DNA from: Saccostrea cucullata
Lineage: Eukaryota
Assembly (NCBI RefSeq): GCF_032062105.1
Contig: NW_026933545.1
Location: forward strand, 186,001 to 250,000
Length of the DNA: 64,000 bases
Reading direction: 5' to 3'
The notes beneath the pieces were generated by a model. That model did not search any database and was not told where the DNA came from. It worked only from the letters and a program-made list of their open reading frames with translations. Position numbers and translations under genes: made by a program. Shown in pieces: positions 1-64,000 of this stretch (positions within the stretch are counted from its first letter, which is position 1; every line of letters starts with the position of its first letter).

Positions 1-1247
1 AAGTTCTTTCTGACTATAAAGAATTTATTAATTTATTTGAACCTGAAAATATTCTTCAGGTCTTGAGAGAACCTTTATGGTTAAACAGTAGTATCAGAGT
101 ACAAAGTAAATCTGTTTTTTACAAACAGTTATATGCAAAAGGCTTTCATATTGTGTCTGATCTATTGGATACCGAAGGTAATTTGTTATCCTTTAATTGT
201 ATATCCATTAATTATGATGTTTTAATCCCATTTACTAATTATGAAGGGCTTAGACTTTCCATTTTGATAAAATGGCCTGAAGTTAAACAATGTAACATCA
301 GCTATTGGAATAAACATTTACACATATTCAGGTCCTTTTATGATGATTCCGGCTGTAAATCATTATACAATTTCTTTCTATCTAAGAGTTATAACCAACC
401 TGTATGTGTTACAAAATGGACAAGAGATTTAGGTTTGCAGAATGACTTTAACTGGAGAGATCTTTTTACAAACTTGAAATACATAAGTAAAGATTCAAAT
501 CTCAAATAGTTCAATTATAAGATGATACATAGAATTCTTAGAACTTGTAAATTGTTCTTTTTATCTAAAAATTAAAGATAATCCACTGTACTCTGTCTGT
601 AATCTTGAGCAGGAAAAAGCATCTTTTTTTATTTCTGTCTTCCTGTTAAGGGAATATGGGATTGTTTAGAAGAATTTTTTGGAAAAAATATAGACCCAAT
701 TTCTGTTATACTAGGTATTTCTGGCAAAGAAAACACATCTTTAAATGTCATTATATTGCTTGTAAAATAGTATGTATACCAAAAATCTACAAATTGTAAA
801 CCTTTGATATTCAACGAAGTTAAAAATGTAATATGTAAATACTATACTTTTGAAAAATACTTGTTTGCATTAAATATGGAAGACACCCAGTTCAAAAAGA
901 GATGGCAATTGTTAGACAATCTACATGTATTTGAAAAATGATCAGCTGTATATAACATTCATAAAAGGACATTGTAATTATTACTTTTGTCTATTTTTTT
1001 TTCTTTTTTTCAGTGAATTTACTTATAGTGATAGTAAACACAGTGTAATATATAAACATGCATACATATATGTATATGTATATTGAATTATCTTTCTTGT
1101 ATAATTCATAGATAGGTGATACTGAAATGGATGAGTGAGGTGGAAGAATCAGTGAGTGAATGTTTAATAAAAATCCACAATGATTATATAAATATACTGT
1201 TATTTGAAAGTTGAAATGTGGAAATAAAAAAAAAACAAAAAAAAAAC
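1..1247 (+). mobile_element. Decayed 3' end of an L1/Tx1-clade non-LTR retrotransposon (ORF2 C-terminus, zf-RVT region, 3'UTR, A-rich tail)
   Basis: ORF 63-509 (PLWLNSSI..VSDLLD..KWTRDLG) continues past a stop as FNYKMIHRIL..KDNPL..C, typical of L1/Tx1 C-termini. It carries stops and frameshifts. An A-rich tail aataaaaaaaaaacaaaaaaaaaa lies at about 1223-1247. Confidence 0.75.
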
Positions 1248-2130
1248 ATTCGATCATGTTGATATTTCTATTTTAAAAAACCTCTTTTCATCCATTTGTA
1301 ACCTGACCATTGTATGAAACTGTGATCATAATGTATAGCAAGGTAATATATGAACTAAACGAATCATTAATTACAAATTTATTAATGATTAGACTAGATT
1401 TGTGACAGGTTTATTTTTCTGTTAACCTTAATTTCAAACATGTGGGTCAGCGTTGCATGTCAAAAATTTCAACATTTGAAGCTTACCCATGTTCAAAATA
1501 AAAGTAAAATATCCCTCGGCTATAAATTTCACTTAAAATCCTAGGAATTGACTTAAAGCAACAATAATAGCATTAGATTCAAATGGAAAATAGTCTGAAG
1601 TATAAAGCGTTGCTTACTTTTTCAAAATTATATATTATGTCTAACCATGATTGGAGTAAAATAAGAGACAGTGAATAGAAAGTTCAATATTTTTTTTTTC
1701 TCAACATAAAATAAAAAAATTGAGGTATATATGAAAATAATATTTACTGTCAATCCCATTTAATTCATATTAGACAACATAATAAAGCGTTGCTGTTTAA
1801 ATCAGAATATCACATTTTTTTTTCTGTGCTTGTAAAATAAAAATGCATCCACCTGCAACAGTTATCTTTTTAATTACTGGAGTATTCTTTCTTCAAAATA
1901 TTTAAAAGAGAAAAAAGAAGATTTTGAAAATTATGATTCTGATAGATGATAGATTTCTGTAACAATTAAAGAATTATAAATTTAGAAATATCTCTGTCAA
2001 CTTTAACAGTTGAAAGGATCTGAGTACAAATGTTTTAGCTAAACTATGATAAACCATTTTAAAAAATATTGGCAAAAAAAAAAGATAGAAATCAATGTTT
2101 TTAACACAGTTCAAATTTGATTAAATTGAA

Positions 2131-2556
2131 TACCATATATACTCGATTTATTTTTTGACGTTATTTTGGTTGGATATTGACCCGCTTATAAGTCGGTACA
2201 TTTTTTTGACAATTTCAAGTAATTCCGTTGATGTTTTAACCTGATTTCAATTAATACTTTTTTTTCGAAATGACACTGATATTTTATCTTAAATAATTAA
2301 ACAAATAGTTAAAGCTCCCTTAAGATACAAATAAAATTATTAAAATATGTAAATACTTGTGTATTATGTAAGAATGCAAAAATTATCATACATATCCAGA
2401 CCTTAATTTCGGTAATCGTCGGAAATGCGTATAAAATACTACATTTCAGCATCCAGAAAAATACTTATTTTTTGTGACTCGCCTATAAATCGTAGTAGAG
2501 TTAAAGACCAAAATTTAACTCCCTAAAAACCGACTTATAGGCGAGTATATACGGTA
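2131..2556. mobile_element. TA-flanked MITE (Tc1/mariner-pogo type)
   Basis: Terminal inverted repeats taccatatatactcg / cgagtatatacggta, with subterminal ttataagtcgg / ccgacttatag. Confidence 0.7.
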
Positions 2557-2922
2557 TATAATGATCATCGAAAATAAATTCTAGTAGAACGATTTGATGA
2601 TTCTAAAAAAAATACATGGAATCTTATCTTTCTTATCAGAGAGACATTACACATTAATGACTTACAATGAAGTGTTCTATTTTTAAAAAATCTAAAATTA
2701 TAGTTATTTCATCCTTCTCTTAAAAAAATAATCATATACATGTTACACCGTGTAACTTTGCACCATTAGTAATATGTTGTAACATTTTTGTTAAAAGTAC
2801 TAGAAGACGGTGTCATACTTGCATGTAATTTAGTTTTTGGGCATGCCTTAATTCTTATTTCTGAACACAATTTCATACTTATTATGAAGTTTTCTTATAA
2901 AAATGTTTTATATGAAATATAT

Positions 2923-3280
2923 GGAGATAACGAATAGCATTTAAGCTAAAAAATCCATAAAACAATACAAAATATGAGCGGAGCAAACAAGAACCTCCAA
3001 AACATCAGATCTATAGGTTGGTTCAGGTGCCGTGGAGGAGTGTGCATCCCATGTCGAGCGGTCAAACCCGGTGTGCGCTCCTTGTCATGATCGGGAAGAA
3101 ACGGAAAAATCCGTCGTCAATTTACTGTGTAGATAATGGCCTAACAATTAGCATGAAAAAGGTCAGTCAGCATTTGACTCCATGATAAATTATATTTGCT
3201 GACAAGGTTATTGTATCGACCATAGAACTTACCAAATATGACTTTAAACGAGACTGCTGATATTCTTGTTTAATCAACTG
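2923..3280 (-). mobile_element. Fragment of a dispersed Penelope-like-element-associated repeat
   Basis: Motifs ggaggagtgtgcatccc..cggtcaaaccc and ataatggcctaacaatt are shared with copies at about 5375-5600, 28930-29360, 33575-33750, 38390-39070 and 40880-40960. Confidence 0.55.
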
Positions 3281-4001
3281 GTAAATTCTTGTATATATGA
3301 TTTTTTTTAAAATTCCTCTTTGATCGGGCATTTATTTTAAAAAGGAAAAAAATGTATCTTCTGAAGCTTGAATTATTTTTCTGATTAGCCTTTATTATAA
3401 AATAATGATTCATATAAAAAAAATGAAGATAAATTCACGTCTTAACAGTAATAAAGAACATGTACAATATTATTATTGCATTTTATGAGATGTGATCATT
3501 TCGCAATTTTTTTTATTATAAAAAAAAATAGCAACGTATACAGGTTTGAATTCATATCAGTCAAAAGTTGTGAATGTATAAACTGGACAAAACATTTTTA
3601 CAAACAACGTTGTTTCCTCGTCAATATCTATGTAAAAACTGGTATGACAAAAACACAGGAAACAATAAAAAAAATAATTTATTATATAAACGGTAGCAGT
3701 TCAGGTCAAATCAACCTTCATCATCAGGAAGCAAACATAAAAAATAAACAATTAAATTAATCACATATAAAAATTCAACAATAAACAATGGCGTCCCTGC
3801 ACTGCAGACGATAACAATCTCTAATTTAGACCAAAGGACAGAAAAATTCATTGTTCCCAGTTTACTATATATTCACTAAAATATTTCCCCAGCTATTCAT
3901 TATAATTTTTCCACTTCATGAAAATATACAAGGTTATTTTATTCAATTTTGGACGGAAGCAGAATTTTCCAAAGAGTAACTTCCCTTTTCCTTCGAAAAT
4001 T

Positions 4002-7000
4002 TTATCTTGGAGTTGGAGCTGATGGATTGTTAAAAGATCTGAAAATAAAATTTAAAAAAATCTCATCAAAATAAAACTGTTAACATGATCAGCATAATAT
4101 TTTTTGAAATTGTTTTCAAAATATAAGCCCTACGTCTCATGATTGATCAGCCATTAATGAAATTGCAGACTCAGATATTGAAATCTCTTGTTTCAAGACT
4201 AAAGTATAACTCTAATTTAAATAAGATAAATCAAAAGAATTAATTAATTAAAAGAAATTGAGATCAACCTACAGTTTCAAGTCAAGACAAAAGAAATGGA
4301 CTTGTAAGAGAAGAGTGAGAAATTGATAAAGTTTGTCAAAAATGACTGTTTCTAATTTAAGTAAAATAATATCAAATAAAAATCTACTTATGAGAGAGAG
4401 AATCATTTTACTTAGACAAATTTCAAAAAACCCACTTCAATAGAGAGAATCTAATACGTGAATCATTTGTCTATACTTGTATATACATGTATATGAGAAT
4501 TAATCTACATTCAGGTCTTTCTATCTCCGCACTCCTTACCTATTCCGTTCCCTGTAAGTATTTTAAAATTATGAGGAACACACCCCTTTGTTTGTATTTC
4601 AATACAATATTAATCTAGAATCTGAGAAGTATTTGTATTACGTTCCTGTATTACGTGACTTTGGAATGAAAAAGTCGTAACTGCTATGGAAATCATTGTA
4701 CAACAAAAATTAAAATCAATTTTAAGTAGAATCGGATCAATTAAAAAAATTAAACCTGCTTTAAGCTTGTGTTTTGTTTCGTTGTTTTATCTATTATAAG
4801 CGGCATTTTAAAAGATCACCTTGTCAAAAATGCACTATTTGTATAACCCATCGTTCAAACAAATTGAATTTTAAAAATTCAATATTCTGTCTCATGTATT
4901 CCCTCGTTTATTTAGGTTAAGTTCTAGCTAGCTATCAAGAAATTTATATATAGATCCCGAACTGACATATTTGAAAAAAATCTTTTACCAACTATCAGCT
5001 TTGGATTTAATTTTAATTTTGTTTTTTACTTCCTATATTGTGTAAGGTTTTCCTTGAAAAAAATGTATATAACGTAAATTCAGATTGCAACGCATTCAAT
5101 ATTTTTCTAAGTTTTGTTTATTCAGAACAAACTTCAATTTTCTCTGTTTTTTTTTATGCAAATCAGTATTTTAAAAATATTTTAACATATAATCAATAGT
5201 TTTGAAAACAAATACAGCTTGCATTTTAAAAAAAAAAAAAGAAAAGAAAAACTCGTACGCATTGTAAAAAAAAAAAGTACCTAACATTGGACATTTGTGA
5301 AATGAAGTATGAGAAGAAGAACTGTAATCAAACTAAAAGTCTATAGAAACTAAACCAATTTTGATCAGAGTGAGAACTTTTAAAAATATCAGAGGTGGGA
5401 TCAAGCGTCATGAAGGAGTAAGCATCCACTCATCGTTATGTGTTCCTGGTAATGATGGGGTGAAAGGGAAAACCCAGAAACAATTCAATGTGAAAATAAT
5501 GGCCTAACAACTTGTACGAATATGTGAGACATTATTTGATTGTATTTGTTGACGAGGTCATTGTTTCTACCATAGAAAAATGCGAAATGTTGATTGCTCA
5601 TATCTGTGTGTCATTGCTTGTTGGTCAATAGCTTGCTTATCTTGTTTTAGCCATTTTTTGTACGTTGAACCATGCATGAACTCCATATGCAAGTGATAAT
5701 GGTATACATGCATTGCTACACAAATAAAAGAAGTACGATAGAAAAGTTGATGGTATTTCCTTTATCGAATAGTTTAGTTCTTATTTTGACATCAGTGCCC
5801 TTTTCCAGCAAAATTTATAAAAATTCAAACAATCAGACTTTGTGGTGTCTTTTATTTAGAGTTCATGGTATATACCGTATCAACATATGGATATGTACCG
5901 TACGTGAACATAATACAGTGTCTGCATTTATAAATATAAAGTCGTCGATTTATGAACCTGAAAGGCCGCAGTCACGACTCGTGTTGTCGACATGTTTTAA
6001 ATTTCAATAAAACGATTTTATGACTATTGTAAGTGCATTTGTATTTTACCTTTGCATAAAGTTTTCACTTCAAAAGCTACCAATGCAAAGTATTTGTTTT
6101 GGCTAGAAAATGTAATTGGTTATGTAGCTTTAGACTACCAAAAATTACCCAATGTGGTAAAGAAGAAATCAGTTCCCCTATTATTAAATTAATTTAAGCC
6201 AGATCGACAGGTACAGATTCTTATCTACGCAAATAATATCAAAGCATTAAAAAGTTATTAATTGGTAACAATTGAAGAATTCAGTTATTTTGAACAGTAA
6301 TTTATGTCATTAAAGATTGAAATAAAGCTCAGAAAAAGTTATTACCATTGTTTGGGATCAACTTTTGATGACTGTCGTGCATCACAAAAGATGACAAGAG
6401 CAAAGATAATTAAAACAAGCTGCAAAAATAAAAATTCAAGATTAACATTATTCTAACAAGAAAATTTTAAATTATTATTATAAGATTTTTCTTTACATGC
6501 TTATTGCTTATCTGAAAACTTTTTTTTATATAAATATTGTTATATATGTAATATGTAATATAGTATTGAAATAAAGTAAATTCACAATCTTTTAAGGATT
6601 TTTTTTTAACATTAAACATTGTGAACACATAGGTGACATGATACCCATAGTGTTGGCTTAATGTCACAATCTCTATGTATAGAAATGAATATAATGCTTT
6701 CTGTCACAATATTAAGTGTGTACTGGGCTTTCCTTAGTGTTATACCTGGAAGACTCCGCATCCAGCAATGGAACCTGCCACCAAAGCAACATTCCCCAGC
6801 AGCATATTATACACTTCATCAAAACAACTCTGTAATAAAGTGAAATATCTATTTTATAACTCTATAAGAAAACTCTTAAGTTTTTTTCCACTACTACGTG
6901 ATGTTGTAAGGAGGCTGGGGAGGAAAGTCAACAAATTAACCGTCAAATACCTTTTTTGATATGATATCATGGGTTATCAACTATCATTTGATAAAGAAAA

Positions 7001-9760
7001 CTTTCATACATTTTAGTTTCAAATTTTGATCAATTTTCTATAATTATCTTTATTTGGAGCTCTCCTTCTAAAGGAGAACAATATAGTCTAAAAATGCCCA
7101 CCCACACGCCCAGTCCTTTTAATGTTACTTTTTTGTTCCATGTAGGCTTTTTAACGTTTAACTTCTAGTACACTTGTAAAACAAGCTATAATTTATACGT
7201 AATAGCTAACCTTGGTGTATATATCTACTGGTGTCGTTGCACACGTTGGTGTCGCTGAATTTGGGATATTTACGCAACACGTTATTGGAGCTTTTAGACC
7301 AGTTCCGTAATTTGTGTTCCATTGTGCTGCTCCAGTAAAATCATTGTAACTGTCCACTCCACAACATTCAAACTATGGGAATTATAAAAAATTGCTATTA
7401 CTATTTACAGCTTTGTTTCTATCTGAATATCATAACTGTTATCTAGTCTGAAGTCAAAGCTTTTTATGTGGAAACTAGAAAGAAATTTCTATTTAGAATT
7501 ATTTTAATTAAAGTTATTAGCTGTTAAATATACATAGAAGATAAAATTTGAAGTCTTTTTAAAGTTAAGTGTGAATTTATTTGAATAGAGTGGCTATGAT
7601 CTTTATTTGGATTGCTCAATGTTCATGTAGAAGGAGATTTGCATGATACAGGGTATATTTACAATCTATGTTTCTATGTGTTGGCTTTACCTGTCTGTGT
7701 GCAAAATTCCAGCCCAGACTGACGATGTTTGTTCCATTAAACCCCATGTAATCGCTCTGAATAGACGTTTTCAACGGATTCCTTATTTCATCTTTTATCT
7801 GTAAAATATTTTGTAGAGGAATATATTTTTCTTTGTCAATTTTGAGCAAGAAAAGGTAAAAATATAAAATGACATAATGGAAATAATATTTTCAGGATAA
7901 AAAATTCTTTGTAAGACTTTTTCCATACCGTGTCTGGTGAACCGTAGAGGATTCCAACGAAAATGAGTTCTCCGACGAGAATAACGATGACGATGATTGC
8001 ATAAGCAATCAACATAAATTTCACTTTACAGCAAGCTCCGCAACACCCAAGAATCGTAATGATCAAAAGAAAGAGGCCTAGACCAACGAAAAAGTACCCT
8101 AATCCACCAATCAAATCACTGAGGCTGAAGGAAGAAAAATCCACAGTCCCAAAGTTATTATTCTCCAATTGAGTTTGTAAGGTAGCCAAAGCAGTTTTAT
8201 AGTAAGGTTCCAGTAAACTTTCTCCCACTAAACATATCAATCCGATAGCGAAAAACACCAGGCCAAGAACCTGCAAAGAGAACACTTATTTTATTATTTT
8301 TATTATTTTTTTTAAAAATAATTTTGAAAATTGAAATAACTATAATATCGAAAATCTTGTCAGTTCGTATTATTTTTTCAAATGATTTTCAAAATTAAAA
8401 TAACTATCATATCGAAAATCTTTTCAGTTCGAAAAATTTAATCAGTCCCACGTCCATATGTACCAGATTTGTAGGTTGTATTTTATTACCTCCTTTGGAA
8501 GAAAAAAAAACCCAACTGTGTTCAAAATTATAGACTATTCCATATTTTACAAAAAAACTAATTACTAATTGAATTACTGGAATTATGTATGATATCCGAC
8601 ATATTGTCGTTCATAAATTGTATCTAAATTAATTGGAAAATTGTACTGCTTGAAAAAAAATCATTTACTTTAATAAATTATGATTTGCTTTCGTCAAGTT
8701 TACCTTTCGGTAAAATTTAATCCAAAAATAGGATTTAAAAAAAGTTTTATCAATAAGATAATATAATATGAGGAATAGTCAAAATAATTTAAGGTTATGA
8801 GTTTGAAAAAAGTTTTAGTCGAATGCTCACTCCCACATGGAACCCGAACGCCCCTCTGATGTTTTGAAGGTCCGTTTTTGCGCTGTTCCAATTTTGTAGT
8901 ATTTAATTGGCTTTATAGCTTGAATACTGTTCGATATATCCATATAATTATATTTCATTCGAAAACATATAATTTATCTCTTTTTTAATTAAATTTATTA
9001 CTGTACTTTATATTTTACAAAAGTATCATTTTTTTCTTTCATTCTATGTTCGTATTTCTAACAAGGAAGCTCAAGACTGACATTTATCATTGCTGGTGTG
9101 TTGCAAAGTAGATTGCGTCAAAGATTATCATTCAATTCATCTTCCTCATTTCACAATGCTAAATGTACTTCATAGAAGTACTATATAGGACTACAGACTT
9201 ACTATTGGGTAATGGGATTTGTCAATCCACTTACAAGTAGATTCACCATAAGCATGATAAAGCACATACTTAGTATCAGGGAGTCAAGTGGGACCGCTCT
9301 CACTTATTTCAAAACATAACATTTTAATGGTGAAAATGTCCATTAAAAGGTTTTCCCTTATTTTGTCACAAAATGACTAAATATGTGCTACTATGTTTTG
9401 CAAATAATCGGCACTCGGGGCCATTGAGCAGGGAGGGATCTTTTTCGTGCCAGCACCTACTGCAACCCCTACCCCAACTATATTAATAAACGTCCAAATA
9501 TGTATTTTTCAATTTTTGATATTTTTTGTTACTCTTCTTTTTTTCTTGTTTCTTAGCTAAGAAAAAAATTTGGCACTCCTTTTCAAATACGATACTACGT
9601 CTCTTTGTAGAAAAATAGTGTACTTGATCGAAACATTGAAAAAAACTTTTTTAATTTAAAAGTTTACAATGATTGTACATAAATAATAAAATGTACTCAC
9701 CAGAAATATTATGTTTATAACAACAATAAGAACACGTCCCAGCACTACCAGGCAACTCAT
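4002..9760 (-). CDS. Tetraspanin paralog 1 (about 292 aa with the microexon)
   Basis: GT-AG exons with consistent phase: 9760-9701, 8270-7929, 7798-7691, 7372-7211, 6829-6746, 6419-6346, 4551-4540 and 4038-4002. Four TM segments, a GCCGACC inner loop, and EC2 with CCG..PITCC..C..C. The last two exons are less certain; without splicing, the ORF stops at 6342. Confidence 0.9.
5375..5600 (-). mobile_element. Copy of the Penelope-like-associated dispersed repeat
   Basis: Contains gaggtgggatcaag..ggagtaagcatcc..ataatggcctaacaa, like 2923-3280. Confidence 0.5.
6955..7115 (+). repeat. Dispersed repeat, second copy at about 37925-38078
   Basis: gatatgatatc..actatcatttga.aaagaaaa.tttcatacattt..tagtctaaaaatg.cc is present at both positions. 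Confidence 0.7.
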
Positions 9761-11112
9761 TTTTTACGATCTGTTCTCTTGTCAGCCTGAAAAGAAACTG
9801 AGTGAAGTACCAAGGAAACAGAACGCAGCTCCTCCTTCTATTCATGTTCCGAATGAGGAACTAAAGATAATAGTAAGTATAATCTCTACATAACACATTT
9901 AATTCTGAATTTATTTCAGAATACTATAGATTTATCATACTTTAATCCGCTAACTATTTATGGGAGTTGTGGGGACAATGTTTAGTCAAGCTTTAAATTA
10001 AACAACTTGTTGATTGAATATTGAAACACTATATCCGTTTTATCCCAGTAAGTTAGGTGCTTCAGCTAGTGTCCATATTGATAAAGTATATTGCAATGTG
10101 TGGATGCCCTCAAATACGAGGGCAATGATCGGTGGTTTTTCGTTCTTTCTTTAAAAAGGCAAGGCCATTGATGAAAAATCAGATTACGTGTATATTATTT
10201 GTATCGAAAATATTTGAAGACAGGTATTTGAAAATTTTAAAAATGCAAAATTGTTTTTGTGAATATAGAGGTTTGCTGGAGAGCAATTTGTTGGCATATA
10301 CATCTCATGGTTTACTTTTGATTAACCATACACAGTTTATTTATTTTCGATGAAAGGTGTATGGCTTTTCCAAAACGCACTGAATTTAATAAATTATTGC
10401 GCATTTTAGTTGTTTAAACTTAAATATAAAATATTTTCAATGATTTTTTTTGCAGGAAAATAGGCTGTGTCAAGTCACCTCCTTTTAAATCCCAATACAG
10501 TTTTCTTTGTTCAACGTTTCTCTTCGATATCGTGTCATGCACACCTCTGTTCAAACACGAAGATCCCAATGATTACTGAGTATACATGTAACAGAGTCCT
10601 AAATAAATTTTCCATAATTGCCATCACTAAAGGTAAATTCTGTTTTTTTTTTCTATGGAACATAAAGTATCAAACTTCATGTTTTAAAGAATATATTGAA
10701 ATTAAAACTAGAGAAACAATGACAATATACCGTATAAAAAAAATAAATGCATGCTCTAAAGAGAATTAATTCTTATATTAGATGACATGACTATGTACAT
10801 TGACAATTTTTTCAATGCAAGTTTTGTGGCAAATTAATTTTTAAAAAAATAATGCATAGTTTTACAACATAGTAACCAAAGCAGGAAGCTATAGTTCATG
10901 ATATCAAATTTGACGTAATTTTTAAACAAGTTTTAATTTTTATAAACACTTGAGACTGTTGACCGATAAAGAATAAATTTTATTGTAAAAAGGTTATTGT
11001 TACGCGTATCAGCTGAACTCTGTCGTTCATACTCTAGAAACAATGGAAAGAGTTGAAAATTATAAAGACTCTACTTGTAATTAATAAATATACTCTGAAG
11101 TTCTATTTTCTA

Positions 11113-11703
11113 TGGCACGCCAAATTCACAAAAATGAGCTAAGCATAGTTTTACAGTCGATAAACTAGGTTTATCGGTTGTAAACTATAGTTTACGGACT
11201 GTAAACTATAGTTAACAACGTTAATCTATATTTTACATCTGTAAACCATAGTTACTGCGATAATCTATGTTTCAGAACCGTAAACTATACTGAACACTGT
11301 TCAAAAACAATCATTTGCGATTGCAAAACATAGATTATCTGATAAATACAGTTTCACGATTTGTAAACTATGGTTTACAAGTCTTAACTATAGTTAACGA
11401 TCTGATAAATATAGTTTCGTGATTTTTGAAACTATAATTAACAACTCTTAACTATAGTTCACGATAGGAAATTGTAGTTTACAGACGTGAATCTATGTTT
11501 ATCAACAAAATCTATTGTTAACGTTTTATTACAGACAGATAGACTTAGCTTAGGATTCGTAAACTATAGTTAACAAGCGTTAAATATAGTTTTACAGATG
11601 AAAACTATAGTTAACGAATTGTTAACTATAGTTTACAGTTGCTAAGCCTAGTTTATCAACTGTGAAACTTTGTTTAGCTCATTTTTGTGAATTTGGCGTG
11701 CCA
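11113..11703. mobile_element. MITE with ~50-bp TIRs, TA flanks and an internal array of palindromic AACTATAGTT units
   Basis: ta|tggcacgccaaattcacaaaaatgagctaa ... ttagctcatttttgtgaatttggcgtgcca|ta. The interior is made of ~22-bp degenerate repeats. Confidence 0.9.
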
Positions 11704-14700
11704 TAATTTTCGGACTCTAGGTTAAAAGAAGTTTTCATGATTTATGAAACAGTTAAATGGACCCATTTTTTCAGTTTACAGCAGTTTTGAAAACAAAGAG
11801 GGCTACTTTAAACAGTAAAATGCATTTGCTTCTCCATATATCATCTTAATAACTTAAAAAAAGCACCTATATACATGCTTTATAGCTTTAAAAACAACAT
11901 TCATAAATGATTTTATAGCTTTATAAAAATATTTTACATGACTTTATAGCTTTATTAACGTTCAGTAATTCAAGTGCTAAAAAATTGATGAACGAAATCC
12001 GATTAAAAAAAACTTTTCGTTCTGAAGAACTGAAATATTGATTTCATGAAAACTTTACACATGTATTGTTCGTTTTGTATCATAGCTTATAACTATTCCC
12101 CAAGAATTATGAAGTCTAACCTTTTTAAATGATGTTCCTGTTAATGAAAACAAGAGTATTTAAACTTTGGCTGAAATATTACGCGTTCAAGTTAATAATT
12201 ATTATGCTTCTTTAATAGCGAGCAAATTATTTACAAGGACTAGCAACTCTCTAAAACACGAGTATCATTGAAAAGTTTCATATCAATATGGAATCATTTC
12301 AATTGGGATTTTTTTAAGCACAGTTTGTGTTTACATGCTTGTTCTCCTTGGCAAGAATTATGTGTTATATTATGCCATGAAACCACTAGTTGTACAGAAT
12401 TTGTATATTTCCAGTATTTGCCTCGATAAGGTAAACATTTTACTACCTTTAAAAATCGCGTAATAATATAGAAAGATTAGCCAAAAATGGACAATCAAAA
12501 AAGAAATGATGAATGTTTAACGATTTACTATAACTCTCAAGACCTGAGCAAATACATTGAGACTCGCCTCCGAGGACCCCGTCCTGAAGAATATTCTCGG
12601 GTTTGATTTACGATTTTTGAAGGCCACTTTAAGGACCTTTTCATTATTTGTACAGCAGTAAAGTGTAGGATCAAGAAAGAAATCAACCATTTTTTGCACG
12701 ACCAGGGAATAAATCGACAGCTCGTTGAAATTGAGTTTGTGATGAAAAGATCTAGCAATTTCGTACTCATATGTAAATAGCTAGGTAAGTTAAGGGAGAA
12801 TGTTTAACTGAAATCCGTGACTTCTTCAAAAGAAATATCCAACTGTAGGGACCTCAATTAATGAAGATATATCTATTCATTTCTATACAATTAAGAGCTG
12901 TTTAAATGTCCTGGACCTGGTTTTTATACGAATAACATGCCAAAAAGGTATAGCTTGATTTCAAATGTTGTATGATAAGACTCGACTAAAATAACACAAT
13001 TTCAATTTTTTCACGTTAACGTCACAATGAGAAATTCTAAGTATAAATTTCCTTTTAAATAATTATATCTATGATCAATACAGAAGGAGAAAATTTCAAT
13101 AAAAGTCATGGTCACATAAGTTTGCATATTGACTTTTCAGACAAAATAGCGTAAAAACTAAGAGTATAAAATTGATTCAAGAAAGTTTTGAAATTTCAAA
13201 GAATTTATCTTATACCTTCAAAAAAAGGTAAACCAAGCATAGTCTGATGATTAATTTGCACATATGGAGCATTTGAAAATGTAGATACTAAGTTAATGAA
13301 CATCCTTGTCAACTGTGGTCACATTACGTTAATCTTCCAGTTTTACTTTGGCCCTGGGTTAGTAAAAAAAACAAGAAACGCAACGGAACATAAGCTTAGA
13401 AGATGAGAATGGTGTACACATAAATTTGAGCATATTTACTGGCAATGCTGTTCAAATATGTCATGTAAATACATGAATAATTAACCAAAACACCTTACTG
13501 ATGTTGAATGAGACTCGTGAGTAATTAAGATCACAATGAGCCTATTTTGTTGCAATGAATTGAGGGTTGTTAACCAACAGAAATTATAATTTTGTGTTTC
13601 TTTCCATTATGCTTTTATGCTTAAGAGAGGAATTACACCCTAATAGAAAACATTTTGCAATTTTGTTGGCATTCCCGGGTTTTCTTTCAATGGAATATAC
13701 AGAACCGTATATACATTCACTCAAAAAGAATAATTCAAATTTTTTTGGACACAGGATGAAACGGTATATAATGATATAATTACATGTATTATTACAGGTT
13801 TCAATTTACCATTCTCGACAATAAAATTGATAGAAATGAGGCACGAGTTGAGAACGGTTATATATACATGCTTGGATTGGGGAAGAAAAGAAAAACTAGA
13901 GATCGATTATGGACTTTACACGATATTCAATCACTACTAGAAAGGGATGTTCATTGTTCAGTTACAAATCAGGTTCAACATACTGTTTCAAATGAATAAT
14001 TTCAGAAGAAGACAAAATTGATTTATTGTGAACAGTCTAAACTCTAAAAACGCACTATAAAGATTAACATAGAGTATTTAGAATAAATCTCTAACGTACA
14101 CGTATAAAATTCAATTAAAAAGGAGATATAGGGAGGATATTCAATGCTTTGTTAATTGATTTCTTTCACGAGTGTGACATGGTATCACATTGAAATATTT
14201 TGCAAATTTCAATCAATATTCAGAAGGCAATTCATCAGTTTCTCAAAAATCGTTCCACCATATCTAATCAAACAGAGCACCAAATATATGTATCAATCCG
14301 TATGACAAGGGCTGATGTGAAGTTCTTTACTTATGAAAACATTAGTGACAAGAAATGTAAAAATATTTTGATAATTCTTATTTTAGTTTCAGCAATAAGT
14401 ATGTTTATTGATGTATATAAACAATCTTTTTTAGAACAGGTCATAAAAAAACCCGAAAATATCAGGAGGTTATTATCAGTAATTGAATCTTGGCCTCAGT
14501 TTAATTCTTACATTACTAAGCAGATATATGCATGTTACATAATGCATCCTTTTCCCAATATATTCTTTTTTCATCTCCCCCTTTTTTCAAACTTCGACCC
14601 TCTAGCCCTCGTCCTTTGGACTGATTATATTTATTGGTTCTCGGGTTGATATGGTGGAGAGAAAGAGAAAGTGGTGTATTGTTCTATGATTATTGGCATT

Positions 14701-17070
14701 ACGGCGTCTTTATTACTTTCACCTTTCATATTCGTGTCTTGTGGGAAAAGAAAAATTCTTCAGCATCTGTCCCGCAGAAAAATGTAACAATGTAAAAATC
14801 AATTTACTCTTCTCGAATCGATTTCCATACATGGCGTCCAGAAAATTGGAGTTCGGAGTGAAATATCGATTCCCATTTACAAATAGAAATTATACCCATT
14901 AAAATATACACGAGACACGATGCAATAATTCATATTTTTTAATACCTGAGATATCGAATTTCGCTTACTTGACTAGTCTGATTTTCAATGTTATGAAAAC
15001 ATAAGATAAAAGTCAGTGGATTTCAAAGAATTTGTACATTTAAAATACGTGTCAATGGTTTTGAAAAAAGATATAGAAAAGACTTTCAGTGATTCTACTG
15101 GAGAAAATAAGCAGATATTAACTTGCAGGTCTTTTTATGTAACTCTAATTCCTTTCTTTACGTTAAATTATCTTAGTTATACCAGTCTTTTGTGTTATGC
15201 TTATATTTGTGTATTGAACGTAATTGGCAGGTCGTGTGATTTCCCTCTTGGAAGTAGGGACAATTTGACCAAGGACACGCTACCTTGAGAACAGAAAGCC
15301 AACACTTTTAACACGACGAAGCTGCTTAATGGGTTTAAGTATTAAATTGAAAGCAACTTTGAAGTTTGTCGTCGTCGTTAATTAAAATTCACAAAATTAA
15401 TGACATATTCGGTTAAAGGTTTTTTTTTTATTTTTGTACTAAAAAGCCATAAAGGTGATGTTGTAAATGAAGTTTTTTTTTTAGTATTGTGAATTAATAA
15501 AGGATTGTTTTCAGTCAAAAAGAATTATATGTAAAAAACAAGTCGAGAAAAGAGTTACACTGTTAATGTAAAACATCGAATTTTCTTTACAGGCGGAAAA
15601 TTCCATTAAGATTAAATAAAACTTCTTTTATAAATGTTCATCTTAAAGAGATGATCAAAGATAATTTTCAAAATAAAAACAACCCAAGTTAAAGTAAAGA
15701 AAAAAATGTTTACCTGTTTAAAAGTTTATTCCTTCGGAAAATTTCGCAAGTGAAGAATCGTGGGGCCTGAAGTACGTGTAGTGCGTCAATGTGTGTATTG
15801 CAAACAGAGGCTGTTGACTGGAACTGTTTAAAGAGTCCGTGTATAGGTATTGATCAATATCTTCCTATTCAGGGAGGAGTGAGGGCCATATTGTGAAAGA
15901 GAACCCCAGCGTTTTCATTTAAAGGTATTTGTATTTGTCAAAATTGCAGATTTTTCATTCAAAAAATTCTTTTGAAAGAGAAAAGAATATACCGTTCCCT
16001 TTTTCATGGAAAAATAGAATAGACTTACTTTTACTTATTGAATTAACAAAGGTTCATTATTCTTATCGTTAATATACCCGTGGTTGAGGTAGTTTCAGAA
16101 GTTGTCATAGTTATGGACTTGGCCCAGTAAACAGTGTATAAAATGTTTGAATACTTTTAGTATACAATGTACCAATTTTACGAAATCTCGCCTACGCAGC
16201 TGCCATATATGGTTTAACTTCAAATCTTTTCTTGGAAGTCATGTCGGTGCTGACAAAGAAAGAAAAAGGAAGAAAATCTACTGAATTGCCAAAAAAGTAT
16301 TTGTGACACAAGAAGTAGTCTTATCTCCGTCTGATCCAGAAAATATTTTTTTTATATTAGGTCATAGACATTTTTATTTGCTGCTGTAAGCCGTATGAAA
16401 CTCTGTTATCTTAACCATAGGATTCATTTTCATATTGTACAAACTGGGAACTGTCTCTTATATCAATAGCTAGACATGAAATTTTATTTTTTATTTTTTT
16501 TATTGTCAAAACAGCATAGAATACTAAAAAATAAATCAAACTGACTTTTTTTGGTATGTCTGTACATATATTTGTAACTTGTGTGAAAGTTTCAATTAAA
16601 ATAAAAACAAAAAACAAACAAACAAAAAAAAAACTTCATAATGGCCAATTTTTGAACAGGAACTTTCAGTTAGCCCCAGCAGACATGTTTTTAAAAACTA
16701 TTTACTTACCAAGATGAAGAGGACAAAAACAGGTATGCTGGTACCCAAAGAACGGACTTGTTTCAAGAAATACTCATATGAAAAATAAAAGTTACAGCCC
16801 CAACTTATAAATAAATTATTGGTTAGGTTAGTCCAACAAATTGCGAGTAAAAAGACAGATTTACAAAGCAAAAAGTACATATATGTTTCAAAATTTTCGA
16901 TTACAGAGACATAAAAACGTCAATAAAATATCTGGCTGAATTTCAAGAAAGTGTAAAAAATGCATGAGCAAATTCATATTTTTTAAAAGAAGTCCAGCAT
17001 CTTTTAGTTAAAGGTGAAACACATGGAGATAACGAACAGTATTCAAGATCAAAAGTCCATAAAACAATAA

Positions 17071-18192
17071 AAACAAGCTAATTCAGAGAATTCGTGTCCC
17101 CCGCTTAGGGAAAAAGTCGGCTCCCCCTGACTGAATTTGTAGAATTATTAAATGTATACATGTATACTGAAGGAAATAAAATACATGTATGTCAATATGC
17201 ATATAAAGATTTGATTGCTTATTCTTTATTATGTGTACAGAAGATTTTTTTATATGGAATATTTATCACACTGTAATGATGATTTTATAACCTCATAAAT
17301 TTTTCATTTCACATGCTGAATACTATCATTTAGTAAAAAAAAAAGTATTTAAAAAAAAAAAAAAAAAAAAAAATGTTCGACCGAGATTCGATCCCGGTAC
17401 CTCTCACATTTGAAGCGAGAGACATAACCACTAGATCACGGAGTCGCTTTATATGGTGACAGGTATATGCAGAACTAAAGCCACATACATGTATATATTC
17501 ATGTTCGGTATTCTCAAAATTTTACACAATCCATGGTGTTTGATTTATTTAGCCTTTATTTAACAGTTATAATAAATGTAATAAGAACATAAAGTCCGCC
17601 GAGAACCTGTTTTATACACAATAACTCTCCTCATGCCCCTGCGCTAAAAATAGCGACATGTAATACTATAAATACTAATAAAACAAACGGGGCGGGACAC
17701 TTTGAGAGGGGCGAGAGACGTCCTAGGGAGTTTTGCTATAAAATTACATTGCATAAGCTCAAAATGTTCTTGAAATATCGCCCGGAAATGAAAGTGTTAC
17801 ACACAGACAGAATGTATAAATTTACGACCTTGAACTTTGACCTTTTGACCTCAAAATCAATAGGGGTCTTCTTTAGGCCACAGGGAGTTGTTATGTAAAA
17901 TTTCATTGCGATAGCTCAAATGGTTCTAGAGATATCGTGTGGAAACGAAAGTGTTTTAACAGACAGAATTTGCTTATTTATGACCTTGACCTTTGACCTT
18001 TTGACCTCAAAATCAATAGGGGTCTTCTTTAGTCCATAGGGAGTTGCTATGCTAAATTTCATTGCAAAAGCTCAAAGGGTTCTCGAGATATCGTGTGGAA
18101 ACGAAAGCGTTACAGACAGACAGAAAGACGGACGGACGGACAGACGGACGGACAAACCCAAATTAATATCCCCCACTTTTCAAGCGGGGGAC
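17071..18192 (+). mobile_element. Helentron-associated non-autonomous element (HINE/pearl-like)
   Basis: Starts aacaag. Subterminal IR tgtcccccgctt / aagcgggggaca. Contains ~156-bp tandem units (tgacctt..gacctcaaaatcaataggggtc), a GACA/GACG microsatellite at about 18113-18153, and a terminal hairpin. Confidence 0.8.
17374..17445 (-). pseudogene. tRNA-Val-like derived Pol III unit (SINE head / tRNA pseudogene) followed by oligo-T
   Basis: Minus strand reads GACTCCGTGATCTAGTGGTTATGTCTCTCGCTTCAAATGTGAGAGGTACCGGGATCGAATCTCGGTCGAACA then T23. A- and B-box-like motifs, paired anticodon arm, poorly paired acceptor stem. Confidence 0.65.
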
Positions 18193-20169
18193 AAAAAAAG
18201 AAGGTGGTATTTCTATTTATAGGAATTACAGATTATTCAAATTCTTTTTAAAGAAAAAAAATACCGCTCCTTTCTTCATGGAAATAAGGCTTCGTTCTCG
18301 AGAAAATGCCCGGGCAAAATGCCATTTTTGCATATCATTGAATTTAATAATACATGTATTGAATCTAAAAAGAGTCTTTTATTCTTATGCTTAATAAACT
18401 GAGTACCCGTGAATGAGCAACAGAGGTGAAGATAGTTTCTGACTTGGCCAAATAAATTGTGCATAAAATGTTTGAATACTTTTAGCATACCAATTTTAAA
18501 GAAATCTCGCCTACGCTAGCAGGTGATATTACGAGTCGATGTATGTAGCCGACATGTATTGTTTAATTTCAAATCTATTCCTGGAAGCGTTTAGATGCTG
18601 ACAAAGATGGAAAAAGAAAGGAAATCTAATGAAATGTCAAAAGAGTAACTGTATCCAAAAAAAATAATAATAATAAAAAAAAAAGAACAAAAAAAAAAAA
18701 AACACACAAAAAAACCAGCCATATCTTCGTCAGGTTTATAAAATTATTTGAAATAAAGTTTTTTTTTATTGAGTCATAGATATTCTTATTTCCTTATACA
18801 AAAAATGTATGAAAATCAGTTTTCTTATCTATAAGATTAATGAATTATTTCCATATAGTACAAACTGGTTCATGTAAAAATCTCATGTCAATCATTCGGC
18901 ATAAAAATTTCCCTTTTATGTCAACTGAAAACTGAACTGAAAACTACTTTATATTGATCAATTTTCGAACAGCAACTTTCACTAAGCTCTAGCGGGCATT
19001 TTCTTGCATTTTCAAAACAGTGATGACGTTTTCTTTGCTTTGACAACGCCTCGTTCTATTCATAAGATTTGAAAACCTTTAGATTAATAAACAATAAATA
19101 AGATATGCAAACTATGCAAAATATGCAACAGCTTATGACAAAGGTTAAATAAACTGACAGCCCTAACACCAACCGTTAAATAATTTTTGCACACGGTTAA
19201 AATTTTCAAAAGTAGCTTTGACTCCAAGGTGAAAAGTAAGCGTCCAAGGAAGAGCTTGTCACGATTACATGTGTAATATGAAACCCTCAGTTGTTCCAAA
19301 TCAGGCAAATGGTATAACCAAGGATCGATTTTGGTAGGTTAACCCCAAAAGTCAAAAAAATATTTGCAAGGTAAGGGTTTTTTCTGGGAAACAAACAATA
19401 GCTAAACAGAAAGATTGACAAGGCAAAAATTATCTGTTCCCGAATCTTCGATTACATGGGCATAAACACGCTGAATTTCAAGAAGGTGTAAAGAATGCTT
19501 GAGCAAATTCATAACAATGTACATAAAGTTACAAATAATACCCTTGGAAAAATATTAATCCTCCTTGCTCATAATACATATTACACGTTTAACAAATAAT
19601 GGGCTCAAACATCATGACATCAAATGGACATTCTGTCCCAGCGTTGTAGTTCACTTCTTATTTCTTGTCGCTAACCTTAACTAGCGGCTATTCTGTATTA
19701 AATTAACAGTGACATTTTCAGTAATGTTACTGCGTTAGATTTTTTTCCCACTCATAGCATAAGATTTGCCGTTTAAAGTCTGATGCACTATTAAATTTGA
19801 AATGTTAAATACATGCTAAGGACGTTTATAACATATAAGCAGTCTACGAAAAGTTAAATGCTAAAAATTACTATAATTTATTTTAATTAAATAGTTTATT
19901 GAAGGTCATCCCAGTTACATTTTATGAGATAATGAATTTAAAACCAAACACTGAAGAAAAGTTTAAATGGTGTACTTTAATAGGTAATAGTAAAAAAAAC
20001 ATCCATATTTGTACATTTGTGAATACAATATAATTGAAAAATTATTTATCCTTATTGAAGAATTATTTCTGTTATTTGTATCAAATATACAATATTTAAA
20101 CCCTTTTCTTCTGAAGTATCTTTTTCAAAAGCGTCAACATTTGTCTTCTCGGCATTTGAAGCTTTTTTC

Positions 20170-23100
20170 TCACTGCTGAAGTTCATGCTCTCTCTCCTCT
20201 ACATTCAAACTCGAAGACCTAAGCCTAGAGTCAGAAAGTTCCCCAATCACAGAGTCGTAACTCCTTGTGTTAATCATACCAGTACTACTGCTGAAATGTC
20301 CTTGGCGTGGAATGTTCCCCAAATGTGGTTTCAAAGCTGGAATACCTCTGGTATTATCCGCTCTGTTACTTCCGTCTATCTCAGTAAACACACCTTGTTC
20401 CTCCGGTTCTCTGACAGAGACAGCTTGACAATCGTTGGTCCGATTTTCTTGTGGTTCCTCATCTGATCGGAGACCTTGGATATTTGGATTTCTAATTGTA
20501 GTTTCATCTTCCTCAGATGATCGCTGGAAAAGAAGAAGGAGATGGTTGAAAAACTTTTTTTTTACTTTCAGCATATAAACACGATCAAGATGATATTCAA
20601 TACTTTCTTATTTTGGCAATATTCTGGAATAAATAGTTTACAATATTTAAACTTAAATACTAATTTATGTTTATGTAATGGATGCACTATATTTAATATT
20701 TTCAATCAGGTGCAATATCTCGGTCATAGTTCTTAGGTCAACATAACATCGAATTATTTTCTTTTAAACATGTTAAAGCAGACTTCTTTCTCTCTTTGGT
20801 GCAACATGTATGTTCTTAGCATTATTGCAAATGATTTGTTTCTCCTGCAGAACATGGCCGTGAGGGATTTCATTACTTCATGAAAAAAATTATATATCTC
20901 CAGTGAAAAGTTAAAAGAGAATATGTTCAGTGTATATTGCAATTAGATTACATATGAAAGGCATTAATTATACATGTATTTTATCCAATCTCAAATCCAC
21001 TGATAGAAATTACTAAATTCCCATACCCTCCGACGGTATAATTTAGACCTTCCGGTTGCTAAATTATTGTGAACTTCTCTATTATTTGTGCGATTGTTGT
21101 CGTCATAAGTAGGAAAGTCAGTGAAAGAAATTTCAGCCAATGGAGTACGAACGTCACTTCCGATAGTATTGGTTGATGCGTCAACACTACGACGGGAATA
21201 TGGTGGTGGATCATGAATTTGCGATGGGGGGTGATGTTCTCCCACAAAAGTTGGTGGGTACATCTGACCGTGTGAAGCGGGGTAGTTGGATGACTGATGA
21301 AAGGGATTATGGAAAACATGATTAGTATTCATTGGAAAACTGGAGTAAAACTGACCCATATGAGTTTGATATCCGTCATATGGCATAAGACCATGGTTTG
21401 TCTGTGTTGAGTAGGGGCGCGAGCTTTCAGGCATCAATGCATTCATTTGAAGATAGTTTGGGAATGGTTGCTGAGTTTGTATTTGCTGGGGTTGCATCAT
21501 CATGTTTCCAAAGATACCACCAACATAGTTTTGTGAGGCACTAGGAGTGTTCGAAACCAGTTGAGGCGTTCCTTGTGTTTGATGGAGGTTCTGAACAAGA
21601 TTTTGTACCGAAGGTATTTGGGCAGCACTTTGTTGGACAACAGGACAGTTATTGGAGCGAGATGCCAGACCACCTATTAGAGCAGAAATCGTATTATTTT
21701 GAGTGGGATTATTCGTTTCACTGCTCCCTCTCAAGTTTTGAACAAGAGAAGCTAAAGCTTGAAGACGACTGTTATTATTTCTTGCACCGTTATTGTTACT
21801 TCGATTATTCCTGTTGTTATTATCACCATCTTTATCGGTTTTGTTATTTTTGTTTCGACTGGTGTTGCTCGTTTTGTTGCCATTTTCATTTTTGTCTCTT
21901 TCACCGCGGTTTTTCTTTGAAGCTCGTTTATTTCTGTTCTTCTGTCCGTCTGTGTTGTTCTCGGCGTTTGTTCCACCGTTTGCTGAGGACGTCTGAGTAT
22001 TGACGCCTATCTGATTTATCAATTGCGTGGCTTGTTCTTCGTTCTCTTCTTCTTCGTCTTCTTCAGTGTCTGTTTCATTTTCTTCTTCTTCTTCTTTTCT
22101 CTTCTTCTCCTTCTCTTCCTTGGAAACAGCTCGTGTCAGCCAAAACGAGAAGAAAATTAGGGTCAACTGCATTAAATAATGATATACTTGTCAGTAAAAA
22201 TTACCTTGAAATTAAAAATCAAAACATGTTTCTGAAAAAAGCATGTAACTTTTACCTCAAATACTCCAACTGTTCCTAGACAACCAAAAGAAATTCCGTT
22301 CTGTTCTTCGATGATGTCCCACAAAGCTTTGTAGCAACCCTGCATATAAACATAAGCATCAATGTTTTGACACTTCAATTGATTATAATATATTCTTTTC
22401 TCCCTAGGATTTCCTTGTACATCATTTCAACATTCACATAGTATAAATATGTGTCTTTTATTTTACTTTTTATATAGTTTTGTATATATTTCACTGAGCT
22501 CAATAATTATATAATATTTTCTGGCTGTTTATGATTCATTAGAACACTGGTTGGCATAAATAATATTTTGTTTTCCCCTTTAAAAATGTGTGTTACTTGA
22601 TAAAACAGATTACCGTTAGGTAATTAGAATCTTCGGTGGTAGGTATCACTGCACAGTCTCCGCCGACGTCCATTTCTTCCGGATTTTTGCAACAAGAGAC
22701 TGGAGTTGTCAAAGTGACGGATAGGGTAATATTAAACTCGTCGACGTAAAAGTATTCCCGGTCCCAGATTAGACTCTTGTTGAAATCAGAGTAGTCCTCT
22801 ATTCCACAACACGACAACTGAAAAAGGCCAACCCAGGACTGATATATCGTCTTAATTCATTTCGAGAATTTCATTTCGTTATTAATGTAAAGCGTTGATC
22901 ACTCCAAATGAATATTTTACAATATGGGCACAAATAACTATTGTGAATTTAATTTACATGTATTTATTGAATATCTGCGTTACATATCTAATATACATTT
23001 TGTATCATTTAACAATGAAGAGTAAAGCTAAAATGATACCATTTACATTATTTTTGGAAGTTTTTTTTTTAAAACAATGAACCATTTAGATTATGTAACT

Positions 23101-24890
23101 GCTTCTAGAGTTGTACTAGAAATCTAGTTAATTTAATTGATTTCAAAATCAATACAGAAAATTCTTGGATTTTCTTTTTTCTTCATAATCTAAAATGACC
23201 GACTCCTTTTTAACGACCAGCTTGTGCGTGTTACTGAGTCTGATTGCAGCAGATTGGACATAAACCCTATCAGATTACCATGGACTTTGAGTGTGTGATT
23301 GCTCTATAATAGAAAATCAACACGCAGCATAAAGTGGTTCATTGTTCAAACTATATATAATATAAAAATCGAAGGAAAAGAACTTCCATGATCTTTCTCT
23401 CCACAGAATAAAAAAAAATCTTTAAACGAACATAAAATTAGAAGAAATTCTGTATTAGGAAGCAATTCAAAGAAAACCCGCTGAATTCAATTTCTACCCT
23501 TCTCCCCTTTGCTTCTCATCGAAAAGTCAGTTGTCAATAAGGATAAGAGATTCCTGTATTGAAACTTTCTGATCTGATAGTGCTAATGACACAGTAAGGT
23601 GCAAATTAGCATATTGATTATGTTTTATCTCTTCTGCTAGTCAGGTATCAATAATTTATTAATTGCAATTAATCAATTTTAGACTTACTCCGGACATAAA
23701 GAAATCAAAGGCCACAGACATGACGTCTGTTCCGTTGCCACCGACATATTGATTCTGGAGGAAACTCTGAAGAGATGGCTTCATGTAATCGTCTATCTGT
23801 AATACATATTTATTACATTACAATATAACTCATGTAATCATCTATCTGTAATACATATTTATAACATTACAATATAACTCATGTAATCGCCAATCTGTAA
23901 TACAAATTTATAACATTATATTACAAGGTAATTCTTAGAAATCGTGTAATCGTTTCACTGTAACACAAGGAAATCCTTTAAACTCATTTAATTTACCAGC
24001 ATCTGTCGTTATCACACATTCATTACATTACAATGCAATATAATTTTTAGAACCTGTATAATTGTTTGTCTGCAACACATATATTACATAACAATACAAT
24101 GTAATTCTTAAAACTCGTGTTATTGTCTCTCCATAACATACATATATTATATTATATTACAATGCAATATATTTTAGAACTCAAGCATCCATCTATATGT
24201 AAAACACAAAGCATTGCAATACAATGTTGTTCTTATTATCTATCATTTATTATAATATAATTTTAGTACATTTGTGATATTACCAAAAGTATTTTATTTG
24301 AGTTTTAGGGTATTTTGATCATTTATACGAAGTAAAAGTTAGACGGAAACCCCACCGGAGAGATAGACACATGAGCATATTAAGGATTTAACGCCTCACG
24401 TTTATCTTTGCAGGAGTCGTTTGTTTGCAATGGCCGATGAAGAGTAGGTCAAATATTTATCAATATTTTAAATTCTGTATATTTCTGATTGCCCATCTAG
24501 GTTTTAAATGTCAATGATATAAATAAATATATTACACCTGGTATTGTGTTTTTGTAGATATCTCAGCACAGTTGGATTGCACAAATTAATTAAGGTAAAT
24601 ATATTTGAGTTACATAAGTATTTTTGGGATAAATTAAATTAAAGGCAGATTAATGAATTAATTTCAGAGAGAACATTGGATGTCAATTTTGGATAAGTAG
24701 GTTTTGCTGAATTTGTCTACTTGAAGCGTTTATTGCCAATCTGCGGCGTTAATATACTTTAAGGTGCATAGTAAATGAATGTTCAAATTGATGATTTAAG
24801 TGACCAGTAACATATACATGTACATATACATATACATGTACTACAGACTTTTATCACCAAAACTTGAAGAATCGTTTCTTCAATTGTCAT

Positions 24891-24940
<50 letters not shown>

Positions 24941-26922
24941 CTATTGATATTGATTAATGGAAGTGAATTTGCTTAAGATATGATAATCTCACTAATATCA
25001 TCTTATGGACCAAATAAAAATGGGGGATAACACTTCACACTTACTTTTCCTTGATACCACTTACCAAATTTCTCTTTGTTATCAGAATGACAATAAATGA
25101 AATTTCTCCAGCAAGAAGAAGAATAAGCATAAAGCCGTACTGCAAATAAAAAGACACTAGTATAAAATAGAAGTTATAGAACACAATGTGTCCTTGTTGG
25201 TTAGAGTCAAAGAGTCAACAACTGCCATATATCCAATATTTACCACTGATTATACAGACCTTTAAAGAGTTAACTGCTATTTATTTTAAAGCATATATTT
25301 TGTCTTTTTCACAAAAATAGTTATACATGTATATCAAACTTTCGTTATTTTACCAAAATTAGGAGTGCTTTGATCTTTTTCTTGGCTCCAAGGATCCCGA
25401 TCCCGGCCACAATGGTCAACACCAAACCAATCGCAATCAGACCAAAAGCGGCATTCCCCACCAGAGCCGCTACATCTAGGCTAGAGAGATCCACCCCTCC
25501 TAATCCGCCCGTCATACTGGTCAAAGTATCTATCACCTTACCTATGACGTCATTGATGAGGTCTTTGGCAAATTTGACCAACATTCCTATCACCGCCATT
25601 CCTAGAGCAAGCAGCTAAAAACACCAGGCTTCTTATTACGTCGTATAAAAAGGAATAAGGATCAGAAACGGTTCTTTCTGAAAGGTTTGGGTTGGTTGTG
25701 AAGCATCTTGCTTAGCCAATGGCTTCTGGGCCGCCACTTTCCTCAAAACGATAGGTGTGGATCAGAAACCCTTGGCTAGCGAAGATGAATGAAGCGCAAA
25801 ACAATTTCTTTTCAGAATGAACCATTTGGTGTTTATGTCTTACTTAAGGTCAGATGATACAAACCATTTTTTCTTTGGATGAGACTTAATATCATCTAAC
25901 AGGTTTAGAAAAGTGGATAATTCTTTGAATTTTTTCTCCTTCGACTTGGAAAATGAAATAAACTTGGAAATATTAGTTAATACTTCAATATAATAACAAA
26001 TATAGACAAATCACAATCAGTAAAGGTTTTCAGATGAAAACAAATTTCAGAATATGTAAGCTTGGTGCTAAAAGTATAATACAAACTTTACAAAGATATA
26101 CCAAGCAAGGTAAATTTTACGAGGAAACGCAAATGGTGAAAAATCAGAAAAATCACAGAGGCTGATTTTTACCATTTTGCTTTTCCTCGTAAGATTCACC
26201 TGGCCTGGTATATTATTTAAAAGTTTACATTATACTTTAAGCACCAAGCTAACATATTCTGAAATTTGTTTTCATCTGTAAAACTCTATAGCTACTGAGT
26301 GTGATATGTTTTTGTTATGTTAGCAACAGCTAGCAAAGAAGATTCAATTAAAAAAAAATAAAAGAGTTGTTCACAGATCACGGCCAATTAAAGATGTATA
26401 TAGTGCTAATTAAGTTTAACATGAATATATAAGATACAAAGAAAACTTTTGAAAAGTATAAAGGTTTTAATAATAAAAATGAAAACCAGGCACAAAATTT
26501 TAACCATAAATACCTTTTTTATATTCACAGTTTCTCATAGAAGAATCTGTGAATATATAAAATAGGAGTCAAACAGAAAGTCATTTGTTATTTGACCAGC
26601 GTGTGTCTCCTCAAGAGTGTAGAAATTGTTCATATGATAAATCGGAGTAAATTAAGAGAATGATACATGAACATTATCAGTGATTTTCTTTGTGTTTACG
26701 AAAACGTATTTATTGAATGAACTTGAAAAAAAATCATTTTTTTTTTATTCATCATAGGAAGTTGTTTTGATACATTTTCGAGCAAGATTTCCATGTTACA
26801 TAAATTATACAAAAGCTTTTAAAATAAGAATTAAATTGAAATGAACGTAACCTTACCCCGAAAAATGAATTCAGGGTCATTAGACACCCCCTTCCACAGT
26901 TGGCCACGCTGTCCATTGCCAT
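20170..26922 (-). CDS. Tetraspanin paralog 2 with a very long low-complexity C-terminal tail (about 763 aa)
   Basis: Phase-0 GT-AG exons: 26922-26857, 25614-25354, 25139-25065, 23796-23689, 22817-22614, 22339-22256, 22166-21027 and 20523-20170. EC2 has CCG..PVSCC..C..GC. The 108- and 84-nt exon sizes match paralog 1. TM4 runs in frame into a 1140-nt exon. AATAAA at 19895-19900. Confidence 0.85.
23781..24230. repeat. 49-bp tandem repeat overlapping the exon-4 acceptor of tetraspanin 2
   Basis: tcatgtaatcgtctatctgtaatacatatttattacattacaatataac at 23781, 23830 and 23879, followed by degenerate copies. Confidence 0.85.
24894..24937. repeat. (TC)n microsatellite
   Basis: About 22 perfect TC units. 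Confidence 0.95.
25993..26318. mobile_element. Palindromic foldback MITE (~150-bp arms)
   Basis: cagatgaaaacaaatttcagaatatg.aagcttggtgct is mirrored by agcaccaagct.acatattctgaaatttgttttcatctg, with a ~14-nt loop near 26150-26161. Confidence 0.8.
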
Positions 26923-28841
26923 CTATCCTCAAGAAAAGCGGGGTTAAATTAAAACCTTAGTTAACACCATTTTCTTTTTTAAAAATTCTCAAAATGTTCA
27001 GATCAGATCAAAATGGTACCAACCTTTAATTGAAATTTTGTACGTTTATAAGACAGATTACATCCTTCCAACTACTTATACAAAATAACGAAGAAATGTA
27101 AGATTAAGGGGTTAATCAAAAATCAATGTATTAATGTTCTTTGACAAACATGTTGGCCATCGCAGTAAACTTAATTATGGGACAATGGGGTTACTGTAAG
27201 ATAGCTAAGTTAATGTTATCAAACAAATAACCTGAATAATATATTAAGGCTCCTATGTAATTTATCATCATAGCAAGTGTGTATATTTTATGCCTTATTA
27301 TGTAATTTTAGTGAGCATGTCTCAGACTTCTAGAAACTAATCACCAGGTTCTTATAAAACCAGATTTACACTAGTCTAGTGATACCGCTATTTTAAAAAA
27401 ACTCTTTTACAGATTTATTTTTGATAAAAACTAAATTTTACCATTCTAGATATTAATTACTTTTCAGAAAATATTCCAGCTTTTATCTTGTTTTATAAAA
27501 CAAATAGAAGTTCTTGCTTGGTAGAGTTGTCCTCACTCACTTCAAGGCCAACAGTGCGATAATTTTTCTTTTCAAATCATCCTTTCAAAAAAGTTCTCTT
27601 ATTTTTGCAGAAAAAATTGTCCTAATTTACTGTTTCTGCAAAGTTAAACTAAACATGATGTCGAAATATGACTTTATAAAAGTTACATCATTCTGTTCAC
27701 ATATACTTTAAATAGAATTTCAAACAACGACAGAACATATTATCTGTTATTAATGAGGTAGCATTGCTTTAATTATATATACATGTGCATTGTTCATTCT
27801 TGCGGTTTATCATCCCTGGCATGATTATTTCACCTCTATGAGACATTACCGGATTCAGGCGAATGGCGAAACGGCACGCAAGACTATTGAGTAGTAAGTT
27901 TTTTAAGTGCGTAAACGCTCGCCGTAACACATATAGTCACTTGTAATTAGTATTAAGAGGTCTTAATTGACAAAAAAATCTTTCACTCCACACTGCTTGC
28001 GAAGGAACAGTTGCTGTCCATATTTTACCGACGTAGGTTTGGCTTGGGATCCACAGTACAACGTTTGGATCAGAGCGACCAATCTTACGACAGAGCTACA
28101 GTGGCCACTTACGTGCACAACATGATACGTTGATGTTGATCAAGTGGCATCAGGGAACTGTAATAGGGAATGGAGAACAATTTTTGATATAATACATTTT
28201 TTTTTATTTTTAGTTATGGAAAAACTAGAAAGAAATACTAGTATAGTGCTGATAAGGAAGTATAAACTACTGAGTTAATACTTTAATTTTTTTTTTCAAT
28301 AGATTTTCCATTAGGAAACACGAAAAAATATCCAAAGTCAGAAAATTTAAGAAAAAATCAAGTTCTTCTTTATACTCATTTATAAAGTAGCTTTAAGTTT
28401 GTAAATTATCAAACAAATATGTATTGTTTCATTACTAAAAACAATGCTTATTCTTGTTTCAAGAGCCTTTAATAATCATTGCACATTTGAATGAAAGAAT
28501 TTTCTATTTTAGGCCTATATAAATCGTAATTAATAAAATAATGGAAAGCCGCTTGGTCTTTCACTATATATTTACGTAAAACATACTGGTATTTTGATAC
28601 ATTTATTCTGAGTAACAACATCAGCAATGAGCAAACACACGGTAAGTTTATTCTGTTACATTAATTGCTAATAACATCCTTTGTCTGAAAACATAGGTGA
28701 TTTGTCACAAAATGTCCTTTTTCAGGTACGATGCATATCATAGAGGTATGTGTGCAGAAATGTCGGCTCCTTTCAGCATCGTGTATGAATATCACAATGT
28801 CAAGCCTTCATTTCGATTTAAATAATGAAGATGGATGTGAT

Positions 28842-31800
28842 TTAGATGGCAGGAACAGGAATGCCTTCATCTGAAATTAAAACAAATTTCCATTTAATCA
28901 TTTTTTTCTAAAATTAAACTAAATACAAAAAGATGAAGATTATGAACAGTGTTTGACCCTAAAAAATCTATAAACAATACAGATCTGTGAAGAGAGCAAA
29001 AATCATTGTAAAGAGAGCAAAAATCATTGTAAAGAGAGCAAAAATCATTGTGAAGAGAGCAAAAATCATTGTAAAGAGAGCAAAAATCATTGTGAAGAGA
29101 GCAAAAATCATTGTAAAGAGAGCAAAAATCATGGACCTCTGGAAATTCCTGAGATGGGGTCATGTGCCCAGGAGGAGTAAGCATACTCTGTTGACCAGTC
29201 ACACCCGTCATTTTCCTTCAGTATTGATCACGTAAACGGAAAAACTTAGTGATAAAAACAAAGGCGTGACAATTGATAGGAAACAAGTCAACCAAACTAC
29301 GATTCAATGGAAAGTTAAATTTACTGATATGGTCATTCTAACGACCGTGGAATTTTCCAGTTGCATATATGGGTCCAACAATTGAAGTGAAAAAAATTAA
29401 TGGCCAAAAAAAATGCTAAAGAAGTCACTAGGTGTAAACCAAGAAGAGCTTGAGTGGGTAGAGGACATCCATCTTTAAAAAATCAAACGGCAAACTTACC
29501 TATCATAACTGCCTGTCTGACGGTTTTAGGACAACAAATGGGAATCATCTGGCCAGAGTACAAACTGCAGGTCCAACCAGGTTGGCAAGCATTGGGAATG
29601 TTTCGTTGACATGGCATTTTCCTCATGTCAGAGTTGGGGGTGATGTCACAAGCTTGATATTCAGCCAATTTATTGTGGCATAAAATAGCACCTTTCATCA
29701 TCTTGAGTTCTGTAAGTTGAAAAGGTTTAGACTGATGAGAAGTGTGATCAGAGCGCATGTAATTGTCTTTTGTTGGGTTACTTTTTACGTTTTACAAAAC
29801 ATTTAAAACTGTGAAGAAATCCCAAGAGAATAAGAATTATGCAAATTTTTCATATAATATCAAGAAATACAAAACATATATTTGAGAAACGCGTCTTCTG
29901 ACCTTCATCTCATGTAGATTTTAAAAACTTTGTTGCAAACAAATTGTTTTCACATTTCTACTATCAACTTACCTAATCCTTGGGCCATAGCATTAGCACG
30001 AGCCATAGTACCATCTGTCATCATTTTCATAGCTGTCTCATTTCCTGGAGCCGGAGGCACAATTCCATTGCAAACAAATTTTTTGGCAAACGGAGGAATT
30101 TCTGAAAGTGAAAGTTTTTTAAAATTTATTTTCAAAGAGCAATACCAAAAGTATAACTTTTGATTTTCTCCAAACTAGAATATCATAAATACATGTAAAT
30201 GCAAAATTTAATATTTTACCTATTCCAGCTTCTTGTGGATTCATTGCCTCTAAAACTCTTGTATTTATACGCCTTTGGAGCATTTGATTCATCATTCCGA
30301 CCAAAGGATTCGCTCCAGTCATGGAATTTCCTGACGTCCATGTGTTCATTCCAGCATTCTGGCCAGTTCCTGGCATCGAATTAGCATTCATGGTTGGCTG
30401 AAGCGATGGGAACTGAACTCTGAATAAATGTTCAGCTTGTCTTTCTGTCATCATTGACAATTGTTCCGGGGAAAGTTGTGATACCTCTGCAGGAACATTG
30501 TTACCGAACCATTGGCTGTATTCTGGATTAGCCGCTGGATTAGTACCTGCAGAGGATGTGGGGTTGCTGGCAGGTGGGTTATTGGCCTGGGCAGCAGTGG
30601 GTACCGGTGCTTGGGCCTTGCTATTTGAAGGTGTATTGGATGTCATGGCTTGCTGAGTTGGAGAGTTATTAAAGGTTGATTGAACAACTGGTATGGATGA
30701 TGGAACTACCACTTTTGGCTTAGTTTGAGGTGGTTCAGCTCTCGTACCTGTATTAGCATTGTTTGGCGAAGGTTCTGGTCCAACTGCTACAATTCTCGGA
30801 GCACTTTTTTCAGGTGGTGCATGTACTTTAATAGAGGGATGAAAACCATTCGATGATGATGGGAGCAGTTCTTTATTGGTCTTTAGCACCTGTCCTTGTC
30901 CTAGTGCACCTGAAATTTGTTGAGATAAAGATGTAAACGTCTTCTGTTTAGGTTGCTGGCTTGTTTTGGAATTGGTGTCTGTTCTTGATAAAAGATTTGG
31001 TCCTTGCTTTTTAAATAGGTCTTTCATGCTAAAACTGGGACCTAGTCCCAGGTTTAATATTGTTCGATGGTCGTTAATTCCACTTTTATTAGTTCTAACT
31101 GGCATATGACTGAGACTCTGGCAATTTATATCTGAAAATATACTAAATAAAGTAACTCCAGGGAAATAGCCTTTAAGAAGCATACAAGGAATATAAATTC
31201 TATGAGACCCCCTTTACCCTTTGAAAATGTTTTTTAAAATGTTCCTGTTAGTGGAAAATTCCGAATTATTGCCATATATAAATGGTCCTCTCTCAATGTA
31301 AGTTACGGTTTTCATTTTTGAAATCCATTTTGGATTATTACTTAACAATACAATGGATTTAAGTTTTCCCATAATAGCCCACTAAACAATAGATAATAGA
31401 GCAGTTCTTTTACCGCTGTTGTCTCATTTATCTTCACAAATATCAGTTGTTGTGGTAGTTTGTGTATAATTTTAATCGAGGAAAAGGACCAGTCGTAAAA
31501 TGCAACTAATGAGATAATAATGGTAGATATCGTTGTTTGTGCTGCAAGGCATACAGCAAGAATCTAACAAGTGGATTATTTTTAAATTAAAATGAGAATT
31601 AATTAAGGCTGGTTCTGGTTTGTATACGTCACTCCGTGTCATTTAAATAAGTTTACGCTGCTCTTGTTCAAAACAACTATTAATTTGCTTCCGGGATCTA
31701 ATTAATTTTCCTTGATGAGGAATTAGTGCGGAGAAAATATCAATTGTCTAGATTTGTGTAATTATAAGATTTTATTATATTTAGTGATCGTTTCTTTCTA

Positions 31801-32194
31801 TTTTATGACAGATTGATTGATATATTTGTTAGAAAGTTTTATTTATCCTTAGCTGAAAAAAAAATGTTTGTTAGTATAGTCTCTTTTGAGTAATACTGGG
31901 CAGTACTAGTATACAATGTATACTGTGTACAGAGTATATTTTTTCCTATCTAATATTCAAAATGTTTACTCTTGTGAAGCATTTACCTTAGATAAATTAA
32001 AAAAAACATGTACATGTATATATTTAAAGATTTACAATACTTGAAAGAAAATATAATTCAAACTTACAGAAAATAATGATTGATTATTTATACTCAAACT
32101 TCTTATGAAGTCTTCTTTATTATCTTTTAAAAGTCAAATAACAATACTTACATGTGAGACTGGACAATAATAAGATACACAAAGTTCCCTTCAT
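28842..32194 (-). CDS. Secreted 440-aa protein with S/T/P/Q/N/M-rich low-complexity region and C-terminal Lustrin-like cysteine module (candidate shell/extracellular matrix protein)
   Basis: Phase-1 exons: 32194-32152, 31131-30220, 30101-29973, 29709-29500 and 28870-28842. Signal-peptide-like MKGTLCILLLSSLTYINC-Q. Near the C-terminus: PCQRNIPNACQPGWTCSLYSGQMIPICCP. Confidence 0.8.
28987..29132. repeat. 21-bp minisatellite x7 inside a Penelope-like-associated repeat in intron 4
   Basis: gt[ag]aagagagcaaaaatcatt repeated 7 times. It explains the spurious KRAKIIV and CSLYNDF ORFs. Confidence 0.95.
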
Positions 32195-33933
32195 TTTCGA
32201 AAAAGTTCTAAAATCCAAGTAAACGAAAGTAAAATTAATCTTAACAGTAGCAACTTCTAAACACAGTCTGCCGACGCCAACCTCTTGGTTTCATTAAAAA
32301 ATGACTGGGTCATTAACATAAACGTGATGACAGCTTGTTTAATTGATGAAACAAACACTTCAAATGCATATGTATTTTAAATTGTCATAATTTATTTCCC
32401 ATTATAATCTTGTCATTTGAACTATACATATTATAATTATGACGCAAATTGCAACAAATTATGAGTTTGTGGTCATCATACATTTTAAATAATGTATATT
32501 TTGTTTCTTTTCTTTTATAGTACTAGATTTTTAAAGTAACAAATTAAACTGACTGATACTTATGAGATCTTAATTACAATGTATGAAATTTAAAAGAGAC
32601 TAATAGGCCCCTGTCTCTTGACACTCGGCTTAGCATCAAGATTACTTTCAAATACAGGATACTTTTCTCATGTACAAGTTTCTCATGTTGCTTTGCTACA
32701 ATTTAATGGTAAAAGTTGTTTTGTAAAAACCTACCAGTAAACAATGATTGATTTCCATGCAAAAAACCTCAAAAAGATTTCAAACCCTTTCTGAAAAATT
32801 TGTATTTCATCAGATAAATTTGGTTTGCATTATTTTTAAATATTTATCCATCTCTTAGATTATGAAATTAAAAATGATGAAAGTCAGTCACAAAGTTTTA
32901 AAAATAACATATGTAGATTTCCTTTTTTTCATCTTCAAGGTTAGGAATGCATGAACATATCTCACAACTAACTTGTTATTTACTCGTTTCTATTTTTAAC
33001 ATGTTAGCTCTAACAAGGACCTGATCCTCTTGTCTAAAATTTATTAACTTTAGAGAAAAATAACAAAATGTTGCTTACAATTTTTCAAGCAAATGTTTGT
33101 GTTCTAAGTGTAAAAAGAATCTTATCAGACTGTTATTTTCTTCCAAAAGTGATAATCTAGCATCAAACTTGGTGGAGACGCGTGAATCCTGGGTCAAGGA
33201 GTAGACTATAAGAATAAGAAAAACGTGCAATTTGCATGTAATAAGTCATATGTATGAAGCAATGAACTAATCAATCTAAAATTACATCGAATTTCAATAA
33301 TTTTAACTTTTGAAATTAGCTATAAGCATGATGAGAATAACAATGAAAAAACTGAAAATGGATATTTTCTTTGATTATATCTATAATCTATCCCTAAATT
33401 ATGATATTTTTAAAGGCATATAATCTTATGTTGAGGTAAAAATTATTTTTGTTTCTTAAAGAGATAGGCCTATGGTCTTTAAAATGTATAAGTTGATTAC
33501 GATAGAAAAACAAATACGACCAGGGGTATTTTAATATCAATTGTCAGACCATTAATTTGAATTGCATATGGGTTTTCCCGTTTGCTTGATCAGGAGTACG
33601 TTGTGAGTTTTCAAAAGGGGATGCTCACCTCCATTACATCTAATCTCGCCCCTGATGTTTTAGAGATCCGTGTTTGTTGTGCTAGTGATTTGCATCGTTT
33701 CAATCGAATTTTGAGTTTAATAACTTTTTGAGTTTGATAACCGTTACCTCAGTAAAAGTACAATAAAATTTGTCGGATGAGGACTCTAAGTACTCCAGAA
33801 TTTTGTTTATGTCGGATATGAATTTTATTCCCATGCAATCTTTATAATGTACTGTAAAAAACTCTTGTTTAGTCTGCATTTCATTTAATGAATGCAGAAA
33901 TCGACTCATGTACTTTTATTCCGTAACTTTACT

Positions 33934-35030
33934 AACAGGAAACATGAAAGATCTGTAGAACATCACCAAGAAGCTAGCTTGGAAGCCAGTGAAAGACAAG
34001 GCAGGGAAACAACTAGAAGGGGAGGAAGAACAAAGAAGGAGATGGAAAGTGCATTTTTGTTGAATTTAGTTCCACATAATTCAAGTATTACACCAGCAGA
34101 CGAAAACCTAGAATAGAGTGGGGGACCATCTACTTAGGAGTAAAATAAATAGCCTTAAAACAGATGAGGAATGGCAAGCCTGATAGCATCCCGGCCGAGG
34201 CACTTAAAACTGATATTGACAACTCAGCCGACGTATACCACCCGCTTTTTCTAAAAATATGGGGGGTAGAAACAATTCCAGAAGAATGGAAAGAAGGATA
34301 CCTCATCAAGCTTCCAAAATGGAGACCTCAGTGATTTCTACAAGGGGAATTCTTGATGTTCCAGGGAAGGTATTCAATAAGATCATACTGAACAAAATGA
34401 AAGAAGACGTGGATGATAAGCTACGTGACCAATGCTTGCGCGTGGGTACCAACGGAAGCGGACACACTCGTAAAAGCAAGAGTAGGAAAGGCCAGAGTAG
34501 CATTCCTGCAACTTGGAAATATCAGGAAGACCAAGGAAATTACAACACGCAGCAAAGTTAGGCTTTTTAATAGCGACATTAAGGCTAACCTTGGTTATAT
34601 TCTGAGATATAGAAGACGACTGTATAACAGGATCCTGACATCCATCAACTCTTGTCTGAGACCCATCCTCCAGACTACTGTAAACCAACTTTCATTCGCG
34701 ACAACTTTATATCGTTTTGATGGAATTTTACGATTAATTTTCGCGATCAAGCATTTTTGGATATGTGGTTAATAGACATATACACTTAAAGGACCGGTTC
34801 GCGGCGAGAAATATTCGCGATGAAAAGGCTCTCGCGAAGAAAATTTCTCGCACGCGAATAAAAGTTTTTTATCAAAATCAGCTAACATATTTGTGGCAAA
34901 GTACAAATCAAGCCCCTTCAGAAAAAGAAATAATGCAGAGAAGGTGGAAGTGGGAAGTGGATAGGATATACTCTACGCAAGGCCCACAATAACATCACAA
35001 GGCAAACATAAGAGAGGCAGTCCAAAAGGG
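33934..35030 (+). mobile_element. Decayed, internally deleted RTE-clade LINE (RT region)
   Basis: Frameshifted peptides PDSIPAEALK, IPEEWKEGYLIKLPK, VPGKVFNKIILNKMKEDVDDKLRDQ, KARVGKARVAF..RLFNS and RRWKW. Confidence 0.8.
34676..34875. mobile_element. Small TA-MITE nested in the RTE fragment
   Basis: tactgtaaaccaactttcattcgcg ... cgcgaataaaagtt, with internal tcgcga repeats. The right end is degraded. Confidence 0.55.
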
Positions 35031-35474
35031 TTCCCGGCATAAGTTAGTAAGTAACTAATACAACTCACGAAGTGTATCGGCTTACAATTATTGCGACAAA
35101 ATGGTCAATTTTTAAAAACAATGGTTTTATATGAGATTTGTTTCAAGGAGTGTTTCAGGAGCATGAACAACATCTCATGATCAAGGTCGGTGCAGTACGG
35201 CACCAACACCAAACGTTATATCAGAGCTGCATCGTATCTACACTGAGTCACTATATGGATCTACGGGTGTTAATGATTGAAGATGAAGAAGCCAACCCTA
35301 TCAAGCGTTGATTCTTTGAATATTCCCGCCAAAACAGACCTCCAGTGAAAAACTGTTTATTAATTGCATACAGGAGGACATGGGTACCATCAATATCAGG
35401 AGATGGAGATTACAGGTGTTTCGGAAAGAGTTTTGATCGATCAGTCAATCAATCAGTCTCAAGAAGAGCGTTCT

Positions 35475-35662
35475 ACTAGACCCCAAATGAAAAGAGAAAG
35501 AATGGAAGACTGAGAACACAATATGGAGAAGGACTTTGAAATAAATAAGAACCATACAGCACCCTTTGGGTATTGCTGACAAGATTAGTCCAAGACAGGC
35601 GGAGATGGAAAGACTTTTTTGCTGCCCTTGACACTAGAAGAGTATAATGAAAGATGATGATG
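35475..35662 (+). mobile_element. RTE LINE 3' end with (GAT)n tail
   Basis: P..KRK.GR....WRR ... QDRRRWKDFFAAL motif followed by gatgatgatga. Confidence 0.6.
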
Positions 35663-37112
35663 ACCACGCAGGCAAGCTCTTGAGGACAATTAACAATTAA
35701 ATTAAAGAGAAAAAAAAACATGTTCTGATTTTTATTTAGTAAATGATACGTTCTGTAATATTCAAAGTTAAATCGATAAAAGTTCTATATACCTGAAATA
35801 AAAGCAGAAAGCTGTTACTAATACATGAGATACATAATTTTTATCTAATTTTATACTTCATAAATATTAGAGCCATTATGTTGTACATCATTCATAGCGT
35901 CATTATCTAAATCATATCATTTTACACTACAACATGCAACACTAGTAAGTTCAATTCTGTGTCTAAATTAAAATATGTATTTTTTTCTTGTAATTTTTTT
36001 TATTAACTAAATAACAAAAATTTAAGTAAAGAGGTAATTTGATATAAACATGCATAAGCTTTTGTCTGCCAGCCTTAGGTAGTATGACATGCAATTTTTA
36101 TGAATTTTAAGGCAAGGAATTTTTCTTTAATTTGCATGGCAATGAAATGCCAGTTTTCAATTTTATTTTAATAATCATGATATTCTGTGATATTTTCACC
36201 TGAATTAATGTAAAATAATTGAAATAACTTAAATCTAGGGTTCAGCTTTTTTTGGAGTATTTGGTGATATTGGGAACATATTATCATGTTTGAAAAAAAT
36301 CTTATTTCCTGTTATCAAGTGGGCAAAATGGTAACATAAAATTCACATTTGTTATTTGATTCAACTATACATTGTAAATATTATATTTCAAAAATTAACA
36401 TCATTGCTTTTGTTGTGTTGTCAGTAATTTGTTGACAAAGGATCAAATTCAGTTTCACTTTACGTAAAATGAGTCGATGTTGAAAGTTTTTTTTTTTCAA
36501 ATAAAACTTTCGATTTATGTATCTTTATCTAATTTTCAATTTTCTGTCATTAAATTGTTAAAATAGAATTGGAATAAAAAATCTTATAAATATATGAGAA
36601 CTTGTTATTCATATATTCGAACAGTTGTGATTCTTATTTGAAAAAAAAAAATTCTTATTGTATTTCTGAAATATATTCTATTTATAAATAAAAATCTGCA
36701 CATTTGCTTTAAAGTAGTCATAATGCAAATTTTTATTGATATATACGAGATCTCAGAGAGACAAAATTCTAACCTTTTAATTCCTTAATACCCGAGAACG
36801 TTTGATTTTTATTTATTTATTTTTTTTATCAAAAGAGTGAAAAGACATCATTTTTATCTATAATCTTGTGTTTTTAATCATAAATCTTGTTGTATAGCTA
36901 GTACATGTATATGTTATTTCATTTATATTCTTTTGCTTATTTATTATGTAAATTATCGCATACTAATATAAATGATATATCAAATATGAATCACATGATA
37001 ATTGAAAATGAATTATAATTGTGCATCTAAATGATTTGGAATAAGAATACTGCAACTTTTCCTTAAAAAAAATCGCAGGATTCCGCGTAAAAATCACATT
37101 TTTACAAAAGAA

Positions 37113-37828
37113 AAACAAGATGTTTTTGTTTTGGCAACAAATTTTATTTTTAGCATATAGGTCACAAGGTCATTGATCTTAGTGTCATTTGAAAGAATAT
37201 GATTAGTTAAGTAGGCATACCAAATATGAAGTCTCTTTCTCTTATGGTTCAGAAGTTATGATGACGGTTCAAAAAAGCTATTTTTAGCATATGGGACACA
37301 GTCAGGGTCACAAGGTCATTGTCCTTGGTGTCTTGTGAAAGGGCTTAATTAGTGGAGTATACAAGCCAAATACTAAGTCTCTATCTTTCTTCGTTCTAAA
37401 GTTATGGCGAAGGTTAAAGTTTGCCGGCAAAAAAAGCTATATTTAGCGTATAGGTCACAGTCAAGGTCACAAGGTCATTGTCCATGGTGTGATTTAAAAG
37501 AACTTAATCAGTAGTGTATGTATACCAAATATGAAGTTTCCATCTTTTATGCTTCAAAAGTTATGGCGAAGGTTGAAGTTTGCAGAAAAAAAAACTGTTT
37601 TTAGCATACAGGTCACAGTCAAGGTCACAAGGTCATTGACCTTGGTGTCATTTGAAAGAGCTTAATAAGTAGAATATGCATACCAAATATGAAGTCTCAA
37701 CCATCCATGGTTCAAAAGTTACGGCGAAGGTTAAAGTTTGCAGACAAACAGACAGACAAATAGACAGACAGACAGACAGACAGGACCAAAACAATATACG
37801 CCTCGGATCTTTCGATTCGGGCGCATAA
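37113..37828 (+). mobile_element. HINE with about four ~157-bp satellite units and a (GACA)n tail
   Basis: ggtcacaaggtcattg recurs at about 37161, 37306, 37466 and 37623. CAGA repeat at 37741-37782, then a terminal hairpin before gcataa. Confidence 0.8.
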
Positions 37829-38389
37829 CAATCATCGAATATCAAGAACACATATAAGATATTAAGGAGTCTGGGGTCAACAAATTAACAACAAATTAAC
37901 CACCAGATATAACTTAAATTTTTAGATATGATATCTTTAGCTGTAAACTATCATTTGACAAAGAAAAATTTCATACATTTTAGTTTTAAAATTTGATCAT
38001 TTTTGTATATCTTTATATGTAGCTCTTCTTATTAAAGAGATCGAAATAGTCTAAAAATGGCCACGACCACCCAGCTCCGTTAAATATATAAATAACAACT
38101 TTCGAAATACAAAACACATAATTTTGAATGTCAATCACAAAATTTTGTGAATAACAAGATGCCTTAATATTATAGCGGTTTTTTTTTTTCGATATTGTTG
38201 CGTATTCTAGCAGTGGTGGGACATGTAATCAGATGTGGATTCTCAAAAACTTGAAACTTTTAGAAAACTTGTAATTTTTCAAAAGTCAGTAACATCAAAA
38301 CCTGTTTTATATTACTATGAAACAGAATTTATATTCAAAAAACTTTAACATGAGTAGAAGAAAACGCCTTCAACACGACATTGAAGTAT

Positions 38390-39070
38390 ATCGGTGATGT
38401 ACTACAGTATGCATTATTCAGTATTAATAAACAATATTTACTTTCATTTATCAATCGATTCGATATGGTCCAGTTAACTTGAAATAAAAGACATCACAGA
38501 GTCTGTCACATCTTTGTCATATTTGGACGTATACCAGTTAACAACTAAATGTTGGACAAACAAGATGACTTCAACATCGCATTTTCCATTGTCAACTTTT
38601 TTTTATGTAGTAACATCCCACTTTCCCCTTGAATATAGTGAATATATCCCTCGACTTATTCGATGCTTAAGAGCATGCGCCTAGTACCATCAAATTTTAA
38701 ACCGAGACAAGTTACTGACATATAAGATGAGATTACCTGGATTTCAGCAGCCTCATTTAAAGTCGGCATTTTGTAAATTCTATGATCCTTACAATAACCT
38801 TGTTAGCAATCGTAACCTTTTATTGGGGCGTATTTTGGCTGAATTGTTTCATACTAATTGTTAGGTCTTTGTTTTATACTGTGTTTGACTACAAAAGTTT
38901 TGTCTACCTGTTCATTACATGGGACGCATTGTCAACAAGGGATGCTTTCTTCTCTTAAAGGCACTTGATCCTAGCTCTAAAATTTCCAGGGATCTGGTTT
39001 TATACCCCCGTTTCAGATTTGTATTGTTTAAAAGCTTTATTTGATCGAACACTATTCGTTACTTTTTTAT
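38390..39070 (+). mobile_element. Decayed Penelope-like element RT C-terminus plus 3' segment
   Basis: Degenerate DK.DDFN..FSIVNF..CSNIP..RLIR..RAC..LLT.K...GF...LKSAFCKFY, followed by gggatgct..ggcacttgatcc. Confidence 0.65.
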
Positions 39071-40087
39071 CTATGCTAAAAGTGAGCAGTGGCTACATTG
39101 CTTTACTGAATTTCTTTTTGTGATCAATTAATTCTTTGTTCATCTGAATATCATTTACTGACTATACTTTTAAAGATTTATTTTTCATGCTAATCCTATT
39201 TTATAGACTAAATACATAAAAAATATATGTCCTAAACATATTTTTATATGCACAAAGATAATTACAATTGTACAAAATTTGCTAATTTTGGCAGAGAATA
39301 ACTCACGGCAAAAAGTGACATTTACAATGACTTCGTGATAAAAATCATTGTAACACAATTACAGTGCATCACGGCATATCAAGAAAAATACATAATTTTG
39401 TCAAAAGTCGTGAAAATTTTAATTGTGAATTATCTTTTACCAACCAAACATGATGTAAACTTTGTTTTAAAACGATATGCTGGGCTTAATTATCTTTTGA
39501 TTTATGAGAGATGGTATGCCCTATGTTCAATTATAATAATGACAAATCTATTCTTATCAACAGATAGACCACGACACATTTTTATGTAATGAATCCATGA
39601 ATTTGTTTAAAGATAATTTCTTTCTTCTACATGTTATTTTTGTATAATACACGTGCAACTGTTTTTCAAATATGAAGAGACTATTTACATACTCCCTCTG
39701 TAACAAAGGAAGTTTGTCGCAATTGAAAGAGCATGTTTTTTTTTTTTTTTGTTTTTTTTTTTTGGAGTTACCGACAGGCTGAATTAGATGAAATGCATCA
39801 ACAGGACTTGGTTTATTTGTTATTTCATTATTTTTACTTTTTAAAAATGCTATCACATGTATTCGCTGTCATAGATTATTTACCCCCAGTCACTTACAAT
39901 GCAGGTAGGCTTTAACTACCGTATTCTTATTCGATATTTGTTAGGCATCAATAAATTTTAGTATAAGTATGATAAGCAAAGAAATAGAGGACATTCAATG
40001 TTTTGTTTTTGAATAAGGAATTGATTTCACGAGTGGAACAGGATTTTTTAGATATTTTCACGAGTGCGAAGCACGAGTGGAAAGATC

Positions 40088-40640
40088 CAGGGGCCACATC
40101 GCTCACCTGAGCACATCGGCTAGGAAAAAAGCATAGATCAGATCAGAACTGAAAAATGTTCCAAGTGGACTACATGTCAATATGTATATTTGTTATTTCA
40201 TTATTTTTGCTTTTTAAAAATGCTATCAAGTGCATTCGCTGTCTTGAAAAGAAGTTTTTAAAGATTTTTCCTATATACATGTACTGTGTAAAACAATGTA
40301 GGTAGGCTTTGAACAAAGCTACCTGAGGATGGTTCCTCATATTTTCATCTTCCCTGGCCCAGTGGTTCTTGAGAAGAAATTTTTAAAGATTTTTCCTATA
40401 TATTCCTATGTAGGCATAAAAAAATTTGAACAAACTAGAATCTACACTACCTGAGGATGATTCCACATGATGGCCAAGTGGTTCAGAAGAAGATTTTTTT
40501 AAAATGCCATTAATTTTTTGAAAGTATCTCCCCAAAGAAGCATACTTTGTACAAGTTTGGTTGAAATATTTAGAAGATGAAAATGTGAAACGTTTACGAC
40601 GACAACGACGACAACGACAACAATGACAAATTTTGATTGT
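40088..40640 (+). mobile_element. HINE remnant with Cg170-like satellite units
   Basis: Starts gggccacatcgctcacctgagc. Contains ctacactacctgaggatg..gaagaagattttt units and a (CGACAA) microsatellite. Confidence 0.7.
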
Positions 40641-42470
40641 AATATGATGATAAAAACAGTATTCAAGATATCCTTTCACAAAGATATCACTTTTATTCAA
40701 TGGATAAATTGCAGAATTTCACTGTTGAAAATGTAATAATTGAGATTATTATACCTCATTATAAATATTCTAAACAACGCGTTATCTGATTGGTTCTAGG
40801 TTATATATAAACGACACGCTTTTCATCATATTCCACCTCTTCGGAGTACAGTGTATTTTCCCGCAATATAGTTCTCGTTCGTTGAACCGGTCACACCACA
40901 ATAGCCTGCGTTCTCTTTGTCATGATCAGTGTGCAAACAAAATAATGGCCTAACAATTTGTTTAAAAAACGACAATTTATTAAAAACTATCCATTTGAAA
41001 ATTAAAAAAAAGGACCTATTTGCCATGAAGGTCTCACATCCACTGCGTGCTCTTTGTCAGGATTAAAAATTTTAAAAAGGTTGTTTTATCAAAATTTTTG
41101 GGTTGTTCTTATTTTGTTCATACTTTGTACAAATTGCATAGCATTTACATGTATATTGTTTGTGTTGTTTAAATTCTAATATTAGTATCTTGTTTAACAA
41201 CAAATGAGAAGATCTGTTATGGTCTTGGTAATATAATTAAGTGATATGCACCCTTGTAATACTAAGAGTGCAATTTTAAGAATCTGTTGAATTTCTTCAT
41301 TTGATCTAAACACTGCATTACCATATTGACAGAAATTGTTTTCTCTTCAATACATAGATGATCACTTATAAAAATTATTCCACATGTTTTAAACGATGTC
41401 ATAAACAATGTTGTTTGTCAAAGTTTAACATGACAGGAACTCTAATTTTAGGTAACATTATATATATAAATAACAGCAAAATTTCAGCGAGAGAAGTAAA
41501 TTACTTTATTTATAAACTTTGATTGATGAAATTTTAAGAACATATTATCCAGGTTTCAGTTTCACGAATCTTCATGCACTAATCCCGTGTTATTTTTGGA
41601 AACAAATTGACATCTTTAAAAGCTTAAAAGAGACGTGCCTACCAATTCTTGGCTAATGGCCTAGTCCTACAATGGTATTTGACATAAAACTCATTTCTGT
41701 TACCTATTTATAAAATATATCTATAAAATTAAAAAATACAGAACTCCTAATTGCTTTGATCTTTTGAACTTTTCTTTCTTAATTTTTTTTTTGAGGACTA
41801 ATTGCAGGAATTCAAAATCAAATTATATAAAAGGTTATAAGAAAAGAGCACGTATGATTTTTTTTTCTTGGTCATAAAATTACTTTAAAAATAAATCCAT
41901 CAGAAATAAAGATTTATTTAGGGAGAAAAGAGTTCATCTTAGAAGATCAACGAAATGCAGTTTGGGTCTGCTGAAACATTGTAATTTGTATGTATTTTTT
42001 TTAAAAAGGTAATGTATAACTCTTGCAATTCAAAATAAAAATGAAAGAAAGATTTTTTGTTATTTTATGAGAAAATTCCAATCAATTTCCTCGTGTATAT
42101 TACAGCATAATATTTCCTCACAAATTATTTTCATTTTATAAGCTGTAAATTTCGATGTTTCCATCTCACGATTTTATTTCTTTGTTCTTCAGAATAGGTA
42201 GCGCTCAACGAAATATAACATAGAGAGAAATCTAATGCGAAGTTGTTTCAGAGAAATGAAGCATTAAAACTAAAGCGATAGATATGACAAGTATCTCCTG
42301 TATCAAAAACTTAAGCTTGTTCACTTTATGACTCGATTTATCAAAAATGTCATTTTGTCGTGTTTTCTGTGATTTCAAATATTACACGATTATCACCGAA
42401 TACTCCTCAGTACTAGTGTTTGTTTGGTTTGGTATTCAGCGTCGGCGAGAGAGGATATTATTTTTAAGTT

Positions 42471-45158
42471 ATGAGGAAAATTTTCTTTCTTTTTCTTAAT
42501 ATAACAAGTGAGTTGTTTTTTAAATATCTTGAAGATTTTCTTTTCATATTTTGATTTCAAACAAAAACATCTAATAATAATATTAACAAACTGAAAATGA
42601 AAAAAAAATACATATAATATTTAAAAAAAGCAATCCAACCAAAATTATGATAGTAATCTTCATCGCAAGAACTACTTTGTAGTATACCAATTTATTACAC
42701 ACATTTCTATAATCTAGGGACGTGTAAAATAAATCGCACAAAATGGGGCAGGGTAGGGTGGAATCTAATTCACATCGAATAAGAATATTGCCGAAAGCCA
42801 GGTTTCTCCACAAGTAATTGCTCTGAAAATTTTTGCTACTGATTTTTGGCGGAATTATACTTGCATGCTGATTTACTTTGCTTTTATATAGGAATAGTAT
42901 GTCAGTTTGGAAGTAGCGATTTCTACTCTCTGTCCCCCTTTGAACGCAGTGCGTTTGAGGGTGTGCCAGGAATCCCAGGAGACCAGCTATATAAAATGGC
43001 AGGTAAAAACGAGGTCGTTAAAATGCTCTAACGGCAATAATTTGTTTTCCCTTTTTTCTTGGCTAATAAAAAACTTTAAAACTTTTCAAAACCTTCTGGT
43101 ATATGTTTAATTTATGATACCGTGCATTTATCCACAGACGGTTCTGTTTCTGATGCTATGAAGTTGAGAGCAAGATTAGCCATGTCTGCTGGTGGAGCTC
43201 AACCTGCACCCATTGCAATGCCAAGTGGTGCTGCGCCGGTTGTACCAATTACCGTATCAACAGGTGGCACTGCCTCAGTGACGCAACCAGTTGCCAGGGG
43301 TCGTGCTGCACACAGTGTACCGTTAACCATTGCTAGTCCTCCAGTGTTAGGAGGCGCCCCCACCCAGATTCCATCTTTCTATGCCTTACTGCAACCACAG
43401 TCCATGGGGGCATCGCAACTGGCATATATGCCACCAGCTTACCCAAATCGGGGCATGAATTACAACATGGCCACCTGGGCCTTTATTGGTAATTAAAACT
43501 TTTCCTTTTTCTTAAGATTCTATCAGTGTTTTTTTCCAAATAGAATACATGCAGAATTCCTTACATGATTCCCTTCATATTTAAAATTTACCTTTAAAAC
43601 AAAGTTGGCTGCTTTTTTAGTACCCCATGATGTCATGAAGATAGGTGAGAAGAACTACTGGTTTTCCTCTCAATCTCTTAACTCCAAGACTTAGTCTTAA
43701 GTTTTCAATGAATGGCAAGGAATCTCTTAAAAGTGATGAATGTTCTAGAACTTTAAGCAAGTACACATGAAAATGTCAAGGTCATGCTAAATTATGTTCC
43801 CCAAACGAAGTTGGGGAACATATTGTTTTTACTCTGTTTCTTATTATTATTATTATTTTTCTTCTTCTTCTTCTTCCTGGAACTTTTTTGTCCGGGAATG
43901 ATCTTGTAAACTGTTCGTCCGATGTATAAAACCTTTTTAGGGTTAGTACATGTTATGTAGATTTGCGGAATCAAGGTCATTTTGCGCGCACGTGCTTGCA
44001 AGAGCGTGCACGTGCAACACGTGAAATGACCAATATAATAGATATAGCCACAACTGTTCTATTTTTAGATGAAATGCTTTGAAACTCATAATGTGAAGAT
44101 ATATTAGTAGTATAGACATGACGACATGATGAAAATAGCAAGATCTCACGCGCATGCACGTGCACTTCGCTCTGATTGGCTGCAACTAAAGTCTCAATAT
44201 CTTTCTTGTTTTTTGACGAAATCCTTTGAAATTTTGAACATAGTCATGCATTAGGATATCCTACAACATGAAATAAAGCAATTATCATGAAAACACGTGC
44301 ATGCACGTGCGCTGCAATCTGATTGGCTGAAACTTTAAACAGCTATAACTCCCTCAACCAAACAGGATGGAACTGGTCACCATGCACATTACAACATGTG
44401 CTGCAATCTGATTGGCTGAAACTTTAAACAGTCTTAGTTTTCACCCAAACGGGGTGGAATTTAGAACATAGATAGATGTAATGGACTTCTACAAGAAGGT
44501 ATGGTCACCATGCTCATGTATGCACGTGTGTGCACGTGAAATGAGTAAAATCAAACATACACTTGAATAAGAGTATTTTTTAAATAATTTTGGATTAAAT
44601 ACTTTAATATTCAGTGTATTAAAGATATAGATTGTGTAGACAAGATGATATGGTCATGACGCAAATGCATTCACATGTGCACGCGTGCAATGCTAAAGTT
44701 TAAATGATTTTTGTACACTTCTTTGTAAATGTTGTTAAAATCTCAGATGCATAGATTTTTGTCTTATTTAATGAAGCTTACAGGGAATATGGCACCAAAA
44801 GGGAGTTGGGGAGTGTCAAGGTCATGTTACAATTAGCACTAGTTTTAATCTGGTTTTAGAGATGCATATAATATACAACTCTGGTAGTTCATAACTGGAG
44901 AATATACTTGGCACAAAGATAGCTTATAGCCAGATGTTGTCAATACCTTGAAACAAGGACATTTGAGCAGAGTCAAGGTCACATAAGAAATGCACACTTT
45001 GTCCTCATTTGAACTGGGTCATGTTACACTTTACAAGGGCATCTTGATACATAATCAATTTGCAAACAATTCATGCAACCATTCTGTCTTTTCTGTCAAA
45101 ATTTCTATTTCATAACAATGTATATGTATTAATTTATAAAAATTCTCTTTCAGATTAA
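42471..45158 (+). CDS. Small secreted P/A/G/S-rich orphan protein (167 aa)
   Basis: Phase-1 exons: 42471-42507 (MRKIFFLFLNIT, gtgagt donor), 42892-43002, 43138-43488 and 45154-45158 (D-stop). AATAAA at about 45224. The first exon is the least certain. Confidence 0.65.
43792..44700 (-). mobile_element. HINE/DINE-like element in intron
   Basis: Hairpin atgttccccaa-acgaag-ttggggaacat, (ATT)n(CTT)n microsatellite, and repeated tgcacgtg / ctgattggctg units. Confidence 0.65.
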
Positions 45159-46197
45159 ACAAAGACCAGGAAACCTAACTTGTGTATTTTCAATATCTGA
45201 TACACTGTACAAGTTTAAAGTAAAATAAAAGAGGTTTATCAATATTTTTAGTATTCTGGTATTTCAAAGAAGTAAAAAATGGTCTCTTGATTTCCAAAAA
45301 TGAAGTGTGGTGAATATTAAAACCAGTAGGTATATCAAAATATAAACGAACGTGCTAGTTTTTTGCAGAAGTTTAATACATATACAGATCATTTTCTTCT
45401 TTCATACATGAAGTTTTTGATAGCCCTTTTTCTGAATCAAAAAATGAAATTTTCAAACATTTAATGACTCTAATATGATGAATTGCTGCAAGGGAGAAAG
45501 TCATTAGCAGGGGGAAAAATTATGTAAGTATTGAGTTAATTAGTACAGCAAAAGCAGTCATAAAAATAAAGATGAATTTTCCATTCATACAAAAAAAGTT
45601 ATTTAAGCTTAACAGTACATTCTTCTGCCCTGCATGTCAAAATATTACAATCCACTCAATAAATCACTCAACTTTTATAAAGTCTCTATGCAAAACACTT
45701 AACAATTTCCATACACACCAAACACTCAATAAGTATCATGTGAATGACAAATTTCTGCCCAGAAAATCTCTCAGAAGTGATACAAACGACGTGAAATACA
45801 ATAAAGAGAGCACCTTTTTTTCTGAAACATACAAAGCACAAGTAACAAGTTATTTGCAAATTGTGAAAACTACTTTCTTTGCTTTACGAATCTGGCAAAA
45901 AACAAAGTAGCAAAGAAATGCAAACATGTAACAGCCTAAAAGATTTCTGATACAGAGAAGATAACCATTGTGACATTAAAAGCACTACAGTTTATGAACA
46001 AGATATAAATACTGAAATTTATGTACAAATATTAAGGTGTTTTTCAAGTAAGAAGGAAAAAAGATTCCAATAAATTACAGTAGAATTTTCTTTCACTCAG
46101 TGTCTGAGATGGCAGTGGCACTTCCCATATATACATGCATTGCTGCTGATGTAATGCCATTTATCAGATTGTGTCTTTCTGCAGCATTTTATGCTGT

Positions 46198-49100
46198 CTA
46201 CCAAAGATGAGATTCATGTTGGGGCATTCGCACCACCCCCACCCCTCCACCTAACCTGCGATAGTTCATTCCTCCACACAATTTCCAGCAGTTTGCCTCT
46301 GAATCGTACACTTCTATTGTCTTTAAATATGTTGTCCCATCAAAGCCTCCAATGGCCATAAGTTGTCCATTTACAACTGCTAATCCAACCTGCAGGGAGA
46401 GAAAAATTATCAATGAGTAAAAAATTCACAATACAAGTCAGAAATTGTCATTTCTTTTTATTAACAAACACACTAAGATAAGCTGTGTGATGATGAAGAG
46501 GTACTTTTTTCTGAATGATATTAATTTAAGCTACCATGTCTTGAATTTTCTGCTTAAACTTGTCAAGACATTCTTAAAGGTACATTTGATGCATATCGTG
46601 GCAATCTAAGAAATCTGCATCATTTTCTACGCATGTATTGAAAAAAAATTGTGATTACATAAAATAATTACTCCATGGAAAAAATTACCTGGTATATTTA
46701 CAATATTTCAAAATGATATAATTATGTATATTCCACTTAAAATGAGATAAATGTGATGCATGGATTAGTAAAGAAGTTACAGAATGGCAGATTTTAAATA
46801 AAACACTTACCCCACTCCTCCGTGATGTCATGGCAACTACTGCCTGCCACGTATTAGTTTGGGGGTTGTATCGCTCTGCACTGCTTAACTCAGTCGTGTC
46901 GTCTCTCCCTCCCACTGCATAGATCATATTGTTATACACAGCCACTCCAAGGTGTTTACGTCTCGTGCCCATGGGAGAAACGGGTGTCCATCGATTGCTA
47001 CGAGGGTCATATCTCTCAACTGTTTGGAAAAGTCAGTATAGAATGTACTAACAGAAAATTTACACCATGAATAATGAGCATGTACTAAGCCATACACTAG
47101 AGAAACCTGCTAAAAATTAGCCATTCCTATTGAATAATAAGCCAAACAGTTTGTTCTACATTGTACTACCATTCAGACATCATTTACAATACTAAAGGTA
47201 CAGTTTTCTTTTGTATTGTCGGTCAATATGAGAATTTACCGGCATCAAACTTTTTGTCTATTTACATATCTTCAATAGTTGGAGCCGTATTTCAATAATC
47301 ATTTCAGTTCTATATTGATTACCACCTACCTGTGTTTAGTGGGGATGTCCCGTCTGAACCCCCAACAGCATATAAATATCCTCCCAAAACAGCCACCCCC
47401 ACTCCTAACCTCCTGGTACTCATAGACGCAACCTTGGTCCACTTATTCAGTTGTGGATCATACCTATTAGGCAAAACAGAAAAACATGCTATGAATTGAG
47501 CATATTTTAACATTGCTTTTTTTTTTAAATGATGATTTTTTTAAACAATGCATCAACTAGTGCAATATACATTTTTTTTTTTTGATATAAAAACAAACTA
47601 TCAAACACATCTAATAAATGCAATCCTACAATATTAGTAAAAGGCCTTATGCTAATTTCCCCCTTTTTTGTTGTAGCAGAGAAAATGAAATTTTTTTACC
47701 ATGCAAGGCAAAATTTCAGGAGAAATGATTTATTAAAGAGTTATCTCTCTCAGGAAAGGGTAACTCCTCCTTAATTCACATCAAAGTCAAGGAACGTTGA
47801 CCACAAATAGCTATTATTATTCTTAAAAATTTCCATACCTCTCTACAAAGTTTAGACAGGAGACCCCGTCTTGGCCCCCCACTGCATACATGTAATTGTC
47901 CAGTACTGCCACACCCACACTGGTCCGACAGGAGCTGGTGGGGGCTACATCACCACTCCACTGGTTTGTCTGAGGGTCAAACCTAGGAAAAAAACAGACA
48001 CTTTAATCAAAGCTGAAATACAGAACAATTTTATGATACATAGAATGAAACTTCAAAATTTTAGTCCAAAATTACATAATATGCAAAAGCCCTCAAACCA
48101 TGTATTATATTTTACTAATATTTACGTTTGAGTGTCATTCAGTGATTTTATTAAAATAAGTATTTTTTATTATAAGGGCGCGCAAGTGAGTTAAGGCTAC
48201 GCAGGAGTTTTCTGTGCAAAATAATTAAGTAAGACCCATTATTGCTATACATACCGCAAAGAAAATGTTAAGACTTGTTTTCTAATACATTATTGGTACC
48301 CACGATATGCGATAGCCAGTACACATTATGATGTCATCGACCTTTACTACAGAAGTTTATAAAAAACATCAACAAAATCGCTTCGGCGCAAGGGCATACC
48401 TTACTTTGTTTTACAGAAACAAGGTGTAAAGAAAAGCAGAATATTCCAAAGATTTAAGATATTGCTCCACAAATGTCGACACTGCAATTGTTTAATTACT
48501 ATTTGCACAGTTCTAAGTTGAAACAGGGTAAAAATGTACAGTCCACCGTAAGTTTAGTAAAATTTTCATTGATTGAAGAAGAGGATAGGATTTGTGCAGC
48601 AATTTTACTAATTTTAAGAATATTTTTCTTAATATTATACTTTATTTATTTTAAATTAAATAGGATATGCCCTTGCGCCAACGTTGTTTTGTTGATGTGT
48701 TTCATTACCTTGAATGGGAAAGAACTATGACGTCATAATATGACGTCATAATGTGCACTTACAATGATATACTATGGGTACTTAGTATGTATAAGAAAAT
48801 CAATTTGAACTTTCTCTGTACATAACAGATACAATTTATGCATTTTTATTAGCTCATTTGCATAGAAAACCCATATCTCGCCTTAACTCACTTGCGCGTA
48901 CAAAAGTTTGAATATTCAAACACAGAGGAATTACGGTAATGTAAATTAAATGAAAAATTAACACAAGAAATTTCTGCAATTTATAAAAATTACCAAACTA
49001 AACAGTACATGTAAATTACCTTTCAATACTGTTTAGATAGGATTGCCCATCGTGTCCTCCAACGGCATACAAAAGGTCATTTAAAACAGCAACTCCCACC

Positions 49101-52100
49101 CCACACCGCCGCTTAGACATCGGTGCCACCATACGCCACTCACTGGTCTGGGGATCAAACCGCTCCACACTAGATATGGCATCACCACTACACCAACCTC
49201 CAACTAAGTTTAGGGAAAAAAAATACAAGAAGAGAAAAAATTGAGTGCTTTGTTTTTCATTGGATATGTCAACTTATAGATTAAGGCCTAGAAAAGCAAC
49301 AGAGAGGGTATCATATTTCTTTTATTAATGTGTTATTATTATTGAAATTTATCACTCAAAGATTTGAAGGGCACTGCTCCCTTACCTGCAAATAAAACCT
49401 CTCCACATCTGATTGGTTTACGGGGGCGAGTTCTAGGACCCTGCATGAGGGGTCGCTCCTGGGGTAAAAGTAGGTAATTTTTAGCTTCATCCACTAAGTC
49501 TCTACATGTGTCATCACTCTTTATCAATAATTCAGACCCCACTGTTCCTACCAGGAATTTGGGGCTCATTAAGGGAAGACGGACATGCTGGACCACCTAT
49601 AGTTGCAAAAGATTTCTTTTTTAAAATTTCCATACCTCTCTACATAAAAAAAGAAATTAAATCACTACATGTACATCTTTATGTATTTTTTCTCTGATAA
49701 TTTAATATTAACATGGGCAAACTCAAAAATATCAAAGAAGTTGAGATCAGGAAGCTAGGATTCCATTTCATAATACATTCATGACAGCTAATTCTGACAA
49801 GTTCCTTTCCCCAAATATTCGACACATACATAACTGGAGTTCAACTTTGACTACGAGATCTGCAAATTAACAAATATGCAGAGCTTTAATTTACATGATG
49901 CAATGATTGACACTTACTACTGGTAGATGTGTTCGCCTCTCTCCAATGTTGAACTTGACCCAGTTGACGACTGCGTTATACACCTGTTCTTCACTGCGTA
50001 CGTTCAGTTCGTCGCTGGAGATAATGTCCACCAACTGATTGACCGGAAGCAGCATAAACTCCTCACTCTCCATCACCTGTTATGTTAGAAATAGAAATTT
50101 TACAACTCTCAGAAGGAATTAAAGATAATTTACTTTCAACCCTGGAGGCATATCAAATTTGTTTTTTTTTTTCATTAATAAAAGACAAGTGGACAGAAAA
50201 GGGTGGAGTAGAGAGAACAAGAGGGAGAGAGAGAGAGGAAGAAGTTACTCTGGCATGACAAACTATAAGAGAAATTTCAAATTATTTTACCTCTTGAAAA
50301 TTATGTTGAGTAAATTTGTCAGCAATTCTTAACAAATCCCTGCATGCATGAGTGTCAGCAAAGGCTCTGATACCCAGGCAGTTAGAGGGATCTAATTGTC
50401 TCTTCAGAAACTCACAACACACATCCTGTATCTCCGCCAGCTGTAACAGACAGGCTGCGGGGAGGAGGGTCTGAACATTTCCCTCCTCCACTGTAATGTT
50501 AGAGGTATAACAGAAGTCTATTAACAGCTCCATGGCCGTCTCATCAATGTCTCTGATGGTCACTTCTGTCTGTCTGCTCTCGGCCAGCTCTCCCGTGAAC
50601 ATGGCGTGGAAGTACGGACTACAGGCAGACAAGATGACGCGGTGAGCGAAGATCTTTTTAGCTCCGACAATAAGGACGACATCACACAATTCACGGTGTT
50701 TACGTAAGACGTTGATTGCCTCCAGGGTGTGTCTGGGGTGTTTGTCCGAGGTGTAGGCTAGTCGGGCCGGGGAGGGGGGTCGGTCCATGCCAGATTGAAT
50801 CAGGTCAGCTGTCTGTAGCTCTCGACTGCATGAAGAGAGAAAAAACAATGAAGTTAATAGGATGAAGTAATAAATACAATGACAATATTCAATAATAAAA
50901 ACTAAAATAATCATTTTTGGAAAAACTAATTGAAATTTTTCAACTAATATTTTAAGAAATATCAAAAACAAAGATAACTGCTGAAATTAAAAATCAAATT
51001 TCAATTTTTTTCCTTTGTATAAGCTACAGAAAATAATTCAGAATTTAGTTTTTAAAACTTTCTTTTAAAAATAATATAAATATATTTACAAAAAAACTAG
51101 AAAAATAAAGGATTTAAAATGGTTGTACAGTTTTTTCCTCCTGCATTTTTTCTTTGGTAGAAATGTTACTCTACATCTGAAAAGGAATTCTTGGGGTGGC
51201 ATGATCAACCCTCCTGAATATGGTTATTATTTGGGGGTATATTCCTCTTTATATATATATCATACACCTGGAATAGCTATCAAGGTTTACTCAAATCTTT
51301 TGTTGGTACTGCAATCAAATTACAGTTACCCATGTTTGAACAACAATATAAATTATAAACAAACAGGGTGATTACTCCCACACTTAAAAAGCAATTAAAA
51401 ACATTAAAAGGGAGATAATAAGTTTGTTTGATAACTCCTGTGGAGTAAATTGCTATGTGTGAAAAACTGACAAATGTCATTACACAAAATATAAAGACAA
51501 GTGAGGATTCATTCAATTAATTACAAAACTATGATAATCATGGATATAACTGATATAATTAATCAAAATTATCAAAAGGTTAGAAAAATTAACACCTGAA
51601 TAATTGTGCATGCAATGGATTTTTTTACTTTTAAAATTTAAATATTTCAATCTTTAGTCTTTGATTTATTATTCACCTTTAAATAGATTACTAGGAATTA
51701 CATGTCTGTCAACATAAATAAGACCCTAAAAATTAAATGTCATTTTTACTTATTCATACATAAATAATAATTACAAGCCAAAAATATATTACAAATTTGT
51801 TCTTATTCAGAAGAAAAAGCTCAGGTATTTAATATTTGTCATATCTGAGAAATCTGTGTAGTCAATACAAAGTCTCTAAGATAGTAAGATCACATGCTTT
51901 TTTAATTAATACCTGTTGTGATATCTGGGTTTGGTGAGAGCCAGCTGTCAATGGTGGTCAAGTACAGGTAACACTCAGTGAACGATAATCAATGATTTTC
52001 CATATAATTAGGAGGATATATTTAAGGAATAACTATCTTAATTTTTGGTTTCATGATGTGATCAATCGAGCAGCTTGCATGATAATTTGCATAAATGCCA

Positions 52101-53384
52101 AGTCGATCAATTGATCATTAGCATGAAATCAAAAAATGTGACAGTTATTCCTTATATTTACATGCTCTTGATTCTGCAAATCCATGTGCTTGAAGCCCCG
52201 CTTCTGTCACTATTTGTCCCGCCCCACAAGTGATCTTTTTTACCCCGCCTATCAATGAACCAGTACATTTATGTAGAAATAAAGTACATTAACTATTTGT
52301 AATTTTATCTCGGACAAAGACATTGGAAATGTAAATATTTATATAACAGTGTTGTACTTTGCATGCACTATGCCTAAATAGTAGTCAGGGTTTGACACAT
52401 GGTGCTTGAGCTGGAGGCTAGTGCACTATGTGTCAAACCCTGACTACTATTTAGGCACAGTGCATGCAAAGTAAAACACTATTATTATTATGCTGACTGT
52501 TGTTATGAATAAACACGGCAATATTTTCTCCATTCCCAATGTTTCATCACCTCTTACATTCGTCTACTCTATTATGACGTCACCTTGTGCAACATGTATG
52601 TCATAATCTTTTTCTTTAATTTTGAACGTTCCATGCTTTAGGTATAATTACAGGTAGTTTTAGAGAATATTAGTTGAGTGAAGGGAGGAAAATTGCAAGA
52701 AACTATTTTAGAAGAATTATTTTAGTTTTCATCTTAAGTGTAAAATATTTGAAACTAATTAAGTTTATAAATATTATAGTACAATGTTATAGATAACAGC
52801 GTCTGTGGCATAATTAGTAGGGCGTTGGACTGACAATCTCGGGGTAGAGAGTTTGCTCCCCGGTATGGGCCCTGTTGGATTTTCTTCACAAAATGAAGCC
52901 ATGCATTATTTAGACATAGTATGCTTATGCTATATATATAAATCCTTAGAACACTATGCGATAATAGTTGGGTATGGGTATATAGAGACAAACTGACAGG
53001 AAGCATAATAAATATTGAAAATGTTAGAAATTTTAAAGTTGTTTTGCTATATATTAATCTGAACTCAAATTAAGATACCTAAAAGGACAAATTTTTAACA
53101 ACTGAGGTACCGGTAGTCAAAACGGTCGGAAGTTGTTTTTTAGAGGAAACACTGAATAAATGTTAACACAAGCTTCCTTTAAATTTTAATTATTTAAGAA
53201 TTTTGCCATTATAACCCTGACATACAGTCAAGTTTATAATTGATTGCTCAAAGAGAAAAATTCACTTATTAGACCTTCAATATGGCTAGCAATGGGAAAT
53301 AACTCTTGCTAAATTCAAGCCTATCATAAACTATCTACTAGCCCATTCACAATAATTGTGCTACTACTCTTTTGCAGGGAAAAC

Positions 53385-53420
<36 letters not shown>

Positions 53421-55038
53421 CAACTTGGATGATGAAGTTCTTTACCAGATTTCCCCTCTTGCTATACCTATTGTGCCCTCCCTACCCCCTCCCCTTTCAT
53501 GATTTTCATACTTTAGAATCTACACTACCCCAGGATGCTTTCACATAAGTTTCAGCTTTCCTGGCCCAGTGGTTGAGAAGAAGATTTTTAAAGATTTGTT
53601 CTATATATTTCTATGTAAAACTTGGATTCCCTATTGTTGCCCTGCCCTACCCCCGGGGGTCATGATTTTAACAATTTAATATTACACTACCCAAAGATGC
53701 TTCCACATAAGTTTCAGCTTTCCTGGCCCAGTGGTTCTTGAGAAGAAGATTTTTAAAGACTTGTTCTATATATTTCTATGTAAAACTTGGATTCCCTATT
53801 GTGGCCCCGCCCTATCTACACTACCCAAAGATGCTTCCACATAAGTTTCAGCTTTCCTGGACAAGTGGTTCTTGAGAAGAAGATTTTTAAAGATTTATTC
53901 TATATATTTCTATGTAAAACTTGGAAATGAACCTTTTTGAGATTGTATATGCTTTTTATTCCATAAAATCCATATAAAAACTGAATTTCAACAATTTTTT
54001 CTCAATGTTTTTTCTTGCTTCAAATTAACCTGCCATGTTTATGTTAATTTGGAAATCTATGGATTGTTTGTAGTAAATGCACTGAAAGTTAGTTATCGCA
54101 AATTTTTATTTTGCTACATTGCCAATACACAGAACTAATTCTATTGTTAAACCAGGTCCGTAGGGAAATATCATTTTATTAACAATAGAACATTCTATCT
54201 AGATGCTCAGCTCTAGGATAGATAAAAAGATATGCTCAAAGAAAAATGAGAGCTTTGCTAGAGGTAGATAGAATGTTCTACTGTTAAAATGCTACATGTA
54301 ATTGTCCTACGGACCCAGCGTAACAATAGAATTCCTTCTGTGTATTCCTAATGAAGCAAAAGAAACATGGGCGATAACTCATACTCAGTGCATTTACTAC
54401 GAACAATCCAGAGAGTTCAGAATGTAAACATGGCAGATAAATTTGAAGCGAGAAAAACCGTTGAGAAAATTAGTTGAATTTTCATTTTCATATGGATTAT
54501 TTTTTGGGATAAAAGGCTTATACAAACTCAAAAAGGTTCTTTTTAATAATTTGGTTATTTTCATCCCAATCCCTTTTATATTCTTCAAAATCATTTTGCA
54601 GCGGATCTGCTCTTGATTTGCTACATTGCAAGTATATGGGACTTATTCTAACTGTGGTGAGGGCTTGTCCCGAATCACAGTTTAATTATTATAATGATGC
54701 TAGAGGTAGGCCTAAAATAATTTTTTTTACTAACTTTATGCTAATTTCAGCTAAAAAATAAAATCTTCTGTTAAGCTTTATGTGCCTGCCACCATATTTC
54801 CTACTCGATGGTCCTTTTTTTTAACTTGCATATTTTATTCTTCACTGTAAAATAAAATCAAATAAAAATATGGAAATATATCGCATCAGGGCACAAATAG
54901 AAAGATACGCATAGAATCAGAAGAAAAGGTTTTGTCTCAGCCCAAGCACTTGACATCTAGCAGCTGATGAATGAGATGATTCATTAATGAAGTAAGTAAA
55001 TCCAGTAAAATGCATTAATTATTAACTTACCATGCCAT
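46198..55038 (-). CDS. KLHL20: Kelch-like protein 20 (BTB-BACK-6 Kelch CUL3 adaptor; diablo ortholog), about 591 aa
   Basis: Exons: 55038-55031, 50825-50291, 50076-49918, 49596-49386, 49203-49020, 47982-47839, 47463-47330, 47019-46811 and 46389-46198. [26 protein letters not shown] and the C-terminal HESHLW match KLHL20. The 8-nt first exon is inferred from phase. Confidence 0.95.
48179..48898. mobile_element. MITE with long imperfect TIRs in a KLHL20 intron
   Basis: cgcgcaagtgagttaaggc / gccttaactcacttgcgcg, with internal mirror ggcgcaagggcata / tatgcccttgcgcc. Confidence 0.85.
52023..52154. repeat. Imperfect palindrome
   Basis: taaggaataact..tttttggtttcatga / gcatgaaatcaaaaa..agttattcctta. 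Confidence 0.75.
52343..52485. repeat. Near-perfect ~65-bp-arm hairpin
   Basis: actttgcatgcact.tgcctaaatagtagtcagggtttgacacat / atgtgtcaaaccctgactactatttaggca.agtgcatgcaaagt. Confidence 0.9.
53386..53925 (+). mobile_element. Truncated HINE with Cg170-like satellite array
   Basis: Head aacaagaggcccatgggccacatcgctcacctgagc, then 3 units of tacactaccc..gatgctt.cacataagtttcagctttcctgg..gaagaagatttttaaaga. Confidence 0.85.
53929..54539. mobile_element. ~610-bp palindromic foldback element
   Basis: Mirrored blocks along both ~290-bp arms: gaacctttttgag/ctcaaaaaggttc, gtagtaaatgcactga/tcagtgcatttactac, tagaacattctatcta/tagatagaatgttcta. Confidence 0.85.
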
Positions 55039-55544
55039 AATTGAGATTTTTTCAAAAATAAACTAATTAATTATGTAAAATTCAATATTTTCAAAGATAA
55101 ATTTTCTCTTCATGACGCAAAATATCATTTTTCATTCTAAAACAATCTAGGTTTCATTTTTCAGGAAATGCCATTGGGAACTCTAATTTAGGAACAAATT
55201 GCAGAAAATATTTTCCCGGAAAAAAAATATATTATAAATATTTCAAAATAAATAAAATTTTGCAGAGAAACAACCGTCTCTGTTGAATAAAGAAAAAAAT
55301 TGTCATTTATCCAAAGTCACATCTTTTAAAGAGAACTATTGTAAATAAACATAACTACGGAATTCAATGTTTACTTGGGTTTTGTAATTTATGTAGCCAA
55401 TAATCAACGTCAATTATACACTTTGTTTATTAAACGAAAAAAGGCAGTCATACAAACGTATTGCCGACTTGTTGAGGCTAGCTACGAAAGTTTGGCTGGA
55501 AACGTAAACTCTTTTTCAGTTCAACCTGAATATTTAGCAAAATA
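55039..55544. promoter_or_regulatory. Putative bidirectional promoter / 5'UTR region shared by KLHL20 and ANKRD45
   Basis: Only 506 bp separate the divergent ATGs. CCAAT at about 55397, forkhead-like TGTTTAC and GTAAATA motifs at 55341-55430. Confidence 0.6.
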
Positions 55545-58500
55545 ATGACCACAGACGTAGCATCTCAACCAGAAGAAACAGAAGAAGAAGCAGCTGAGGT
55601 TTTGTTACCAAATACAAATATTGTGACCCACTGTATTCTGAAAAATGATGTGGAACGTTTAAGAAAATCTTTTGAAGACGATGAAGATCCATATAAAGAA
55701 ACTGTAGCAGAATTAATCAACACAAGAGGCAGGGATGGAAAATCTCCCCTTGATTTAGCGTCTACACTTGGCAGAATAGAACTTACAAAAGAATTAATAC
55801 TTAGGGGAGCTGAAGTTAATTCTGTAAACATAAAAGGTAAAATTGAGTTTGATGCTGCACATTTTAATATAAGGCCATTCCAAGTTTTTTCTCTGTTTAG
55901 CGTCCACCCATCTTTTAAAAACCTACCTACCTATTCGAAAAAAAACACACAAGCCAAAACATAAAACACAGGCTTAAAATATATATGATTTGATCTAACT
56001 AAACTGCTTTAATAGAAGAAATATCTATTCTTAAGCAAAAACAAGGGAATAAATGCTTAAAATACCCCCAATATAACTTACTGTACAGAATTATTTGGAG
56101 AAATTGACAAAATTCAAAAATTTCGACTAAATTAATGAGTTTCAGGACTCCTGATGTTGTGTACGTGTTTTTTCTTACATGGGGTCTCAAAAACCAAGGT
56201 GCACATGGACGCTAAACATAGAAAAAACTTGGAATGGCCTAAGGCAAAAAAAAAAAATAGTCTTATCTCCTGCTACCAGACTGAAAAAAAGGGTAGGTAG
56301 GTAGGAAAATTATTATTTTTATTTTTTTTTATTTTTCCCAAAGGTATTTTTTTGGAAATGAAATAATACAAGATCAAATTAAACATGTAATGGGTCTATA
56401 TCGTCCTTTTAAAATTAAATATCTTGTTTTTTGATACACAACTCAAGTGGTATTTTATGAAAATCCATATTTAAACCATAGAATTTCTTGAAATACGACT
56501 TGAACGTATGTATTTTTTTAGTTTTAGGATATGAATTTGCAGAAATTCACAATTTTTTTTGTCAAAGCTAAAAAAAAAAAAAATTTAGGGTCGGGTGCAA
56601 AAAAATAGGATAGGCTGGGTAGCAGGAAACTAAACTATTTTTATTTAATGCCTAAAATGGATAAATATATAATGTTATAATGTTATTTATATGAAAATTA
56701 AAAATTGTTATAGTTCATAATAAAATTAAACTACCGGTAGATCAAAACTTATACATGTATATGACTCAGAATAAACTTGACCATTTATTTTCCCAGAAAC
56801 CTCATCACAATGGTTTTTTTCATGAACTCTTCTTTTCTTCTGTACCCGTAGGTTATGGGGCACTTCATCATGCTGCTGCCTGGGGAAAAGTCAACTTACT
56901 GAAGGTATTAGTTGATTCATTAGCAGATTTACAACTAAAGACAGCTCATGGGGAAAGAGCCAGGGAAACTGCATTAAGATATAACCAAACAGAATGTGTG
57001 GATTTCTTAGACTGGGCAGGTAAATGTGTTTATCATCATATTTATAATCTTGGAGACCTCATATAGAATTGGATCAATTCAGTTAATAAATTGTGATGTT
57101 AAAGTTGATAACTTAAATCTTTTAGCATAAAAAATCAGGACCCAAAATATGCAAATACTTCTTAAACTAAGATATAATAGGTTATTCAGATAAAAAAAAA
57201 ATTTTAAAATATTTTTTTATCTTTGAATACAGAAGCCAAGTCAGAACTACTGGAGGCAATCAGGGGGCATCAGGAATTTTTAACAGATCCAGAGAAAAAC
57301 CAGGGTCGACTCACTAAAGAAGACAAGGTATAACAAATCAAACTACAGTGTAATAGCCATAGAATCTCTTATTTTCACCGTAAAGTAATATCAAGTGATA
57401 TATGCAGTTGAATTTTTTCAAATATCCTGAATAGGTTAAAGTAAGATGTTTTTCCTAAACCACCATTCTTTTCTGTATTTTAATCTTGATATCTTCAGTT
57501 TTTGTGTGGTCCCATTAAGTTTAAGATAATGAGGTTTAGGTTTCTTCATTCAGCAGTTTGCCTTCTATGAAAGATCATTATAGATTTTTAAAGCAATCTT
57601 ACTACTCTTACAGAATATCATTACCAATTCATGCAAAGAAAAAACTGAATGGGTGGAGAATACCTCAGATGCCACCACTCAGGATTTTATCACACAGCGA
57701 CAGAACTTGGATGAAATAATTACACCTATTATACAGAAACTGAATGAACCAAGTAAGGCAATCTTAGAAATGTTTTGCATCTCAAAATCTGAATTTGAAA
57801 AAGAAAAAAAAACAAAGTATTTAATTCATATACACGTACATGTAGTCCTTTGTTTTCTGCATTAAGATCTGAATTTGATATGATGTTATTTGTTTATATA
57901 TTGGATGACCAATATTGAAAAGGCTGGCAGGGTTACATTGTTCTTTTTCTGTTTTCAACAATTTATTTGGATGATAGACATATTTAAGTAATGAGACAAA
58001 AGGTCTGATATAAATATATGTTTGCATGGTCCTGTCAAGTACTTAAGATTTAAACACTTTTGAAAGGAAAAAGAATAGGGAAGGAGCCATGAATACTGAA
58101 AGTTTTCTCCCTTTGTACAAGGTCACATTCAATCATCATAAAAGATAGGTCCACCCCTAAAACTAAATATATGTCAAGGTCACAAATACTTGGAGCTCAG
58201 AGAATTAATTTTTTTATTTTGGTCACCACTGGAATGTTTTATCACTGGAGCATTATTTACTGTGTAAATCTACTTTATAAAACAATGTTTAATACAATAT
58301 TTAAAAATATTTTAACAGTTGAAACAGTGAGTATACAATAAAATTGTGTGCATGTGTGTGTTCCCTTAGTACCCAACTAAAAAAGTTTTAAATTCACCCA
58401 CAATCTGTGCCATTTGGTCATGATTAATAACACACCCAAATGTTTGCTGTGATTTGAAGCATGATTTTAGATTTTCTTTTTTTTTTCTATTTGGCAAGAT

Positions 58501-59386
58501 TTGTCAGTGAAAGTATGTGAATAACAAATCATAAACATAGTAGGTTTCCACTCATTATCACATGCAGCATCTAATGCCACTAAATAACTATTACAATTGT
58601 ACATTTCTATGTAAATGCCATGTAATTTTAAAAGTTTTTCAAAGTATTTACTTTTCAGTCTCATTACATTGTTTTATACTTTTATGCGCCCGGATCGATA
58701 GATCCAAGGCATATATTGTTTTTGTCCTGTCTGTTTGTCTGTCTGTCTGTTGTCAACTTTAACCTTCGCCATAACTTTTGAACCATGAGAGATAGAGACT
58801 TCATATTTGGGTTTGACCAATGAAGCTCCAAATGGCACCAGGTTGATCACTTGACTGTGACCTATATGCTAAAAATAGCTAATGCCATAACTGAATAACA
58901 TAATTGATATTACTCCACTAATAAAGCTCTTTCAAATGGCATTTCATGATGTAATGACATGTAAAAATATTTTAAAACTTTTTTTTCATAAGTACTTCAC
59001 TAATAAAGTTATAAAGTTCTTTTCTGACACCAAGGTGATGACCTTGTGGCCTTGACTGTACATTAGTTTTTTTTAACATTTTTTTCCTTCTGAATTTTCC
59101 ATAAAAAAGATATTTATTGAATGAAGATATACTTTTCACAATTTATATATTTGTATCATAAACATGTACAATGCATTATATTTATACTGAGTATTGCTTA
59201 CTTATATTTTTGCGATTAATGACTCGGTATTGAGTGGTATGAATCATAATTCCAAAAAGTGGGAATTATTTTTAATTTAAAAAAATAGCAAGATAAAAAT
59301 ACATGTATTAATGTCCCACATAAGTTAATATACTCATAATATTTCTCATTCCTGTTTCAGCCCCAGAAAAACCAGAAAAAAGGTAA
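55545..59386 (+). CDS. ANKRD45: Ankyrin repeat domain-containing protein 45 (239 aa)
   Basis: Exons: 55545-55836, 56852-57019, 57233-57327, 57614-57752 and 59361-59386. LHHAAAWGK..ERARETALRYNQTECVDFLDWAEAK..KEDK..QRQNLDEIITPI matches the ANKRD45 pattern. Confidence 0.9.
55873..56239. mobile_element. MITE with GG termini and TAA target duplication (Zator or PIF/Harbinger type)
   Basis: taa|ggccattccaagttttttct.tgtttagcgtcca ... tggacgctaaaca.agaaaaaacttggaatggcc|taa. Confidence 0.9.
56243..56652. mobile_element. Second TAA-flanked MITE abutting the first
   Basis: taa|ggcaaaaa..aatagt..tcctgctacc ... ggtagcagga..actatttt..tgcc|taa, with subterminal ggtagg/ggtcgg repeats. Confidence 0.75.
58682..59060 (-). 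mobile_element. Inverted partial copy of the 37113-37828 HINE family
   Basis: ttatgcgcccggatcga..tattgtttttgtcctgtctgtttgtctgtctg..aactttaaccttcgccataacttttgaacc. Confidence 0.75.
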
Positions 59387-60304
59387 ATAAGGGGAGGAAT
59401 GTGGAGAAGAACAGCTGTGAGGACTGTGTTGTGTTTTGTTCAACTGTGATAAATTCATGTACTAAATTTATATATACAAATAAATTCTTATATAGTTTTC
59501 AATGTTTTTTTTATCTATATTGCACAATGGGGACTTACTGAAAACATTTTTACATCACTAAGGTAAACTAAGAGACTAAAAGACTTATGTTGAAATCGTG
59601 TCACAAATGGTGCCCTGCAGACAATAGCTTTATACCATATATGTGGAAATTTTAGTGAGATGCAAATTGAGCAATTTCTTAAACAAAAAAAAAAAAAAGG
59701 TAATTTATTTTAAGGGGGCAGACTGGGGTTTTATTGTGTGAAAACTACAATAGCGAAATTCTTCATTTTTATACCATATATAACTTACATTAACTTCAGT
59801 GTACATACCAAGTTTGGGGGAAATCTACCGTCCAGGTATTTTTAAGGGACTGTCTCAAAATATAGGCACATTTACTATAGGATTATAAGAGGAAAATGCC
59901 AAGTTTTAGCACTTTAAAGCAAATTATACAAATACTACAATAGACTTTTTGTTCAAACTATAATATATGATGAGTAATAGTATATTATACATTATATGTA
60001 TGAAACACAAAATTCTACCGTCTTGTTACCAGAAGGGGCATCTCAAAATGCCAAAAATTAACGAATTTTCCTGTTTTTAAAGAGTACTGCAAAATATGAC
60101 AGACACAAAGGATTTATATGAAAACATGATAAAAATAATGAAGATATTCTCAAATGTTTATGTTTTAAATTTTAAGAGTGTATGTTTATTACTTTTTCTT
60201 TAATAGCATTTTCATTACCCCTTTCTTCAAGAGCTTCAGTTGATCATCGCGTCAAAAACACACTGTATCGACGTCAACCTACCTATTAATTGCAAAATCG
60301 GTTA

Positions 60305-60620
60305 AAACAAGTGATGTTTGTAAAACACTTATGCCCCCTCCCCCCCAAATTGGAATTTTTCAAAGTCCAAAAGGGCATAACTCTGTTCAAAATAGCGAGA
60401 TCATACCCAAAACAGAACTTGACCTAGATATTCATCTGATAAATCTGTATACTAAATTTCATTTCAGTATGTGCAACCTCTGCAAAGAAAATGAACGGAA
60501 ACTGCAAACAAATGGAATTTTTCTAACTCTAAGGGGAATAACTCTGTCAAAAATGGTGCAACCGTACCCAAAACAGAACTTGACCTAGATATTCATCTGA
60601 TATATCTGTATACTAAATTT
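60305..60620 (+). mobile_element. HINE 5' fragment with ~159-bp tandem units
   Basis: Head aacaagtgatgtttgtaaaacac.tatgccccc. tacccaaaacagaacttgacctagatattcatctga occurs twice. Confidence 0.6.
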
Positions 60621-61442
60621 ATATTAAGGGATTATATTTTGTGGGGGTTTGGTACGTTTTAAAAGTATTAGGGATGTACAGTGCATATTAACTGATTTAA
60701 TATTGTGTATCTTAATTGTCTTATTTCAAACATGATTAATTAACAGAAAATGAAAATGCTGTTCTTTTGTTAATAAAGATATTTTAATGACAAAAATTAG
60801 CATACATTAAATCTTAGTTCAAAATATAAAATGCCCATTCTAACAAACAAAGAAAACAAAAAATCTTATAAAGTTAAAACTGATAAACTTAAAACACCAT
60901 TCAATGTGAATAATGATATTAAACCATGGACTTTTTATAACAAAATTCCCAGACCAGTGATGTTATGCTTGATTAAGTACATTTTTTTTTATGTATAGAA
61001 GTTAAAAAACTTGCTGGCATAAAATATTGAGGATGAGTAATCATATCCCTGACAAAAAATCTGTGTAATGATTGTAAAACATCTCAACAAAAATGATGAT
61101 AAGACAAGGAAAAAATCCTTTGTTTCTTGAGCAAAAAATGAAACAGGTAAGGGTTTTTAATGCAAGAGTTGTCTTTCTTAGACTACTTTTTTTTTTACAA
61201 TATAAAGGGGAATAATTCAATTTTTTCCAACTTCAAATGCAAAGTTTTAAGTTATCTCCCTTCTCAATATTTCTCTACGGCAGAAATAGGTGGTGCCCGA
61301 GATTCTACTAATGTACAGTGTATTATTACCCCCTGGGTATATTTTTTTGCCATAAATGACCAGTCTGAATATAATGGCTCAAGGACTAGTATGAATTCCA
61401 TAAAATTTGATCACAAGAAAGCCATTGATATTATATAAGATA

Positions 61443-62913
61443 TCACACAATAAAATCTTCACACACTTTTTCTCCCTCAATAATCCTTTCAAATGAGAAT
61501 CTACTTAGGTCCACAGATTTGTACTTTCGCTTCAACAGCATTTCACTGATGGCGTTTCCAATACAGACTGACTGCTGAAGGCCGTGTCCACTCATTCCAT
61601 TGGCAAAATAAAAGTTTGGTATCATTGGATGTGGTCCTATAATCAGATTTTGGTCCCAGAGGTTGTAGTCATAGAAACCTGCCCAAGCACTTTTTAACTG
61701 AAATAAGATAAATAGACAAAAATTTACTCCATATTCATCATCTTAATTTCCATATAATGACTACCCATTCAAAAAGAAATCAATGTGTAATGTATGCCAA
61801 AATGGACAACATAATTACAGTGCTATTTTTTTTTTTAGTTTATTAATAAATCAGTAACATACTACAGAGACATTTATTAACCCCCTTTTGCAATGCATTA
61901 ATAAATGTTTCTAAAGGAACTCATACTGTATTATATCTGATAAATACACTGTTATTGAAACAGTCAATTTAAATAAAAATTAATTCATTTTACAGGTGTA
62001 ATAAACCTTTTCTTTCTTTTTTTGGCCCTCAACACTTTCTATAAACAAATGGGTTGGGGAATGGCTTTTCTTTAAAGATAAATTATGTTTTTAATTTACT
62101 GAAAATCCTGATAGAATTGAAAGATACATTGACTTCTGTATTCTGTTTATCTAATAATAATTTATTTCTTTTCTCATTTTCTGTATGTACAGTTGTGGAA
62201 TATTTGCCATACTTGCCTTGATATTTTCAAATGCTGGAATTCGGTGAGCTAATCTAGGCCATATTTTTTCATTGAAGAAGTCATAGTCAACATCCATATT
62301 ATCAATAGATGGTTCCTCGGCCTGAAATATTATCAATCACCATTTGCATTTATCAGAGAGTGTGGTGCTTACAAAGTTACTACATACTGAATTTTTCTAA
62401 GGTGTAGAAATTACATGTGTAGCAATCTTTCAAGCTACAAAAGTAAAAAAAAAAAAAAACTTCTGTCCCTGACACACCCCTTGTTAATCACAAATATTTT
62501 GAAAGTTTACTTTCAACCTGATTAAAATCAGCTGTTCTGATCAGAACAGCTGATTTTAATCATCATACAAGTAATATGCTTGTAACAATGATATCTAATG
62601 GTCTGTTGAATTTGGACACCTGAAAAGGTGTTCTCCTCACAGTCTGATTAAAGCCAGACCTTACTCTTTGACTTCACCGTATGTACATGTGTACATACAA
62701 CGAAGTGAAATACCGGTAGTAGGATCTGGCTTAGTCAAACCGTTTACCTCAAAGAAAGGCACTACCAGACATACCTCTGATTCTGGAGATGCCCCACATA
62801 TATACATGCCTCCCAGCCCCTCCCTCCGGAAGTATGTCCCTGTCGTGTCTACAGTTAGAGGTGTACTGATACCAGGGCCATTAGGACAGTGAAAGACGTA
62901 CACAAACCTCTTC
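61443..62913 (-). CDS. FOXRED1: FAD-dependent oxidoreductase domain-containing protein 1 (complex I assembly factor), last three exons; 5' part not in window
   Basis: Exons 62913-62775 ([22 protein letters not shown]), 62321-62217 ([21 protein letters not shown]) and 61697-61443 ([21 protein letters not shown]). Confidence 0.93.
62519..62562. repeat. Perfect spacerless 44-bp palindrome
   Basis: tgattaaaatcagctgttctga|tcagaacagctgattttaatca. Confidence 0.95.
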
Positions 62914-63302
62914 CTGTAAATCAATAATATTTACTATCAATCATCTGAAATCTATTTAGTTATTTACATAGCACAATATGAGTAGGGACAGATACATGGT
63001 ACAGCTGTACAAGTATCAAAGTGTCAATAATTGAAGAGAACTTTTGCCAGAACAGTTGAGAACAGTTGTCATGCTACACATGGATATAGCAATGTAACAA
63101 ATATTTTATCATAAATTCCTCAAAGGAGGTAAGGTACCTTTAATAGATAGAATGTTAACCTTCCTTGTTAAGGCAAAGGGATAAAAGACATCTTTACATT
63201 GCATGTATTAAAGGTAAAATAATGCATAGAAAAATTATCTTGGTATTACAGGTAAGACAATGTACATGATTTTGTCTTGATTGTAAGGATGGTTCTTCAT
63301 TA

Positions 63303-63401
63303 CAGGGTTTACCTTGGTTGTACAGGTGAGGACAGAATGTTAACCTTGGTTGTACAGGTGAGTATAGAATGTTTACCTTGGTTGAACAGGTGAGTATAGA
63401 A
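63303..63401. repeat. 32-bp minisatellite x3
   Basis: accttggttg.acaggtgag..agaatgtt is repeated. Confidence 0.85.
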
Positions 63402-64000
63402 TAGAGAGGTTTAGTAACAAGTGACGTAACAACATGTACGCGTAACATTGATGTACACGTTCTATTTGACGTCAACGTCAATAACATGATTTAGTTATAC
63501 GTACTCGTGTACGTATGCAAATTTCGTGATTGAACAGTAAATAAATTGAACGGCATTGTATCTATTATTTTTAATTTAGACAAATCAATGGTGAGATGGA
63601 ATTTATACTTACTCTTGTCATAAATATCATAAACTATGAAAAATTATCATATATATTGTCATCTCAATGAAGTGAATCGCTCTAAATATTTTGTCAACTA
63701 GTATCTCTACAGGACAATTAAGCTTTTAATTCTGCATCACTTTAAAAATGGAAGCAATCATAAAAATTATTTAATTGATGATAAAAAACGACCAGATTTC
63801 ACACTTTGTGGAGGATCAAGGGGGGGGGGGGGGGCAAAAGAAAACCTTTTGAAAATGATTAAATGTGAAGGCTCAGTCATAATAATGTCTAGAAAGGAGG
63901 CATGGAATAAAGTTTAATACATCAATACCTTGTTAAAACCAAAATCAGACACCGCCCCCCTTTTTTAAATACGCATCTGCTCTAGTTCTTTACAAGTGAT

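What the first reader, a model, noticed from the sequence alone, without database searches (positions are those of the whole stretch)
20170..22166. Tetraspanin with a ~485-aa modular disordered cytoplasmic tail (acidic, Asn-rich, Q/P/Y prion-like, PPxY)
Seen: the exon completing TM4 stays open for 1140 nt and splices in phase into a further 354-nt exon. The tail runs in order: K/E-rich then poly-acidic block, basic patch, NNNRNNRSNNN tract, Q/N/M/P-rich segment, Y/H/P-rich segment, PPPY (21198-21209), and Ser-rich basic sites (RRSVD, RSSS). Known: tetraspanin C-tails are usually only tens of residues, and PPxY binds WW domains (NEDD4 family, YAP). Inference: a tetraspanin converted into a signalling or condensate scaffold, whereas its neighbouring paralog kept a short tail.
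Basis: partly seen in the sequence, partly recalled or inferred. Interest (0 to 1): 0.8.

Follow-up and report, generated by a model that had tools for sequence, protein, structure and literature searches.

The report
Oyster tetraspanin with giant disordered tail
A rock-oyster (Saccostrea) gene for a tetraspanin, a small four-pass membrane organiser, carries a cytoplasmic tail of about 485 residues, several times longer than any I found described; the tail is unstructured but kept in frame and under selection in three oyster species, so it is very probably real, though what it does and whether it is expressed remain untested.

Summary
On the minus strand an 8-exon, all-phase-0 tetraspanin gene (26922-20170) ends with exon 7 (22166-21027, 380 codons) and exon 8 (20523-20170, 117 codons plus TGA). 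Exon 7 begins with the second half of TM4 and runs on without a stop, so a complete TM4 cannot be made without reading into the tail.

The tail is conserved coding sequence. The syntenic S. echinata ortholog keeps every splice site. Its tail omega is 0.26 (p 4e-9), against 0.06 for the core. A more distant oyster contig keeps exons 6, 7 and 8 open at 49% and 40% identity while the introns are unalignable. Two partial duplicates in the same genome carry frameshifts at only about 11% divergence.

AlphaFold2 gives pLDDT 44-50. Conserved motifs are PPPY, two YxxPhi, RxRxxS and an acidic cluster.

My reading is a motif-bearing trafficking and ubiquitin-ligase docking tail, possibly condensate-prone. 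That function is inferred only.

No RNA evidence could be obtained. No annotated protein with this tail was found, although RefSeq Saccostrea and Magallana proteins are in the collection searched.

Verdict: new variant of a known kind; interest moderate.

The parts
26857..26922 (-). Exon 1: start codon, N-terminal cytoplasmic stub with two Cys, start of TM1 (with the polar Asn)
   Evidence: 95% aa identity in S. echinata
25354..25614 (-). Exon 2: end of TM1, small extracellular loop, TM2
   Evidence: weak Pfam Tetraspanin match; 97% aa identity in S. echinata
25065..25139 (-). Exon 3: TM3 with the polar Glu
23689..23796 (-). Exon 4: first part of the large extracellular loop
   Evidence: its acceptor lies inside a 49-nt x 2.8 tandem repeat
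22614..22817 (-). Exon 5: large extracellular loop with the CCG, PxxCC and further Cys
   Evidence: Pfam PF00335 E 6e-4, 20 bits, for this exon alone; one search hits the same place
22256..22339 (-). Exon 6: end of the large loop (GC) and first half of TM4
   Evidence: 82% aa identity in L001 and 96% in S. echinata
21027..22166 (-). Exon 7: second half of TM4 (14 aa) followed without a stop by 366 aa of tail
   Evidence: orthologs; omega 0.20-0.26
22035..22124 (-). Juxtamembrane K/E block, then the acidic cluster with Thr (CK2-type sites); encoded by a GAA/AAG trinucleotide run
   Evidence: AF2 extends the TM4 helix through it
21765..21941 (-). Basic, Asn-rich low-complexity block (exon-7 aa 76-134)
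   Evidence: composition conserved, sequence only 30-40% conserved
21576..21794 (-). Best-conserved mid-tail block (exon-7 aa 125-197), predicted as helices
   Evidence: 60% identity blocks
21237..21641 (-). Nearly uncharged Q/N/M/P/Y/H-rich block (exon-7 aa 176-310), prion-like in composition; holds the conserved YxxPhi at aa 238
   Evidence: 3% charged, 24% Q+N, a 76-residue run with no charged residue
21198..21209 (-). PPPY (PPxY, class I WW ligand motif)
   Evidence: same alignment column in L001
20170..20523 (-). Exon 8: last 117 aa and TGA
   Evidence: omega 0.37 against L001
20203..20301 (-). Conserved C-terminal block: GHFSxSTGM, YDxV (YxxPhi), GEL, RxRSxSLN (RxRxxS kinase-type site)
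19887..19986 (-). Polyadenylation-like signals 188-282 nt after the stop
19000..21454 (-). Stretch duplicated elsewhere in the genome as frameshifted fragments (break point inside exon 7)

Best explanation
This is a real protein-coding gene for a tetraspanin of about 763 aa in a Saccostrea oyster. Its C-terminal cytoplasmic tail has grown to about 485 residues of intrinsically disordered sequence.

Shown:
- The tail is in the same exon as the end of TM4.
- It is spliced in phase to a last exon.
- It is kept open and under purifying selection in three oyster species.

Inferred:
- The tail works as a string of short docking motifs held at the membrane by the tetraspanin core.
- A conserved PPPY would recruit NEDD4-family WW-HECT ubiquitin ligases.
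- Conserved YxxPhi signals and an acidic cluster would direct adaptor-dependent endocytic and endosomal sorting.
- A conserved RxRxxS site would allow regulation by phosphorylation.
- The charge blocks and the uncharged Q/N/M/P/Y block would add multivalent, possibly condensate-like self-association.
- The net effect would be to control trafficking, ubiquitination or multivesicular-body and vesicle sorting of the tetraspanin and its membrane partners.

My odds: tail translated as part of the tetraspanin, about 0.85; motif-scaffold mechanism, about 0.4.
For: Gene structure:
- ORF and splice phases.
- TM4 is split by an 89-nt intron, and its second half is contiguous with the tail. There is no alternative last exon in the 89-nt or the 503-nt intron.

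S. echinata ortholog, syntenic (L026):
- All exons and splice sites are kept. Exon 7 is open for the 229 codons that are held.
- Core omega 0.063. Tail omega 0.26, dS 0.43, Fisher p 4e-9.
- Differences at codon positions 1, 2 and 3 are 26, 21 and 49.

Distant oyster contig L001:
- Exons 6, 7 and 8 have the same boundaries, at 49% and 40% aa identity, with in-frame indels only.
- Introns are about 50% identical, which is unalignable. Omega is 0.20 and 0.37.

Internal control: two partial duplicates of the same DNA have three shared frameshifts at about 11-13% divergence.

Disorder: AF2 mean pLDDT 43.9 and 50.3; no Pfam domain.

Motifs at the same columns in the window and in L001: PPPY, YLQM/YQQM, YDSV/YDKV, RLRSSS/RIRSTS.

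Ligase present: the genome encodes a 4xWW-HECT ligase.

Known precedent: PPxY in the disordered tail of the four-pass protein connexin43 binds NEDD4 and ITCH and drives lysosomal sorting (PMC11006747).
Against: - No transcript evidence could be obtained.
- No annotated protein with this tail turned up in a profile search of 1.84 billion representatives. The collection does hold RefSeq proteins of S. cucullata, S. echinata and M. gigas.
- The S. echinata locus table lists no called gene over the orthologous exons. The gene therefore seems unannotated, which could mean very low or restricted expression.
- There is a single PPxY, in a Pro-rich stretch. Short motifs arise easily in disordered sequence, and conservation is shown in only one distant species.
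- The end of exon 7 and exon 8 were not seen in S. echinata.
- The exons were never joined, so the full protein was not scanned or folded as a whole.
Confidence: 0.6

Rival explanations
1. The main role of the tail is physical rather than motif docking. The opposed acidic and basic blocks and the uncharged Q/N/M/P/Y block would drive multivalent self-association or co-condensation with a charged cytosolic partner. That would cluster tetraspanin-bearing membranes or vesicles, as the tail of synaptophysin does with synapsin. This reading is not exclusive of the best explanation.
For: Composition is conserved better than sequence in the charged and Asn-rich blocks. There is a 76-residue run in the window, and a 107-residue run in L001, with no charged residue. 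A 21-nt repeat expansion is tolerated in L001. For precedent, the charged cytoplasmic tail of the four-pass protein synaptophysin is at least partly responsible for its co-assembly with synapsin into vesicle condensates (PMC9884207, PMC11260120).
Against: No prion or phase-separation predictor was run, and there is no experiment. Several short blocks are conserved in sequence, not just in composition (PPPY, the C-terminal block), which fits docking motifs better.
Confidence: 0.2
2. The long tail is a minor or conditional isoform. The usual product would be a short-tailed tetraspanin made by splicing out most of exon 7 (an intron inside the exon) or by early polyadenylation. Alternatively the tail ORF could be translated mainly from an internal start as a soluble protein.
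For: No RNA data. The gene seems unannotated in RefSeq Saccostrea. Another note of this scan reports alternative last exons in a different tetraspanin of this genome (s1-701172, unchecked).
Against: Purifying selection acts along the whole tail, including the part directly after TM4. No alternative TM4-completing exon is seen in either intron. A short isoform would still need a stop that the frame does not offer for 380 codons.
Confidence: 0.12
3. The tail is not functional. It would be an open frame kept by chance or by composition, or a recently dead gene.
For: Low-complexity sequence; no domain; no annotated relatives.
Against: Stop-free probability 1e-10 to 6e-14. Omega 0.2-0.37 with p from 3e-4 to 1e-27. 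Third-position excess of differences. The real neutral copies of the same DNA are frameshifted.
Confidence: 0.03

Closest known systems
Canonical animal tetraspanins (Pfam PF00335: CD63, CD9, CD81, CD151)
   Same: Four TM segments, a small and a large extracellular loop, CCG and PxxCC cysteines, polar Asn/Glu/Glu in TM1, TM3 and TM4, and cytoplasmic N- and C-termini. CD63-type tails also carry YxxPhi sorting signals (my own knowledge). A review states that tetraspanin tails bind AP3, PKC and Rac and direct endocytic trafficking (PMC7617763).
   Different: Their tails are described as short (PMC7617763). Here the tail is about 485 aa, roughly two thirds of the protein, with its own block architecture and a PPxY.
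Long-tailed tetraspanins already described: fungal Tsp2 and Tsp3, and peripherin-2/RDS
   Same: Tetraspanins whose C-terminal tail is longer than usual, rich in polar or charged residues, and in peripherin-2 intrinsically disordered with an inducible helix (PMC2278132; the peripherin-2 work is in the reference list of PMC7617763).
   Different: Those tails are 66-110 aa (PMC2278132) or about 60 aa (my own knowledge). The oyster tail is four to eight times longer, and no sequence relation was found.
Connexin43 C-terminal tail and the PY-motif membrane adaptors NDFIP1/2
   Same: A four-pass or small multi-pass membrane protein with a disordered cytoplasmic tail. The tail carries PPxY plus YxxPhi signals and Ser phosphorylation sites, recruits NEDD4 or ITCH, and directs lysosomal sorting (PMC11006747).
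   Different: Unrelated folds and families. Binding is shown experimentally there and only inferred here. The oyster tail is about three times longer than that of Cx43 (my own knowledge of the Cx43 tail length).
Synaptophysin and synaptogyrin (four-pass vesicle proteins)
   Same: Four TM segments with a low-complexity cytoplasmic tail that drives vesicle clustering in condensates with synapsin (PMC9884207, PMC11260120).
   Different: MARVEL-type proteins, not tetraspanins. Their tails are much shorter. No partner is known for the oyster protein.

Membership tests
Tetraspanin (PF00335) | Four hydrophobic transmembrane segments with a small loop 1 and a large loop 2 | tested here: met
   Hydropathy exon by exon: TM1 (end of exon 1 plus start of exon 2), TM2 (exon 2, aa 50-78), TM3 (exon 3), TM4 (end of exon 6 plus start of exon 7); none later
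Tetraspanin (PF00335) | CCG motif and further conserved cysteines (PxxCC, a Cys before TM4) in the large loop | tested here: met
   Exon 5 reads CCG, then PVSCC, then a further Cys. Exon 6 starts with GC. All are conserved in S. echinata at 91-96%
Tetraspanin (PF00335) | Polar residues inside TM1 (Asn), TM3 (Glu/Gln) and TM4 (Glu/Gln) | tested here: met
   Read from the exon translations: Asn in TM1, Glu in TM3, Glu at the exon 6/7 junction in TM4
Tetraspanin (PF00335) | Pfam score over the gathering cut-off (32.1 bits) for the whole protein | tested here: inconclusive
The six-frame genome scan hits the same place at 25 bits. The joined protein was not built
Tetraspanin (PF00335) | Short cytoplasmic tails (typical of the family, not strictly defining) | tested here: not met
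   The tail is about 485 aa. This is the point of the finding
PY-motif ligands and adaptors of NEDD4-family ligases | PPxY in a cytoplasmic, accessible segment | tested here: met
   PPPY at 21198-21209 in a segment with pLDDT under 50, conserved in L001
PY-motif ligands and adaptors of NEDD4-family ligases | Binding to a class I WW domain that depends on PPxY | not testable with these tools
   Needs a pull-down or ITC. A WW x4-HECT gene exists in the genome
Prion-like / low-complexity domains | A long Q/N-rich stretch with very few charged residues | tested here: met
   Exon-7 aa 176-310: 24% Q+N, 3% D/E/K/R; a 76-residue run with no charge. The same holds in L001
Prion-like / low-complexity domains | A score over threshold in a trained predictor (PLAAC/PAPA), or experimental condensation or aggregation | not tested
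   No such predictor is on hand

The most novel reading that the evidence does not exclude
An oyster-lineage tetraspanin that is missing from current annotations has fused the tetraspanin membrane organiser to a 485-residue prion-like tail bearing PPxY. One protein would then both nucleate a membrane-attached condensate and recruit NEDD4-type ligases. That would make it a self-contained platform for sorting cargo into endosomal or extracellular vesicles, a role that in other animals needs a tetraspanin plus separate adaptors.
Probability: 0.2. Interest if true: 0.7.

Novelty: new variant of a known kind. Interest (0 to 1): 0.5.

Why it matters
Tetraspanins are usually thought to act through their membrane and extracellular parts, with cytoplasmic tails described as short (PMC7617763). 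A conserved tail of about 485 residues would show that the family can also serve as a membrane anchor for a large disordered signalling or sorting module. It would give a natural test case for how disordered tails tune tetraspanin microdomains, endocytosis and vesicle release. It also flags a conserved 8-exon gene that current oyster annotations seem to miss. That matters because oyster tetraspanins such as the CD63 homolog have been studied in oyster cellular immunity (PMC7387653).

Tried and rejected
- Predicted complex of the PPPY segment (window:21147-21254:-) with a WW domain of the genome's own WWx4-HECT gene (L024:1441-1578:-). The tool was busy twice, then returned 'no answer', score 0.06, controls not run. 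This is no evidence either way.
- Profile search of 1.84 billion representatives with the exon-7 alignment. Only P0001 is a true hit. The other 19 hits match the NNLGVTQ heptad repeat contributed by L001.
- Word search with the exon-8 alignment: nothing.
- Metagenome contig scan: nothing.
- ESM Atlas by features: no usable hit.
- PDB sequence search with exons 5 and 2: nothing meaningful.
- Exact look-ups of the window's own ORFs: not in the collection.
- Loci for S. cucullata and M. gigas through the neighbouring gene: not on record or withheld. As a result the end of exon 7 and exon 8 of S. echinata were not seen.
- The species of runs SRR25445049, SRR25445068 and SRR25445072 could not be identified. 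The only paper with neighbouring accessions concerns other runs.
- Idea rejected: the 354-aa disordered ORF upstream (30119-31183) is a second tail or a paralog. It has no similarity and belongs to a separate annotated gene.
- Idea rejected: the fragments on C3665 and C11828 are the donor of the tail. They start inside exon 7, include the intron and the 3' flank, and share frameshifts, so they are derived partial copies.

Full report
**1. What is in the sequence**

On the minus strand I read an eight-exon gene, every exon in phase 0:

| Exon | Window coordinates | Content |
|---|---|---|
| 1 | 26922-26857 | start codon, start of TM1 |
| 2 | 25614-25354 | end of TM1, small loop, TM2 |
| 3 | 25139-25065 | TM3 |
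| 4 | 23796-23689 | start of large loop |
| 5 | 22817-22614 | large loop with CCG |
| 6 | 22339-22256 | end of large loop, first half of TM4 |
| 7 | 22166-21027 | second half of TM4, then tail |
| 8 | 20523-20170 | end of tail, TGA |

- All eight have AG acceptors and GT donors.
- By count the product is 763 aa.
Every search, scan and fold was done exon by exon by reference, so the full-length protein was never scanned or folded as one chain.
- A 380-codon stop-free run has a chance probability of 6e-14 at the window's composition and 1e-10 at the exon's own composition.

**2. It is a tetraspanin, and the tail cannot be separated from it**

- Hydropathy gives four TM segments and none after residue 14 of exon 7.
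- The large loop carries CCG, PxxCC and two further Cys.
- TM1, TM3 and TM4 hold the usual Asn, Glu and Glu.
- Exon 5 alone matches Pfam Tetraspanin at E 6e-4, and the genome-wide six-frame scan hits the same place. The Pfam cut-off for the whole protein could not be tested without joining.
- TM4 is split by an 89-nt intron. Its second half lies in exon 7 and runs straight into the tail.
- The neighbouring paralog at about 6.3-8.3 kb has its intron at the same place inside TM4, but stops 13 codons after the membrane.
- I saw no alternative TM4-completing exon in the 89-nt or 503-nt introns.

**3. Which organism**

- The last word search, spent on the disordered ORF upstream (30119-31183), returned named RefSeq proteins: S. 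cucullata at 94-95% identity to the window's exons, S. echinata at 68-72%, and Magallana gigas at 35-38%.
- The window is therefore from a Saccostrea species near, but not identical to, the RefSeq S. cucullata.
- This agrees with earlier notes of this scan that call the genome an oyster.

**4. Is the tail coding? Three lines of evidence**

(a) S. echinata.
- The locus fetched through the neighbouring gene (L026) holds the syntenic ortholog. Exons 1-6 are 91-97% identical at the protein level, with every splice site kept.
- Exon 7 is open for the 229 codons that fit in the locus.
- With dS about 0.42, which is not saturated, the core has omega 0.063. The 214 tail codons have omega 0.26, with Fisher p 4e-9.
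- Differences at codon positions 1, 2 and 3 are 26, 21 and 49.

(b) A more distant oyster.
- A 2517-nt genomic contig, found identically in at least eight runs of one project, holds exon 6, intron, exon 7, intron and most of exon 8 with the same boundaries. The species is not identified.
- Exon 7 is 49% identical and exon 8 is 40% identical, and all indels are in frame. One of them is a 21-nt x 6.9 repeat.
- The introns are about 50% identical, which is unalignable.
- Omega is 0.20 for exon 7 and 0.37 for exon 8, with saturated dS.

(c) An internal control.
- The same genome holds two partial DNA-level copies of window 21454-19000, on C3665 and C11828. They are 78-89% identical to the window and 95-98% identical to each other.
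- They have no tetraspanin core beside them.
- At only about 11-13% exon divergence they share a 4-nt deletion, a 1-nt deletion and a 1-nt insertion.
- Neutral drift breaks this frame quickly; the gene copy and its orthologs have not been broken.

**5. What the tail looks like**

- It has no Pfam domain.
- AlphaFold2 with the two-sequence alignments gives mean pLDDT 43.9 for exon 7 and 50.3 for exon 8.
- The only helices predicted are the TM4 helix running on through the K/E and acidic block (residues 2-52), helices at 125-197 at pLDDT 55-69, and a weak helix in the conserved C-terminal block.
- The blocks are:
  - K/E, then an acidic cluster encoded by a GAA/AAG run.
  - A basic, Asn-rich block.
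  - A conserved helical block.
  - A 135-residue block with 3% charged residues and 24% Q+N.
  - PPPY.
  - A basic-Ser junction across the exon 7/8 boundary.
  - A conserved C-terminal block.
- Motifs at the same alignment column in the window and the distant ortholog are PPPY, YLQM/YQQM, YDSV/YDKV and RLRSSS/RIRSTS.
- Sequence identity is highest in the TM4 part, the helical block, aa 221-240, aa 261-280, the PPPY block and the exon-7 end. It is lowest in the Asn-rich block, where composition rather than sequence is kept.

**6. How it most likely works (inferred)**

- By tetraspanin topology the tail is cytoplasmic.
- The best-supported reading is a membrane-tethered string of short linear motifs.
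  - PPPY would act as a class I WW ligand for NEDD4-family ligases. The genome has a WWx4-HECT gene on C18071.
  - The YxxPhi signals and the acidic cluster would serve clathrin-adaptor sorting.
  - The RxRxxS site would allow kinase control.
- The precedent is connexin43. It is a four-pass protein whose disordered tail carries PPGY and YxxPhi signals, and NEDD4 and ITCH use them to send it to lysosomes. NDFIP2 is a membrane adaptor with PY motifs (PMC11006747).
- The charge blocks and the uncharged Q/N-rich block also fit a multivalent, condensate-type role, as shown for the charged tail of synaptophysin with synapsin (PMC9884207, PMC11260120).
- None of this was tested here.

**7. Cautions**

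- A profile search of 1.84 billion representatives found no annotated protein with this tail, although RefSeq Saccostrea and Magallana proteins are in that collection.
- The S. echinata locus table lists no gene over the orthologous exons.
- The gene thus appears to be unannotated. That raises its novelty, but it leaves open that expression is low or restricted.
- Some records near the window's genome may also be withheld by the tools, so absence is weak evidence.

**8. Comparison and novelty**

- A review describes tetraspanin cytoplasmic tails as short (PMC7617763).
- The 'long' tails of fungal Tsp2 and Tsp3 are 66-110 aa (PMC2278132).
- A conserved tail of about 485 aa is a new variant of a known kind.
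- It is a member of the tetraspanin family by its hallmarks, and it departs from the family in tail length and tail content.

Noticed in passing
G000:C3665:167198-169924 (L012 5200-7935) and G000:C11828:21763-23009 (L011 7755-9009): Two partial DNA-level duplicates of the 3' half of the gene (window 21454-19000: end of exon 7, intron 7, exon 8, 3' flank). They are 78-89% identical to the window and 95-98% identical to each other, share frameshifts, and have no core exons nearby. They are pseudogene fragments; the two may be haplotigs of one locus.
   Followed up: partly
window 29456-32194, minus strand: The upstream neighbour is a separate gene for a disordered protein of about 440 aa. RefSeq names its relatives 'uncharacterized LOC134238580', 'circumsporozoite protein-like' (S. 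cucullata) and 'POU domain class 6 transcription factor 2-like' (S. echinata, M. gigas). These names probably come from low-complexity matches. It identified the genus as Saccostrea.
   Followed up: partly
window 23781-23918: A 49-nt x 2.8 tandem repeat overlaps the acceptor site and the first 16 nt of exon 4, so two extra copies of the acceptor with the exon start lie just upstream as possible decoy splice sites.
   Followed up: no
window 28986-29132: A 21-nt x 7 tandem repeat (96% matches) that is open in frames on both strands (heptad peptide repeats), between the tetraspanin and the upstream gene.
   Followed up: no
L001 1213-1357: The distant ortholog has a 21-nt x 6.9 in-frame repeat (NNLGVTQ heptads) inside the tail that the window lacks. 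It produced all the false hits of the big profile search.
   Followed up: yes
window 6344-6829, minus strand: The neighbouring tetraspanin paralog splits TM4 at the same position. After 13 tail codons it reads TGG TAA, where GT of a possible donor overlaps the stop.
   Followed up: partly
G000:C18071:170014-182633, minus strand: A NEDD4/ITCH-type gene with four WW domains followed by HECT exons. Several WW and HECT loci occur in near-identical pairs on different contigs (C13287/C2290, C10361/C11781), which suggests uncollapsed haplotigs in this 1.17-Gb assembly.
   Followed up: no
L026 (S. echinata JAVQLB010000025.1, 22957807-22981233, reversed): The table of called genes lists only the neighbouring gene, although six well-conserved tetraspanin exons and the start of exon 7 lie in the locus. 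The tetraspanin seems to be missing from that annotation.
   Followed up: partly
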